From a plasmid, in sequence record NZ_CP049261.1: 64,000 bases of DNA; one strand, 5' to 3'. Positions 1-64,000 of the stretch are shown here, piece by piece. Position 1 is the stretch's first letter; every line of letters starts with the position of its first letter. Under the pieces are notes generated by a model. That model was given only the letters and a program-made list of their open reading frames with translations, made no database searches and had not been told where the DNA came from. Position numbers and translations under genes: made by a program.

Positions 1-2721
1 CGGATTTTGTACGACCTCCCGCTGGGCCAGGGCGAGCGACGCACCCGGCTGCGTACAGGGCTGTTAAATCTTCTACAGGCGCGAATGGGAAAAGCGAGCT
101 GGCGCGCCACCGCGCAGGGGCTGCGGGCTGATGAACTGGATAATGACCTCTGCAGGATGTTCCGACGCGAAGTGCTCGACGATAAACCGCTTTACGCGCA
201 GCTTAAGCAGGGTTGCGAGCAGTTTATACGTTACCGTGACAGCAGCCGGATCCCGCCAGACGATACGCAGTTACGGCTTCGGCTTATCATGGCGCTGCGT
301 CAGAAACTGGCTTTCGTTTGTCTGAAGGCCCTGAAGTCCGACCTGGTGATCCTCGATGAGTTTCAGCGGTTTAAGCATCTACTGGACGCTGAAGACGATA
401 CCGCGCGGCTCGCCACGGCCCTGTTTGAACAGAAGGAGGCGCGTGTTCTGCTGCTTTCCGCCACGCCTTATAAAATGTTCACGCTGGATAACGAAACCGG
501 GGAAGACGATCATTACCCGGATTTTATCCGCACACTGTCATTTCTGATGCGCGATCCGGCGCAGGTCAACCACGTCAGCGCGCTGCTTTCCGCTCACCGG
601 GCCGCACTGCATGCCGGTATGCCTGAAGGTGAAAAAGCACGTCTTCAGGATGCGCTTTTGCGTGTGATGTGCCGCACCGAAAGGATTTCTGATACCCGCG
701 ACCGTAACGCCATGCTCGTTGAAGTTCCCCGCATAGCGCCGCTGCAGGCCACGGATATCCGGCATATTCGTGCCGTTGATGCGGTTGCGGCCTGTGTGGA
801 CGCAGGCGATCTGGTGGAGTACTGGAAATCGACGCCCCATTTGCTCAACTTTCTGAAGCGCTATGCGCTGCGTAATAAACTTGATGCGGCTATCGATGCG
901 CCGTCACCTGCGCTCTCTGCGGCGCTGAGAGCGGCCCGCGATGAGTGGCTGACGCCCGGTCAGCTGGATGATTACCAGCCGCTTGAACCCGGCAACGCGC
1001 GGATGCGGCTTCTTTTTGAAGACACCATCGATAACGGGCTCTGGCAACTGTTATGGATGCCGCCATCGCTCCCGTATTACACACCAGGCGGCGTCTGGCA
1101 GGGGAAAACCCATCTGACCAAGACGCTTATCTTCTCCTGCTGGAATGCGGTGCCGGATGCTATCGCCACGCTCTGCTCTTATGAGGCAGAGCGCCGGATG
1201 GTCAGCGGCGCGTCGGTTACGCATCGCGAGCTTTATCAGAAAATCAAACCGCTGTTGCGGTTTGCGAAAGCCAGCGCGGACGACCGTCTGACCGGTATGC
1301 CAGTCATGGCATGGCTGATGCCCTCACCGGTCCTGGCGACGGCGATTGATCCACTCACGATGGCCTGTGCCGGGGATAACGGCCCGCTCCCGCTGGAAAC
1401 CGTGCTGGAAGCCGCCCGTGACATCTGCGAGACGCTTGTCGCCGCTTTACCCTCCAGCCCGGCGGAGGGCAAAGCCGATCCGCGCTGGTACTGGGCTGCG
1501 CCGGTGCTGCTCGATGCGCAGGGCGGGCTACTGGCGTGGTGTAAAGACCCACAAGGCTGGCGGGCGCTGGTGACGCCTGATGCGGATGACGACTCCCACT
1601 TCACCGCGCATCTGGAACAGCTGACAGACGCCGCCGAGGGACGCCTTACGCTCGGGCCGAAGCCAGACGATCTGGCGGACGTGCTCGCACTGTTCGCGCT
1701 TGGCGGGCCTGGTACCTGCGCATTGCGTGCGTTACAGAGGGTAGATCCGCAGACGGCGGGCGACAGCATGACCCTTCTCACCGGTGCGGCGACCATCGCC
1801 TCGGGGTTCAGAACCCTGTTCAACATGCCGGAGACCATTGCGATGCTGCGTGGCGCAAGTGAGGAGACCTACTGGCGTTTAACGCTGAAATATGGCGTTG
1901 AGGGCAATCTGCAATCCATGCTGGATGAATATGTCCATACGCTACGGGAATCGCCCGGCGTGCAGGGATCTGGCGTCGCGGCACAGGTGGCCACTCTGTC
2001 CGCGCATATCCAGTCTGTTCTATCGTTGCGTGTCTCCCGGCTGCATCTGGACGCGCTGGAGGCTAACGATGCGGGCTTTGAGCGTGTAGAGTTTTCGACC
2101 CGCTGCCGCTTTGCGCTGCGGTTTGGTGATATCCGGGATGACAATAACGACGCGCTGGTACGGGCAGAAAGCGTTCGCGATGCTTTCAATTCGCCGTTTC
2201 GCCCGTTTGTGCTGGCCTCCACGTCCATTGGCCAGGAAGGGCTCGATTTTCATACGTGGTGCCATGCGGTGATGCACTGGAATCTTCCCGCAAATCCTGT
2301 CGATTTAGAGCAGCGCGAGGGCCGGGTGCATCGTTACAAAGGGCATGCGGTGCGGAAAAATATCGCGCATGCTTATGGCATTGCGAGCCTTAAGGGCCAC
2401 AACGCGGGCGACCCGTGGCAAACCCTTTTTGCGCGGGCAGCGCAGGACAGAGCGCCTGGGCAGTCCGAACTTATCCCTTACTGGATCTTTGAGAACGGCC
2501 CGGCGCGCGTGGAGCGCCGTATTCCCGTGCTGCCTTACAGCCGGGAAACCGGCAAGCTCAAACGACTGAAGCAGGGGCTCGCGTTGTATCGCCTGGCGTT
2601 CGGACAGCCGAGACAGGAGGACTTACTCTCAAGTCTCAGCCATAACGCCCCGATCTCTGAAGATGCCCTTGCCGGAGGGCTGATATCACTTAAGCCGCCC
2701 GGCCGGTCCGGTAAAGCGTAA
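1..2721 (+). CDS. SF2 helicase, SNF2/RapA-like, 5'-truncated by window edge (at least 904 aa visible)
   Basis: Reading frame is open to nt 1. It carries a motif II variant VILDEFQRF, motif III LLLSATPYK, motif V/VI FVLASTSIGQEGLDF...NLPANPVDLEQREGRVHR. That closely mirrors the RapA helicase-C signature (NPxxLEQRIGRxxRxGQ). The C-terminal 150 aa are not recognisable. Confidence 0.7.
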   Translation, partial: RILYDLPLGQGERRTRLRTGLLNLLQARMGKASWRATAQGLRADELDNDLCRMFRREVLDDKPLYAQLKQGCEQFIRYRDSSRIPPDDTQLRLRLIMALRQKLAFVCLKALKSDLVILDEFQRFKHLLDAEDDTARLATALFEQKEARVLLLSATPYKMFTLDNETGEDDHYPDFIRTLSFLMRDPAQVNHVSALLSAHRAALHAGMPEGEKARLQDALLRVMCRTERISDTRDRNAMLVEVPRIAPLQATDIRHIRAVDAVAACVDAGDLVEYWKSTPHLLNFLKRYALRNKLDAAIDAPSPALSAALRAARDEWLTPGQLDDYQPLEPGNARMRLLFEDTIDNGLWQLLWMPPSLPYYTPGGVWQGKTHLTKTLIFSCWNAVPDAIATLCSYEAERRMVSGASVTHRELYQKIKPLLRFAKASADDRLTGMPVMAWLMPSPVLATAIDPLTMACAGDNGPLPLETVLEAARDICETLVAALPSSPAEGKADPRWYWAAPVLLDAQGGLLAWCKDPQGWRALVTPDADDDSHFTAHLEQLTDAAEGRLTLGPKPDDLADVLALFALGGPGTCALRALQRVDPQTAGDSMTLLTGAATIASGFRTLFNMPETIAMLRGASEETYWRLTLKYGVEGNLQSMLDEYVHTLRESPGVQGSGVAAQVATLSAHIQSVLSLRVSRLHLDALEANDAGFERVEFSTRCRFALRFGDIRDDNNDALVRAESVRDAFNSPFRPFVLASTSIGQEGLDFHTWCHAVMHWNLPANPVDLEQREGRVHRYKGHAVRKNIAHAYGIASLKGHNAGDPWQTLFARAAQDRAPGQSELIPYWIFENGPARVERRIPVLPYSRETGKLKRLKQGLALYRLAFGQPRQEDLLSSLSHNAPISEDALAGGLISLKPPGRSGKA

Positions 2722-2727
2722 CGCCGG

Positions 2728-3402
2728 TTACGGTGCAATCTCCTGCCCGCGATAATCGATAAACCGGCACTGCAGATTATCCAGCGCGGCGTTGATGACG
2801 TTTTTCAGTCCAGCCGCGCTCTCGTCTACCGTCACCGGCGCACGTTCGCCGCCCATATCGGTCTGGACCCAGCCGGGATGCAGCAACAGCACGCTGCGTT
2901 TACCCGGCAGCGCCGATGTCACCGCGAATGAGCGCGCCAGCGAATTCAGCGCGCTCTTACTGGCGCGGTAGAGCGCCATGTCGCCGGTATCGTTATTTGT
3001 AAAGCTTGCGGTACTGGAGGACATAAACGCGATGACACCGCCTTCACGGACCTGCGAGAGCATCGTCTCCGCGAGTCGCACCGGTGCGATAGCGTTGGTC
3101 AGAAAGAGTGAGGCGATCTCCTGTTCGGTGGCCTGCGATACGCTCTGATGATCGGGGCCAAAAATACCGGCGTTGACGATGAGCGCGTCAAAGGTCACAG
3201 CGCTGAGGTGTTCTTTGAGGTGGACTACGCTTGCCGTGTCGGTCATATCGACGATTTGCGTGGTGATACGCGGATGGGTGTCTTTGTGCGTTGCGTCACG
3301 CACCGTCGCTATCACGTCGGCGCCCTCCTGCGCGAAAGCATTCGCCAGACCACGGCCAATCCCGCGCGATGCGCCGATAATCAGGATATGTTGTACAGTC
3401 AT
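2728..3402 (-). CDS. SDR family short-chain dehydrogenase/reductase
   Basis: N-terminal ILIIGASRGIGRGLA is a Rossmann TGxxxGIG motif. 224 aa. It converges on the helicase stop. Confidence 0.8.
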   Translation of the reverse strand: MTVQHILIIGASRGIGRGLANAFAQEGADVIATVRDATHKDTHPRITTQIVDMTDTASVVHLKEHLSAVTFDALIVNAGIFGPDHQSVSQATEQEIASLFLTNAIAPVRLAETMLSQVREGGVIAFMSSSTASFTNNDTGDMALYRASKSALNSLARSFAVTSALPGKRSVLLLHPGWVQTDMGGERAPVTVDESAAGLKNVINAALDNLQCRFIDYRGQEIAP

Positions 3403-3448
3403 GATTTTTTAACCTGCAATAATAATGAACCCATACTGATGGGCTTAA

Positions 3449-4018
3449 TCACTCCGCAAGGCGGTAGACCCCTGCTCCCCAGTAGCCTTTTTCCGGTTTA
3501 CGGATTTCACGCCAGCCCTGACGAACAAGGCTGCGGGCAATCAAACGATTCATGATGCCATGCCCCATCAAAAGCACCGGACTTTGCGCGTTACCGGCAA
3601 GCGCAGCGAGATTTTGCGCAGCCATTGCCGCGCGTGCTTTTGCGGCATGCAGCGTTTCAGCATTGCCCGATAACCCGCACAGCCATAACATGCGGAAAAT
3701 GCCACTCCAGGCCAGCGGCGACAAACGCAGCCTGCCAATACTGTGCACCGGCAGTTCTGCCTCCCGGTATAGCGCATCGGTTTGCACTGGATCACACCCC
3801 ATTGTTTTTAGAGAAGAGAGGGCACGAGGTAAATCGCTGCTGATAACAATGCCCGCTCTGGCTGCTAACGCGCGGCTTGCCTCAGGCGGTAAGTCATTCC
3901 CCGTACCGGCCTCGTTATAACGGCTTATCCAGCCTGGCATATCGCGGGAGCCGATCGCGCCTGAATGCGCTATATCAGGGCTGCCGTGACGCATCAGAAT
4001 AATTTCCATATCTTCCAT
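3449..4018 (-). CDS. histidine phosphatase family protein (SixA/PGAM-like)
   Basis: ILMRHG catalytic RHG motif near N-terminus and a C-terminal LLMGHG. Confidence 0.7.
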   Translation of the reverse strand: MEDMEIILMRHGSPDIAHSGAIGSRDMPGWISRYNEAGTGNDLPPEASRALAARAGIVISSDLPRALSSLKTMGCDPVQTDALYREAELPVHSIGRLRLSPLAWSGIFRMLWLCGLSGNAETLHAAKARAAMAAQNLAALAGNAQSPVLLMGHGIMNRLIARSLVRQGWREIRKPEKGYWGAGVYRLAE

Positions 4019-4030
4019 TCCACGGGTGGT

Positions 4031-4300
4031 TTACCTGGCGTGAAAAAAATATCCCACCAGCGCCAGTACCACCACAATAACGCCTGAGAAAATCGCTCCG
4101 CTGGCCCATGCGAAGGGAGCGATCTCTTCTTCTTTTTTGATATCCGCGTAACGCTTTAGTGCCTGCTCTGCCAGGGGCGCGTCAATCTCTTCGAACTGCT
4201 TTTCATAGCCTTTGGCTTTAAGCCGCGAGGCTTTTTCGGTATCGGCTTTATCGAACGCAAACAGCTGAGTGCCTTTCTTATAGAAGACAAATGTGGTCAT
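4031..4300 (-). CDS. small membrane-anchored protein of unknown function (about 90 aa, C-terminal TM helix)
   Basis: The ORF has an in-frame Met (MTTFVFYKK...). Charged lysine-rich middle and a hydrophobic tail IFSGVIVVVLALVGYFF. The longer 134 aa call is probably an upstream extension. Confidence 0.45.
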   Translation of the reverse strand: MTTFVFYKKGTQLFAFDKADTEKASRLKAKGYEKQFEEIDAPLAEQALKRYADIKKEEEIAPFAWASGAIFSGVIVVVLALVGYFFHAR

Positions 4301-4521
4301 GGTGGACTCCTGTCGTGGTGACGCGCTATGCCTAACATACCGGAGCGGAATACATTTTGTACATGAATACCTTAAAGCGCTTTTAGCAGAAAAGCAGACC
4401 GTCGCTGATACATACAACCATGAATAAGTGTCCATCAGCCGGAATGGAAAAACAGAGGAAGTGGTGGCGGGGAATTATTCGCAGGGCGGTCGGGCATACA
4501 GGGAATGATCGGTAATCCGCC

Positions 4522-4551
4522 TGTAAAAACGCCCGGTACAGGTACCGGGCG
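4522..4551 (-). terminator. rho-independent terminator downstream of MCP gene
   Basis: Hairpin CGCCCGGTAC-AG-GTACCGGGCG followed by a U-run (AAAAA on + strand) 30 nt past the stop. Confidence 0.6.
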
Positions 4552-4583
4552 TGGCATAAAAAATAACGTTTTTTATCTGCTAA

Positions 4584-6241
4584 TCAGAAGCTCTGCCAGT
4601 CGTTATCTGATACCGCGGCGGCGGCGGGCACCGGGCGCAGCGTTTTGATTGGCGTCACCGGCGCGGCGACATGACGCGCCGCGCTTTTCGCATGACTGGC
4701 GGCGGCGATGGTAAATGCACCAACCAGCTGGTTCAGGGATGCGGCCTGCTCCATCAGCGACTGCGACGCCGCCGAAGCCTGCTCGACCAGCGCGGCGTTC
4801 TGCTGGGTTACATCGTCCATCTGGTTGACGGCCAGATGCACCTGATTGATGCCCTGCGCCTGCTCCTGCGCGGCGACCGAAATCTCATCAACAATATCCG
4901 TTACCTGACGCACCGCCTCGGTCATTTTGCCGATATTCTGGCCGACGCCTTCCGCCTGCGCGGAACCGGTTTCGACGTATTGCATTGAGTTCTCAATCAG
5001 TTCTTTGATTTCCCGCGCGGAGGAGGACGAACGCTGCGCCAGCGTGCGCACTTCACCGGCCACCACGGCAAACCCTCTGCCCTGCTCGCCCGCACGCGCG
5101 GCTTCTACCGCAGCGTTGAGCGCCAGGATGTTGGTCTGGAAGGCAATCCCTCGATCATCGCGATAATGTCGGTGATTTTCGAGGAACTGTCGCGAATACT
5201 GCTCATGGTCGTCAGCATGGTATTGACGCGCGACTGGCTGTCTTCCGAAATATCACGCGCGTTTTTCGCAAGCTGGCTTGCAAGCTGGGTATTTTCCGCA
5301 GTCTGACGCACGGTTTCGCTCAGCTCTGACATGCTGGCGGCAGTCTGCTCCAGCGAAGCGGCCTGTTCTTCTGTGCGCGACGAGAGATCTTCGTTACCGG
5401 CGGAGATCTGCCCGGAGGCCGAGCTGACCGACTGCGCGGACGCTTCGACAGCGGCGAGTGATGAAGCCACATTGGCTGCCAGCGTATTGTACGCTTTGGC
5501 CGTCTGGCCTATCTCATCCTTACGGGAATCGTCAGCGCGCAGTGTCAGATCAAGATGCTCGCTCGCCGTTTCCAGCGTCTGGCGCATGCTGTTGAGCTGG
5601 TTGCGAATCGAGAAGATGGTCTTCAGCGTGAAAAAGCCGAGAATAAGGATGACCACTGCCGAGCCGCCAATCAGCGTCCAGAGCGTCTGGTAATAGGAGC
5701 TATCATTTTCCTTACGCAGCGTTTTGCCGACGTCAATGTTGACCCCCAGCTGTTTCTGGTACAGCGCGATCAACTGACGCGCGGCACCGCCGACACCGTT
5801 GTCATCACGCAGTGCGGCGAGCGCGAGAGCGTTGTTGTGTGCACGCGAGCTCTCTAAAAATGCCGGTAACCGGGACTGAACCGTCTGAATCAGCGTACCG
5901 GCGCTTTCAGAAATCTGCCGGTCTTCCTCGCTGGAGATTTCATTTTGCAGGTAAAACTGGTTCTGCGTGGTGATGCGGTTAATGACCGTATCAATCTCTT
6001 TTTCAATCTCGGCCTGACCTGATGCGTCAGCGGTATTCTGGTGGCGGTAGAGCCAGATAATTAATGTATTACTACCATCAATCATTTTGCCGATATCAAG
6101 CACCGACGGAAGCGTGTTTTCCTGGACGTACTGGAACCTTGCCTGAAAATTGCTGACGACCACTACCGATGTGATCACCATAGCGATCAGCGCGGCAGAA
6201 AGTAATGAAAACGTCAGCATAAGACGTTGTGTAATGGACAT
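4584..6241 (-). pseudogene. methyl-accepting chemotaxis protein (4HB sensor, HAMP, MCP signalling domain, C-terminal NDWQSF pentapeptide). Interrupted by one frameshift near 5140-5150
   Basis: 378 aa N-terminal ORF ends ...[13 protein letters not shown]. 160 aa ORF in another frame continues with the conserved [13 protein letters not shown]. Restoring one G in a GGG(G) run gives the canonical [37 protein letters not shown]. Confidence 0.85.
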
Positions 6242-6535
6242 GGAGTGTTTCCTCGGTGATGCTTATTTTTGCTGTATGGAGCCAGTGCTTAAATCAAACC
6301 GGCACAACGAATATCGGCAGCCAGGCATGCAATAATTAGCCTCCGGCAGACGCTTTCTCGTATGCCCATGATTAACAAAACATTAAATTTTTTAAAGTAA
6401 TGACCTGGGAATGGTGTGGGAATTTGTTGCGGTGCTTTTTTAGGCTCGCCACGGCGCTTTGCTCTAAGGTTTATGTCAGTAAGCGAAAGCCTGTGCGCCG
6501 TTGCACTGGCGTCGCCACACCTCAGGAGGCCTTTG

Positions 6536-7333
6536 TGATCACACTGTGTAACGCCTGCGGCACGTCATATCAGGTTGACAATGCCCGGCCACAGCGCTGC
6601 AAAATTTGTGACGATGAGCGGCAGTTTGTTCCGGTAACGGGGCAGCAATGGGTGGACCATGATGCGCTGCTGGCGACCCATTCCAATAAATGGAAGCAGC
6701 ATACCCCGGATCTTTTCAGCATCCGGACGGTGCCGGATTTTGCGATTGGCCAGCGTGCGTTTCTGCTGCGTACCCCGCAGGGAAATATTCTCTGGACTGC
6801 GTCGCCACCCTGGATGACGCCACAAAAACCCTGATTGCCGCGCTGGGCGGTCTGATGGCCATTGCCATTTCGCATCCGCACTTTTACACCACCATGCAGG
6901 ACTGGGCGGCCGCCTTTAACGCGCCGGTGTATCTGCATGCCAGCGACCGCGAATGGATAATGCGCGACAGCCCGTTTATCCGCCTCTGGGAGGGAGATGA
7001 ACTGACGCTGGCTGAGGATATCCGCGTGATTCGCCTCGGCGGCCATTTTGCCGGTGGCTGCGTACTGCATGACGCGCGCGGCGACGGCCTGCTGCTGAGC
7101 GGTGATATTTTGCAGGTGACGCCGGGGCGAAGAGCGTCTCATTTATGTGGAGTTATCCGAATATGCTGCCGCTACCGGCCGCCACCGTCAGCGCGATGAC
7201 AGACCGGCTGCGCGGCGTGTCATTTTCGACGCTATGGGGCGCGTTTGAAGGCCGTGAAATCACTGCCGACGCCAGCGAGCGGGTGCGCCGTTCGGGGGAA
7301 AAATATGTGGCGTGTCTGAATCGCGCGGATTAA
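6536..7333 (+). pseudogene. MBL-fold metallo-hydrolase with N-terminal Cys-rich Zn-ribbon. Two frameshifts
   Basis: GTG start with AGGAGG SD 8 nt upstream. CxxC...CxxC motif VITLCNACG...CKICDD. Middle fragment has AISHPHFY (HxH metal motif). Three ORF pieces in three frames, 6400-6834, 6690-7199 and 7145-7333, overlap head to tail. Confidence 0.65.
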
Positions 7334-7353
7334 CGCTTTTTATTTCGTGACGC

Positions 7354-8676
7354 TCAGGCCCGTTCATACGCGACCCGACCATCAACATAGGTGCGGTATA
7401 TCGCGCGATCGTCACCCAGCGTCATCATCACGAAAAGCTTATCAAACAGGGTCGCGGAATTGTCATAGCGGAGCTGCTGCAGCGGCGTTGAGGTCGGCTC
7501 CAGCACCACAAAATCGGCCTCTTTGCCGGGCATAAAGTTACCAATAAGATGATCAAGCCCCAGCGCTTTCGCGCCGCCGAGCGTGGCAAGATAGAACGCC
7601 TCGTCAGCGGATAACGGATAGCCCTGCAACTGCCCGACTTTGTATGCCTCGTTCAGCGTTTGCAGCATGTTGAACGTGGTTCCCGCGCCGATGTCCGTTC
7701 CCATTCCGACTTTCACTTTTTTCTGCCACGCTTTTGGCAGATTAAACAAACCGCTGCCGAGATAGAGATTAGATGTGGGGCAGAAAGCGATGCTGGAGCC
7801 CGTGTCTCGCAGGCGATCCCACTCGCGCTCTTCAAGATGAACACAGTGCGCGAAGATGCAGTTGTGCCCGGTCAGGCCATAGTGATGATACACATCCAGA
7901 TAGTCGTCACGCTCCGGATACAGCGTTTTCACCCACTCGATTTCAGCCTGATGTTCAGACAAATGCGTCTGGAACCAGGTATCCGGATATTCTTCGCGCA
8001 GGCGCTGCGCCATCGCCAGTTGTTCCGGTGTCGACGTCGGGGCAAAACGCGGCGTGATGGCATACAGCAGCCGCCCTTTTTTATGCCAGCGTTCAATCAG
8101 CGCCTTGCTCTGTTCATAACTGCTTTGCGCATCATCCAGTAGCCAGTCGGGCGCGTTGCGATCCATCATGACTTTACTGGCGATAAGACGCATATTGATT
8201 TGGCTGGCTTCCTCGAACAGCGCGTCCACTGACTGCGGATGCACTGAGCCAAAAACCAGCGCCGTTGTGGTGCCGTTTCGTAATAACTGCTTAATAAAAA
8301 AAGCGGACATTTCGCGCGCGTATTCCCGATCTTCATAGCGTCGCTCGGCAGGGAACGTATATTTATTGAGCCAGTCGAGGAGCTGTTCGCCATACGCGCC
8401 GACCATTTCACTCTGTGGGTAATGAATATGCGTATCGATAAAGCCCGGCACCACCAGTTTTCCGCGGTAATCACGCACGCGGACCGTATCCGGAACCTGT
8501 TGTTTTCCTTTTTCCCACTCACCGAACCATTCAATTTTCCCGTGACGAATCAGCAGTAAGCCGTCTTCCATAAACCGCAGCGCCGGTGCTATCTCCTGAG
8601 GCGTTTCAGCGGTCCTGGTGAAATCAATAAAACTGCCGCGTACGGCTTTTAAGGTCTGTTCTGCTGACATCATCAC
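7354..8676 (-). CDS. guaD: guanine deaminase
   Basis: 440 aa, collinear with E. coli GuaD along its length (VPGFIDTHIHYPQSEMVGAYGEQLL, GMGTDIGAGTTFNMLQTLNEAYKV, PGKEADFVV). TATACT -10 about 60 nt upstream. Confidence 0.95.
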   Translation of the reverse strand: MMMSAEQTLKAVRGSFIDFTRTAETPQEIAPALRFMEDGLLLIRHGKIEWFGEWEKGKQQVPDTVRVRDYRGKLVVPGFIDTHIHYPQSEMVGAYGEQLLDWLNKYTFPAERRYEDREYAREMSAFFIKQLLRNGTTTALVFGSVHPQSVDALFEEASQINMRLIASKVMMDRNAPDWLLDDAQSSYEQSKALIERWHKKGRLLYAITPRFAPTSTPEQLAMAQRLREEYPDTWFQTHLSEHQAEIEWVKTLYPERDDYLDVYHHYGLTGHNCIFAHCVHLEEREWDRLRDTGSSIAFCPTSNLYLGSGLFNLPKAWQKKVKVGMGTDIGAGTTFNMLQTLNEAYKVGQLQGYPLSADEAFYLATLGGAKALGLDHLIGNFMPGKEADFVVLEPTSTPLQQLRYDNSATLFDKLFVMMTLGDDRAIYRTYVDGRVAYERA

Positions 8677-8931
8677 CTCCTGCAGTCTGTCTTTTTTCTT
8701 CTGTGACTCTCTGTTGATGGGTTTTAATGCACTTTTCGTAGTATAGGATTTTCTCTCTGAGGGGCATTGCGATGGCGCACGTCATGTCCGGCGCACAGGC
8801 TGAAACGGCGTGCCTTTACCCTGCTAAGCCAAAAACCGTGCAGCGAATTAATGGTTTCACTACACCTTCGGAGTGGGACTGACGGAGTCAGGCCGTATCT
8901 CCGGCCTGCGGGTCCGCAGGAGCCGCCTGGC

Positions 8932-9142
8932 GGTGTAGTTACAACATACATTTAAGCGAATCTAGTTTACCCGCCCTTCGGGCGGGCGCGGGCGGCCCGG
9001 CAATGGGCAATCGCGCGCTCAGGGGTTCAAGAGTGAAACTGACGCCACAACCGTGGCCGGAAGCGACGCGGGCGTTTCCGAACGGTGCCTACGGTTTCAG
9101 TGGCGGTCCAGCATGTTTGAATTGTATGTTGTAACTATAAAA
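8932..9142. repeat. unexplained about 210 bp element bounded by 16-17 bp perfect inverted repeats (GTAGTTACAACATACA ... TGTATGTTGTAACTA) in the 575 bp guaD-GST intergenic region
   Basis: Inverted repeats at 8935-8950 and 9125-9141. GC-rich interior with a UUCG-capped stem (ACCCGCCC-TTCG-GGCGGGCG, 8959-8978). No ORF with coding character. Confidence 0.4.
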
Positions 9143-9252
9143 AGGCGTTTGTGGTGTGCTTTTACTGGTAATGGTGACTGACAACATCGATAGTGTATTG
9201 CCGTCAGTAAGCGTAAACGTTACGCAACTACGACGCTAACAGGAGACGTTCC

Positions 9253-9849
9253 GTGATTGTTTATACTTATCCCAAGAGCCGCTCGCTCAGGGTGCTCTGG
9301 ACGCTTGAAGAACTGGGCATGCCGTATGAGTCCATCAAAGCCGATATTCTTTGCGACGCCCCGGAAGTACCCTCGCCGCATCCGCGCGGTAAAGTCCCGT
9401 TTCTGACAGATGGCGACGTTTCCATTTGCGAGACGCTGGCCATCTGCACCTGGCTTTGCGAAAAACAGCCTGCCACCGCGCTTTTTCCCGCCGATCCCGT
9501 CCGACGCGCCGCGATAAACAGCTGGATCAGTTTCGCCTTAACGGATCTGGAATCGCCGGTATGGAATTTACTTAAACAGATGATTTTTGTGCCGGAAGCG
9601 CAGCGGTCCGCCGCACTGACACATTACTTCAAAACCGAAGCCGCAAAAGCCGTGGCGATGGTGGATTTGGCGGACAACGCACCGTGGATAGCGGGCGATG
9701 ATTTTACGCTGGCCGATATTTTTATGTCGCATACACTTTTCTGGGCAAAACTGGGCGGTATTACGCTTGGCGAGACGCTCGAAAATTACGTGAATCGCGC
9801 CTTTTCCCGCCCCGCGTTTATCCAGGCCCAGCAGCGAAATAACCAGTGA
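9253..9849 (+). CDS. glutathione S-transferase family protein
   Basis: GTG start preceded by AGGAG. GST N-terminal thioredoxin-like fold (KVPFLTDGDVSICETLAICTWL) and C-terminal alpha domain. 198 aa. Confidence 0.8.
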   Translation: MIVYTYPKSRSLRVLWTLEELGMPYESIKADILCDAPEVPSPHPRGKVPFLTDGDVSICETLAICTWLCEKQPATALFPADPVRRAAINSWISFALTDLESPVWNLLKQMIFVPEAQRSAALTHYFKTEAAKAVAMVDLADNAPWIAGDDFTLADIFMSHTLFWAKLGGITLGETLENYVNRAFSRPAFIQAQQRNNQ

Positions 9850-9888
9850 TGACGGCCAGCAGGTATATTATCGCCACCGCGTATGCCC

Positions 9889-10290
9889 TCACCGGCCGTA
9901 AAAGCCGTCCAGATAGGTTTGCGCCAAATCGTCACCCAGCATCCGTTTTTCGCGCGGGCTGGTGTTGTCATCGAGAAACTGGCCGCGATGATTGGCAAAT
10001 TCACTGGTGGTCTGCATACCGCAGGCATCGTCACGGTAAGCCTTCGCCTGACGCTCTGCCCAGGCGATGTCGCGCCCCTGTGCTTTATCCGTTTTGCCCT
10101 GATTGTAGACGCTGGTAAATGCCGGCAGAAACGCGGCGATGCTGCCTGCTTTATCGACCCTTAAATTCGCGTCGTGTGATTCCATACCCTGCAAAACATA
10201 GTGGCGCGCGTGCATTTCTGGCGACGTTCTGGCCGTACATCCTGCCAACAGCGTAGCCACAGCCACAACTACCATTCCATAACGCCTCAT
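9889..10290 (-). CDS. lipoprotein of unknown function
   Basis: In-frame Met MRRYGMVVVAVATLLAGC with lipobox LAGC. AGGAAG SD upstream. The 159 aa call is an upstream extension. Confidence 0.55.
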   Translation of the reverse strand: MRRYGMVVVAVATLLAGCTARTSPEMHARHYVLQGMESHDANLRVDKAGSIAAFLPAFTSVYNQGKTDKAQGRDIAWAERQAKAYRDDACGMQTTSEFANHRGQFLDDNTSPREKRMLGDDLAQTYLDGFYGR

Positions 10291-10459
10291 ATTTTCTTCC
10301 TGAAGTTGTCTGTTTATCGTGTTGAGGCCCGGCGCATGTTGCTTTTGTGCGCTAACCCCATGTATCAAGCGACAAATATTACCGCGCTAAATACAGGGTT
10401 AATACATACCGAATCAGGGGATTGCGCGGACTCAGAAGACATGCATTTGTCCGATGCCC

Positions 10460-10493
10460 ATAAAAAAGCCGCGCAGGGTGAGCCCTGCACGGC
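10460..10493 (-). terminator. rho-independent terminator after MCP gene
   Basis: GCCGCGCAGGG-TGAG-CCCTGCACGGC hairpin, then a U-run (AAAAAA on + strand) 20 nt past the stop. Confidence 0.55.
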
Positions 10494-10513
10494 TTATCTG
10501 CAACATCCTCTCG

Positions 10514-12495
10514 TCAGCCCCTCTGCTGGCGGGTACTGAAGAATGCCAGCGCGGTTTCCAGCGCTTTCGCCTGCTCTTCAAGCGACATCGCCGCGGCCGA
10601 AACCTGCTGCACCAGCGAGGCGTTCTGCTGGGTCACGCTGTCCATCTGATTCACCGCCACGCTAATTTGATCCACGCCGCGGGTCTGTTCATCCAGCGCC
10701 CGCACGATTTCATTGATAGCCAGATGAACGCTGGTCACGGCTTCGATTATCTGTTTCATCGTTGAGCCGGTTTCATTGACCAGCGTCACACCCTGCCCGA
10801 CGCGACCGGTCGATTCTGCGATGAGTTGCGAAATTTCCTTCGCCGCGTTGGCGCTGCGGCTCGCGAGCGTGCGAACTTCACCGGCCACGACGGCGAAACC
10901 GCGCCCCTGCTCACCGGCGCGTGCCGCTTCCACGGCCGCGTTCAGCGCCAGAATGTTAGTCTGGAAGGCGATGCTGTCGATGATGCTGGTGATGTCGCTG
11001 ATTTTCTGCGAACTCTCATCCACCTGCGACATCACATGCACCACGCGATCGACCAGCGCTTCGCCCGCACCGGCGATATCTTTCGCGTGCTCCGTCAGCA
11101 CAATGGCGCGTGAAGCGCTTTCGGCGTTGTTTTTCACCGTCGCGGAAATTTCTTCCATGCTGGCCGCCGTCTCGACAATTGCCGCCGCCTGCTCCTCGGT
11201 GCGGGAGGCGAGATCGGTATTGCCTGCGGCGATTTCACTGCTGCCGGCGCGCACGGAATGACTGGCGTCGCTGATATCGCCGACAATCTCGCGCAACCGC
11301 GACTGCATGGTGCTTAACGCATAAAAGATGCTCCGGGTATCGCCCTGCTGTACCGGAATCGCGTTATTCAGGTTGCCATGCGCGACAGAGAGCGCGATTT
11401 CGGACGCCTCCAGCGGCTCACCGCCCACCGGGCGCGCCACTTTGCGGGTAAACACCAGCGCCACCACCAGGCTCACAACCGCGATGCTCAGCACCATCAG
11501 AATGAGGGCATTGATAAGCCCTGCCAGGCTTCGGCCATCACCACGCTCACCGGCGTGACCACCGCCAGCTTCCACGGCGTGCCGCTGTTGCCCACGGCAA
11601 TCGTGTTCCAGGTGATAAACGCCGGTTCGCCCAGCACCGGGTCGTCATAGCGAATCACTTCGCGGCCCGTCACAGTGCCCTTATAAGGCTTGCCGATAGT
11701 CGCTTTATCCGGCGCGGAGATCACTTTATTGTCAGCCGAGAGGAGCAGCGCATAGCCCACGCCATCCCAGGGTTTGATCGCGCCCACCATTCTTTGCAGC
11801 GTTTCGAGAGAGAAATCGGACGTCACCGAGCCCTGGAATTTGCCGTCGCGCATTATCGGGGCGGCAATCGAGGTCAGCATCACATCCACGCCGTTGTACG
11901 GGTAAATGTACGGCTCGATGATGACATCTTTCTGGCGCTGACGCGGGAGGACGTAATAGTCACCGCTGCCGGGCGTTTCATAATCCACCAGATTATGCAG
12001 CGCCGGGTTACCTGCACTGTCACGATCCACATAACGCGCATAGCGCCCTTTGGGATCCTGGCCCGCCTGCCCTGCAAACGTGGCGTCGTTGGCATCAAAC
12101 GCGTTGGGTTCAAAGGTCAGTGACATCGATAAAAAATCATCATGCGCACGCAGAAAGCTGACTAACAGCTGCTCCAGGCCTTTACGATCGTTAAGCCCGG
12201 ACTCACGCAGCGACCACGCGCTGATACCCACATCGCGCGCGGCGGTTAACGCCGAATCCAGACGACGGCTCACCTCTAAGGTTTCCGTTTGCGCAATTTG
12301 TTGCAGGTGTTTTTTCGCGACATATTCCTGCTGCGACATCGATTGCCAGAGCAGTAAACCCATCGTGATACCAAAGCCTGCGGTTATCGTGACGAAAATC
12401 GATAACAGCATGAGGGTTTTGGTCTTAAGCCTTCTTTTCGAAGGATGCTGAGCGATCATTCTCTTCTCCCGGACGCCGCCAGAAAGGCGGGACAT
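10514..12495 (-). pseudogene. methyl-accepting chemotaxis protein with periplasmic dCache_1 sensor. One frameshift near 11500-11575
   Basis: N-terminal 332 aa ORF has TM-Cache-TM. C-terminal 353 aa ORF has HAMP plus the conserved signalling domain ([40 protein letters not shown]). The two ORFs overlap 11497-11575. Confidence 0.85.
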
Positions 12496-12630
12496 ATTTA
12501 CTCACTATCGGCAACTATCCAGGAAGCCTTATGCGTACAGGCCATTAAATTTTCTTAACGCAAACGGGTCGGAATAAGCGAAACGGGGAAACGTATTACG
12601 ATCAACGAGAAGGGAAACAGACTGGATTCA

Positions 12631-12667
12631 GAAAAAAAGCGGGCCGCCTGACATCGCAGCGGCCCGT
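12631..12667 (-). terminator. rho-independent terminator after AAA+ gene
   Basis: CGGGCCGC...GCGGCCCG stem followed by 7 U (A7 on + strand). Confidence 0.55.
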
Positions 12668-12819
12668 AAACAGAATATTGGCTAAGGTGCCCCTTTTCCT
12701 GATGATGCTATCGTAGCGCCATAACCTTAAGGGAAACTTAAGGCATAAGTTAAATCTTAAATATTTACAAAGCGCGCGTTCCGCAGGCAATAAAACGATG
12801 GGCATCCGCGCCCGCACGA

Positions 12820-13590
12820 TCAGGACTCAACAAATTCCAGTTTCGCTTTTACGCGTTCAAGCGACTGAAGATAATCGATATTCTCAATAAGTTGATGTAA
12901 TTCCCGGGTTTCGCCGCCCGACGCCGCCAGCGCATCTTTAATAAAAGGCGAATGGCCGAAACGATGTAAGATCACATTTTTCTTTTGCATCCCGTTCAGC
13001 GAACAGAGTGTGATATAGCGGAAGCGTTTTTTATACGTGGCGTCATTTTTCAGTTTTTCCGTCGCCTCACAGGGCGCGGAAATAATGCAGCGGAACGGCG
13101 TCATCAGATACGGCTTAAGCAAGTTCAGTAAGCGCATTCCCGGCGACATCTCGTCGTTTTCCGGCGTGAACGCGTGCGTGCCATCCAGATACAGTATGAC
13201 CTTATACCGCCCGGCGAGCGCCACGGCGAGTGCCAGCTTTTTCTCTATCTCTTCCTCACTGGCATTCCCGGCAAACAGCGACACCATATTTATTTCAGCC
13301 AGATGGCACCCTGGCTGGATCTGCAACAGGTAACGCGAGAGATTACGGACAAAACAGGATTTGCCAACCCCTTCATTTCCCGATACCACCAGGCTGTTGG
13401 TATTACGGCATGACAGAATCGCCAGCGCCGAAAGAATTTCCGTTTCGCGATACATCACGTCAGGAATATTTCCGACCGCAAGCATAGCCATCAAATCGGT
13501 GGCGTGAATGCCGTTCTCTTCCAGCCCGGAATAAAACGCCTTCCTGTCATGTTGTGGCTCAATCGTGAACAAATTGTTAGGTGGTGTCAT
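12820..13590 (-). CDS. stand-alone Clp/Hsp100 D1-like AAA+ domain protein with degenerate Walker B (predicted pseudo-ATPase), in an AT-rich islet
   Basis: 256 aa. Walker A GNEGVGKS. Collinear with ClpB D1 ([30 protein letters not shown] vs [58 protein letters not shown] vs [27 protein letters not shown]). Walker B is ILYLDGTH in place of ILFIDELH, so the catalytic Glu is lost. It is flanked by about 550 bp of AT-rich non-coding DNA. Confidence 0.55.
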   Translation of the reverse strand: [256 protein letters not shown]

Positions 13591-14106
13591 TTTATTTTCC
13601 TTAAGCGTGTAATTACAAATGTAATAATCCCGGCCTCATTCATTACGGAATAAGGCCTTTGATCGCGCTACGCTTTTATCTTTAAGAATAATGATGGCGC
13701 CAGTGAGCAGACACGATTTATCCGACGCCAGAGCCATTTCTGCCTGCGTTTTTACGTGTCTTTTCTGCGCATTACGATGTTAAAAGCGTCCCGTTGAATA
13801 CCCCATGTAGGTTTTGCATCTCCCGTCAGGCTTGCAGGTCATCAATACCCGACGAGATTGCATCAGGAAAACTTGATAATTAAGTATCACTAAAATTTGA
13901 TTTAGCGTGAAGATAGGCAAAAATCTTAAAGCCGTCAACCGCCGAAATAATTATCGATAAATAAGTTATTCCTTATCCCGTGAATCGGCGAATTAAGATT
14001 TTCCTCAGTATTAATTCCGGAAATAAAGCGGTAATTTGTCCTGTTATTTTTTGACGCGGTTAAACACTGACGTCACCGAAATGACCGCAACCTGCCATGC
14101 GTACAC

Positions 14107-14133
14107 AGAAAAAACCCTGCCGGAGCAGGGTTT
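14107..14133 (-). terminator. rho-independent terminator after permease gene
   Basis: AACCCTGC-CGGA-GCAGGGTT hairpin followed by a U-run. Confidence 0.6.
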
Positions 14134-14160
14134 GTTGCGCAATAAGATGCAAATCGCGTA

Positions 14161-15416
14161 TCAGAACGTACTGTAAAGCAGCGCGGACACCGTGAGCAGG
14201 CCACCGGTGGCGACCATGACAGCCGTCGGGCCGCGCAGTGAACGCAGCGCATCGCGGGTGTAAATGAGGTACGTCGGGATCAGGAAAAGAAAGATGGCGG
14301 TCAGCGGTCCGCAGACTGTCTCAATCAGCGTAATCACGTCCGGGTTAAGATCCACCACGCCGAATGTCGCGATAAACATCGCGAGGAACGCGAGCGTCTT
14401 CGCCTGTTTCTTCATGCCTGCGTGCCCGGCCACCAGCGCCGTAATGGTTTCCGCAACAGGCAGGCACACGCCAAGAAACGATTTCGTCATCCCGACGATG
14501 GCAATAAAAGGCGCGATCATAAACAGCAGATCCAGGCCGCCCTGGCTTTGCATCACCGAGAGCATATTGAGGTTTTCCGCTTTCGCCCGGGCGAAGGTGG
14601 CCGGAGGGTTCGCGAGAAGGCAGCTCAGCACAAAGAACACGATGCTGAAAATGATCAGCGCATAGGCCACACGCACAACCCGCACCGACTTCATCTCGCC
14701 GCCATGACCACTCTCGCGATAATATGACGCCAGCGGCGCAATCAGCGGCGCAGAGCAGAGCGCGAAAGAGATAAGCGGCAGCGTCAGCCAGATATTTTTA
14801 AACGCCTCACCGGCGGGCTCGCCAGCCGGGATGAGCGGCATACTGAAATTCGCCAGGCTCCAGGCGGGGATCTGGATAACCGCTATCAGCAGCAGCGACA
14901 ACGCAAACGGCAGCGCCAGCGCACCCATCATACTCACCACTTTGTCACGGCCTTTACTGAGCGCCAGGAATAAAGCCGCGACGACAATAAACGCCAGCAG
15001 TGCGCGGTTCACCGGGGCGAAATGCAGACGATTAACCAGATAATCCGAGAGCGCGTTAACCAGCGAAATGGCATAGACCAGGGTGACCGGGAAATGGGCG
15101 ACGCAGAAGAAAACACGAATTGCCGTTCTCCCCTTTGCGCCGAAAAATGCGCCAAAAAGCGGTAACGTACCGTCATCGGGCTGGTTGTCGCGCATAAATA
15201 CACGGCAGATTAGCACATGCGGCACCAGCGAGAGGGAATGCCCAGCACCAGCAGCAGAAGAAAAACCAGCGGGCCGCGCGTGCCGATTTCGACAGGAAGG
15301 AACAGTGTCCCTGCGCCAACGGTGGCACCATAAACGCCCAGCATCCAGAGGGTATCTCTGAATGTCCAGCCGGTACGGGCAGGCAGGCTGCTGTCCGTAG
15401 TGGTTGATATTGTCAT
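14161..15416 (-). pseudogene. HAAAP-family amino-acid permease (SdaC/TdcC-like serine/threonine transporter). Frameshift about 60 codons in
   Basis: 68 aa ORF (15210-15416) carries the N-terminus TFRDTLWMLGVYGATVGAGTLFLP, matching SdaC [23 protein letters not shown]. The remaining 11 TM in ORF 14161-15225 are in another frame. Confidence 0.8.
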
Positions 15417-15584
15417 TGTCTCTGTTTTCAGCTTGTAGATTAAGAATGTACCGATGCCGTTTTCACAGGCCGGTTAAGGAAAAACGCACAGGGCGCAAAC
15501 AGGGGCTGAATGATATAGAAATCGGCCGCTGAATTCGAAGTTCACTGCGGATAAAACGTAAATAAACGCAACGACGCGCGTGGT

Positions 15585-15612
15585 AATAACAAAGGGGCGT
15601 CGGCCCCTTTGT
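15585..15612 (-). terminator. putative terminator after mgtA
   Basis: CAAAGGGGC-CGAC-GCCCCTTTG hairpin 12 nt past the stop. The U-tract is weak. Confidence 0.4.
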
Positions 15613-15623
15613 CACTGGTTTAC

Positions 15624-18338
15624 TCAGAACCACTGTCCAAATTTGCGGATGTACAGCCGTTTCATGCCCTGCACGACCACACAATAGGTGAAAAGAATCC
15701 CCACCAGCCACGGGAAATAGCTCAACGGCAAGGGCACCAGTCCAATCATATGGCCGAGCGGCGAGAACGGAATGGCGATGCCGACTGCCATCACGATCCC
15801 TGTGGTTATCAGCACCGGCAGCGCGGCGCGGCTCTGAATAAACGGGATTTTCCGGGTACGCAGCATATGCACCACCAGCGTCTGCGACAGCAGCCCTTCC
15901 ACAAACCACCCGGACTGAAAGAGCGACTGCGCCGCAGGCGAGTTGGCGGCAAACACAAACCACATCACCGCAAAGGTCGCCATATCGAACAGCGAGGACG
16001 TCGGCCCCATCCAGATCATAAAGCGCTTAATATTCTGCGCATCCCATTTACGCGGCTGACGCAGAAACGCCTTATCCATGCGATCCCAGGGCAGCGAGAG
16101 CTGCGAAATGTCGTACATCAGGTTCTGCACCAGCAGATGAATGGCCAGCATCGGCAGGAACGGCAGAAACGCGCTCGCCACCAGCACCGAAAAGACATTG
16201 CCGAAGTTAGAGCTGGCGGTCATGTTCAGGTATTTGATGATATTGCCGAAGGTCTCGCGCCCGGTCAGCACGCCCTGCTCCAGCACCATCAGATCTTTTT
16301 CCAGCAAAATGATATCCGATGACTCTTTGGCGATATCCGCCGCGCTGTCAACCGAAATCCCGACATCCGCATCGCGCAGCGCCGGCGCGTCGTTAATGCC
16401 GTCGCCAAGGAACCCAACCGTGTGGCCGTTATTTTGCAGCGCCCGCAGAATGCGGGATTTCTGCAATGCCGTCAGCTTCGCGAAAATCGCACAGCGTTCA
16501 ACCGCCACAGCAAGCTGCGCTTCGTCCATATCGTCAATGACATCGCCCGTCAGGATCTCGCGGCGGTCGATCCCTACCTGCTCGCAGATGCAGGCCGCCA
16601 CCAGCGGGTTATCCCCGGTCAGCACCTTCACGGTAACGCCGTGCTCATGGAGCGCTGAGATCGCCTGCGCCGCGCTCGCTTTTGGCGGATCGAGAAACGT
16701 CAGCATCCCTTCAATAATCAGCCCGTTTTCGTCCGCCACGCAGAGGGGATGATCAAGCCCGGTCTGTGGCAGTTCGCGTGTCGCCACCACCAGCACCCGG
16801 AAGCCCTGCGCGTTGTACTGGAGCGTTAAGCGCAGGTACGCGTCGCGGCGCGCCTCATCAAGCGCATACACCGTGTCGCCCTCGCGGATATGCGTCGAGA
16901 CAGAGAGCATCTCTTCAACGGCACCCTTGCAGATAAGCGTCTGCTGATGCTCGCCATACCCTTCCACCACCACAGAAACGCGGCGGCGTACAAAATCAAA
17001 CGGCAGCTCGTCAATTTTGAAATAGCCGGATTGTATCGATGGTGAAAGCGCGGCCTGCCCGGACGCCAGTACCGCCTTGTCCATCAGGTTTTGCGAGCCG
17101 CTCAGGTTGACGCTGTTCAGCCAGGCAAGTGTGAGCACATGCAGGCTGTCGCGGCCGTGGCAGTCGAGATGCTTTTCAAGAACAATCGAGTCCTGGGTGA
17201 GCGTGCCGGTTTTATCGGTACAGAGCACATCCATCGCGCCAAAATTCTGTATGGCGTTCAGGCGCTTCACAATCACCTTGCGACGGGCCATGACAATCGC
17301 CCCCTTCGCCAGATTAGAGCTGACAATCATCGGCAGCATTTCTGGCGTCAGCCCCACCGCGACGGCCAGCGCGAAAAACGTGGCGTCCAGCCAGTCGCCT
17401 TTGGTGAAGCCGTTGATGAGCAGCACCACCGGCACCATCACCAGCATAAAGCGGATCAGCAGCCAGCTGACACTGTTCACGCCTTTATCAAACGCCGTCT
17501 GGGTGCGGTTGCCGACGAGCGATTTCGCAAGCGATCCGAAATACGTTTTCGCGCCGGTCGCCACCACCACGCCGCAGGCGGTGCCGCTCGCGACATTGGT
17601 GCCCATCAGACAGATATTGCCCCGCTCCAGCAGGCTGGCGCTGTCGTCATGGATATCGTCTGCGCTTACGCCTTTCCCCTGCACATGGCCGGTGACGTCA
17701 TATTTTTCCACCGGCAGCGACTCGCCGCTCAGTATCGCCTGGCTGATAAACAGATCCCGTGAGGCAATGAGCCGTAAATCCGCCGGGATCAGATCGCCCG
17801 CCGAGAGAGTCACGATATCGCCCGGCACCAGCTCCTCGACCGGGATTTCCCGTTTCTCGCCGTCACGGTTGCTGACGGTACGGCGCAGCACGGTCGCCGT
17901 CGTGCTTACCATCGATTTCAGCGCCTGCGCGGCTTTATTGGTGCGAAACTCCTGCCAGAAGCGCAATAAGCCGCTCAGCAACACCATCGTCACAATGGTA
18001 ATAACGCCGGTCAGATCGGTCTCCTGCCCTGCGCGCAGCGGATACCAGTAATCGGTAAAGAAACTGATCAGCGCCAGCGCCATCAGCACATAGATAAACG
18101 GGTTGTTGAACGCCTGGAGCAGTTGCACCAGCGCGGGCGGCGCGTTGTCATGCGCCACGGCATTCGGGCCATAAGCGGCAAGGCGCGCCTGCGCCTCTTT
18201 TTCCAGCAGTCCTTTTTCGCTGCTTTCCAGCCGCGCTACTGTCTCTTGCGGGCGCTCTGCGGAGGCCATTTCGATGCAAAACGTCGCCGCCTGTTTTTTT
18301 GCGGCATTATTCATTTTTCTGGAATTGTACTTTGCCAT
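15624..18338 (-). CDS. mgtA: magnesium-transporting P-type ATPase
   Basis: 904 aa. P-type ATPase IIIB signatures: DKTGTLT phosphorylation site, TGDN, GDGINDAPAL. There are 10 TM. Size and order match MgtA/MgtB. Confidence 0.9.
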   Translation of the reverse strand: MAKYNSRKMNNAAKKQAATFCIEMASAERPQETVARLESSEKGLLEKEAQARLAAYGPNAVAHDNAPPALVQLLQAFNNPFIYVLMALALISFFTDYWYPLRAGQETDLTGVITIVTMVLLSGLLRFWQEFRTNKAAQALKSMVSTTATVLRRTVSNRDGEKREIPVEELVPGDIVTLSAGDLIPADLRLIASRDLFISQAILSGESLPVEKYDVTGHVQGKGVSADDIHDDSASLLERGNICLMGTNVASGTACGVVVATGAKTYFGSLAKSLVGNRTQTAFDKGVNSVSWLLIRFMLVMVPVVLLINGFTKGDWLDATFFALAVAVGLTPEMLPMIVSSNLAKGAIVMARRKVIVKRLNAIQNFGAMDVLCTDKTGTLTQDSIVLEKHLDCHGRDSLHVLTLAWLNSVNLSGSQNLMDKAVLASGQAALSPSIQSGYFKIDELPFDFVRRRVSVVVEGYGEHQQTLICKGAVEEMLSVSTHIREGDTVYALDEARRDAYLRLTLQYNAQGFRVLVVATRELPQTGLDHPLCVADENGLIIEGMLTFLDPPKASAAQAISALHEHGVTVKVLTGDNPLVAACICEQVGIDRREILTGDVIDDMDEAQLAVAVERCAIFAKLTALQKSRILRALQNNGHTVGFLGDGINDAPALRDADVGISVDSAADIAKESSDIILLEKDLMVLEQGVLTGRETFGNIIKYLNMTASSNFGNVFSVLVASAFLPFLPMLAIHLLVQNLMYDISQLSLPWDRMDKAFLRQPRKWDAQNIKRFMIWMGPTSSLFDMATFAVMWFVFAANSPAAQSLFQSGWFVEGLLSQTLVVHMLRTRKIPFIQSRAALPVLITTGIVMAVGIAIPFSPLGHMIGLVPLPLSYFPWLVGILFTYCVVVQGMKRLYIRKFGQWF

Positions 18339-18467
18339 ACCGGCACCTGTTATTCAGGGTGCAGCAAAACGCGCGGGCGTCTTACCGCAGGTTTTAAAAC
18401 GCGCACGCCATTTCACCTTTAAAAAAGTAAAGGCGTGCTAAAGCATATTGTTAAAAACAGAAAGGAA

Positions 18468-18512
18468 TTAACGCAGAGGCGGAGGGAACAGGGCTGTGTG
18501 AATAAAAAACAT
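18468..18512 (-). CDS. mgtL-like proline-rich leader peptide ORF (MFFIHTALFPPPLR) in the mgtA 5' leader
   Basis: ATG preceded by AAGGAG at -12, with three consecutive Pro codons and a TAA stop. It lies 130-175 nt upstream of the mgtA ATG. That is where enterobacterial mgtA leaders carry the Pro-sensing mgtL. Confidence 0.45.
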   Translation of the reverse strand: MFFIHTALFPPPLR

Positions 18513-18855
18513 AGGTAAGCACTCCTTAATAAAACAAGGATTAATGTCCGGGGTGCAATAAGATGAAAACGTACATTGCTGCCCGCCATGAGAGGCAAAC
18601 AGCGCAGGGATTGTCGCGAGTTTGCCCGTTAATAAATTCCGGTATCGCTGTTCAGAAGGGGAATCTCCATCAATAATTTTCCCGCAGTATAATGCGCGAC
18701 CCTGTAAAGTAAATGCCTAACGGCCTGAGGTTTACAGAGCGTTTAGATTTTTATTTCAACACGCGGCGTACTCAGTTTGAATTCACAGCGGCCTATTATT
18801 TCCGGGTTGCGTAAAATCCCATAACGCTTTTTTATTAACGACTGCCAGGTTATTT

Positions 18856-18892
18856 CATAAAAAGAAAACGGCCTTCATGAGAAATGAAGGCC
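18856..18892 (-). terminator. rho-independent terminator after roxA
   Basis: GGCCTTCAT-GAGAA-ATGAAGGCC hairpin followed by UUUUCUUUUU. Confidence 0.65.
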
Positions 18893-18905
18893 GTGCGCCA
18901 GCCGT

Positions 18906-20027
18906 TTATTCGTCAAAGAACCAGTAGCCCTGATTTATCAGCGCGGTCAGTTCCTCCATAAATGCGGGGTGATGCAGCGCGTCGCCAAGTTCATGCTGGC
19001 TGAGAGCGGTATAACGGCGCAGCGCGTCAACCGCGCGCGGGTCGGCGGTCTCATACGGCTCGCTGTTAATGAAAAAGCCGCCGTTGACGTTCAGCACCCG
19101 CAGGCCAGAGAGGCGCGTCAGCGTTTCGCCGCCCAGCAGCGCCTCGCGCACCTCTTCAGCCGTATACGGCGGTTCGGCAGGTGCAATATCCAGTTCGTGG
19201 CGCGGCGTGGTGACGAACGATCCAAACCAGCGGGTGAAATCTTCCGGCTGGTTCATCATCTCAATCATCATCTGGCGAATACGCTCAAGCTCATACGCCT
19301 CGATGCGGCCCGGATGGTCGCGGCAGGTCAGATCCGGGTCGCTGTAGTGCTCGCCGCCCAGATCGTTTTCCAGCGCGTAGTCCGCAAAGCTGCTGATTAA
19401 ATCGCGCCCGTTCGGCCCACGGAAACCGACGGAGTAGTTCAGCGCCGTTTCATGGGTGAAGCCGTCATGTGGGAATCCGGGCGGAATATAGAGGATATCG
19501 CCCGGTTCAAGATCTTCATCGATAATTGGCTCGAACGGATCGACATGCAGCAGCGCCGGATGCGGGCAGAACTGACGCATCGGCAGCTTGTCGCCCACGC
19601 GCCAGCGGCGGCGGCCCATGCCCTGAATAATAAACACGTCGTACTGATCGATATGCGGGCCGACGCCGCCGCCCGGTACGGAATACGAAATCATTAAATC
19701 GTCCAGACGCCAGTCCGGCAGCACGCGAAACGGACGCACCAGCTCGGCGGAGGGCGCGTGCCAGTGGTTCACCGCCTGCGCCAGCAGCGACCAGCCGGTT
19801 TCACCCAGCCCGTCGAAATGTTCAAACGGGCCGTGACTGGCGTGCCACTTACCGTTTTTATGGCTCACCAGGCGGCTGTCGACCTCCGGCTCCATCGCAA
19901 GCCCGGCCAGTTCGTCCGGCGTGATCGGGTCAATAAAATTCGCAAACGCCTGTTTCAGTACGACAGGTTTTTTCTGCCAGTAAGTTTCTAAAAATTCCGG
20001 CGAGTTCAGATTGAGTTGGTAAGCCAT
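18906..20027 (-). CDS. roxA: ribosomal protein uL16 Arg81 3-hydroxylase (cupin-4/JmjC family, YcfD)
   Basis: 373 aa, the same length as E. coli YcfD. It has a JmjC cupin core with the HxD...H iron triad (GVGPHIDQYDVFIIQ...PPGFPHDG). Confidence 0.8.
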   Translation of the reverse strand: MAYQLNLNSPEFLETYWQKKPVVLKQAFANFIDPITPDELAGLAMEPEVDSRLVSHKNGKWHASHGPFEHFDGLGETGWSLLAQAVNHWHAPSAELVRPFRVLPDWRLDDLMISYSVPGGGVGPHIDQYDVFIIQGMGRRRWRVGDKLPMRQFCPHPALLHVDPFEPIIDEDLEPGDILYIPPGFPHDGFTHETALNYSVGFRGPNGRDLISSFADYALENDLGGEHYSDPDLTCRDHPGRIEAYELERIRQMMIEMMNQPEDFTRWFGSFVTTPRHELDIAPAEPPYTAEEVREALLGGETLTRLSGLRVLNVNGGFFINSEPYETADPRAVDALRRYTALSQHELGDALHHPAFMEELTALINQGYWFFDE

Positions 20028-20175
20028 AGCATCACACCAGTGAAGGATTGAGGGCGCGATTATAAGAAGGCCGGGTGGTTCAGCGCCTTGTCATGGGTCA
20101 AGCGCCGACCCGCGCATTATCAATGCGCCCTGTTTTTCGCTATGATGCGTACTGCTGTTTACCGCCGGAGGGCTT

Positions 20176-20343
20176 ATGCATTATCTGCTGGAACTGATTT
20201 CCGATCTTATTTTGTACTGGCCAACCCGTAATCCGCCGCCGGAAGGAAGAAATGCCATTCCTTCGCTCAAACACAAGCCGCTGTTTCGTATGCCCGAGGG
20301 CGATCCGCTGAAAAAAGACGAGCAGCCTAAAGAGCCCGAATAA
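20176..20343 (+). CDS. hypothetical small protein (55 aa), missed by the 60-aa ORF cutoff
   Basis: ATG with GGAGGG 6 nt upstream (MHYLLELISDLILYWPTRNPPPEG...). No recognisable homology, so this is weak support. Confidence 0.25.
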   Translation: MHYLLELISDLILYWPTRNPPPEGRNAIPSLKHKPLFRMPEGDPLKKDEQPKEPE

Positions 20344-20464
20344 TCGCCTGCGCCTACGCCGCTAATTATCCCCGAAAACCCCGTTATATCGGCCCATCGC
20401 TGCCGCCTGCGCAATGTTACGCTGCGTGATAATCCAGTCATTTTAATAATTTCACGGCAGGTGA

Positions 20465-23406
20465 TTGATGGCGCGTCACGTTTCCGGGCTGCTGAAAGCG
20501 GTCTGTTTCCTCTTTGTTTTTGCCGTGCTGTTTGCAGTGACGCTCTCCTCTGCCCGCGCGCTTTCCACCGCGTGCACGGCGCTGAACGCGGCAAGCCCGG
20601 TGAGTTCCGGCCTCAGCACGTACAACGCCAGCAGTTTCAGCGCAGATGAAACTCTCACCGTCTCGTTTACCGACAGTGGCGCGGGTACAGGCGGCCTGCC
20701 GATGAATGCGGATACCGTCATCATGCAATCCCGTGACTTCTCGCAGCATTATCTGATGCATTACAGCTCCGATGGCAATGCGGGGAGTTTCAGCACCACG
20801 CTGACCGGCGCACAGCTCACGGCGGGCGGACTCTGGTTAAAAGTCTCAACGGCCAACGGCTTTATCAGCCCGGTGACGGTTTCCTGTACTGCGGCGGCCA
20901 CGCTCTCCTCCGATGCCACGCTGAGCGGGCTCTCGTTTTCCGGCGGCGCGCTCTCGCCTGGCTTCTCAGCCAGCAACACCAGCTACCACGCGACGGTCGA
21001 TTACGCGGTCTCCTCGGTGACGCTGACGCCAGTTACCACCCACAACGCCTCCACTGTCACCGTGAATGGCAACGTCGTGTCTTCCGGCTCCGCATCGCCC
21101 TCTGTCAACCTGAGCGTGGGTACCAATACCCTCACGATCGTCGTAACCGCCGAAGATGGCACCACCAAAAACTACAGCGTTGTTATCCAGCGCAACGAGC
21201 AGACGCCCGTGGCGGGTAACGTCAGCGCGCAGGTGGCGTCCAACAGTCAGAATAACCCCATTGCACTCGCGCTCTCCGGCGGCACCGCAACGGCGGTGAA
21301 TCTGGTTAGCCCGCCGCAGCACGGCACGCTGATGATTTCCGGTACGACGGTTACGTACACGCCGCTGGCCGGGTATAGCGGCAGCGACAGTTTTACCTAC
21401 AACGCCAGTAACAGCGCGGGCACCTCGGCGAACGCCACAGCATCGCTGACCATTACCGCGCCCGCGGCCGTGACGATATCGCCCGCCAGCGGCGCGCTTA
21501 CGCCTGCCACCGTGGGCAGCGCCTGGTCGCAGAACGTTTCCGTCACCGGCGGCACAGCGCCTTATATCTGGACTGCGCATGGCCTGCCGGCAGGTATCAC
21601 GCAGAACAGCGCGACCGGCGCGCTCTCCGGTACGCCCACCACGTCCGGCAGTTTCAGCATTTCGCTGACCGCGCAGGATGCCGCGGGCGTTTCTTCCACC
21701 GTAACCTATACGCTGGTGGTATCAAACGGCGCGCCACCTGACGCCACGCTCGTGATGACGCCAGCGGCGGGCGCGCTCCCGTCCGGCACCGTTGGCACGG
21801 CCTTATCGCAGACGTTCGCGGTGAACGGCGGCGCTGCGCCATATCGCTGGCAGCTGAGCGGCTCGCTGCCCGCTGGGCTCACTTTCTCCGGTGGCCTCCT
21901 GAAAGGCACGCCGGGCGTGGCAGGCGACAGCGCCTTTACGCTGTCAGTCACCGATGCGAACGGCACCACGGTTCACGCTGCCTACACGCTGCGCATTAAC
22001 GCCGCGGCGGCACAGGCGGTGGATCAAAGCGCGTCGCTCTCTGCCGGGCGCGTGACCCGCGTGTCGCTCACGCGTGGTGCCACCGGCGGCCCGTTCACCG
22101 GCGCGCGTCTGCTGGCCCCCCGGATAAACGCCAGGGCACGGCCAGCATCCAGCCGCAGGGTGGCGATTACGAACTGACATTTACCGCCGCGCCGCAGGCC
22201 AGCGGTACCGTTGTGCTGCGCTATGTGTTGTTAAGTGCTTCGGGCATTACGTCACCTGCGACCATTACGTTCTCCATCGCCTCACGCCCCGATCCGTCGA
22301 AAGACGCCAGCGTGACGGGCACCGTCAGCGCGCAGTACCAGGCGGCGCAGAACTTCGCCCGCGCGCAGATCCGCAACTTCAACGATCGCCTTGAACAGCT
22401 GCACGGCAGCGAAGACGTACCGTCCAGTCTGAATGGCGTCCACTTCGCCCTGCCCTCCTCGCCGGCGGAACGCGGGCTGGATACCGATCTCTGGAACGCC
22501 GCGCTTCAGCAGCAGGCGCAGCTGGATGCGCAGAACAGTCTGCCGCCTGCGCTGCCATTTGGCATGCAGACGCCTGGCCAGCGGCTCTCTTACTGGACGG
22601 GCGGCTATGTCGATTTCGGGCGCGATAAAGACGCGACGATGCGCCTGAGCCATACGCTGGTGGGCGTCAGCACCGGCGTGGATTACCGCTTCACGCCCAC
22701 CGTGACGGCAGGTGTGGGAATGGGGTTCGGGCGCGACGTCAGCGATATCGGCGACACCGGCACCCGCAGCAATGGCCGCTCACTGAGCACCGCGCTGTAT
22801 GCGAGCTATCACCCGGACGCGGTTTTCGTCGACGGGCTGTTAGGTTACAGCCGCCTCGATTTCGACAGCAAACGCCACGTGAGTGAAACAGATGTGTATG
22901 CGCGCGGCAGCCGCGCCGGCAGCCAGGTCTTTGTCGCGCTGACCTCCGGCTACGAATTCCGCCTGCCGCAGAGTCTCGTCTCGCCGTATGGCCGCGTGCA
23001 GATTTCAAAGACGCATCTGGAGAGCTACAGCGAATCGGATGCGGGCATGTATAACCTGGCGTTCGCGCCGCAGCGTTTTTCACAGGTGACGGGCAGCGCG
23101 GGCCTGCGCGCCGAACACCGTGTACCGGTAAGCTGGGGCGATCTTCGTCTGCAAAGCCGCGTGGAGTATTCACGCCTGATGAATGACACCGGCAGCGCGC
23201 GCGTCGGGTATGCCGATACCGGCAACGACACCTGGCGCCTGTCGCTGTATGAGCAAAATCGCCAGACGCTGGCGCTTGGCGTCGGGCTTGATATGGCGCT
23301 ACCGAATGGCGTCACGCCTGGGCTTGCGTATCAGGGTACGCTGGGGCTGGATGACAGAGGTTCACGCGCCCAGACCATCATGGCGCGCATGAACGTGGCG
23401 TTTTAA
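20465..23406 (+). pseudogene. autotransporter adhesin with cadherin-like/Ig-like passenger repeats and C-terminal beta-barrel. Frameshift in a C6 homopolymer at 22116-22121
   Basis: Signal peptide at the N-terminus. The passenger has repeated (S/T)-rich units of about 90 aa of the 'putative Ig / dystroglycan-type cadherin-like' kind. The second ORF (22213-23406) is an autotransporter beta-domain ending ...MARMNVAF. Adding one C to the C6 run fuses the two ORFs into one frame. Confidence 0.8.
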
Positions 23407-23417
23407 TCTGCCATAAA

Positions 23418-23458
23418 AAAACGGCGCAGAAGATAACCCCTGCGCCGTTGGTTTTATG
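23418..23458. terminator. bidirectional rho-independent terminator between the autotransporter (+) and glgX (-)
   Basis: AACGGCGCAG-N10-CTGCGCCGTT hairpin flanked by A-run and T-run. Confidence 0.7.
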
Positions 23459-23467
23459 GCATCGCCA

Positions 23468-25505
23468 TTACGGACGTCTGAACAGCGCGATGCTGCGCCC
23501 TTCGAGCTCGAAATCCTTCTCTTTGGTGATAACCAGGCCGTGATTCGCGGTGTCGGAGGTGGTCAGTTCCAGCACCCAGCCGCCTTCGCCAAACTGCGGA
23601 ATGCGGAACGGCACGTTGCCTTCAAACGGGTTGAACAGCATCAGCACGTCGTGCCAGATGCCCTCTTCGGTCTCCAGATCGGGCCTGCCGATGTACACCC
23701 CGAGCGTCGAGCCTTCGTCCCACTGCTCCGGCTGCTGATAGCCGCCGCCCGCGTTGAACCACTCGATAACCATCCCGTCGCGCCAGTTTTCACGGCGCAG
23801 CAGCGGCTGCTCGGCGCGCAGCTTAATCACCTTACGGGTGAATTCGCGCAGCGCCTCGGCGCTTTCCGGCAGGTTCTCCCAGTGCACCCAGGAAATTTCG
23901 CTGTCCTGGCAGTAGCCGTTGTTATTCCCCATCTGGCTGCGGCCAAACTCGTCACCCGCCAGCAGCATCGGCGTACCGTGGGAGAACAACAGCGTGGCGA
24001 GGAAGTTACGTTTCTGGCGCTCACGCACCGCGTTGATGCCTTCATCGTCCGTCGGGCCTTCCGCGCCGTAGTTGTACGAGCGGTTGTCGTTATGGCCGTC
24101 GTTGTTATCCTCGCCGTTATCCTCGTTGTGCTTCTCGTTGTACGACACCAGGTCGTTGAGCGTGAAGCCGTCATGAGCGGTAATAAAGTTGACGCTCGCC
24201 CACGGACGGCGGCCGCGCTGATCGTAGAGATCGCCGGAGCCGAGCAGGCGCGCCGCGAAATCGGTCGAGACGTTATCGCCCTTCCAGTATTCACGCACCG
24301 TATCGCGGTATTTGTCGTTCCACTCCGCCCAGCCCGGCGGGAAGCCGCCCACCTGATAGCCGCCGGGCCGATGTCCCACGGCTCGCCAATCAGTTTCACT
24401 TTCGAGAGCACCGGATCCTGCATGATGGCGTCAAAGAAGCCGCCGCGCTGGTCAAATCCTTCCGGTTCGCGGCCAAGAATGGTGCCAAGATCGAAACGGA
24501 AACCGTCGATATGCATCGATTCCGCCCAGTAACGCAGCGAATCCATCACCATCTGCAGCACGCGCGGGTGCGACGTATTCACCGTATTGCCGGTGCCGGT
24601 ATCGTTGATGTAATAGCGGTGCTGATCGGGCATGGTGCGGTAATAAGAGAAGTTATCGATACCTTTAAACGACAGCGTCGGGCCAAGCTCGTTGCCTTCG
24701 GCGGTGTGGTTATAGACCACATCCAGGATCACCTCGATACCGGCGTCATGGTAGGCACGTACCATATCGCGAAAACCCTGAATGCCGCGCGGGCCGAAAT
24801 AGCGCGAGGCAGGTGCGAAGAAGCCGAGCGAATTGTAGCCCAGAAGTTTTTCAGCCCCTTGTCCAGCAGATGCTGATCGTCCGGGAACCAGTGCACCGGC
24901 AGCAGTTCAACAGAGGTAATGCCCAGGCTCTTGATGTAATCCACCGTCGCCTTATGCCCCATACCGTCGTAGGTGCCGCGCAGCTCCGGCGGCACCGCCG
25001 GGTTGAGCTGCGTGAAGCCTTTGACATGAGTTTCATACACCACCGCGTGTGGCCAGGCGATGGTTGGCCGGTTCTGATCCTGCCAGTCAAATTCGTTCGG
25101 ATCGATGACGCGACACTTCGGCATATAGGGCGCGCTATCGCGCTCATCGAAGGTAAGATCTTTATCTTCGTGCAGCAGGTCGTAGGCAAAATGCGCCTCG
25201 TTCCATTCGATATTGCCGACGAGATCGCGTGCGTACGGGTCGACCAGCAGCTTGTTCGGGTTAAAGCGATGACCGTTTTCCGGATCGTACGGCCCGTGTA
25301 CGCGGTAACCATACAGCGCGCCAGGTTGCAGACCCGGCACATAGCCGTGCCAGACTTCATGCGTATATTCCGGCAGCGTCAGACGAGCGATTTCATTTTT
25401 GCCGCTCGGATCGTAGAGACACAGCTCCACGCGCTCGGCGTGTGCGGAGAAAATCGCGAAGTTCACCCCCTCGCCGTCGTAATTTGCGCCGAGGGATAAC
25501 TGCAT
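23468..25505 (-). pseudogene. glgX: glycogen debranching enzyme / isoamylase (GH13_11, TreX-type). Two frameshifts
   Basis: Three overlapping ORFs (24729-25505, 23827-24765, 23468-24379). Together they are collinear with GlgX: CBM48 N-terminus, then ...[13 protein letters not shown]..., then GlgX-like C-terminal sequence. One junction reconstructs when a G is added to a GGG run (LKNFWGYNS...). Confidence 0.85.
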
Positions 25506-25608
25506 CCCGCCGTGATTTCAAAAGCCTTACCGTTTGACATATCTCCCTCTCCCTCCGGACCGTAAATGTTCAGGACTACCACGATTCATGATGTTTATTT
25601 ACATGGAA

Positions 25609-28138
25609 TCAGTCGGTTATGAGTATCACGGACGAGCAGCCGTCGGCTGTCTCCAGGTTTATCCGATCGGCGAGCGTTACCGTCTCGCCGGTCAGCACGT
25701 TGCGCCAGCGTCGCTGCGCGAGCGTCGCTGGCAGCACGATGTGGGTGTCGTGCCAGCCTGCACGGGCCGGTAGCGACGCGCTTTCATAAAGCGCGGTGAA
25801 CATCAGCCGCGGCGCTATCACGATGATGGCGTCATCGCCGAGCGTGCGGGCGTAAGCAATCACGTTACTGTCGAACTCGCCTTCGGCGTGAAGCGGCAAA
25901 TAGTCACCGTGGCGGAACAGTGCTGGATTCTGCTGGCGCAGGTGCAGCACGCGGGCGATCAGATGCTGCTTAAGCCGCCCGCTGATCCAGTCCTGCGAGG
26001 TGGCAGCAAAATTCGCCTGCGGCGCCAGCATACTGTCGAGCGCGATGAAATCCGGCTCGCGGCGGTTATCCGGGTCCACCAGGCTGAAGTTGAGCGCTTC
26101 GCTGCCCTGGTAGATATCCGGCACGCCAGGCGCGGTCAGCTTCAGCGCCGTCTGGGTCAGGCTGTTCACCAGCCCCGCGCGGATAAACGGCTGCAACGCC
26201 TCGTGGAAATCCTTCAGGAAATCCTGATTATCCGGCGAGAGCATATGGCGTGCGTAATCCAGCACCGCTTTTTCATAGGCGTCGTTAGTGTCCGCCCAGT
26301 CGGTGCGCAGCTTCGCTTCACGCAGCGCTTTTTCCACGAAGCCCAGGAAGCGTTCTTCCAGCGCCTTCAGGCCTGCGGCGTCATCCGGCTTCAGCGTGGC
26401 AGGCCAGACGCCCGCCAGCGCCTGATAGAGCATCCAGGTATCGGCGCCCTTCGGCGCGGTGCCGTCATTGAGGAACACCACTTTGGTCTGGTTGAGCTGA
26501 CGCCAGCGCGCAACGCACTCGGCATAAAACAGCGGCGCTTCGGTGAGTGCATAGAGCCTGGCGCGGGCGTCTTCGCCACGTTTGGTGTCATGGGTTGACG
26601 TGCTGGTAAGCGCGTCCGGCTGATGTTTCAGGCGCAGCTTCATCTCTTTATGGAAGCGATCCGCCGAGTAGGTGCGCGGCAGCGGCTCAGCCCCACTTCA
26701 TTGAGCGCAAGCTGCATGTTCTGGCGGAAAAACAGCGTGTCTTCCACCGATTTGGCCATCAGCGGGCCGGTAAGCTGCTGAAAACGGGTGCGGAACGTGG
26801 CGGCGTCGGCGAGTGAGCCGCCGGAGACGTTGCCGGCCAGCACATCAGCGAGAAACCCGAGCGCCTGCGCATCCGGCGCGTGCTCGCTGGCCTGCACTTT
26901 CGCGACCACTTTCTGCAGCAGCGCGCTGTCGGCGGGCGTCAGCCCCTGCGCGGTGCCGTAGGTGCGATACACCGGGAACGCCACCAGTAATTCGCGCAGC
27001 GCGCCGCGAAGCACCGGCTCTTCCAGGATCACGCCTTCCTGCTGTGCAATGCGGGTTGCCAGCCGCAGCAGCGTGGTGAACTCCCTTCAAAATTCCGGTC
27101 GGCCATCAGCAGCTTGGCGTCACGCAGTTCGGCAGACATATCCACTTCCTGGCCAACCACGTCGTGATACGCCTTGCTGAGATCGTCGAGCTTCGCGTCA
27201 TCCACCAGCACATCCGAGAGCGCGGCGATAAATTCATAGCCCGTGGTGCCGGAAATCGGCCAGTCGTCGGGGATCTGCTCGCCCTTGCCGAGTATTTTTT
27301 CGACGGTGATGTAGCAATCCGGCCCGGCTTTTTCACGCAGCCGCTCCAGATACGCTTTCGGATCGGCAAGGCCATCGACGTGATCCACCCGCAGGCCATC
27401 CACCGCGCCGGCGTGCACCAGTTCGAGGATCAGCCGGTGGCTGTCGTCAAACACGGCGTCATCTTCAACGCGCACGCCCGCAAGCCCGGTTATCTCAAAA
27501 AAGCGGCGGTAGGAGAGCGAGCGCGGCGCGTCGCGCCAGGAAATCAACTGATACGGCTGGCGGTCATGCAGCGCCGCAATCGCCTGTTTATCGGTAATGG
27601 CCAGCACGTCCGCCTCACGCCCCTGCCAGGTCTCCGGGTTGAGCGGGTAGTAGCTGTCGTAATAGGCGAGCGCGGGTTTGCCGGTTTTCGGATCGGGCTT
27701 AACGCTGATTTCGCCGTTCTCCAGCACGTTCTCAAACGTATCGCCCAGGAACGGCAGCGTCAGGCGGCGCGTCCAGTCGATATCGAAATGGCGGGCGTAA
27801 CGGCTTTTTTCGCCGTGTTCAATCACATCGCGCCACCAGGGGTTTTCCAGCGACGCCGCCATATGGTTGGGCACGATATCGAGGATCAGCCCCAGCCCGG
27901 CGGCTTTGAGCGCCTGCACCATGCGGTCAAAGCCTTCGCGCCCGCCGATGGACGGCTCGATTTTATTGGCGTCGGTCACGTCATAACCGTGTGTGGAGCC
28001 GGTGGTCGCGGTAAACACCGGCGACGCGTACAGATGGCTGATGCCAAGCCGCTTCAGATAAGGCACCAGGCCCGCCGCGCGGTCAAACGTCATACCGTTG
28101 CGAAACTGAATGCGGTACGTTGAAGAAGGAATACTCAT
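25609..28138 (-). pseudogene. treY: malto-oligosyltrehalose synthase. Two frameshifts
   Basis: ORFs 27029-28138, 26640-27032 and 25609-26643 are consecutive and collinear with TreY. The GH13 N-terminus is YRIQFRNGMTFDRAAGLVPYLKRLGISHLYASPVF...LDIVPNHMA. Confidence 0.85.
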
Positions 28139-29919
28139 TGCGCGTCTCCTTTCGCCAGGCGAACGTGAATGCTGTTAGCAGGCAGTTCGTCGCCAGCCTG
28201 CGGCCAGGCGAACAGCGTATCGCCCGGCATTTCCGGCAGCGGTTGCGGGCGCTCGCCGATATTCAGCGCCAGCGACAGCGTGCCTTTCGGGAAGGTCCAG
28301 CTCACCGCCACGAAGCCCGGCGCGGTGTCGATAACGCGCCCGCTGTGGCCGCCCGCCGTGGACAGCAGCGGCACGATATGCTCACGGCGAAGCGTCAGCA
28401 GCTCGCGGGTGAGCGCAAGCCACGCCCTCCCCTCTTCGCTTTCCGGCTTCTGCCAGTCGAGCTTCGACATCTCAAACGTCTGCTGCGCGTTCGGGTCCGG
28501 CACGCTGTCGCCGTCCCAGTCGCCGTGGCCTTCAAATTCACGCGCGCGGCCTTCGCGCACGGCTTTCGCCAGATCGCCGTGGAAATCGGTAAAGAACAGG
28601 AACGGGTTGGTTTCGCCGTACTCTTCGCCCATAAACAGCAGCGGAATGTGCGGCGAGAGCAGCAGGGTGGCGAGCAACACTTTGGTACGGTCGCTTCCCG
28701 CGAGCTCAATCAGGCGTTCGCCCCAGGCGCGGTTGCCGACCTGGTCGTGGTTCTGGATAAAATCGACGAAGGCGACCGGCGGCTGGCCGGTGCTGTCCAC
28801 GCCGCGCGGCTCACCGCTCTGCGGCGAGACTTCGCCCTGATAGGCAAAACCTTCCGTCAGTATGCGGGCAACGAGTTTTTCCGGCTGTTCGGCGAAGTCC
28901 TGGTAATAAGCGTGCGTTTCGCCGGTGGCGAACACATGGATGGCGTTATGGAAATCATCGTTCCATTCGCCGGTAAACAGCGGCGCGCTGCCGTCCGGGT
29001 TGCGCGGGTGCAGGAAAATCACGTTGCGGCTGTCTTCGGTGGTGAGATGCGCCGGGCGGTCGGTGATTTCCGCACGGATGCGCTCGGCGATTTCAACCAG
29101 CGCGTGTTTTGCTGAGGTATCTTCAATCTGGTCGATGGCGTCAAAACGCAGGCCGTCCAGGCGGTACTCTTTCAGCCAGTAGAGCGGCGCTTCAACGATG
29201 TAACGGCGCACCGCATCGACGTCATAGGCGATGCCGTTGCCCCACGGCGTCATGCGCTCTTTGTGGAAGAAATCGGGCGCCAGCAGCGGCAGATAGTTAC
29301 CTTCCGGGCCGAAGTGGTTGAGCACGATATCCAGCACCACGGAAAGCCCGTGGGCGTGGGCGGCGTCGATAAACGCTTTGAAATCGTCCGGCGTACCGTA
29401 GGCGGAATGCGGCGCGTAAAGCAGCACGCCATCGTAACCCCAGCCGCGGTTACCGCCGAACTGCGACACCGGCAGCACTTCCAGCATCGTGACGCCAAGC
29501 TGCGCCAGGTACGGCAGCTTTTCAATCGCCGCGCGGAAGGTGCCTTCCGGCGTGAATGTGCCGATATGCATCTCATAGACGACCGTCTCTTCCCACGGGC
29601 GGCCATGCCAGTCCGTGGTTTGCCACTGATACGCGGCGGGATCGACAACCAGCGACGGCCCGTTAACGTCCGCTTTCTGGGCGCGTGAAGCCGGGTCCGG
29701 CACGGTCATGCCGTCTTCCAGCACAAAACAGTATTCGGTTCCGGGTGCGACGCCCGGTACTTCCCGTTCAAACCAGCCATCGCCTGTCGGCGTCATGGGC
29801 AAATCCTGGCCCGCGAGGCGCAGCGTCACGCGCTTCTGTCCGGTCGCCCAGAGACGGAAGCGAGCGGCGCCGTCCGCCGCATATTCGCTACCCCAACTTT
29901 TCAGGAATGTTGACTCCAT
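28135..29919 (-). CDS. treZ: malto-oligosyltrehalose trehalohydrolase
   Basis: 594 aa, intact. N-terminal CBM48 plus GH13 catalytic core (GVTMLEVLPV, VVLDIVLNHFGPEGNYL). Its start overlaps the treY stop. Confidence 0.9.
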   Translation of the reverse strand: MESTFLKSWGSEYAADGAARFRLWATGQKRVTLRLAGQDLPMTPTGDGWFEREVPGVAPGTEYCFVLEDGMTVPDPASRAQKADVNGPSLVVDPAAYQWQTTDWHGRPWEETVVYEMHIGTFTPEGTFRAAIEKLPYLAQLGVTMLEVLPVSQFGGNRGWGYDGVLLYAPHSAYGTPDDFKAFIDAAHAHGLSVVLDIVLNHFGPEGNYLPLLAPDFFHKERMTPWGNGIAYDVDAVRRYIVEAPLYWLKEYRLDGLRFDAIDQIEDTSAKHALVEIAERIRAEITDRPAHLTTEDSRNVIFLHPRNPDGSAPLFTGEWNDDFHNAIHVFATGETHAYYQDFAEQPEKLVARILTEGFAYQGEVSPQSGEPRGVDSTGQPPVAFVDFIQNHDQVGNRAWGERLIELAGSDRTKVLLATLLLSPHIPLLFMGEEYGETNPFLFFTDFHGDLAKAVREGRAREFEGHGDWDGDSVPDPNAQQTFEMSKLDWQKPESEEGRAWLALTRELLTLRREHIVPLLSTAGGHSGRVIDTAPGFVAVSWTFPKGTLSLALNIGERPQPLPEMPGDTLFAWPQAGDELPANSIHVRLAKGDAQ

Positions 29920-30224
29920 TCTGTTACCTCATTTAATCCAGAAGTGAGCAGTGGCGCGATCGCGCGATTTCCGCTCCTGTGGCGCGCCTCAGGAACGTGA
30001 ATGTGAAAGCATGATCCGGGTGCCGCAGCGGGCCGGTAGCGCGCAGGCCGCCTGTGTGAAAGCGGTTTTCTGCCTGGGAGGTACAACGGATTACGGATTG
30101 TCCCGACCCTGGCGGCATACGTGAACAATCATAGACCATTACCGGAGAAGTGCCGGGACGCGCGGCGGGGCGCGTCAGAAGAAGAGGTATCCGCGCCGCG
30201 TGCGAAACGGCGCAGGATGAGAGA

Positions 30225-31553
30225 TTATGCGGCCGCGAGGCGCGCGCACTGCTGGTGCATGCCGTTAAAAATAACGTCGGCCAGAGAGGCGGGGAAATCC
30301 ACCGGGAGCGCGTCGGCCACGCGCGCGATCACCGCAGGCGCGCTGGCTGTCAGCGCATCAATCATGTCGTTGACCTGCGCCGCCGACAGCCCGGCAAGCT
30401 CGCCCTGGCGCAGCCAGTGACGGCGGCGGATCTGGCTCAGGTGGTAATAGTTACTGCTGCCGCGCACCGCCATCGCCAGCTTGCACTTCTGCCACGCAAT
30501 CTGGTTATTACCGGGCCCGATGACCGGCCAGGCGGAGAGCACGTCGTAAAGCGGCGTCAGGTGGTAACGGTTGCCGGGCAGATGCGCAATGCTGAAATTC
30601 TTGGCGTGGCCGTCGGTCGCGGCGAGGATCCAGAAGATAATCTGCGCGCGGAAGAAATTCGCGCGATCCGCCTGCGCGTTTTCTGAACGGCTCAGAACCG
30701 TCATGATATCACCGATGCCCGGCCCGCCGTCGGCCTGATATTTACGCAGCGGCGAAACGCCCAGCGCCTGGCACATATCCTCCTGCGGCAGACGCAGCCA
30801 CCACCGGCCATCACCGGACAGACGGCGGTCGAAGCGCTCAACAATCAGCACTTTTTGCTCTTCGAACTGCGCCATCTGCGTGCGCGCGACCGGAATATCC
30901 CAGGCCGCCAGTAGCTGCGCGCAGAGCCATTCGTTTTCAATGGAGGTGCGCATATCCGCCTGCATGTTGCCCACCAGCCCCAGCGGCAGTTTGAAAATAT
31001 GCGTGGTGGGCGTGTTGCCCTCCGGCAGGCACCACTGGTCTTCGTGCCACAGCAGCGCGGTTTTCTCCTGCGCGCCCGCAATGGAGAGCCGCAGCTCCTC
31101 TTCGCCGCCATGCTGGCCGGGGAACGCCTCTGCGGTGTGGCGCAGCATCGCGGCAATATCCACTGTGGAGAGTGGACGGGCACGGATGGTAAAGAGCCCT
31201 TCCGGCGCTTCACCGGCGGGCAGCAGCTGAATAGCGCCGACGCAGTCGCGCCCCAGCTCCGCCAGCAGATCGAACGGCTCCAGGCTCTGCGCCCGGTAGC
31301 GCATCGCCAGCCGCCGCCGGATGTTTTCGCTGTCCGGCAGCAGGTTGTCGAAGTAATCGCGCACCTGCGCGCCGCGGTAGGACTGATTACCGGGCGTGAA
31401 CGGCAGCGACAGCGACAGCGGCCTGCCCTGCGGATCGGCAATCCACTCCGGCAGATAGGTCAGCCGGTCTTCGCCGTTGTGTTTATCCCAGTAACCGACC
31501 GGCAGGCCGTTCATCCAGAGCGCTAAACGCGACGTGCGGCGCATGATTACCAC
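30225..31553 (-). CDS. hipA: type II toxin HipA (Ser/Thr kinase)
   Basis: 442 aa, collinear with E. coli HipA. Catalytic-loop region ATDGHAKNFS is conserved, as are SIAGAQEKTALL and RLPQEDMCQ. Confidence 0.9.
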   Translation of the reverse strand: MVIMRRTSRLALWMNGLPVGYWDKHNGEDRLTYLPEWIADPQGRPLSLSLPFTPGNQSYRGAQVRDYFDNLLPDSENIRRRLAMRYRAQSLEPFDLLAELGRDCVGAIQLLPAGEAPEGLFTIRARPLSTVDIAAMLRHTAEAFPGQHGGEEELRLSIAGAQEKTALLWHEDQWCLPEGNTPTTHIFKLPLGLVGNMQADMRTSIENEWLCAQLLAAWDIPVARTQMAQFEEQKVLIVERFDRRLSGDGRWWLRLPQEDMCQALGVSPLRKYQADGGPGIGDIMTVLSRSENAQADRANFFRAQIIFWILAATDGHAKNFSIAHLPGNRYHLTPLYDVLSAWPVIGPGNNQIAWQKCKLAMAVRGSSNYYHLSQIRRRHWLRQGELAGLSAAQVNDMIDALTASAPAVIARVADALPVDFPASLADVIFNGMHQQCARLAAA

Positions 31554-31828
31554 GCCTCGCGACGGGCAGGCGAATCGTCACGCGCGGGCGCGTCAGACTC
31601 CGCCGCCTGCGTTTCGCACAGCGTCATCTCAATGCCCAGCACGTTAAAGACGCGGAACAGGCGCTCAATGCTGGCCGTTTCGGGGTTCGCCTCCAGCCGC
31701 GCATAGGTTTGCTGCGTGACGCCAAGCCGCGCCGAAACTTCTTTCTGGGTCAGCCCCTGTTTTTTACGAAAGCCCACCAGCAGCGGGCGCAGCTGGCTGA
31801 GCGTTTTCAGTGGATACCGGGTGTTCAT
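31547..31828 (-). CDS. hipB: HipB antitoxin (XRE-family HTH)
   Basis: 93 aa. The HTH is GLTQKEVSARLGVTQQTYARLE. The C-terminal IEMTLCETQ parallels HipB LSMTLCDAK. It overlaps the hipA start by a few nt, as in E. coli. Confidence 0.85.
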   Translation of the reverse strand: MNTRYPLKTLSQLRPLLVGFRKKQGLTQKEVSARLGVTQQTYARLEANPETASIERLFRVFNVLGIEMTLCETQAAESDAPARDDSPARREAW

Positions 31829-31860
31829 CTTGCTGGTCGCACCTTCAGATACATACGATA

Positions 31861-31940
31861 AGCTGTATTCTCTATTTTACACCCTTCAGGCTGTAGCATG
31901 CAATTACAGCATAAAGGGTGTTAAACGCAGAATACAGCCT
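31861..31940. promoter_or_regulatory. candidate HipB operator / hipBA promoter: nested palindromes (GCTGTATTCT...AGAATACAGC, and CTGTA-N9-TACAG between them)
   Basis: 10-bp perfect inverted repeat at 31862-31871 and 31929-31938. An inner palindrome lies at 31891-31909. Together they sit 35-110 nt upstream of hipB. Confidence 0.4.
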
Positions 31941-31958
31941 GAACGCTGTAAAACGGCA

Positions 31959-32843
31959 TTATACGTGGCTTTTACCGCGCGACCAGTACGCCATAAAACA
32001 GGCACGGGCGGGATCGAGCTGGCGCTCACGCGTCAGGTAGTGACGCAGCCGTTTCACCGCGCCGGACTCCGCGGCCACCCAGGCGCGAAACGCCCCTGCC
32101 CCGCCAGCACGCTGCCAGATGAGCGTTTCTTCGTCGTCATCTTCGGTCACCTGCGCCGACACCTGCCCGCTTACGGGTAACGTCGCGGCGTCTTTCACCG
32201 CTTCCAGCAGGCGCTCGCCATGCGCCGCGTTTTCATCACGCGCCAGCCAGTGAATATCGGCAAAGGGGTAACGCAGCGGCTGGATATCCTGCGCCAGCGG
32301 CACTTCCAGAAACGCCTGGACGCGCGGCGGCGCAGGCTGGCGCGCGAGCTGTTCAAGGATGCCGAGCGCGGCGGGCAGCGCGGTTTCATCGGCCACCAGC
32401 AGCGCCTGACGAAGGGCGTCGTCAGTGCTCCATTCATAGCCGCCGCTGTCGCCAGGGAAATCACGATCCGGCGCGACGACTTGCAGCGTATCGCCTGGTG
32501 CTGCGTTCATCGCCCAGCGCGACGCCGGGCCGTTGTCGCCATGAAGGACGAACTCGACATCCAGCTCGCACGCCTCTCTGCGCAGCGCGCGCAGCGTGTA
32601 GGTGCGCATAAAAGGCCGCCGCTCGCGCGGCAGCGCCAGATAATCCTGATACCAGCTGTCGCTCACCGGCAGCCGGGCGGTGTTGCCGTCGGGTCTGGCG
32701 AACATCAGCTTGATGCGCTGATCGGGCGCTTCATGTTTCATGTGCGCCACGTCCGGACCGGTAAACACGCAGCGCAGCAGCGAAGGGGTGACAGCAATGC
32801 GACGGCGCAGCGTCACGTTAAAAATGCGGTAACTGGCGGTCAT
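31959..32843 (-). CDS. siderophore-interacting protein (ViuB/YqjH-like ferric-siderophore reductase, FAD-binding)
   Basis: 294 aa. FAD_binding_9 N-terminal beta-barrel (RRPFMRTYTLRA) plus C-terminal SIP domain. Confidence 0.75.
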   Translation of the reverse strand: MTASYRIFNVTLRRRIAVTPSLLRCVFTGPDVAHMKHEAPDQRIKLMFARPDGNTARLPVSDSWYQDYLALPRERRPFMRTYTLRALRREACELDVEFVLHGDNGPASRWAMNAAPGDTLQVVAPDRDFPGDSGGYEWSTDDALRQALLVADETALPAALGILEQLARQPAPPRVQAFLEVPLAQDIQPLRYPFADIHWLARDENAAHGERLLEAVKDAATLPVSGQVSAQVTEDDDEETLIWQRAGGAGAFRAWVAAESGAVKRLRHYLTRERQLDPARACFMAYWSRGKSHV

Positions 32844-34070
32844 ACGGCAGGCTCCTGCGGCGCGGCGTGACGCCAGACGCCGATGCTTAACAGTAAAAAC
32901 AGCGCGGCGGCGATAAAGGCGGCAGCAATCAGCATGTGCTCGCCAAACCAGAGAGAAATCACCGGCACCAGCAGGGCGCTGGCACCGTAACCGAGCGTGT
33001 GGCTGGTGGCGATAACCCCCGCGCCTTTACCGGTGGTGAGACGGTCATTCAGCAACACCTGATAGCCAGGCGTCGCCATCGCCGCGCCGAAAGAGGTCAC
33101 GGCGATACCGGCGTAAAAGGCAATAAGCCCCGGCAGGATCATCAGCAGCAGACCGGCGGCCATCAGTACCGCCGCCGCCAGCAGCAGCGCGCGCGGCTGA
33201 AGGCGCTGCGGGCGCACCACCAGGAACTGCGCCAGCAGCGTGCTCGCCGCCGCCAGGCTTAACAGCAGCGCCACGTGATGGCTAACGGCACGGAGATCGC
33301 CATGAAACAGCGGCCTCAGATGCGGCGACAGGCCGAGCTGCATCAGGCTGATCGCGGCGGCCAGCAGTAACGCGAGCAAAAGGAAAGGCAGCATATCCGC
33401 ACGCAGGCGCGCCGACTGGTGCGCCACGGGCGCAAGCGGCGGATCGTTATGCTGGCGCGCCACCAGCAGCAGCGCGATAAAGGGCGCGAGCGCCATCAGC
33501 CAGAGCGGCATCTGCGGGTGGACGCTCAGCGCGGCGGCGGCCAGCGGCGGGCCGATAAGACGCCCGCAGCTCAGCCCGGAACTGATGGAAGCAAGCGCCG
33601 CGAGCCGGTGCTCCATGCCCGCCCGCTGCATGGCCCACGTCTGCGCGGCGGGCACCATGCCGGAAACCGTCAGGCCGTAAAGCGCGCGCGAGACAATCAG
33701 CCCGGCAAGCCCTGAGGCAGCGCCGACCACGCCGCGCGCCATCCCCAGACCACCAGCGCCATCACGGCGAAACTCAGCAGATAGCCGCCGAGCGCCGCCA
33801 CGACCACAAATTTACAGCCACGTATTTCCGTCTGGCGTCCCCACCAGGGCGATCCGGCAGAAACAGCATCGAGCCGAACATTAGCAGGCCGGCCCAGACG
33901 GAGAGCGACAGTCCCGTCATCTGCACCAGTTGGGGTAACACCACCAGCAAACCATTCTGCCCGATCCCGAGCAGACCCGCGCACAGCGCCAGCGGCCAGA
34001 GCGATTGTCCTGTGCGGCGGCGTGTACAGCGTGAGAAGAAGCATCCATAAGCAGGTAAATATATTGTCAA
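32840..34070 (-). pseudogene. MFS transporter (ShiF-like, upstream of aerobactin genes). At least one frameshift
   Basis: The 300 aa ORF is the C-terminal 7-8 TM helices. N-terminal helices are found in ORFs 33774-34070 and 33697-34167, in other frames. Confidence 0.6.
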
Positions 34071-34142
34071 TAAAGATGAGGGAATTATGAATTAATGAAA
34101 ACAAATATTGCAAAATAGTTGCCACTGTAAATAGAATCCCTA

Positions 34143-34163
34143 TCATAACGATAATCATTATCA
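34143..34163 (+). promoter_or_regulatory. Fur box upstream of iucA
   Basis: ACGATAATCATTATCAAC matches the Fur consensus GATAATGATAATCATTATC. It lies 20-40 nt upstream of the iucA ATG (34181). Confidence 0.75.
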
Positions 34164-34180
34164 ACAAAGGATGTGTTTGT

Positions 34181-35914
34181 TATGGTTTCCCTGCCCCGCC
34201 CTGCCGCGACAGATGTTGCGGCTCAGTGTTTTCTTAACGCGCTGCTGCGTGAAACCGGGACTGGCAACTGATCCCCGGCGCATTACCGCAGGAGCCGGCG
34301 CAGATCCATTTACCGCTCTCTGAGACGCAGGCAATCCGCATTGCGCTGCGCTACTTCTCCCGACGCAACATCATCAGTATCTGTTTCCGGCAATGCTGGT
34401 GGCAAGCGATAACGATAGCTGCGAAGCCGTTGATTTCACGCAGCTTGTCGACCTCATTCTGGCGAAGCCCGCCGTAAAAGGCGAACTGACCGATGACGTG
34501 CTGGCCCGTTTTGCGCGCCGCGTTCAGGAGAGCCACCGCCATACCTGGCAGGCGATTGAACTGCGTCACGACTGGGCCACGCTTCGCGCGCAGCCGCTCA
34601 ACTTTGCAGAGGCTGAACAGGCGCTGCTGGTCGGGCATGCGTTTCACCCGGCACCGAAATCGCACGAGCCGTTTAATGAGACCGAAGCCCGCCGCTATCT
34701 GCCGGATTTCGCGCCACGCTTTCCGCTGCGCTGGTTTGCGGTGAATAAGGCGTATGTGGCAGGCGAGAGCCTGGCGTTAAATCTGCGTACGCGTCTGCTG
34801 CGTTTTCGCGGCCCAGAGCGCGCCTGCGCTGCTTGAGCTCTTTACCGATACACGCTGGCTGGTGCCGATGCACCCGTGGCAGGCCGAGTATCTGCTCGCG
34901 CAACCCGGGTGCCAGGCGCTGGTGAGAAGGGCGAGCTTACCGATCTGGGCGAAGCGGGCGCGCCGTGGCTGCCGACCAGTTCATCGCGTTCGCTTTACAG
35001 CGAACCAATAACGACATGATCAAATTCTCGCTCAGCGTGCGCCTCACCAACTCGGTGCGCACGCTGTCGGTGAAAGAAGTGAAACGCGGCATGCGTCTGG
35101 CGCGGATGGCGCAGACTCCCGCTGGCAGGCGTTGCAGGCGCGCTACCCGACGATGCGCGTCATGCAGGAAGATGGCTGGGTGGGCCTTTGCGACACGCAG
35201 GGACTATTCAGGAAGAGAGCCTGATGGCGCTGCGCGTCAATCTGCTGTTCGACACGCCAGAAACACAGACCAACGTGCTGGTGAGCCTGACTCAGGCCGC
35301 GCCGGACGGCGGCGACAGCCTGCTGGCCTGCGCCGTGCGCCGCCTCAGTGAACGCCTCAGCCTGCCGCTCGCACAGGCGGCGCGCTGCTGGGTGCAGGCG
35401 TACTGCGAACGCATTCTGCTGCCGCTTTTCAGCGCCGAAGCCGATTACGGCCTGGTGCTGCTGGCGCATCAGCAAAACATTCTGGTGGAGATGCAGCAGG
35501 ATCTGCCGGTCGGCCTGATTTATCGCGACTGTCAGGGCAGCGGGTTCACCGATGGCGCGCTGCTGTGGCTTGCGGAGGCCGGCGAGCCGGAAGCGGAAAA
35601 CCGCTTCAGCGAAGCCCAGCTGCTGCGCTACTTCCCGTATTACCTGCTGGTGAATTCCACGCTGGCGGTGACCGCCGCGCTGGGTGCCGCCGGGTTGAGA
35701 GCGAAGAAAACCTGATGGCGCTGGTGCGTGACGCGCTCGCGCAACTGCGAGCCACCGCGCGCGACACCCGCTGTCTCGATTATGTGCTGGAGAGCCGCCA
35801 CTGGAACTGCAAGGGCAACTTCTTCTGCTATCTGCACGATCACAATGAAAACACCATCGCCGACCGGCGGTCATCTACTTTAACTTCGACAATCCGTTGC
35901 AGGAGCACGCATGA
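34181..35914 (+). pseudogene. iucA: aerobactin synthase IucA (NIS synthetase). Multiple frameshifts
   Basis: IucA/IucC family sequence is distributed over the ORFs at 34181, 34393-34836, 34965-35351, 35188-35715 and 35565-35921. The end ...FNFDNPLQEHA-stop overlaps the iucB ATG. Confidence 0.85.
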
Positions 35915-36856
35915 TGCCTGAAGCGCACATTGTTCATGACGGTTACGGTTTTCGCTGCGCGACGCTCAATCTGGCGCTGCCGCTGACCCTCGGGCTTGAC
36001 GGCAGCGCCGTACTGCATCATCCGGGCGACGTGCCAGACGGGTGGCTGGCGGCCGCTCTCGATCAGTTGTTTGTCGCGGCGCCTGCCCTCACGGGCATTA
36101 CGCTGCCGTGGCGCAGTGGCGCGATGAGCCGCAGGCGCAGGCGCTGTTTGACGCCGTGCAGTGCGATTATCTGGCGCGCGACACGTTCTGGCAGCTGCCG
36201 CTGTGGCTGCGCGGCGAACGCATCGCCGCACGTGCGGGAATACAGTTTGACGAGACGCGCCAGCTCGCGTTCCCGGCGCGTCCGCCGCGCCAGAAGGCGA
36301 CGTCTATCGCCGCTACGATCCGCAAATCAAACGCATGCTCAGTTTCCGCGTGGCGGATGTGTCGCAGATGCGGAGCGTTTACCCGCTGGATGAACGCGCC
36401 GCGCGTGAACGCCTTCTGGGAGATGGCCGGGCCGCAGGCGGAGCAGGAAAAATATCTGCGTAAGCAGCTCGACGCGACGTACTGCTACCCGCTGATCGGC
36501 TGCTTCGACGACGAACCTTTCGGCTATTTGAAATTTACTGGGCTGCGGAAGACCGTATCGGCCGCCACTACCGCTGGCAGCCGTTCGATCGCGGGCTGCA
36601 CATGCTGGTCGGCGAAGAGCAGTGGCGCGGCGCGCAGTACATCCGCAGCTGGCTGCGCGGGCTCAGCCACTATCTGTGGCTGGACGAGCCGCGCACGCAG
36701 CGTCTGGTGGCGGAACCGCGCTTCGATAACCAGCGTCTGTTCCGCCATCTGCCGGTCGCCGGTTTTGAAACCGTGAAAGAGTTCGATTTCCCGCACAAGC
36801 GCTCGCGGCTGGTGATGAGCCAGCGCAGCCGTTTCTTCAGCGAGGTGGGACTATGA
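35911..36856 (+). pseudogene. iucB: N6-hydroxylysine O-acetyltransferase IucB. Frameshifted
   Basis: MMPEAHIVHDGYGFRCATLNL...LPWRS at the N-terminus. The C-terminal piece LVGEEQWRGAQYIRSWLRGLSHYLWLDEPRTQR...KEFDFPHKRSRLVM matches IucB. Confidence 0.85.
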
Positions 36857-38591
36857 CGGCCTTGCTTTGGGAGCGCGTAAACCGCGAGATGGTGGCGAAA
36901 ATGCTCGCCGAGCTGGAATATGAACGCACGCTGACGGCGCAGGAGACAGACGCAGAACGCTGGACGATTGCGCTTGGCGATGAGACCTGGACATTTGACG
37001 CGAAGCGCGGCATCTGGGGCTGGCTGCATATCAACCGGCGACGCTCGCAAACGAAAGCGGCAGCGCCATTGAGGCTGAAAGCGCCCTGCGCCAGCTGGCC
37101 GTGTGCTGAAAATGAGCGATGCGCAGACGGCGGAGCATCTCGAAGATCTCTATGCCACGCTCAGGGGCGATATGCAGTTGCTCCAGGCTCGTGAAGGCTA
37201 AACGCCGACGCGCTTGTCGATATGGATCCGGATGAACTGCAGTGCCTGATGTCAGGCCATCCGAAATTTATCTTCAACAAAGGGCGTCGCGGCTGGGGCT
37301 GGATGCGCTGAAGGCTTACGCGCCGGAATACCGTGGCCGTTTTCGCCTGCACTGGGTGGCGGTACGCCGTGACCTGATGATCTGGAGCAGCGACGCCGAC
37401 TGCGACATCAATAACCTGCTGGCAAGCGCGATGGACGACAGCGAACGCCAGCGTTTTACCCGTTACTGGCAGGCGCTCACTCTGGATGACCACTGGCTGC
37501 CGGTGCCGCTGCATCCGTGGCAGTGGCAGCAGAAAATCGCCCTGCATTTCCTGCCGCAGCTGGCGCGTGGTGAAATTATCGATCTCGGCGTGTTTGGCGA
37601 TGAATACATCGCCCAGCAGTCGCTGCGCACGCTGACCAACGTCAGTCGCCGCTCGGCGTTCGATATCAAACTGCCGCTCACCATTTACAACACCTCCTGC
37701 TATCGCGGCATTCCCGGCAAATACATCGCCGCGGGCCGCTCGCCTCGCGCTGGCTGCAACAGCAGTTCGCCGCTGATAAAACGCTGCTGGCACTGGGCGC
37801 GCAGATCCTCGGCGAGCCTGCGGCCGGTTACGTGACCCACACGGGCTACGCTGCCCTGCAAACCGCGCCCTATCGCTATCAGGAGATGTTTGGCGTGATC
37901 TGGCGGGAAAACCCCTCCTGCTGGCTGCGCCCTGGCGAACAGGCCGTGCTAATGCCGCGCTGATGGAAACCGACAACGCGGGCCGTCCGCTGATTGACGC
38001 GTGGATCGCCCGCTCGGGCCTGAGCGCCGAAGCGTGGCTTTCACAGCTCTTCCGCGTGGTTGTTATTCCTTTTATCACTTGTTGTGCCGCTACGGCGTGG
38101 CGATGATCGCCCACGGCCAGAACGTGACGCTGGTGATGAAAGACCATGTGCCGCAGCGCATTCTGCTGAAGGATTTCCAGGGCGATATGCGTCTTGTGGA
38201 TGAAACGTTCCCGGAAATGGAGAGCCTGCCCGAGCCGGTCAAAGCCGTCACGGCGCGCCTTTCTGCTGATTACATTATTCACGATTTACAGACCGGGCAT
38301 TTTGTTACGGTGCTGCGTTTTGTTTCGCGCCTGACTGAACAATGCGGCGTCAGCGAAACCCGGTTCTATCGCCTGCTCGCGGACGTGCTGCAGGACTATA
38401 TGGCCGCGCACCCGGAGATGGCGGCGCGCTTCGCGCTGTTTGATCTCTTTAAACCGCAGATCATTCGCGTGGTGCTGAACCCGGTAAAGCTCACTTTCTC
38501 AGAGCATGACGGCGGCAGCCGCATGTTGCCCAATTACCTCACCGATCTTGATAACCCGCTGTATCTGGTCACCAGGGAGACCGCATCATGA
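36853..38591 (+). pseudogene. iucC: aerobactin synthase IucC (NIS synthetase). Frameshifted
   Basis: ORFs 36853-37194, 37242-37835 and 38001-38591 are collinear with IucC. They contain MTALLWERVNREMVAKMLAELEYER, HPWQWQQKIALHFLP, and AHGQNVTLVMKDHVPQRILLKDFQGDMRLV. Confidence 0.85.
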
Positions 38592-39905
38592 AAACGTACG
38601 ATTTCATCGGCATTGGCATCGGCCCGTTCAATCTCAGCATCGCCGCGCTCGCCGAAGGCTTGACGGCTTCAGCTCGCTGTTTCTTGAACGCAAACCGCAC
38701 TTCTCCTGGCATCCGGCATGATGGTGCCGGACTGCCATATGCAGACCAGTTTCCTGAAAGATCTGGTCAGCGCGGTGGAGCCAACCAACCGTTACAGTTT
38801 TCTGAATTACCTGGTGCAGCGTAAAAAGTTTTACCGTTTCCTGACCACCGAACAGCGCACGGTGTCCGCGAAGAGTTCGCCGATTACCTCTGCTGGGCGG
38901 CGGATAACCTGAGCAATCTGTCGTTCAGCCAGCAGGTGCAGCAGGTGAGTTTTAACGAGGCCAGCGGGCTGTTTGAAGTGGTGACCCAGCGCGATCGTTT
39001 CTTCGCACGCCACGTCTGCATGGGCATCGGCAAACAGATTAACCTGCCCGACTGTGTGCCGGCGCAGAACGACAGTTGCTTCCACGCCAGCGAAATGATG
39101 CTGCGTACGCCATCGCTTGCCGGTAAGCGCGTCACGGTCGTTGGCGGCGGCCAGAGCGGCGCCGATCTGTTCCTGAATATTTTCCGCGGCGAGTGGGCCA
39201 GCCCGCGGCACTGAACTGGGTGTCGCGCCGCAACAATTACAACGCGCTCGATGAAGCCGCGTTCGCGAATGAATATTTCACGCCGGAATACCTTGAAAGC
39301 TTTGCCACGCTCGATGAGAAAACGCGCTGCGATCTGCTCGCCGAACAGAAGATGACGTCTGACGGCGTGACCTGCGAATCGCTGCTCGCTATCTATCGCG
39401 CCATGTACCACCGCTTTGAAGTGCTGCGTGAAAAACCCTGGGCGCAGCTGCTGCCGTCGCGCTCGGTCACCCGCGTGACGTCACAGGCGCAGGGCCAGCG
39501 TCTGTCGCTGCGCCATCATCTGGACGGCGGCCAGGAAACGCTGGATACCGATGTGGTGATTTTCGCGACCGGCTATCGCCCTGCCCGTCCGGCGTTCCTC
39601 GCCCGCTGGCGCATCGGCTGGAGCTGGACGAACGCGAAGGCTTCCGGGTTAATACCGATTTCACGCTGGCGTGGAACGGCCCCGGCGCAAACCATCTTTT
39701 TGCCGTCAATGCCGGGATGCACAGCCTCGGCATTGCGGAACCCCAGCTCAGCCTGATGGCCTGGCGGGCCGCGCGCATTCTCAATGTCGCGCACCCTGAT
39801 GCGCCGTTTGAACTGAGCACCACCCCTGGCGTGATCCAGTGGCTTTCCCGGCCGGAAACGGTCACCCGCCAGGTTTCTCAACCTGTAAACAGCACTGACT
39901 ACTAA
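38588..39905 (+). pseudogene. iucD: L-lysine N6-monooxygenase IucD. Frameshifted
   Basis: MKTYDFIGIGIGPFNLSIAALAE (FAD GxGxxN motif), then GKRVTVVGGGQSGADLF (NADPH motif), then the C-terminus. It is spread over 5 ORFs. Confidence 0.85.
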
Positions 39906-39927
39906 CAGACTCAGGAACATCATAACA

Positions 39928-42119
39928 ATGAAGCGTCATCATCTTTGGGTATTGAATCCTTGTTTACTTGCCATGATTTCTGCCTCCGCCTGGGGGGCAC
40001 CGCAGAAAGAAGAGACGCTGGTGGTTGCCGCCAGCCGTACCGGACACAGCGCGGCGGATATGGCACAGACCACGTGGGTTATCGAACAGGCTGACATTGA
40101 ACAGCAGGTTCAGGGCGGTAAAGAGTTAAAAGAAGTGCTGGCACAGCTGATCCCCGGCATGGATGTCAGCAGTCAGGGGCGCACCAATTACGGCATGAAC
40201 ATGCGTGGCCGCTCCATGATGGTGATGGTTGACGGCGTGCGTCTGAACTCCTCACGCAGCGACAGCCGCCAGCTGGATTCCATCGATCCGTTTAACATTG
40301 AGCGCATCGAAGTTATCTCCGGTGCGACCTCGCTGTACGGCGGTGGCAGCACCGGCGGTCTTATCAATATCGTGACCAAAAAAGGCCAGCCGGAGACGCA
40401 GGTTGAGTTCCAGACCGGGATGAAAACCGCTTTAACAGCCATAACGATCATGACGAAAATATGGCGGCAGCGGTGAGCGGCGGCAATGACAATGCCTCCG
40501 GGCGTCTGTCCGTCGCCTATCAGCGCTATGGCGGCTGGTACGACGGTAACGGCGATGAATCCATTATCGATAACACCCAGACCGGCCTGCAGTATTCTGA
40601 CCGACTGGACGTGATGGGCACCGGCACGCTCAATATTGATGATCACCAGCAGCTGCAGCTCACCACGCAATACTACAAAAGCCAGTCCGACGGTAAACAC
40701 GGCCTGTTCCTCGGCGAGAATTTCTCAGCGGTCACCGGCAACGGCACCGCCTACAACAAAGGCAATCTGGATTCAGACCGTCTGCCCGGCACTGAACGCC
40801 ACCTGATTAATCTGCAGTATTCAAATTCTGATGCCTGGGCCAGGATCTGGTCGCACAGATTTACTACCGCGATGAGAGCCTGACCTATTACCCGTTCCCG
40901 ACGCTGAACGGCGATAAAACGCGGGTAACCAGCATTGGTGCCTCACAGCAGAAAACGGATTTCTGGGGCGGCAAACTCACAGTCAACAGCAAGCCGCTGG
41001 ATTCCCTTTCTCTGACCTATGGTGTGGATGCCGAGCATGAAACCTTTAATGCCAACCAGCAGTTTTTCGATCTGAATAAAGCGGCCGCCAGCGGCGGCAT
41101 GAAGCTTGATAACGCATATAACGTCGGGCGCTACCCGGATTACAGCATTACGAACCTGGCTCCGTTCCTGCAGGCAAGTTATGACATCGATGCGATCACG
41201 TTAAGCGGCGGTGTGCGCTATCAGTACACCGAGAATAAGGTCGATGATTTTGTCGGTTATACCCAGCAGCAGGGCATCGCCACCGGTAAAGCGACGTCTG
41301 CGGATGCCGTGCCGGGCGGCAAAACGGATTACAACAATCTGCTGTTTAACGCCGGTATTCTCGGCCACCTGAGTGAACGTCAGCAGCTGTGGTTTAACTT
41401 CTCACAGGGGTTCGAACTGCCCGATCTCGCCAAATATTATGGCTCCGGCACCTATCGTCTTGAGAATGGCCACTACCGTTTGCTCAAAAGCGTTAACGTG
41501 AATGACTCGCGTCTGGACGGTATTAAAGTCGACAGCTATGAGCTCGGCTGGCGTTACACCGGCGATAACCTGCGTACCCAGCTCGCGGCGTACTACTCGG
41601 TTTCTGACAAGACCATTAACATTAACAAGACCGATATGACCATCACCCTGGATGACGACAAGCGTCGTATCTATGGGCTTGAAGGCCAGGTCGATTACTT
41701 CTTCAGTGACAGCGCGTGGAGCACCGGCGCGAACTTTAACGCCATCAAATCGGAAACCCGCGTGGACGGCGACTGGAAAAAGCTGACGGTCGACAGCGCC
41801 AGCCGTCTAAAGTCAGCGCCTGGGTTAACTGGGCACCGGATAACTGGACCCTGCGCCTGCAGAGCACCCAGACATTCGATGTGTCTGATGATGCCGGTAA
41901 GAAAATCGACGGCTATAACACGATGGACTTTATCGGCAGCTATGCGCTCCCGGTCGGTAAAATCGCGTTCAGTGTCGAAAACCTGCTGGATAAGGATTAC
42001 ACCACCGTCTGGGTCAGCGCGCGCCAGGATTGTACAGTCCGACTTATGGCTCACCGGATCTCTATACCTACAAAGGCCGCGGTCGTACGTTTGGCCTGAA
42101 TTATTCCGTTCTGTTCTGA
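39928..42119 (+). pseudogene. iutA: TonB-dependent ferric aerobactin receptor IutA. Frameshifted
   Basis: Signal peptide and TonB box (ETLVVAASR). Plug domain. A beta-barrel whose fragments fall in ORFs 40461-40883, 41024-42229 and 41881-42099. The C-terminus is ...YKGRGRTFGLNYSVLF. Confidence 0.8.
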
Positions 42120-42136
42120 TTACCGCCACACCACAC

Positions 42137-42163
42137 AGGCCGCCTGAGCGCGGCCTTTTTTAT
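42137..42163 (+). terminator. rho-independent terminator after iutA
   Basis: AGGCCGC-CTGAGC-GCGGCCT followed by TTTTTT. Confidence 0.7.
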
Positions 42164-42364
42164 TGCCGCTTTCTGAAGATGTCTCGCAAAAACGCGCTCG
42201 CCGGCAGGGCTCACCGTAGTGGTTATTGATTTCCGTTCTTTCCGTGTTGTGTGCCTTAGCTTTTGGCTGATAACTCTTCCCGAACTACCTGAAACGATCT
42301 TCTTTTCCCGTCATTTGGGCTTTTCTGCCTTCGCCGTCCGCTGAAATTTCTGGCAGGAAAGGCG

Positions 42365-42640
42365 TCATAAGCATGGCGATTTCACCGTGAAATAATTCAT
42401 AAATACCATTTAAAATCAAATACTTAACCTCATAATCAGCGTGGCGAAATGCGTGAAATTTCAGTACGTGCGGCAGCAGACGTTAACACATCCACTGTAG
42501 AGAGCAGGCGAACAAGTCAGAGGCGATGCTGTGGAATAAAGAAAGGCGAGGCGAATAGTGGCGATTTCACCGTGAAATCCGTTCAGGAAAAAACGTTATT
42601 TCAGGGCGTTAACGGTGAAATCACCATGGCGAGCAGGCAG
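42365..42640. repeat. candidate partition centromere (sopC/parS-like) downstream of sopB: three copies of an about 20-bp site (CATGGYGATTTCACCGTKAA) built on the 7-bp inverted repeat ATTTCAC-CG-GTGAAAT
   Basis: Copies at about 42368-42391 (+), 42556-42579 (+) and 42611-42634 (inverted). A weaker partial copy is at 42442-42463. No credible ORF is present; 42449-42730 is a non-coding-looking call. Confidence 0.45.
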
Positions 42641-42645
42641 CCCGC

Positions 42646-43614
42646 TCAGGAGAGATGCTTCTTCAGAACGCTTTCAATGGCCTGGTCGAGTTCATCCTGT
42701 ACGTCACGCGACAGGCGGTTGAACTCATAGCTGAAGAGTCGTCCTTTAGTGCGCTTACGGGCGAAACGGTCTTTATCAGAGAAACGCCAGAGCGGGGAAA
42801 TAACCGCTTTGTCTTTCGGGCCCGGCGACGTGAGCAGCTCCCCTTCACGCGCGATAATGCGCATGATGCGGTTCTTCACTTCATCTTCCGCCAGATCGGT
42901 GTCTGATAGTACGATATCCACTTCACTGGCGATGGAATCGGTCAGTGTTTTCAGTGCGATGTCATTTTTCAGCAGCGTTTCTTCGACAGCGCTCAGCGTT
43001 TTATAGTCGCTGAATGTCAGCTCGGACTGAACCGGGAAGAACGCCAGCAATTCAGCACAGACCGACGCCGCCTGTAAAGCGCGGGTGACTTTAGCCTGCG
43101 ACAGCCCTTCCTGCTCGGCTATCTCTTTCTGACTCAGGCCTGCGTTTTTCAGCGCCATCAGCCGCAATCCGATTTCACGGATGTTGTGCTCTTTTGCCGT
43201 CTGGATATCTTTGGCGAGCTTGCGCGCCTCTTCTGATGTCAGCGCCGCTTCCGTCACCAGTACAGTCAGACCAGTATGACAGATGAGTGCCGCTGCACGA
43301 CGGCGGGAGCCGTCCAGAATTTCAATACGGTCACCCGCTTTCACGCCAATCGCCGGAAAGAACTGCTGGAATTTCAGCGTGCGGGTGATATCGCGCAGCG
43401 ATTCCGGCGTCAGCGCTGACTGCTCGCGCCCGTTGGTTTCCTGACGAACGAAGGTTTTTTCCGCCACATCCGCAGGCGCGACGCTTTCCAGCCGGAAGGT
43501 GGCTTTACGCCCGGAACTGAGTACAAACACTGACGTGAAAGTTTCAGCGTCCGTGCTCTCTTTAAACGGGGAATGGGTGAGTGTACGGCCAATCGTGACT
43601 CTTTTTGTGCTCAT
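42646..43614 (-). CDS. sopB: plasmid partition protein SopB (ParB family)
   Basis: 322 aa (F SopB is 323 aa). ParB box ILDGSRRRAAAL matches SopB IADGSRRRKAAAL. It sits directly downstream of sopA. Confidence 0.85.
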   Translation of the reverse strand: MSTKRVTIGRTLTHSPFKESTDAETFTSVFVLSSGRKATFRLESVAPADVAEKTFVRQETNGREQSALTPESLRDITRTLKFQQFFPAIGVKAGDRIEILDGSRRRAAALICHTGLTVLVTEAALTSEEARKLAKDIQTAKEHNIREIGLRLMALKNAGLSQKEIAEQEGLSQAKVTRALQAASVCAELLAFFPVQSELTFSDYKTLSAVEETLLKNDIALKTLTDSIASEVDIVLSDTDLAEDEVKNRIMRIIAREGELLTSPGPKDKAVISPLWRFSDKDRFARKRTKGRLFSYEFNRLSRDVQDELDQAIESVLKKHLS

Positions 43615-43621
43615 AGTATTC

Positions 43622-44820
43622 TCAGCTCATACGAATAAATTCAATGCGATCAAAAACCGCTTTGGCGAAATCTTCAGCCGCGGCACGCGCATTTTTCAGC
43701 GCCTCGCTGCTGCCGATGTAAGTGGCGGGGTTTGCGGAAATCACCGTATCAAATGACTCTCCGCAGCGCTCAAAGCCGTCCAGGCGGGGCAGGGCGACAT
43801 CCAGCATATCGCCGCCGAAAATCTCCTTGGCGAGGCTGTGGCAGAGCTTGTGGTCGGCCTTGTTGAGCAGCTTCGACATAAAGCCGATGTTTTTCTGCAG
43901 TCTCACCCGACAGCCGGACTCTTCGATCAGCGCGATGAGCTCCGGCAGACGCGTCAGGTATTTGAGCGTCGAGTGGAAATCTACCTGCGCAGGTGGCACC
44001 GGTGTAAACAGAACGTCCGAGGCGGCAATCGCGTTCATCAGGAACGCGTCCAGATGCGGGCCGCTGTCGACAAAGATAAAGTCGTAGTCTCTGGCAATCT
44101 TATCGATGATGTTCTGGCGCAGGACACCATAAATACTGGTGCCCGGCAGATGCTCCGCACAGAGCTCTTCCCAGCGAGAGGCGATAAAGGCGTCTTCAAT
44201 AGAAGCTGGCATCACATCCACGCCCGGCACAATCGACGGCACAATAAATTCTTCCAGCAGTTCTTCACGCGACACATTCTGCAGCATGGCCTGCGCGCTG
44301 GTGGTATCGACAGTGCCGACCGCGCGGGTGTGATTAAGGAACATGGTTGCGGAAGACTGCGGATCGAGATCGACCACCAGAATGCGCAGATCTTCAAACA
44401 GCAGGTGAGGATGCACACGGAGCGCATGGGCAAGGGAAACCGTGGAAACCGTTTTGGAGACGCCGCCTTTCAGATTACCAACAAAAATGGTGAACGCTTC
44501 ATCATGACGGTCGCGGTATTTAGGCACGCCACGGTGATGGTAGAGATCGATAATATTCTGAACGGACATCGCATACTTGGTGGAAGAGCCCGCCGCGCGT
44601 TTATCAAAGACGTATCCGTTTGCTTCCATCTCACTGACGGCGTAATCAACGCTGGCGCGGGTCAGTCGCGGAAGTTTGGCCAGTGCCGCTTTGGCGTAGA
44701 CCTGATAGAAGGTGTTTTCCTGAAGCTCATCTTTCTGATGCTGGATCTGCTCGGTCAGCCGAGAAGCATTCTTTCTGAACGTTCGGCAACTTTCGTTAAC
44801 TGCTGCTCATTATCCATCAT
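43622..44820 (-). pseudogene. sopA: plasmid partition ATPase SopA (ParA family). One frameshift in the N-terminal HTH region
   Basis: Deviant Walker A IFVGNLKGGVSKT. The 335 aa ORF is the ATPase core. Upstream, in a +1 frame, MMDNEQQLTKVAERSERMLL then continues as SRLTEQIQHQ...EMEANG, which merges with the main ORF. Confidence 0.8.
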
Positions 44821-45051
44821 AACACTCACTGTATGCAGGATTTATTAATTTAAACGAAAATACAGCATAAAAGTCAGGTAGTAAACATAAATGTTGTACT
44901 TGTGTGCGCGTGTTCAAATCGCTGACGTCATAAGAGGTTAGTGCCAGAATCAGCAGCGCTCACCGCAAAAACGAACGTGCGTCAGCCGTTCGTTTGAGGA
45001 AGCGCAAAAGAGCGGAGGTTAAATGGGGCGTGGGATGCATATGACATGATT

Positions 45052-45125
45052 TTATCCACAGGCCAGATCTAAGTTTTCGATCCAGATAAGATCCCTTATA
45101 TGATCCTTAAAGATCCCTTTTCTGA
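45052..45125. promoter_or_regulatory. origin-like region: consensus DnaA box TTATCCACA (45052-45060) followed by five GATC (Dam) sites within 65 bp
   Basis: Direct sequence inspection. The AT-rich stretch at 45300-45420 follows. Confidence 0.55.
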
Positions 45126-45162
45126 ATTTCTTAATACGATCAGAAGGTTGCGGCAGTTTCTA

Positions 45163-45634
45163 ACCACTATAGCGAGCAGAACATCCACTGAAGCGAGCCG
45201 GATAACCACTGTAGCGAGGAGAGTAACGGCTGAAGAGAGTGCCTGGCATCCACTGTAGCGAGTAAAACGCAGGACTTTTCCATGACGGCCCTCTCTTTAT
45301 AACTGACTGTATTAAAAAGGGTTTCACCTTCTTCTTGTCAAGTTACTCCTGCGCATCAACATGTTTATTCACAGAGTCAGTACGTCTTTTATGTCTGGCT
45401 GCGGGTGACTGTAACAGACTGACATGCTCCTGTATGCGTTCGGGCTATCCACTATAGCGAGTAAATGACTGGATCCTGTCACGCTATCAACTAAAACAAC
45501 CACTACGGAGAGTAAATAACCACTGTAGTGAGCAAACATCCACTGTGGAGAGTAAACAGCGCGGATAAGCATGTGACATATCCACTATGGTGAGTGATAC
45601 TCTCACTGGCGAAGATAATAACCACTATGGTGAG
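45163..45634 (+). repeat. iteron array upstream of repA (at least 10 direct copies of about CCACTRTAGYGAG spaced 21-22 bp, in two blocks)
   Basis: Units at about 45163, 45182, 45203, 45224, 45247, then 45446, 45498, 45516, 45537, 45579, 45619. The last units overlap the repA start region. Confidence 0.8.
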
Positions 45635-45668
45635 TAAGCACCGGTATTCAGGACAGGAGACCCCGCAC

Positions 45669-46682
45669 GTGGCTGATGAAGAGAACATCAATATCAACGA
45701 TGCCTTCAGTGAACTGGATCGTAAAACCGGCGAAGTGGTCACGCTGATGCCGAACCGTAACAACACGGTACAGCCGGTCGCGCTGATGCGCCTTGGCCTG
45801 TTTGTCCCGACGCTGAAATCCACCGCCCGTGGCCGTAAAGGGCAGATGTCCTCGATGGATGTGACAGAAGAGCTGAAACAGCTCTCGCTCGTTAAATCTG
45901 AAGGCTACGAGAATATCAAAATCACCGGTGCCCGCCTGGACATGGATAACGACTTCAAAACCTGGGTCGGGATCATCCATGCTTTCGCCAAATACAACGT
46001 GCTTGGCGACAGCGTGACGCTGCCGTTTGTGGAGTTCGTGAAGCTGTGCGGTATTCCTTCGGCGCGTTCGTCGGCAAAGCTGCGTAAACGTCTTGATGCC
46101 TCGCTGACCCGTATCGCCACTAATACCATCTCCTTCAGCAATAAAGAAGGGGAGTATTACGTCACGCACCTGGTGCAGTCCGCCAAGTACAGTGCCAAAA
46201 AGGATGAAGTGACGCTGCAGGCCGATCCGAAAATCTTTGAGCTATACCAGTTCGATAAAAAAGTTCTGCTGCAGCTGCGGGCCATTAATGAGCTGTCGCG
46301 TAAGGAATCGGCTCAGGCGCTGTATACGTTTATTGAGAGCTTGCCGCCTAACCCTGCGCCTGTCTCCCTTGCACGCCTGCGCGCGCGCCTGAATCTCACC
46401 TCCCGCACCATCACGCAGAACTCCACCGTGCGTAAGGCGATGGAGCAGCTCAAGGAGATTGGCTATCTCGATTACACCGAGATCAAGCGCGGGCGGGTAG
46501 TCTACTTTCATATCCACTACAGAAGGCCAAAACTTCGCCCACAAAGCCTGCCAGGCGCGCTGCCTGCCGGTGACGAGTTGCCGGTAGAAAACAGCGCTGT
46601 ACCGGAAGAGCAGGGCGAAATGGTGATGCTGACCAAAGAAGAGCTGGCGCTGCTGGAAAAAATCCGTAAAGGCCAGATCTGA
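45669..46682 (+). CDS. repA: RepFIB-type replication initiator RepA (Rep_3 family)
   Basis: Collinear with RepFIB RepA of IncF plasmids ([82 protein letters not shown]). A GTG start with GGAGA at -9 fits best. The ORF is open from the ATG at 45594. Confidence 0.85.
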
Positions 46683-46830
46683 ATATCCACTGTAGTGAGT
46701 ACGGCATGTGGAGATTTTACTCTTATGCTCGCTACAGTGGATTTTGCTATCTATAGTGGATGTTACTCTCCTTAGTGGATGTTTCACGCCTGTATACTCT
46801 CTACAGTGGATACAAAGCTCATGTGCCACA
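46683..46830 (-). repeat. second iteron block downstream of repA, mostly in inverted orientation
   Basis: ATATCCACTGTAGTGAG (direct), then GCTCGCTACAGTGGAT, CTATAGTGGATG, CTTAGTGGATG and CTACAGTGGATA (inverted copies). Confidence 0.75.
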
Positions 46831-47050
46831 TTGGATCCTGAAACACCGTGAATAATCTGGCGATTTCAGCGTGAAACTCTGATTCTTAATTCTGTAAAAA
46901 CAGCGAGTTAGAGGTAAAAGAGCGTGGCGAGTGATTACCTTCATAATTTTCCGCGAGTCTTCTGTCTTTTCCATAACGGAAACAGGGGGCCTTTACCGTT
47001 TTAGCATGGCGGTCTGTGACCGGAACCGCTTTTTTGCAGGGAATGACGTT

Positions 47051-47667
47051 ATGAATCTTCTCCTTATCCGTCATGCCGAAACAGAATGGAACCGTGGCGG
47101 GCTCATTCAGGGCATCATGACAGCGCGCTGACGGCGCGTGGCTTGCAGGAAACCACAGCGCTCCTGACTGCTCTGGCGCACGAATTCCCCTCTGTTGACG
47201 CGGTGTACACATCTCCCGCGGGCCGCGCGCGCCATATGGGTGACGCCATCGCGAGCCATTTTCGCTGCCCACTCTCTGTTGAGCCTCTATTACGTGAGCA
47301 GGCGTTTGGTGATTACGAAGGCCTGTCGCGGGTGCAGTTGCAGCGAGATGAGCCTCTCAGCGCAGAAGCGCTGTTTTCAACTGATGCGTTATTTACGCCG
47401 CCCGGCGGTGAATCGCTCGCGTATGCCGCGCAGCGTCTTCTGTCTTTCATCCAGAATGATCTCGCCGCAACCTCACACGCAACCTGCTGCGTCGTGACGC
47501 ACGGGCATATCCTTCAGGGCGCGCTGGCGCTCCTCAAAGACGGCAATATCGATAACTTCCCGCGCTATGCGCAGCCTAACGCCAGCTATGCGCGGTTAAC
47601 GTTTACGGCGGACCGCTGCGACGTCATTCAGTGGGGCATCGCGACCCATTTGCGACACCTGTCATAA
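47051..47667 (+). pseudogene. histidine phosphatase family protein (PGAM-like). One frameshift at codon 26
   Basis: MNLLLIRHAETEWNRGGLIQG then a stop. Adding one C (GGC-CAT) continues as ...HHDSALTARGLQET in ORF 47086-47667, which carries the second catalytic motif VVTHGH. Confidence 0.75.
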
Positions 47668-47765
47668 ACGCCGAAAACTTTCGCCGCTCTTAAGTCTTCC
47701 TTAAGATTAATCCTATAACTTCACTCTGGATCCTGCCCCTGTCGGGCCGTACCGGAGCACACTCT

Positions 47766-48533
47766 ATGCAAAACACTACCTCTGCGCTCAGCAAAGTTCC
47801 TGCCGTCACCGCCGCGTTCTGGCTGACGAAAATCGCCGCGACCACGCTGGGTGAAACCGGCGGCGATGCGGTCACGATGTCCATGGATCTCGGTTATCTC
47901 ACCGGCACGCTCATCTTCGCGGCGATCTTCCTCGCAGCGGTGGTCGTGCAGATCCGCCATCACAGCTTTAATAAGTGGATCTACTGGTTCACGGTGGTCG
48001 CCACCACGACGGTCGGCACCACGCTTGCAGATTTCGCCGACCGCTCATTAGGTATCGGTTATCTCGGCGGTACGGTGTTGTTGAGTAGTCTGCTGGTGCT
48101 TTCGCTGCTGGTCTGGCGCGTGACATGCGGCACTATTGCCGTGGATTCGGTTAACAGCGTGCGTACCGAAAGCTTCTACTGGGTGACGATTATGTTCTCC
48201 CAGACGCTTGGCACGGCGCTCGGCGACTGGACAGCAGACAGTGAAGGCTTCGGTTATGACGGCGGCATCCTGCTGTTCGTGGGCGCACTGGCGGTTATCT
48301 GGCTCGCGAGCCGCTTTACCTCGATTTCGCGCACCGTGCTGTTCTGGGCTGCATTTATCCTCACCCGTCCACTCGGCGCGGTGGTGGGCGATTTCCTCGA
48401 TAAACCCATCGCCAAAGGCGGTCTTGAGCTCAGCCGTTACGGCGCATCTGCCACACTGGTAGGAATGATTCTGGTCTGCCTGTGGGTCTTCCCGCATCGC
48501 GCAGCGCTGAAAAAACGCGCACCGGTATTCTGA
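47766..48533 (+). CDS. membrane protein, COG4705-like internally duplicated 6-TM protein
   Basis: 255 aa. Two homologous halves each carry xTxLG(T/A)xLGDxxxD (TTVGTTLADFADR / SQTLGTALGDWTAD / TRPLGAVVGDFLDK). Confidence 0.65.
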   Translation: MQNTTSALSKVPAVTAAFWLTKIAATTLGETGGDAVTMSMDLGYLTGTLIFAAIFLAAVVVQIRHHSFNKWIYWFTVVATTTVGTTLADFADRSLGIGYLGGTVLLSSLLVLSLLVWRVTCGTIAVDSVNSVRTESFYWVTIMFSQTLGTALGDWTADSEGFGYDGGILLFVGALAVIWLASRFTSISRTVLFWAAFILTRPLGAVVGDFLDKPIAKGGLELSRYGASATLVGMILVCLWVFPHRAALKKRAPVF

Positions 48534-48656
48534 GTTCTTCCTTCTTACCCGCGGCACGCGCCGCGGGTTCTCCTCTCTGTTTTTCCTTTCACAACGGTTT
48601 TGCCCTCGCTGCCCTGTGCCGTACACTGTCTCTTAGTACACATGCAGGAAGCTCAA

Positions 48657-49715
48657 ATGACACATTACTGGTGGAAAGATTTACACGATCGTAATGACGC
48701 CTGGCTGGGGCTTGCGCTGACGGTAAAGGGCGAAACGCCCCCAGGCCTGGCGCTGGAGATGCTGAGCGGACATCACGGACGCATGGCGTTGCAGCTGCGC
48801 GGCGAAACGCTTTTCTGGGCTTCGATGCTGAAAGATTATTCCGGCGTCTGGCTCGTCACCAACCGTGAGCATCCCGATCAGCAAAATTTGCTGCCGCCGG
48901 TGCGCTCTGAGGACATTGAAGCCATCAAACGCAAGGGTGACGGCGCGTGGACGGGCGAGTGGTGCCGCTATTTCGCGCGTCAGCTGATGGATTCTCCCGC
49001 GCCGCTGCTGGCGCCGCGCGACTGGCTGTTGCGCCCGATGCTGCCCGCGAAACGCCAGTCGTCATACCTGCGCAACACCACGCCCGACATCGACCAGTGG
49101 TATTTCAAAACGCCCCCCAGCGCAGGCGACTGGAGTGTGGACTGGGCGCTTTATGGCGAAGATTTTCGCTCGCTCACTGACCCGGAGCACGTCCGGCTGG
49201 TGGACTGGTGGTGGGGCGGCCATCTGCTGATGGGCCGTTATCCGGTTGATCCGCACGCCGGGCGTCTTAAGTGGTGGCGTAAAAAATGCCGCGAGGGCGC
49301 GCTGCCGCCGGTGCTGGTCTGGTATGTCGCCGGGCTGGCGTCTTATATCGTGCTGGACGGCCATTATCGCCTGCACGCCGCGATGGAAGAGGGCATCCCG
49401 CCGTCATTCCTGGTGCTGAGCGAATACGCCGAGCGGGAGTTCCCGGCGGACGAGGCGCAGCGCGAGCGGGTGCAGCGGGCGCTGGCGTTACAGCAGGCGA
49501 ACAATCCGGGCTGCAATATTGATGGCATTAATCAGACGTTAATTAATCTGTGGGACCGGCGTTATCTTTACGCCGAAACGCACAGCCGCGCCACGCTCGG
49601 CAACGGCGAAGGCTGGGCGCGTGAGGTTACGGCTTATCTGCGTCGCCACGGGCAGACGACGTATCTGGAGAATGTCCTTAACGGCACGGAAAACCCGGTC
49701 GACGACGCCGGGTGA
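48657..49715 (+). CDS. uncharacterised protein with C-terminal ParB/Sulfiredoxin-like motif (VLDGHYRLHAA)
   Basis: 352 aa from ATG 48657; the ORF is open from 48600. No signal peptide. Trp-rich middle. PPVLVWYVAGLASYIVLDGHYRLHAAMEEG resembles the ParB/Srx-fold GxxRxxA core. Confidence 0.5.
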   Translation: MTHYWWKDLHDRNDAWLGLALTVKGETPPGLALEMLSGHHGRMALQLRGETLFWASMLKDYSGVWLVTNREHPDQQNLLPPVRSEDIEAIKRKGDGAWTGEWCRYFARQLMDSPAPLLAPRDWLLRPMLPAKRQSSYLRNTTPDIDQWYFKTPPSAGDWSVDWALYGEDFRSLTDPEHVRLVDWWWGGHLLMGRYPVDPHAGRLKWWRKKCREGALPPVLVWYVAGLASYIVLDGHYRLHAAMEEGIPPSFLVLSEYAEREFPADEAQRERVQRALALQQANNPGCNIDGINQTLINLWDRRYLYAETHSRATLGNGEGWAREVTAYLRRHGQTTYLENVLNGTENPVDDAG

Positions 49716-49719
49716 AGGC

Positions 49720-50249
49720 TTACAACGCGCGCCACTCGTCGTGAGCCAGAGTGTACAGCAGGCTCGGCGGCACGTTATCAACATCATGGATCTCACGCAC
49801 GTAGCGCAATCCTGCGTGCGTCAGCACTTTGCGAGACGCCAGATGATTGCTGCGCACTACCGCAGAGACTGCCTCAAGCGCCCGATCTTCAAACCCATAG
49901 CGAACGGCGAAGCGGGCGAACTCTGTCGCCAGCCCCTGTCCCACGCCTGCGTCGCAAAACGGTAGCCGAGATTATTAATCTCCGTGTCCGCATAGCGGCG
50001 GATGCTCAGCCCGCCAAAACCGATAGTCTCATCGGGTGCGGTGGTTAACGCGATGCGCCAGTTCCCAAAACCATAAGCCTGCCAGTGCGTCAGCCAGCGA
50101 TCCATCACACCTTCCGCGTGCGCGCGGTTGGGGTACGGCCCCGCCGGGTTAAATGTATTGGTCGCCGGATCGCCGTAAATCCGGAATAAATCGTCCACAT
50201 CTCTCTCTGTGACCGGCCGCAGCCGCAGACGCGCCGTCTCTGCAAACAT
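49720..50249 (-). pseudogene. GNAT family N-acetyltransferase (RimJ/RimL-like). One frameshift
   Basis: N-terminal RLRLRPVTERDVDDLFRIYGDP and C-terminal ...GQGLATEFARFAVRYGFEDRALEAVSAVVRSNHLASRKVLTHAGLRYVRE (acetyl-CoA binding Q/RxxGxG/A) fall in two frames. Confidence 0.7.
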
Positions 50250-50545
50250 AAGTATTTCCTCATAATTGCGTTGCCTCTGTTATAGCGCAGATGCGGGTAC
50301 AGAACGACTTCCCCTCCGCCAGGAGCACAAAGCATGACGCCGGAAGGCGATTTGACAGCTGAATAATCCGCGAGTTTGGTTTTACGCAGACGAATTGGCG
50401 ACGAGGATTAAGTCTCTGAACGTTCGTTAAAAAATGGTTTATGGTTAAAGCGTTAAGAGAATATATCGGGCTTACACAGTGACGCGCCGCCACCGGCCTC
50501 CTGTATTTACGCGTGTCGCAGGGCGATCACGAAAAAGGAAGAGTA

Positions 50546-51754
50546 ATGAGTGCGGAAGTCACCCTGCCCGTCGGGCAGCAGAACAGGAATATTTTTCGGC
50601 TGGCGACGGCCCAGGCGCTCGCGGGCGCGAACTCGGTGGTGTTTTACGCGACCGGCGCGATTGTCGGCGACGCGATGGCGCCGGATCAGGCGCTGGCGAC
50701 GCTGCCGCTGACGATTTTCGTTGTCGGGATGGCCGCGCTGATCCTGCCTTTTGGCGTGCTTGCCCGCCGTTATGGCCGCCGCGCGGCGTTTATGGCGGGC
50801 ACCAGTACGGGCGTGCTGACCGGACTGACGGCGGCTCTGGCCGTGGTGCTCGGCTCCTTCTGGCTCTTTTGCATCGCCGGGTTTATGAGCGGCGCGTATG
50901 CCGCCGTCGCGGTTTCATTTCGCTTTGCGGCCACCGATGGCGTGGCGCGCGAACGGCGAGCAAGGGCGCTGTCGCTGGTGATGGGCGGCGGCGTGGCGGC
51001 AGGCATTGTCGGGCCGATGCTGGTCAACGGCACGATGGATCTCTGGCCGCCCTATACCTTTGCCGCCACATACCTTGCCCAGGCGCTGGTGGCGGCGGTG
51101 TCCGCGGTGGTGCTCTGGGGCGTAAAAGCGCCCGATCCGGTCGCGCCTGAACATCAGGTACGCGGACGACCGCTTCGTGACATCGTGCGCCAGCCGGGCT
51201 TCAGCCGCACCGTATTCAGCGGCGCGGTGGCGTATATGGTGATGAATTTTCTGATGACCGCCACGCCGCTGTCGATGCATATGCATGGCCTTTCACTCCA
51301 GGATGCGAACCTGGGCATTCAGTGGCATGTCATTGCCATGTACGCGCCGGGTTTCTTTACCGGCAAGCTGATTACCCGTTTTGGTGCCACGCGCATCGCC
51401 GCACTGGGGCTTGCGATCTCGGCGCTTTCTGTCGCGGCGGGCCTTGCCGGAACGGCGGTCGGGCACTACTGGCTGTTGCTCATTTTGCTCGGTGTTGGCT
51501 GGAATTTCGGTTTTACCGGCGCGTCGGCGCAAATCCTCGACTATCACCGCCCGGAGGAGAAAACCCGTGTGCAATCGCTGAATGATTTTGTGGTATTTGG
51601 CGTGATGATCGTGGGCTCGTTTTCTTCTGGTGCCCTGCTGACGCTGGTTGGCTGGAACGCCGTGCTGTGGTGCTCGCTGGTGCCGCTGGTCGTCGCCATG
51701 ATAGCGCTGCTGGCTGAAAAGCGGCGAGCGGCGGCGTCATTAAACCGTTATTAG
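50546..51754 (+). CDS. MFS transporter
   Basis: 12 TM. AAGGAAG SD before ATG 50546; the ORF is open from 50513. A terminator-like hairpin lies at 51762-51797. Confidence 0.8.
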   Translation: MSAEVTLPVGQQNRNIFRLATAQALAGANSVVFYATGAIVGDAMAPDQALATLPLTIFVVGMAALILPFGVLARRYGRRAAFMAGTSTGVLTGLTAALAVVLGSFWLFCIAGFMSGAYAAVAVSFRFAATDGVARERRARALSLVMGGGVAAGIVGPMLVNGTMDLWPPYTFAATYLAQALVAAVSAVVLWGVKAPDPVAPEHQVRGRPLRDIVRQPGFSRTVFSGAVAYMVMNFLMTATPLSMHMHGLSLQDANLGIQWHVIAMYAPGFFTGKLITRFGATRIAALGLAISALSVAAGLAGTAVGHYWLLLILLGVGWNFGFTGASAQILDYHRPEEKTRVQSLNDFVVFGVMIVGSFSSGALLTLVGWNAVLWCSLVPLVVAMIALLAEKRRAAASLNRY

Positions 51755-52069
51755 CCTATATTGCGCCAGGCGATCGGCGCTGGCGCAATATAACATCACG
51801 CGATTTTATTAGCCCGCGAATAATAAAGCCACAAAATAAAGTGAAACGCCCGAAGCGTAGCGGTAGCGGGTAAGTGCCATAAGCAAATTCTTTACGGGCA
51901 GAAATATTGCAAACTTACTACTATCGTCAGCTATTTTAAAAGCTTGAGAGATTTTTTGCTGAACCTGCCATATTTCAGAGTCATCTGCAGCGTCGGTTGA
52001 ATACCTATATCTACAGGGATATTCTTTACGCGCATTTTTAATGTGCGTAAAAATTTAATGGAATAATAT

Positions 52070-53008
52070 ATGAATAAGAAACTTATTGTCGTGGCGATGA
52101 TAGCTGCCTCCGGCTCGGCGAATGCCGCTTCTTCTGTAACACTGATGCCGGATTTTTCTGCGCAAAGCGTGGCTGTCTCCACATCACTGGGGATGCTGGC
52201 AGGGGAGTCGAAAGAATTTGTATATGACTCCAGTACAGGTCGTAAAATCAGTCAGCTGAACTGGAAAATTAAAAATAATCTCATCCTTAAAGGCGATGTT
52301 TCCTGGGATGCATGGCCTTTCCTGACCCTGAATGCGCGCGGCTGGACAACCCTGAGTTCTGGTAACGGGCATATGGAAGATTATGACTGGCAAAAAGAAG
52401 ATCAGTCTCACTGGACCGACCGTTCGCGCCATCCTGATACCGATCTGAATTATGCCAATGAATATGATTTAAACCTGAAAGGCTGGGTACTGAAAGGGGA
52501 TGATTATAAAGTCGGCGTTATGGCCGGTTATCAACAAACCCGTTTCAGCTGGACCGCCTATGGCGGCTCCTTTAACTATGCGAATGGCAATGATGTTGGC
52601 AGCTTCCCGAACGGTGCCCGCGGTATCGGTTACCAGCAGAAATACAGCATGCCGTATATTGGCCTGACCGGTCAGTATCGTTATCAGGACTTTGAAGTGA
52701 ACGCGCAGTTTAAATTCAGCGACTGGGTGACCGCGAAGGATAACGACGAGCATTATATGCGCGATCTGACGTTCCGTGAAAAAGCTAACGACTCCCGTTA
52801 CTATGGCCTCGCCGTTGATGCCGGTTATTATGTGCTCCCGAATACGAAACTTTTCGCTGAGTTCAGCTATAACCGCTATGAGGAAGGGAAAAGCGGTACG
52901 CAGATGATTAATAACGCGACCGGAACGTCTTTTTCGGATAATGGCGATGCCGCCGGCCTGCAAAACAAAAACTATACAATTACCGCAGGTCTTCAGTACC
53001 GTTTCTGA
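52070..53008 (+). CDS. omptin family outer-membrane aspartyl protease (OmpT/Pla/Cpa-like)
   Basis: 312 aa. Collinear with OmpT ([89 protein letters not shown]-terminus). Confidence 0.9.
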
Positions 53009-53014
53009 TGCCGT

Positions 53015-53043
53015 TAAAAAACCCGCTGCCGGCGGGTTTTTTT
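53015..53043 (+). terminator. rho-independent terminator after omptin gene
   Basis: ACCCGC-TGCCG-GCGGGT followed by TTTTTTT. Confidence 0.7.
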
Positions 53044-53256
53044 CACACATAACCTGTACCGATAACCTCGTCAACATTTCTTAATCCCTTTCCTCGTGGC
53101 TGTTCCCCGCTAAAACTGCACGCTTCTGAAGAATATCCTCAATCGATATGTGGATCAGAAAGCGAACTTCCATCATGCTATATTTCGTCAGGCGACTGGC
53201 GCTGGCGAAAGGCGATTTTTCTGCCGACAATACTTATTTCAAAAGGATCCATTGAG

Positions 53257-53799
53257 ATGAAACTGAGCGCGCTGTTTATCGCCTCTCTGCTCATGGCGGG
53301 CTATGTCTGTGCCGGCCAGGCTGTTCCCGTAGCGCTGAAAGATGGCCCGAACACGCTGGATATCAATCAGGATGGCGCGAACGATCTGATTTTCAGCGCC
53401 ACCTATGACAATAATACCTCCCACCCCAGCAGCACGCTGACGGTTTATATTCAGAAAGACCACGCCTGGCTGATTGTTCCGGTGCCGGATGACGATGGCT
53501 TTACGTGGAGCGATTTTCGGCTGTCCGCCTCAACCACGAAAATCAGCGGCTATGAACCGTATCAGGTTAATCATATTTTTTATCTGGTCCGGGCGGTGAA
53601 AATGGCAGAGTCTTCAGAAAGTACTGATTTAACCGATGCCACGAAAGTGAAGTTCACGCGCTACCGGATAGCCAGTAATACCGCCGATCCGGGCGTCGCG
53701 GCCTTTTTCTGGCAGCCGTCCGGCAGTTACGTGACGGACGCCGCTTACAGCGATGTGGACGAGGCTTTTCGCACACTGAATATGGATAAATTTCTTTGA
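53257..53799 (+). CDS. secreted protein of unknown function (signal peptide, 180 aa)
   Basis: Signal peptide MKLSALFIASLLMAGYVCAG. Its stop overlaps the next gene's start (ATGA). Confidence 0.55.
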   Translation: MKLSALFIASLLMAGYVCAGQAVPVALKDGPNTLDINQDGANDLIFSATYDNNTSHPSSTLTVYIQKDHAWLIVPVPDDDGFTWSDFRLSASTTKISGYEPYQVNHIFYLVRAVKMAESSESTDLTDATKVKFTRYRIASNTADPGVAAFFWQPSGSYVTDAAYSDVDEAFRTLNMDKFL

Positions 53800-54335
53800 A
53801 GCGGCGGGCGGCGCTGGCCATGCTCCTCATCAGTACGAACAGTATGGCGCAGCAGGCCGCGCCTTATCGTGCGCTGCTACAGCAGGCGCTCAACGCCCGG
53901 TCGCTGTGTCTTGGCGAAACGGCCTGGCCGGTAACAAGCCGCGCGGGCGCTGATGCCTGGCTGCACGCCCGGATGGCAGCGCTGGTGGATGCCGGGCTTG
54001 TCTTGAGCAGGCGCGAAGGCTCTCAAAAAACCTGGGCGCTGACGCCCAAAGGGCGCGCGGAATTTCACCGGCATCACGATTTCTGCTACGGAAAAATGCG
54101 CGTCAAAACGCTGGAGGTTAAGCCGCAGCGCGATGGCATCCATGCGACCTTCACGTATGATATTCCAGCGCTGCCGCAATGGGCTAAGACGCCCGCTCTG
54201 CGTATGGCGGATTCAGAGCTGGATAATCTCATCAGCGGTATCGATAAGGTGCATTATCAGGCCATTTTTATTCGCGGGGATAATGGCAAACTCCGGCTCG
54301 TCCGCGGGCCAGAACCGCTGGATTTACTTTACTGA
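53796..54335 (+). CDS. secreted protein of unknown function (signal peptide, 179 aa), translationally coupled to the preceding gene
   Basis: Signal peptide MKRRAALAMLLISTNSMAQQ. The ATG overlaps the upstream stop. Confidence 0.55.
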   Translation: MKRRAALAMLLISTNSMAQQAAPYRALLQQALNARSLCLGETAWPVTSRAGADAWLHARMAALVDAGLVLSRREGSQKTWALTPKGRAEFHRHHDFCYGKMRVKTLEVKPQRDGIHATFTYDIPALPQWAKTPALRMADSELDNLISGIDKVHYQAIFIRGDNGKLRLVRGPEPLDLLY

Positions 54336-54367
54336 TCGCATAACACGTACTGCACCCGAGACCCGAC

Positions 54368-55063
54368 ATGACCCGGACACAACGGCTTTTAGAACTGCTC
54401 CAGCTTTTGCGATCCTACCGTTACCCGGTGACGGCGATGACGCTCGCGGAACGGCTTGATGTCAGCGTGCGCAGTATTTATCGCGATATCGAGACGCTGA
54501 AAATGCAGGGTGTGGATATCGAAGGCAGCGCGGGGATTGGTTATGTCCTGCAATCCGATTACCACCTGCCGCCGCTGATGTTTGATGCGCATGAAGTTGA
54601 CGCGCTGATACTCGGCCTGCACTGGGTGATGCGCCATACCGACCCGCAACTGGAAGCCGCGGCCCGTAACGCGGTGGCGAAAATTCACGCCATTCTTCCG
54701 GAGAATCTCGCGCAGCAGATAAATTCCCCGTCGCTGATGGTGGCACCGACCGGCAATGAAGGTAGCCTTCGGTTTCTGACGGATATTCGCAGCGCAATCC
54801 ATCAGCGCAGAAAGCTTGAGCTGGTCTATACCGATAAAGACGGCACGGCGTCATCGCGTCTCGTGTGGCCGATTGCGCTGGGTTTTTTTGACGCGGTCAG
54901 GGTACTGGCGTGCTGGTGCGAGCTGCGCCAGGCGTTCCGCCATTTTCGTATCGACCGGATGCAACAGGTGGCCATTAGCGAGCAGTTGTGTCCGCAATCG
55001 CGCTATAAATTGCTGAAAGAGTGGAAGAGCGCGGAAGGGATTGCGCAGGCAAAAACCTACTGA
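54368..55063 (+). CDS. YafY-family transcriptional regulator (N-terminal HTH + WYL domain)
   Basis: HTH LAERLDVSVRSIYRDIETL. WYL-type segment LVWPIALGFFDAVRVLACWCELRQAFRHFRIDRM. Confidence 0.75.
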   Translation: MTRTQRLLELLQLLRSYRYPVTAMTLAERLDVSVRSIYRDIETLKMQGVDIEGSAGIGYVLQSDYHLPPLMFDAHEVDALILGLHWVMRHTDPQLEAAARNAVAKIHAILPENLAQQINSPSLMVAPTGNEGSLRFLTDIRSAIHQRRKLELVYTDKDGTASSRLVWPIALGFFDAVRVLACWCELRQAFRHFRIDRMQQVAISEQLCPQSRYKLLKEWKSAEGIAQAKTY

Positions 55064-55119
55064 CAAAAACTGTCACACCCCGCTGTTACTGTCATGGCTC
55101 ACTACACAAGGAGAGCCAA

Positions 55120-55503
55120 ATGATCACTGCCGATATGTCTATTCTCTATGTTGAGAACGTCCTTAAGAGCGCTGACTTTTATTCCACGCTGCTCGGCCGC
55201 GAGCCGGTTGAGAAACAACCTACGTTCGCGTTATTCGTGCTGGAGAACGGTTTTAAGCTGGGGCTGTGGTCATGCTATACGGTTGAGCCGGTCGTGAATC
55301 AGCGTGCGCCGGTGCCATCGGGTGAAATCGTCTTTAAGGTGCAGGCGCGGGACGAGGTCGAACATTTTTATACGCTGTGGTGCATGGAGCGTCACGCGAC
55401 GGTGATCCAGAGCCCGGTCGAGCTTGATTTCGGTTACACCTTCGCGGCGATGGACCCGGACGGCCACCGTTTGCGCGTCTGTTATCTCAATCCGGAAATG
55501 TGA
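55120..55503 (+). CDS. VOC (glyoxalase/bleomycin-resistance fold) family protein
   Basis: ATG with AAGGAGAG SD. 127 aa. Paired beta-alpha-beta-beta-beta modules (ILYVENVLKSADFYSTLLG). The 160 aa ORF from 55021 is an upstream extension. Confidence 0.7.
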   Translation: MITADMSILYVENVLKSADFYSTLLGREPVEKQPTFALFVLENGFKLGLWSCYTVEPVVNQRAPVPSGEIVFKVQARDEVEHFYTLWCMERHATVIQSPVELDFGYTFAAMDPDGHRLRVCYLNPEM

Positions 55504-55556
55504 CCAGCAGTGAGGAAAACTGGTCAGCGCCAGTTTTCCTGCATTCACGCCCCTAG

Positions 55557-56447
55557 TCAGAAAAAAGTTCTGCCGAGCGGGATAATATCGCACCACTGTT
55601 TTTTATAGCTCCAGAACGCTTTATAGATCCCGAGCGAAAAACGCATCGTCTTATTTTCTCTGGCGCATAGTGCACGGGCGTTGCTTGTATTCAGCCATAA
55701 CAAAATGCTGCCCAGATTGAGGGTGGTGTACTGCGGATCGTAGCCGCCATTGATATCATCGAAATAGATCCACTCAGGGTTGTTGCACATAAAAATAATA
55801 TCGAACGCGCAGGGCCTGTCATGCAGAAACAGTATGCTGCCAAAAATCAGGTGCCGCAGCGCATCAAAGGTGCGCACCAGATCTTCATATTTAAAGCAGT
55901 AAATTTTTCCCTGCCAGCGCAGGGTGAAAAGCTCGATATATATCGCGGCTAACTCTTCTGAGGAAAAATGGCTCGCGTCACGCACCACACCACCCATGGC
56001 GCAGAATTTCTCAAACTCCTTGCGGCGCTTTTTCTCCGACGTTTTCGAGATGCTCTCTTTGATATACGCAACCTTATGCTTAAGTCGCCCGGAGAAAAGC
56101 GCATTCACAAACGCGCCTTTATGGTGGGGTGAAAGGCGTTTATTGGTGACCGGCAGATAGCCGCGTTTATTGGCGCGCAGGGGGAATAACACATCATCAA
56201 AGACAACAGGATAATGCCGGTTCTGCAGGCTGCACTTTCCATTGACGGAAAAGCAGGCACCTGTATCTTCATTACCATCTCTGAGCGCGAAATAACGGAG
56301 CGTCAGATTTTGCTCACGACTTAAGAAATGCAGCACATCAGGATGACAGCAAATCGAACCGCCGAACTGATGGTATATCCGCGCGTAATGGGCCGCGTCA
56401 CAGGGTTGCCAGCCTGTCAGGTTTCCGATGACGTTTTTGAACTGCAT
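55557..56447 (-). CDS. Mig-14-like protein (antimicrobial-peptide resistance family), lower GC than its neighbours
   Basis: 296 aa, no signal peptide, AT-richer codon usage. Size and composition fit the Mig-14 family. The family assignment comes from memory, not a search. Confidence 0.45.
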   Translation of the reverse strand: MQFKNVIGNLTGWQPCDAAHYARIYHQFGGSICCHPDVLHFLSREQNLTLRYFALRDGNEDTGACFSVNGKCSLQNRHYPVVFDDVLFPLRANKRGYLPVTNKRLSPHHKGAFVNALFSGRLKHKVAYIKESISKTSEKKRRKEFEKFCAMGGVVRDASHFSSEELAAIYIELFTLRWQGKIYCFKYEDLVRTFDALRHLIFGSILFLHDRPCAFDIIFMCNNPEWIYFDDINGGYDPQYTTLNLGSILLWLNTSNARALCARENKTMRFSLGIYKAFWSYKKQWCDIIPLGRTFF

Positions 56448-56608
56448 AGTGCTGCACCTGTATAAAATTGCTGTGAAAATGCGTTAAACGTGACTTTAAA
56501 TAGACAGTCAGGCAGAAAATATCCGCCATTGTCCTCTCGCCAGGTTAAGAGAACATTAAGCACACGCGCAGCGTCACCTTTGTCTGGTGTGTGGTTGTGC
56601 ACGCGCCC

Positions 56609-57379
56609 TCAGAAGGTGTATGTCACTGCCAGCGCGGTGGTCGTCTGGTTACGTGTATGCACAATCGGGCTGTTGTCGGCTTTATCAGCAAGCCATGTGT
56701 AACCGGCGCTGAGGGTCGCGCCCCAGTGCGCATCAAACTGGTGGCTCCAGCTCAGGTTATTGCTGACGCCATAAAACCCGCCGCTGGTGCGGTAAGGCGT
56801 ATAACCAGAGCGTGCGCTTTGCTGCGCATCGACCCCGTAAAAAGTATTGAGGTAGCGGCTGTCGCCGAAGAGGGCTGCCGACTCCAGTGCCAGCGTGTCA
56901 GCCTTGCTCTGGAAGGGCACCAGTGTGAACGATGTCTGATACTGCATGCCCTGGCTGTCGGTGAGCGGCAGTGTTGCCTGGCCTTCCAGCGTCAGCCACG
57001 GCGTGACCGACCAGCCGAGCGCGAGGCGGGTATTCAGCGCGGTTTTGATGTTGCCCATGCCTTTAAGCGAATCCGCTCCCTCGCGCCAGGCGCTGTTTTT
57101 CTCCCCGCGCCCCAGGCTCACGCCCAGTGAATGTTCAAACCACAGCCCGTTGTCGGTTTGCAGATCGTATCCGAGCCCCTTTTCCGTATCGAAAAAGAAC
57201 GCGCCGTGCCTCGCCTGCACGACGGGAACTCCAGACCACGTATTATGATTGTCACCGCTGTAGCGGGGCGCATACTCCGCGGCTGCGCCCACCGTCAGGC
57301 TGTCCGGCGGAGGCTCCTGTGCGATGGCAATACCTGGCAACAGGATGAGCATGGACAGCGCCCGGTTTCGTATTATCAT
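56609..57379 (-). CDS. MipA/OmpV family outer-membrane protein
   Basis: In-frame Met with signal peptide MIIRNRALSMLILLPGIAIA. Beta-barrel with C-terminal aromatic (TYTF). MipA-like YAPRYSGD motif near the N-terminus. Confidence 0.7.
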   Translation of the reverse strand: MIIRNRALSMLILLPGIAIAQEPPPDSLTVGAAAEYAPRYSGDNHNTWSGVPVVQARHGAFFFDTEKGLGYDLQTDNGLWFEHSLGVSLGRGEKNSAWREGADSLKGMGNIKTALNTRLALGWSVTPWLTLEGQATLPLTDSQGMQYQTSFTLVPFQSKADTLALESAALFGDSRYLNTFYGVDAQQSARSGYTPYRTSGGFYGVSNNLSWSHQFDAHWGATLSAGYTWLADKADNSPIVHTRNQTTTALAVTYTF

Positions 57380-57503
57380 CGTGTCTCCTTTTGGACGAGA
57401 GAATGTATGGCTGAACGGCTGGCTACCGTGTTCGACGCGCATTCTGGGCCACTCATATCAATGAACGGTCAGGAAACTGTTAAGAAACTGTCAAGGTGAA
57501 CAG

Positions 57504-58196
57504 ATGACAACCAAAAGGGTACTTGTGATTGAGGATGACGCCGATGCCGCCAGCGTACTGGAGGCCTATCTGCGGCGTGAAAATTACGACGTGGCGATCG
57601 CGGGAGATGGTCGCAGCGGGCTTGAAAAAGCGCAACGCTGGAAACCGGATCTGGTGCTGCTGGATGTGATGCTGCCTGTCATGAACGGCACCGAAGTGCT
57701 GGCGACCCTGCGGCGCAGCAGCGATGTTCCGGTGATCATGGTGACGGCCATGGGCGATACGCCCGATCGCATCGGCGCGCTGCGCTACGGGGCCGATGAT
57801 TATGTGGTGAAGCCTTATCATCCTGGCGAAGTGGTCGCGCGCGTGCAGGCGGTGCTGCGTCGGAGTTGCAAAGCACCGGTGCAGGACGAAATACTGCGCT
57901 GGGAAACGCTCACCGTGGATACGGTCGCTATCACCGCGACGACAGACCGGGACGGCGTAACCACATACCTTGAGCTCACTCCCACTGAATTTTCTTTGCT
58001 TACCGAGCTGATGCGCCATCCCACGCGTCCTTTTTCCCGTCAGTACCTGCTTGAGCGCTGCCTGCCGGAGAGCGAGGCGCTGGAACGCGTTGTCGACACG
58101 CACATCTATAACCTGCGCAGAAAGCTTGAGAATAGCGGCCTGCGCGGGGTGCTGGTCAATGTGCGCGGCATCGGTTACCGGTTTCGCCAGCCATGA
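57504..58196 (+). CDS. OmpR/PhoB-family response regulator
   Basis: Receiver with phospho-acceptor (DLVLLDVMLP). Winged-helix C-terminus (GIGYRFRQP). Confidence 0.9.
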   Translation: MTTKRVLVIEDDADAASVLEAYLRRENYDVAIAGDGRSGLEKAQRWKPDLVLLDVMLPVMNGTEVLATLRRSSDVPVIMVTAMGDTPDRIGALRYGADDYVVKPYHPGEVVARVQAVLRRSCKAPVQDEILRWETLTVDTVAITATTDRDGVTTYLELTPTEFSLLTELMRHPTRPFSRQYLLERCLPESEALERVVDTHIYNLRRKLENSGLRGVLVNVRGIGYRFRQP

Positions 58197-59371
58197 ATAA
58201 CCATCATCAGTCTCTCTGGCGCTGGATCTGCGGGCGCATAATTTCGCTCGCCGTCGGGACAGTTATCGTTATCGCCGTCTGCATGTGGCTGCGCTTCGCG
58301 GTGCAGAATTACTGGAATCTGCACAGGATGCCGCCCGCGCTGCGTGACGAATTTCTCCGGCTGGTGGATAACCCGCAGGCCGATCCGGCGCGTTTTCATT
58401 ACATCGTGGATACCTGGTGGGGGCTGAATTACTCCACGCCCTCCATTGCTTCCGGCGACTGGCTCCTGCTTAGCGTGCTGGTGCTGGTCATGATCCCATT
58501 TATCGTTTTTATGGGTCTGAAATATGCCCGCCCGCTGTCGGCTCAGTTCAGTCAGTTGCGGGAGGCGGCAGAAGAGGTGACGCAGGGCGAATTCGGTCGT
58601 CAGGCGGAGCTGGTCAGGGAAGCGCCTGCGGAAATGGTGCGTTTTGCGAGTGATTTCAATGCCATGACCCGCCAGCTCGCGCGGTATGAAAAAGAGCTGC
58701 GCGCCTCCCACGTGGCGATGGCCCATGAGTTGCGCTCGCCGCTTACCGCCGCGATGGGCCGCCTGCAGGGGATGCTGGACGGCGTTTTTCCGTCCGATCC
58801 GCAGCAGCTGGCGATGGTGATGAAGCAGCTTCAGTTGCTGAACCGTCTGACGGATGAGCTGCATCTCTTGTCGCTCGCCGACGCAGGGCAGTTGATCCTC
58901 GATCGTGAAGCGATAAGCCTTGATGAACTGTTGCGCGAGCGCGCCGCCTGGCTGAAGCCGCAGGCTGACGCGGCAGGCATCAGCGTGATTATCCATGCCG
59001 CACCGGCGTCGCCGCTGTACGCCGATCCTCTGCGTCTCGGGCAGGTCTTTACGGTATTGATGGAAAACACGCTGCGCTATGGCAAACCTGGCGGGCGGCT
59101 CGATATTCGGCTGCACGCTACGGCAGAAGGCTACCGGATCGATTTTCAGGATGACGGGCCCGGCGTTGCGGAAAGTTTTCTGCCGGTAATGTTTGAGCGT
59201 TTTACCCGCGCGGAGACCTCTCGCGCCCGCCATTCTGGCGGCAGCGGGCTGGGGCTTTCTATCGCACGTGCAATCTGCCAGGCCCACGGCGGCGATATCC
59301 AGGCGGCACTGCCGGAAGGGGGCGGCTTATGGATCGGCGTGACGCTGCCCACTGTCGATGCCAGCCAATAA
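58193..59371 (+). CDS. sensor histidine kinase (2 TM, HAMP, HisKA, HATPase_c)
   Basis: H-box MAHELRSPL. G-boxes DDGPGV / GGSGLGLSI. Overlaps the RR stop by 4 nt. Confidence 0.85.
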   Translation: MNNHHQSLWRWICGRIISLAVGTVIVIAVCMWLRFAVQNYWNLHRMPPALRDEFLRLVDNPQADPARFHYIVDTWWGLNYSTPSIASGDWLLLSVLVLVMIPFIVFMGLKYARPLSAQFSQLREAAEEVTQGEFGRQAELVREAPAEMVRFASDFNAMTRQLARYEKELRASHVAMAHELRSPLTAAMGRLQGMLDGVFPSDPQQLAMVMKQLQLLNRLTDELHLLSLADAGQLILDREAISLDELLRERAAWLKPQADAAGISVIIHAAPASPLYADPLRLGQVFTVLMENTLRYGKPGGRLDIRLHATAEGYRIDFQDDGPGVAESFLPVMFERFTRAETSRARHSGGSGLGLSIARAICQAHGGDIQAALPEGGGLWIGVTLPTVDASQ

Positions 59372-59464
59372 AAATTGCTGGCTTGATGGTTTCTTGACGC
59401 AAAAACGAACGAATCTCGACGCAACCACGCTGAAATGACGCTGATTTCCTGAAGGAGCGGCGTC

Positions 59465-60613
59465 ATGTCCGAAGCATTCACCGATTATTTTCGTCATTGC
59501 GTGCAGCATCTTTTCCATGCGGCGCGTGCTTTTTCTTTCTTTGCCCTGCTACCCATTGTGGTACTGGCTGCGATCCTGCCACTCTTAACAGGCTGTGGCG
59601 ACAATCATCAGACCGACCGGCCCGCGCCGCCACGTCCGGTGCGGTATCTGGTTATCACAGCTTCCTCGCCTGCGCACGCTGACCTGCGCACAGGCGAGAT
59701 CCGCGCCCATGACGAAACCACCCTGAGCTTTCGTACCGATGGCAGACTCGCCAGCCGTGAAGTGGACATGGGTGCCACGGTTCACGCGGGGCAGTTGCTT
59801 GCCACGCTTGAGCGCGCCACCGGCGAAAACCAGCAGGCCAGCGCTGAGGCGGAGCGCCAGGGCGCGCAGGCGGCGGAGCGGGTGGCAGCGCTGAATCTTA
59901 AGCGTATGCAGAAGCTAATGCCGTCCGGCGCTATCGCCCAAAGCCAGCTCGACAGCGCGCGGGCGGACTGGCAGAGCGCCGTTGCGCGGCTGAAAAGCAG
60001 CGAGGCCGCGTTGCGTAACGCGCGTGAGAGCCTTGACTGGACGCAACTGGCGGCGCCTGCCGACGGCGTGATTACCAGCGTCAGCGCGTCGGCAGGGCAG
60101 GTGGTAAGCGCCGGGCAGAGCATCTTCACACTCGCTACCAGCCATGCGCGTGACGTCGTGCTGGATGTCAGCGATCCGCAGCGGTTTTCGCGCGCGATGC
60201 AGGCCCGGTGGCAAGTCGCCTCACTCACGGAGCCCGCCATCACCGCGACCGCCGTGCTGCGGGACATCAGTCCGCAGGCCGACCCGCAGACGCGCACCTG
60301 GCGAGTGCGGCTGATTTTAACGGATCCCCCTGACGCCATGGCGCTCGGCGCGAGCGTCACGGTAGCGCTCCCGCAAACGCAGACGCCGGGTTTTACCGTG
60401 CCCGCTTGCGCGCTCACCCGCCTGAATGGTCATCCGACGCTCTTTATCATCGATGCGCAACAGCGGGCGCAGCCGCGGCCAGTGACTATCGCGCAGTACA
60501 CCTCAGACAGCGTCATCATCGCAGGCGGCGTGCGTCCTGGCGATAAAGTGATTGTGGCGGGCGTCAGTAAATTGCGCGCCGGTGAAAAGGTCATCCCTGG
60601 CGAGGCGATGTAA
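59465..60613 (+). CDS. RND efflux periplasmic adaptor (HlyD/MFP family, lipoprotein)
   Basis: Lipobox LLTGC. Coiled-coil hairpin plus beta-barrel domains. Stop overlaps the RND start (ATGTAAATG). Confidence 0.8.
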   Translation: MSEAFTDYFRHCVQHLFHAARAFSFFALLPIVVLAAILPLLTGCGDNHQTDRPAPPRPVRYLVITASSPAHADLRTGEIRAHDETTLSFRTDGRLASREVDMGATVHAGQLLATLERATGENQQASAEAERQGAQAAERVAALNLKRMQKLMPSGAIAQSQLDSARADWQSAVARLKSSEAALRNARESLDWTQLAAPADGVITSVSASAGQVVSAGQSIFTLATSHARDVVLDVSDPQRFSRAMQARWQVASLTEPAITATAVLRDISPQADPQTRTWRVRLILTDPPDAMALGASVTVALPQTQTPGFTVPACALTRLNGHPTLFIIDAQQRAQPRPVTIAQYTSDSVIIAGGVRPGDKVIVAGVSKLRAGEKVIPGEAM

Positions 60614-63600
60614 ATGAAACCGACCTTTAATCTCTCGGCGTGGGCGCTGGCGCACCAGCAACTGGTGAGTTTTTTTATGCTGCTGATTATCGCGACAGGC
60701 GTGCTCTGTTACGAACAACTGCCGCGTAATGAAGATCCGGCTTTTACCATTAAAACCGCGGTTGTCTCGGCACGCTGGCCTGGCGCGTCGGTGACTGACA
60801 CGACAAATCTGGTCACGGATGTGCTGGAGAAAAAGCTTCAGGAGATCCCCTGGCTTGATAACCTCGAAAGTGAAACCCGCGCCGGTACCGCTGTTATCAA
60901 CGTCAACCTGCGCGACGACACGCCGCCGCAGGCAGTGCCGGGCATATGGAACACGCTTCGCAACCGCATGCAGGATATCGCTTCGTCGCTGCCGCAAGGC
61001 GTGCAGGGGCCCGTGGTGAATGATGAGTTTGACGACACCTTCGGCACGATTTATGGCTTTACCGCCGAAGGCTATTCCATGCAGGCGTTGCGCGAGCGGG
61101 TGGAGGCTATCCGGCGTGGGCTGATGTTGTTAAATGACGTGGGCAAAATTACGCTGCTCGGCGAGCCGCAGGAGCAGATAGTTATCGCCTTTTCTCCCCG
61201 CAAGCTCGCCGGGATGGGGCTTGATATAACAGAGGTGAGTGACGCCCTGAAGGCGCAGAATGCCGTCGAGCCCGCCGGAACGCTGCGCGCCGCAGGAGAT
61301 AACATCGCGATCCGCGTCAGCGGCGCGCTCACCTCGGAGGAGAGCCTGCGCGCCGTGACGCTGCATATCAGTGGCCGCTACATTCCGCTGACCGATATCG
61401 CCACCGTGAGCCGCCAGCCTGCCGAGCCGCCTGTGCCGCAGTTTCGCGTGAACGGACAGCCTGCCATCGGGCTTGCGATTTCGATGGCACCCACTGGCAA
61501 TATGCTGGATTTTGGCCAGGCGCTGAACGCGCGCATGGCGCAGAGCGCGGCGCAATTGCCGCACGGCATCGAGATGGTGAAAGTGGCCGATCAGTCCACT
61601 GTCGTGAGCGAGGCGGTAAGCGGCTTTGTCCATGTGCTGGTGGAGGCAGTGCTGATTGTTCTCGCGGTGTCATTTGTGTCGCTCGGCATGCGCGCCGGTC
61701 TGGTGGTGGCCGCCGCCATTCCGCTGGTGCTGGCGATGACGTTCGCAGGCATGATGCTGGCGGGCATCGGGCTACAGCGCATTTCACTCGGCGCGCTGAT
61801 TATCGCCCTTGGTCTGCTGGTGGACGACGCCATGATCGCTGTCGAAACCATGGTGGCGCGACTGGAGGCGGGCGATTCTCGTCAACGCGCGGCGACCTGG
61901 GCTTTCAAAACCACGGCGTTTCCGATGCTCACCGGCACGCTGGTGATGATTGCCGGATTTATTCCGGTTGGCTTTGCCGCCTCCAGCGCCGGGGAATATT
62001 GTTACTCGCTGTTCGTCGTGGTGGCAATCTCGCTGCTCTGTTCATGGGTGGTGGCGATCCTGTTTTCGCCACTGACCGGCACCTGGCTGCTGCCCGCACA
62101 GATCAAACGTCATCACAACGAACCGGGCTGGCTGGCGCGCGGTTATCACAGAATTCTGCAACAGGCGTTGCGCCACCGGCTTGTGACGATAGGCGGCGCG
62201 CTGTTCGCGCTGGGGGTGTCGGTCTGGGGCACCACATTTATGCAGGGGGAGTTTTTCCCGGCCTCCGATCGCCCGGAACTCCTGGTGACCCTTTCGCTGC
62301 CCGCCAGCGCGTCACAGACGCAGACGCAAAACCAGGTGGAACGCCTGGAGCGTGCGCTACGCGGCAACACGAATATCGATCGCTATTCGGCGTATGTGGG
62401 CACCGGCGCGGTGCGCTTTTATCTGCCGATGGAGATCCTTCAGGACAATGAAAACACGGCGCAGCTGGTCGTTGTGGCAAAAGATCTTCAGGCGCGCGAT
62501 CGCCTGCGTCGCCAGCTCGACACCCTGATGGCGACGCAGTTCAGCGATATCACCACCCGCGTATCGCCGCTGGAGCTAGGGCCACCGGTCGGCTGGCCGC
62601 TGAAATATCGCGTCAGTGGGCCGGACTATGCGCAGGTACAACGCCTCGCGCGGGCGCTTGCCGGTACGCTTGGCACATCGCCGCTGACGCGTGACGTGAA
62701 CCTGACGGCGGGCGAGCCGGAGAGGGTCATTACGCTTGAGGTCAACCAGACGGCGGCGCGCGCCGTGGGCGTCTCCTCGCAGAGCCTGGCACAGTTACTG
62801 AACACGGTCTGGTCCGGCGCGACGGTCACCACAGTGCGCGATAACGACCGGCTGGTGGATGTTGTGCTGCGCGGCAACAATGCGGAACGGCGCGACATTG
62901 CCACGCTTTCTGCGCTGAGGGTGCCGACCGCGAGCGGCAGTAAAGTGCCGCTCAGCGAGGTGGCAACCCCCGTGTGGGGGCTGGACGATCCGGTTATCTG
63001 GCGTCATCAGCGGCTGCCGTTTATCACCGTGCAGACCGATCTCGCACCGGGGCTTCGCGCTGAAGCTACGGCTTTGGGACTGCGGCCTGCCATTGACGCA
63101 TTCCGCGCGCGGGTGCCTGCGGGTTATCGCATCGAAGAGGCGGGCGCGGTGGCGGAATCAGATAAGGGCAACCGCTCGGTGTATCGCATGTTGCCGGTAA
63201 CGCTCATCGTCATGCTGGTGCTACTGATGATTCAGCTACGCCGCTTTTCACGCATGTTGCTGGCGCTGCTGATGGCTCCGTTCGGGCTACCGGGCGTGGT
63301 ACTGGCGATGCTGCCCACCGGCACGCCGCTGGGGTTTGTCGCGCTGCTTGGGATTATCGCGCTGGCCGGAATGATCATCCGCAATGCGGTTATTCTGATA
63401 ACGGAGGTCGACGGCAATCTGCAACAGGGTATGGACGTCAACGCGGCGATTACCACCGCCGCACAGCACCGCGCCCGGCCCATTATGCTGACGGCCTGTG
63501 CGGCGATCCTCGGCATGATCCCGATTTCGCATCAGGTATTCTGGGGGCCGATGGCATTCGCCATTATCGGCGGGCTTATCGTCGCGACGGTGGTGACGCT

Positions 63601-63664
63601 GACCGTCCTGCCTGCGGCGTTCAGCCTGCTGCTTCAGCCGCGCCGGGGGCGCGCGTCAGAGTAG
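60614..63664 (+). CDS. RND multidrug efflux permease (AcrB/AcrD/KexD-like)
   Basis: 1016 aa, 12 TM with two large periplasmic loops. Intact. Confidence 0.9.
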   Translation: MKPTFNLSAWALAHQQLVSFFMLLIIATGVLCYEQLPRNEDPAFTIKTAVVSARWPGASVTDTTNLVTDVLEKKLQEIPWLDNLESETRAGTAVINVNLRDDTPPQAVPGIWNTLRNRMQDIASSLPQGVQGPVVNDEFDDTFGTIYGFTAEGYSMQALRERVEAIRRGLMLLNDVGKITLLGEPQEQIVIAFSPRKLAGMGLDITEVSDALKAQNAVEPAGTLRAAGDNIAIRVSGALTSEESLRAVTLHISGRYIPLTDIATVSRQPAEPPVPQFRVNGQPAIGLAISMAPTGNMLDFGQALNARMAQSAAQLPHGIEMVKVADQSTVVSEAVSGFVHVLVEAVLIVLAVSFVSLGMRAGLVVAAAIPLVLAMTFAGMMLAGIGLQRISLGALIIALGLLVDDAMIAVETMVARLEAGDSRQRAATWAFKTTAFPMLTGTLVMIAGFIPVGFAASSAGEYCYSLFVVVAISLLCSWVVAILFSPLTGTWLLPAQIKRHHNEPGWLARGYHRILQQALRHRLVTIGGALFALGVSVWGTTFMQGEFFPASDRPELLVTLSLPASASQTQTQNQVERLERALRGNTNIDRYSAYVGTGAVRFYLPMEILQDNENTAQLVVVAKDLQARDRLRRQLDTLMATQFSDITTRVSPLELGPPVGWPLKYRVSGPDYAQVQRLARALAGTLGTSPLTRDVNLTAGEPERVITLEVNQTAARAVGVSSQSLAQLLNTVWSGATVTTVRDNDRLVDVVLRGNNAERRDIATLSALRVPTASGSKVPLSEVATPVWGLDDPVIWRHQRLPFITVQTDLAPGLRAEATALGLRPAIDAFRARVPAGYRIEEAGAVAESDKGNRSVYRMLPVTLIVMLVLLMIQLRRFSRMLLALLMAPFGLPGVVLAMLPTGTPLGFVALLGIIALAGMIIRNAVILITEVDGNLQQGMDVNAAITTAAQHRARPIMLTACAAILGMIPISHQVFWGPMAFAIIGGLIVATVVTLTVLPAAFSLLLQPRRGRASE

Positions 63665-64000: not shown

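Follow-up and report, generated by a model that had tools for sequence, protein, structure and literature searches.

A conserved D1-only Clp/Hsp100-like AAA+ protein of the Cronobacter virulence plasmid, a probable pseudo-ATPase stranded from a ThiF cassette

The window, by which we mean the whole 64-kb stretch of DNA that was analysed, drops in GC content at 12496-14160, to 46.5% against 58% window-wide. This is essentially the lowest-GC 1665-bp stretch of the 64 kb, with 0.06% of such windows equal or lower, and it bears out the AT-rich islet described in the initial annotation of the sequence. Here lies a gene, called the AAA gene below, that starts with ATG and encodes a protein of 256 aa by ORF call; public records label its product solely 'AAA family ATPase'. 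A Ser/Thr-transporter gene is upstream and a dCache chemoreceptor gene is downstream. The features of the segment are these:

12506..12531, minus strand: sigma-28 (FliA)-type promoter, TAAGGCTT-N11-GCCGATA, of the downstream dCache chemoreceptor gene
12630..12666, minus strand: intrinsic terminator of the AAA gene, with an 8-bp GC stem CGGGCCGC/GCGGCCCG, an 11-nt loop and a T-run (stem part 12640-12666)
12667..12760, minus strand: conserved 3' UTR segment, with the hairpin CCTTAAG-N5-CTTAAGG at 12725-12743
12820..13590, minus strand: AAA gene, for a 256-aa D1-only Clp/Hsp100-like AAA+ putative pseudo-ATPase (ORF and translation, homology, AF2/Foldseek, motif census, dN/dS)
13571..13646, minus strand: conserved 5' leader directly before the start codon (alignment of 8 Cronobacter loci)
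13598..13602, minus strand: Shine-Dalgarno-like AAGGA, 8 nt before the ATG
~13610-13624, minus strand: palindrome ATTACAtttGTAAT inside the 5' leader (same alignment)
13876..14052, minus strand: near-invariant block of ~175 nt, comprising the promoter-like site and DNA upstream of it, presumed regulatory (genus alignment)
13910..13938, minus strand: predicted sigma-70-like promoter, TTGACG-17 nt-TATCTT (promoter scan)
13948-13963, minus strand: palindrome centred on TTATCGATAA in the ~175-nt block
13990-14017, minus strand: inverted repeat GAATTAA-N14-TTAATTC in the same block
14109..14136, minus strand: terminator of the upstream Ser/Thr-transporter gene, conserved in the genus

The initial annotation had given the gene a terminator of its own and an AT-rich upstream region, and both are there, the former as the stem at 12640-12666 with its T-run and the latter as a spacer of 570 bp. 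Both hexamers of the promoter predicted in that spacer are invariant genus-wide, with a predicted start near 13903 and a predicted 5' UTR of ~310 nt, and the ~175-nt block around it is far more conserved than the synonymous sites of the CDS, where dS goes to ~2.0. At the aligned Shine-Dalgarno position AAGGA or AGGGA, always A/G-rich, is found in 8/8 Cronobacter sequences. Conservation extends to the stem of the AAA terminator, in which C. dublinensis and C. condimenti have compensatory CG to UA changes, and the 3' UTR segment next to it may belong to the mRNA 3' end or to a 3'-UTR-derived small RNA. An Rfam scan of the spacers returned nothing, its sole match being istR at E 0.83, and consensus scans of the upstream spacer for Fur, CRP, ArgR, LexA and FNR did not rise above shuffled controls. 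The terminator of the transporter gene at 14109-14136 isolates the AAA gene transcriptionally on one side. On the other, the FliA-type promoter is a single exact match in the window where 0.23 are expected by chance, is largely conserved genus-wide, and marks the chemoreceptor gene as a separate transcription unit. The promoter-like block and the terminators predict that the AAA gene is a transcription unit of its own.

Both neighbouring genes had been described as frameshifted, and in this sequence they are, each by a 1-nt homopolymer deletion found in this sequence only:

11518: CCCC to CCC, splitting the gene of a 648-aa chemoreceptor
15233: GGGG to GGG, splitting the gene of a 418-aa Ser/Thr transporter

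At least 13 homopolymer deletions of this kind, affecting many genes, fall within 21 kb of the window, and in each of the related Cronobacter plasmids examined both neighbours are annotated as intact or form full-length ORFs. Hence the two frameshifts are probably assembly errors and not biology, and the picture of an islet between two pseudogenes loses its meaning.

Pfam AAA (PF00004) matches residues 68-191 of the AAA protein with a score of 26.7 bits, above its cutoff of 21.2, and there is no Pfam match to Clp_N in it. The NCBIfam models for ClpA, TssH and ClpB match residues 29-194 at scores far under their equivalog cutoffs (39.3 bits versus 993, 35.1 versus 885 and 33 versus 1232, respectively), with only positions ~170-345 of these models being covered. 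PDB matches are to the D1 of ClpB/Hsp104/ClpC/ClpA with E down to 2e-13, at an identity to Clp D1 of only ~20-30%. The AF2 model has a pLDDT of 87, with residues 1-12 disordered and D1 running from about residue 14. Foldseek, a check proposed with the initial annotation, superimposes it on the D1 of ClpC/ClpB/ClpA with a TM of ~0.7 over ~250 columns, the matches being chains of these proteins or isolated D1 (NBD1) fragments. A lid motif at residues 231-240, near the C-terminus, aligns with the Clp motif 'PDKAIDLIDEA', which closes the D1 small subdomain. The AAA protein is a complete single D1-type AAA+ module made of a large alpha/beta subdomain and a short helical lid. PHROG gives one strong match only, to the Clp-like protease ATPase family, and the PADLOC models of anti-phage defence give no significant match (best E 0.011, confined to the P-loop).

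Set beside the D1 of class-I Clp/Hsp100 proteins (ClpB/Hsp104, ClpA, ClpC, ClpV/TssH), the AAA protein is collinear over the large subdomain and short lid and has in common with it a Walker A of the form GxxGxGK[ST], the Walker B Asp, the RF Arg-finger region and the C-terminal 'AIDLIDEA' alignment. It differs from the full-length proteins in having no N-domain, M-domain or D2, and its 256 aa form one module, not the D1 and D2 in one chain of that class. As had been reported of the locus, an N-domain, a D2 and a Clp partner are absent, and no other Clp-like gene occurs anywhere in the 64-kb window.

The motifs divide into those kept and those replaced. Walker A is intact as GNEGVGKS (G71-S78). 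Walker B reads LDGT, where at D136-G137 the Asp is kept and the Glu is lost, invariantly in all orthologues. The pore-loop Tyr-Arg is replaced by S111-E112 here and by S-E/A among orthologues, the sensor-1 Thr-Thr is replaced by A172-P173, and of the two Arg fingers, at K188-R189, one is kept (R189). Hence where a D1 catalytic set would have DE, a sensor-1 Thr, a pore aromatic and paired Arg fingers, the AAA protein has DG, AP, S-E and KR. Homology, fold and motif census thus agree with the first description of a stand-alone Clp-D1-like module of 256 aa with an intact Walker A and a DG Walker B; its statement that the sensor region is conserved is right for the Arg finger R189 and wrong for sensor-1, where TT has become AP, and the pore-loop YR is lost as well. 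Among 163 aligned homologues, D-G and A-P occur only in the eight Cronobacter sequences, and in all the others Walker B is DE (or DD) and sensor-1 is TT or a conservative variant of it. Among the 135 long homologues the Walker B E is present in 131/135, alongside TT, a pore Y or other hydrophobic, and RR. A second C. turicensis plasmid carries a paralogue that is 38% identical and also dead by its motifs, and that the P-loop is kept in both this and the Cronobacter clade at so low a mutual identity argues that nucleotide binding is still selected.

Conservation in related genomes had also been proposed as a check. In every Cronobacter species examined the same 256-aa ORF occupies the same syntenic place on its pESA3/pCTU1-type IncFIB plasmid, the AAA gene is in 26/26 of the PLSDB Cronobacter plasmids that carry the region, its length of 256 aa is invariant across 7 species, and the replaced motif residues are invariant across the Cronobacter orthologues. 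Across these 7 species dN/dS is 0.05-0.15 with dS up to ~2.0, which is at or below the dN/dS of mgtA, the transporter and the chemoreceptor; the dS of the AAA gene exceeds that of its neighbours and is saturated in the deepest pairs, so the ratios for those pairs are approximate. Purifying selection on the AAA gene is strong, and the gene belongs to the core of the Cronobacter pESA3/pCTU1-type IncFIB virulence plasmid. There is one record, pCTU1 of C. turicensis z3032, in which it is annotated as two CDSs, and a 140-aa partial form of the protein exists; either loss is tolerated or those sequences contain errors.

In codon composition the AAA gene is atypical, and AT-rich, with a GC3 of 59% versus 74% for mgtA. 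The horizontal acquisition proposed from the low GC is thus plausible in the sense of a low-GC foreign origin, but, to judge by the synteny, the acquisition is old: the arrangement is the same in every Cronobacter species examined, which places it before their divergence. A search of E. coli genomes for similar DNA found none, and scans of genome contigs yielded 0 confirmed relatives.

Relatives of ~250 aa were recovered in a search of 1.84 billion representatives, and most of them are metagenome singletons. The AAA protein belongs with them by its length (~230-290 aa in the family), by a common N-terminal extension, by the C-terminal LHxLIDxID[FY], and by its grouping in a neighbor-joining (NJ) tree, where the Cronobacter clade is nested within the short family and the members of that family form a clade apart from the full-length Clp proteins. 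Its profile E-values to members P0008-P0011 run from 1e-45 to 3e-21. A named relative, WP_207806716.1 from plasmid pOC5aB of Pantoea ananatis OC5a, is 35% identical to the Cronobacter protein over 227 aa (E 7e-52). The catalytic motifs of the family members are intact at 8/8 informative loci, reading YRGEFE, DEAH, TT and RRF.

At 8/8 informative loci (L012/13, L014, L015, L016, L017, the P0013 contig, L022 and L024 of Pantoea ananatis) the gene for the D1-only protein adjoins a ThiF gene. It stands immediately upstream of this PaaA/MccB-like ThiF gene, usually overlapping it, and an exporter gene (MFS or ABC) overlaps or adjoins it. At L024, on pOC5aB, the cassette with its precursor, MFS, AAA and ThiF genes occupies 5719-8774. 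The ThiF protein has its best match to PaaA 5ff5 (2.8e-32, full length), and also matches MccB. These cassettes also contain a precursor-like ORF of ~31 aa, with a leader common to such ORFs, and 3/5 of these ORFs end in Asn, as MccA does. An all-against-all comparison finds the partner proteins homologous across five metagenomic loci, and in two cassettes there is a RimL/MccE-like GNAT. With ThiF, exporter and precursor-like ORF the cassette resembles a peptide-antibiotic cassette of the microcin-C/pantocin type; its points of likeness to the biosynthetic clusters of microcin C (MccB) and of pantocin A (PaaA) are the short precursor-like ORF, the ThiF, the MFS exporter and, in some cassettes, the GNAT. 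No AAA+ gene is known from an mcc or paa cluster. A literature search found nothing that pairs an AAA+ protein with a ThiF-type RiPP enzyme, and nothing on the Cronobacter AAA gene or its expression. The D1-only family of ~250 aa and its cassette are apparently undescribed.

The initial annotation named a Clp partner as absent, but what accompanies the relatives is a PaaA/MccB-like ThiF and an exporter. Neither these nor any other mcc- or paa-type gene is in the window: no homologue of the ThiF, MFS or precursor occurs anywhere in its 64 kb, a search of the AT-rich spacers for a remnant ThiF or precursor found none, and no cassette-type ThiF or MFS is on any Cronobacter plasmid in PLSDB. The Cronobacter protein, which is like the family in length, N-terminal extension and LHxLIDxID[FY], differs from it in that its ATPase and pore-loop motifs are no longer intact and none of the three partner genes is present, its neighbours instead being a Ser/Thr transporter and a chemoreceptor with signals of their own. 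The 418-aa membrane neighbour was considered as a diverged cassette MFS and rejected; it does not resemble the MFS proteins of the cassettes in sequence and is assigned to the Ser/Thr transporter family TIGR00814. No gene co-varying with the AAA gene outside the Cronobacter plasmid backbone was identified. A dCache gene is downstream of the AAA gene in both dead lineages; the two sensors have no detectable sequence similarity, so the idea of an AAA-dCache conserved pair was dropped and the pairing left as coincidence.

We regard it as fairly probable that the AAA gene is a stranded and repurposed cassette component, whose product would be a selected pseudo-enzyme that binds ATP without hydrolysis, and not a decaying fragment. 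The relatives are intact ATPases in cassettes, and this points to a Cronobacter copy that was stranded and repurposed instead of a broken clp gene. The ancestor would have been a D1-only ATPase of ~250 aa, with complete catalytic motifs, in a cassette with a PaaA/MccB-like ThiF. From the Cronobacter lineage and the 38%-identical C. turicensis paralogue the ThiF, exporter and precursor would then have disappeared. In the protein itself the P-loop would have survived together with the Walker B Asp and a single Arg, whereas the Walker B Glu, sensor-1, the Tyr-Arg of the pore loop and the other Arg finger would be gone. Going by its motifs, such a pseudo-ATPase should bind ATP and neither hydrolyse it nor thread a polypeptide, from which we infer that it may act by nucleotide-dependent binding or scaffolding of a partner, with no remodelling of a substrate. 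It would be a natural case of an AAA+ module that selection has retained although four separate functional motifs are gone, and a good subject in which to ask what such a module, hydrolysis-dead and pore-less, is still capable of. As a conserved and apparently regulated pseudo-ATPase rather than debris, it merits study by deletion and by interaction assays.

The opposite view takes the gene for a non-functional relic, be it a piece of some larger clp gene or a dead cassette gene on its way to loss by drift, and could appeal to the lost catalytic motifs, the AT-rich and atypical codon composition and the split in the z3032 record of pCTU1. The initial annotation had itself named the case that would make it a remnant, namely the tail of a larger clpV/clpB-like gene in relatives, and in all relatives there is instead the same ORF of ~250 aa, at a dN/dS of 0.05-0.15. 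The entire family is of that length, so nothing is truncated in the Cronobacter protein, and drift fits poorly with a 256-aa length that is the same in 7 species, with substituted motif residues that are themselves invariant, and with a promoter block and terminator that are conserved, the latter with compensatory changes. We consider a relic highly improbable. Nor do we give much credit to a role as modulator of the housekeeping Clp machinery, in which a D1-only protein would co-assemble with or cap rings of ClpB, ClpA or ClpV and poison them, tune them or donate an Arg finger. The D1 fold with its P-loop and one Arg finger is in keeping with this, as is the 'decoy/regulator' idea of the initial annotation, but the identity to Clp D1 is only ~20-30%, the family evolved separately in ThiF cassettes as a clade apart from full-length Clp, there is no Clp gene nearby, and the protein is without the N-domain and D2, which contribute to hexamer assembly in Hsp100 proteins.

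A more specific proposal, unlikely but deserving of some weight, is that of an orphan immunity protein or decoy, a dead ATPase kept to bind and neutralise a peptide-nucleotide product, microcin-C- or pantocin-like, of competitors' cassettes such as those of Pantoea. The closest intact relatives are in just such cassettes, where the PaaA/MccB-like ThiF is joined by an exporter, by a precursor-like ORF and in some cases by a RimL/MccE-like GNAT; Pantoea and Cronobacter, two genera of Enterobacterales associated with plants and food, both have the genes on plasmids; a P-loop pocket retained without catalysis suits a binder of nucleotide conjugates; and orphan immunity genes retained in non-producers are a parallel. 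There is also a precedent for a partial Clp homologue as an antibiotic decoy in mycobacterial ClpC2, a partial homologue of ClpC1 that binds cyclomarin A and sponges a ClpC1-targeting antibiotic (PMC10030653). It is like the AAA protein in concept, being a stand-alone, fragment-sized Clp homologue that has no unfoldase activity and acts by binding (PMC10030653), although its counterpart in ClpC1 is the N-terminal domain rather than D1, and it is homologous to the AAA protein only via the Clp family. Against immunity, the AAA protein of the cassettes still has the pore loops and a complete catalytic set, and the gene for it comes right before the ThiF gene, usually overlapping, which points to a biosynthetic partner; a separate GNAT in two cassettes could supply immunity; and there is no known product for any such cassette. 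Carried further, the proposal makes the 'trapped' D1 module an orphan factor for resistance to, or sequestration of, a new class of peptide-nucleotide antibiotics from AAA-ThiF-exporter cassettes (for example that of pOC5aB), the cassettes being a new RiPP class that combines a Clp-D1-like unfoldase with a PaaA/MccB-type enzyme; in this extended form we hold it to be slightly less probable again. Tracing the relatives has in any case revealed an apparently undescribed cassette of precursor-like ORF, exporter, D1-only Clp-like ATPase and PaaA/MccB-like ThiF, one open to heterologous expression, and Pantoea ananatis OC5a is a named, cultivable host of it.

The AAA gene (12820-13590, minus strand; ATG start, with AAGGA 8 nt 5' of it) encodes a predicted D1-only AAA+ pseudo-ATPase of 256 aa. 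In sequence searches, similarity is confined to D1, the first of the AAA+ modules in class-I Clp/Hsp100 proteins: the protein passes the Pfam AAA cutoff of 21.2 bits with a score of 26.7, NCBIfam models for ClpA, TssH, and ClpB cover residues 29-194 at 33-39 bits (cutoffs near 900-1200), and PDB D1 chains of ClpB, Hsp104, ClpC, and ClpA give E values down to 2e-13. The AlphaFold2 model has an alpha/beta core and a three-helix lid (pLDDT 87, pTM 0.84), and Foldseek aligns it to D1 of ClpC, ClpB, and ClpA over about 250 columns with a query TM-score of about 0.7. The D1 small subdomain of Clp proteins is closed by a PDKAIDLIDEA motif, and the C-terminal motif of the window protein aligns with it; given that and the length of the fold match, the protein is a whole D1 module and no mere piece of one.

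For a motif census, 163 homologues were placed on one profile, including 135 long Clp proteins, 8 Cronobacter sequences, and other short relatives. The window protein retains an intact Walker A, GNEGVGKS, along with D136 as the Walker B Asp and R189 as one Arg finger. The Walker B Glu has been replaced by G137, the two sensor-1 Thr by A172-P173, the pore-loop Tyr-Arg by S111-E112 (the second position varies between species), and the first Arg finger by K188. The replacements S111, G137, A172, P173, and K188 are invariant in the genus. Among the 163, D-G and A-P occur in the 8 Cronobacter sequences alone; the long Clp proteins, all 135 of them, and without exception the remaining short relatives have DE (DD in four) with TT or a conservative variant. 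The initial annotation had correctly read an intact Walker A and a DG Walker B, but called the sensor region conserved, where TT has become A172-P173. What it observed is confirmed, and its interpretation holds in part: the description of a dead, stand-alone, Clp-like module is supported, and the alternative of a remnant of a clp gene is not.

The initial annotation had itself named the finding that would refute a distinct gene, namely relatives in which it forms the tail of a larger clp gene. The Cronobacter relatives examined instead carry the same 256-aa open reading frame, with a dN/dS of 0.05-0.15. An orthologue of 256 aa, 77-91% identical, is present in every Cronobacter species examined (C. 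sakazakii, malonaticus, universalis, turicensis, muytjensii, dublinensis, and condimenti, plus strain JZ38), and all loci examined have one synteny of mgtA, a 418-aa transporter gene, the AAA gene, and a 648-aa dCache chemoreceptor gene. The AAA gene is under purifying selection, its pairwise Nei-Gojobori dN/dS range applying at dS 0.6-2.0; for these same species pairs, mgtA gives 0.08-0.18, the transporter 0.05-0.18, and the chemoreceptor 0.02-0.07. On pCTU1 of C. turicensis z3032, two abutting CDSs (285 + 486 nt; L020, the pCTU1 locus, 3335-4104) are annotated where the AAA gene belongs, and the gene is full length in other C. turicensis sequences; the split reflects a disruption specific to this strain or else an error in sequencing. 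A 140-aa partial form of the protein is also on record.

When 1.84 billion representative proteins were searched with a profile, a set of stand-alone proteins, 230-292 aa long, ranked above the bulk of the full-length Clp matches. These short relatives resemble the window protein in their N-terminal extension and in the LHxLIDxID[FY] motif at the C-terminus, but unlike it they retain YRGEFE, DEAH, TT, and RRF. Genomic context is readable at eight independent loci, each with a ThiF-family gene directly after the AAA gene and usually overlapping it. An MFS gene lies beside the pair at seven, upstream and overlapping in six of these; the eighth has an HlyD-type protein and an ABC exporter with an N-terminus similar to a C39 peptidase domain, together with a GNAT and a LuxI/LuxR pair. 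The best match of the cassette ThiF, aligned over its full length, is the pantocin A biosynthesis protein PaaA (5ff5, E 2.8e-32), followed by MccB of microcin C. Upstream of five cassettes there is a precursor-like open reading frame of 31-34 aa with a good ribosome-binding site and a common leader, xKVKTxxVIxKVxxLSKxxV, followed by variable tails that end in Asn in three of the five. Some cassettes include a RimL/MccE-like GNAT, a DUF455 protein, or LuxI/LuxR. As the ThiF and MFS proteins are homologous among five metagenomic loci (all-against-all) and the leader of the precursor-like frame is shared, the components behave as a co-inherited unit. The cassettes are located as follows:

L024, 5719-8774: plasmid pOC5aB of Pantoea ananatis OC5a, a named, cultivable organism; the AAA protein encoded there, WP_207806716.1, shares 35% identity with the window protein
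L014, 648-3717: further cassette
L015, 220-3297: further cassette
L016, 4640-7969: further cassette
L017, 3514-8476: further cassette
L022, 2626-8380: further cassette
L012, 8001-10978: further cassette

An AAA+ partner of ThiF-type peptide-modifying enzymes was not found described in the literature. This cassette is apparently undescribed so far and may represent a peptide-antibiotic (RiPP) class of its own that is new.

In a neighbour-joining tree the Cronobacter clade falls within the short family, adjoining a Pantoea-like group. The Cronobacter gene is an orphan without cassette partners: no cassette ThiF, MFS, or precursor homologue was found in the 64-kb window, and the cassette-type ThiF is absent from all Cronobacter plasmids in PLSDB. 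A second dead lineage is represented by P0007, a 38%-identical paralogue that stands alone in very AT-rich DNA (30-40% GC) on a second C. turicensis plasmid, of Rep3/ParM/PsiAB type (L008 10001-10768). Its Walker B is FDGS and its sensor-1 SAP, like the dead motifs of the window protein, which places the predicted loss of catalysis before the split of the two lineages. Chiefly because both keep a canonical P-loop, there is reason to think that nucleotide binding is still selected. Both genes lie just upstream of a gene for a dCache-domain sensor, a GGDEF protein in the case of P0007; no sequence similarity between the two sensors is detectable.

Lacking the catalytic Glu and sensor-1, the window protein should bind ATP-Mg without hydrolysis, much as Clp proteins do when turned into Walker B "trap" mutants in the laboratory; lacking the pore-loop aromatic, it should not grip or thread polypeptide. 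We consider it probable that the protein is a pseudo-enzyme acting by nucleotide-dependent binding or scaffolding, repurposed once the cassette partners were lost, the uncertainty being mostly on mechanism.

Non-producers often retain orphan immunity genes, and this makes it attractive to view the protein instead as an orphan decoy or immunity factor against a cassette product. ClpC2 is a precedent for such a role (PMC10030653). However, the decoy or immunity role is weakened by the intact relatives, which look like partners of ThiF in biosynthesis, and we regard it as unlikely. That the protein modulates ClpB, ClpA, or ClpV rings seems to us improbable, and that a gene with this dN/dS is a decaying relic, very improbable indeed.

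The window matches pESA3/pCTU1-type IncFIB plasmids of Cronobacter, at 98% identity to C. sakazakii plasmids and 80-92% to those of other species, where the sole label of the gene is "AAA family ATPase". The islet 12496-14160 is, as first noted, more AT-rich than its surroundings (46.5% GC vs 58% across the window), essentially the lowest GC in 64 kb, with just 0.06% of 1665-bp windows equal or lower; GC at third codon positions is 59% in the AAA gene vs 74% in the neighbouring mgtA. The flanking features are:

12506-12531, minus strand: sigma-28 (FliA)-type promoter, exact and textbook-type, TAAGGCTT-N11-GCCGATA, 5' of the downstream dCache chemoreceptor gene
12630-12760, minus strand: 3' UTR of the AAA gene, a CCTTAAG/CTTAAGG hairpin and the terminator with compensatory changes
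12640-12666, minus strand: terminator of the AAA gene, 8-bp GC stem and T-run, 3' of the gene
13876-14052, minus strand: non-coding block of about 175 nt, 5' of the AAA gene, nearly invariant genus-wide
13910-13938, minus strand: promoter-like site TTGACG-17-TATCTT, inside that block
14109-14136, minus strand: strong terminator, ending the upstream transporter gene
14161-15416, minus strand (L006, a related locus, 10165-11421): HAAAP-type Ser/Thr transporter, 418 aa (TIGR00814, E 2e-76)

The stem of the terminator that had been credited to the AAA gene is kept genus-wide with compensatory CG to UA changes. The 3' UTR is more conserved than synonymous sites of the gene and matched nothing in Rfam; it is a candidate 3'-UTR-derived small RNA. 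The upstream block is nearly invariant even in C. condimenti, whose synonymous sites are saturated, and also holds, 5' of the promoter-like site, a palindrome centred on TTATCGATAA and a GAATTAA-N14-TTAATTC inverted repeat; the final 75 nt or so ahead of the ATG are likewise conserved. Consensus scans of the upstream spacer for Fur, CRP, ArgR, LexA, and FNR gave none above shuffled controls. These conserved putative terminators, promoter-like sites, and repeats argue for a separate transcription unit with regulated expression. The sigma-28-type promoter is largely conserved across Cronobacter, and the plasmid-borne chemoreceptor is a probable member of the flagellar class III regulon.

As for the "FRAMESHIFTED neighbours" of the initial annotation, the frameshifts are present in the sequence, at 11518 (C4 to C3) and 15233 (G4 to G3), but they look like homopolymer errors. 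Set against a 98%-identical C. sakazakii plasmid, 21 kb of the window (4041-24996) shows single-base deletions at 13 sites or more (for example at 5147, 6793, 7126, 11518, 15233, 22115, 24364, and 24838), which split many genes: two chemoreceptors, an MBL-fold hydrolase, the Ser/Thr transporter, an autotransporter (20465-23406), and glgX. Almost all fall in homopolymer runs, and of the two sequences it is nearly always the window that is shorter, a pattern that points to systematic under-calling in sequencing or assembly and not to pseudogenisation. The AAA reading frame is untouched, and the frameshifted neighbours are without bearing on it. In many RefSeq plasmid records the 418-aa TIGR00814 transporter carries the label "AAA family ATPase", apparently through an error in annotation. 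In mgtA, a +1/-1 indel pair 2 nt apart (17808-17810) relative to other C. sakazakii plasmids retains the frame and alters one or two residues.
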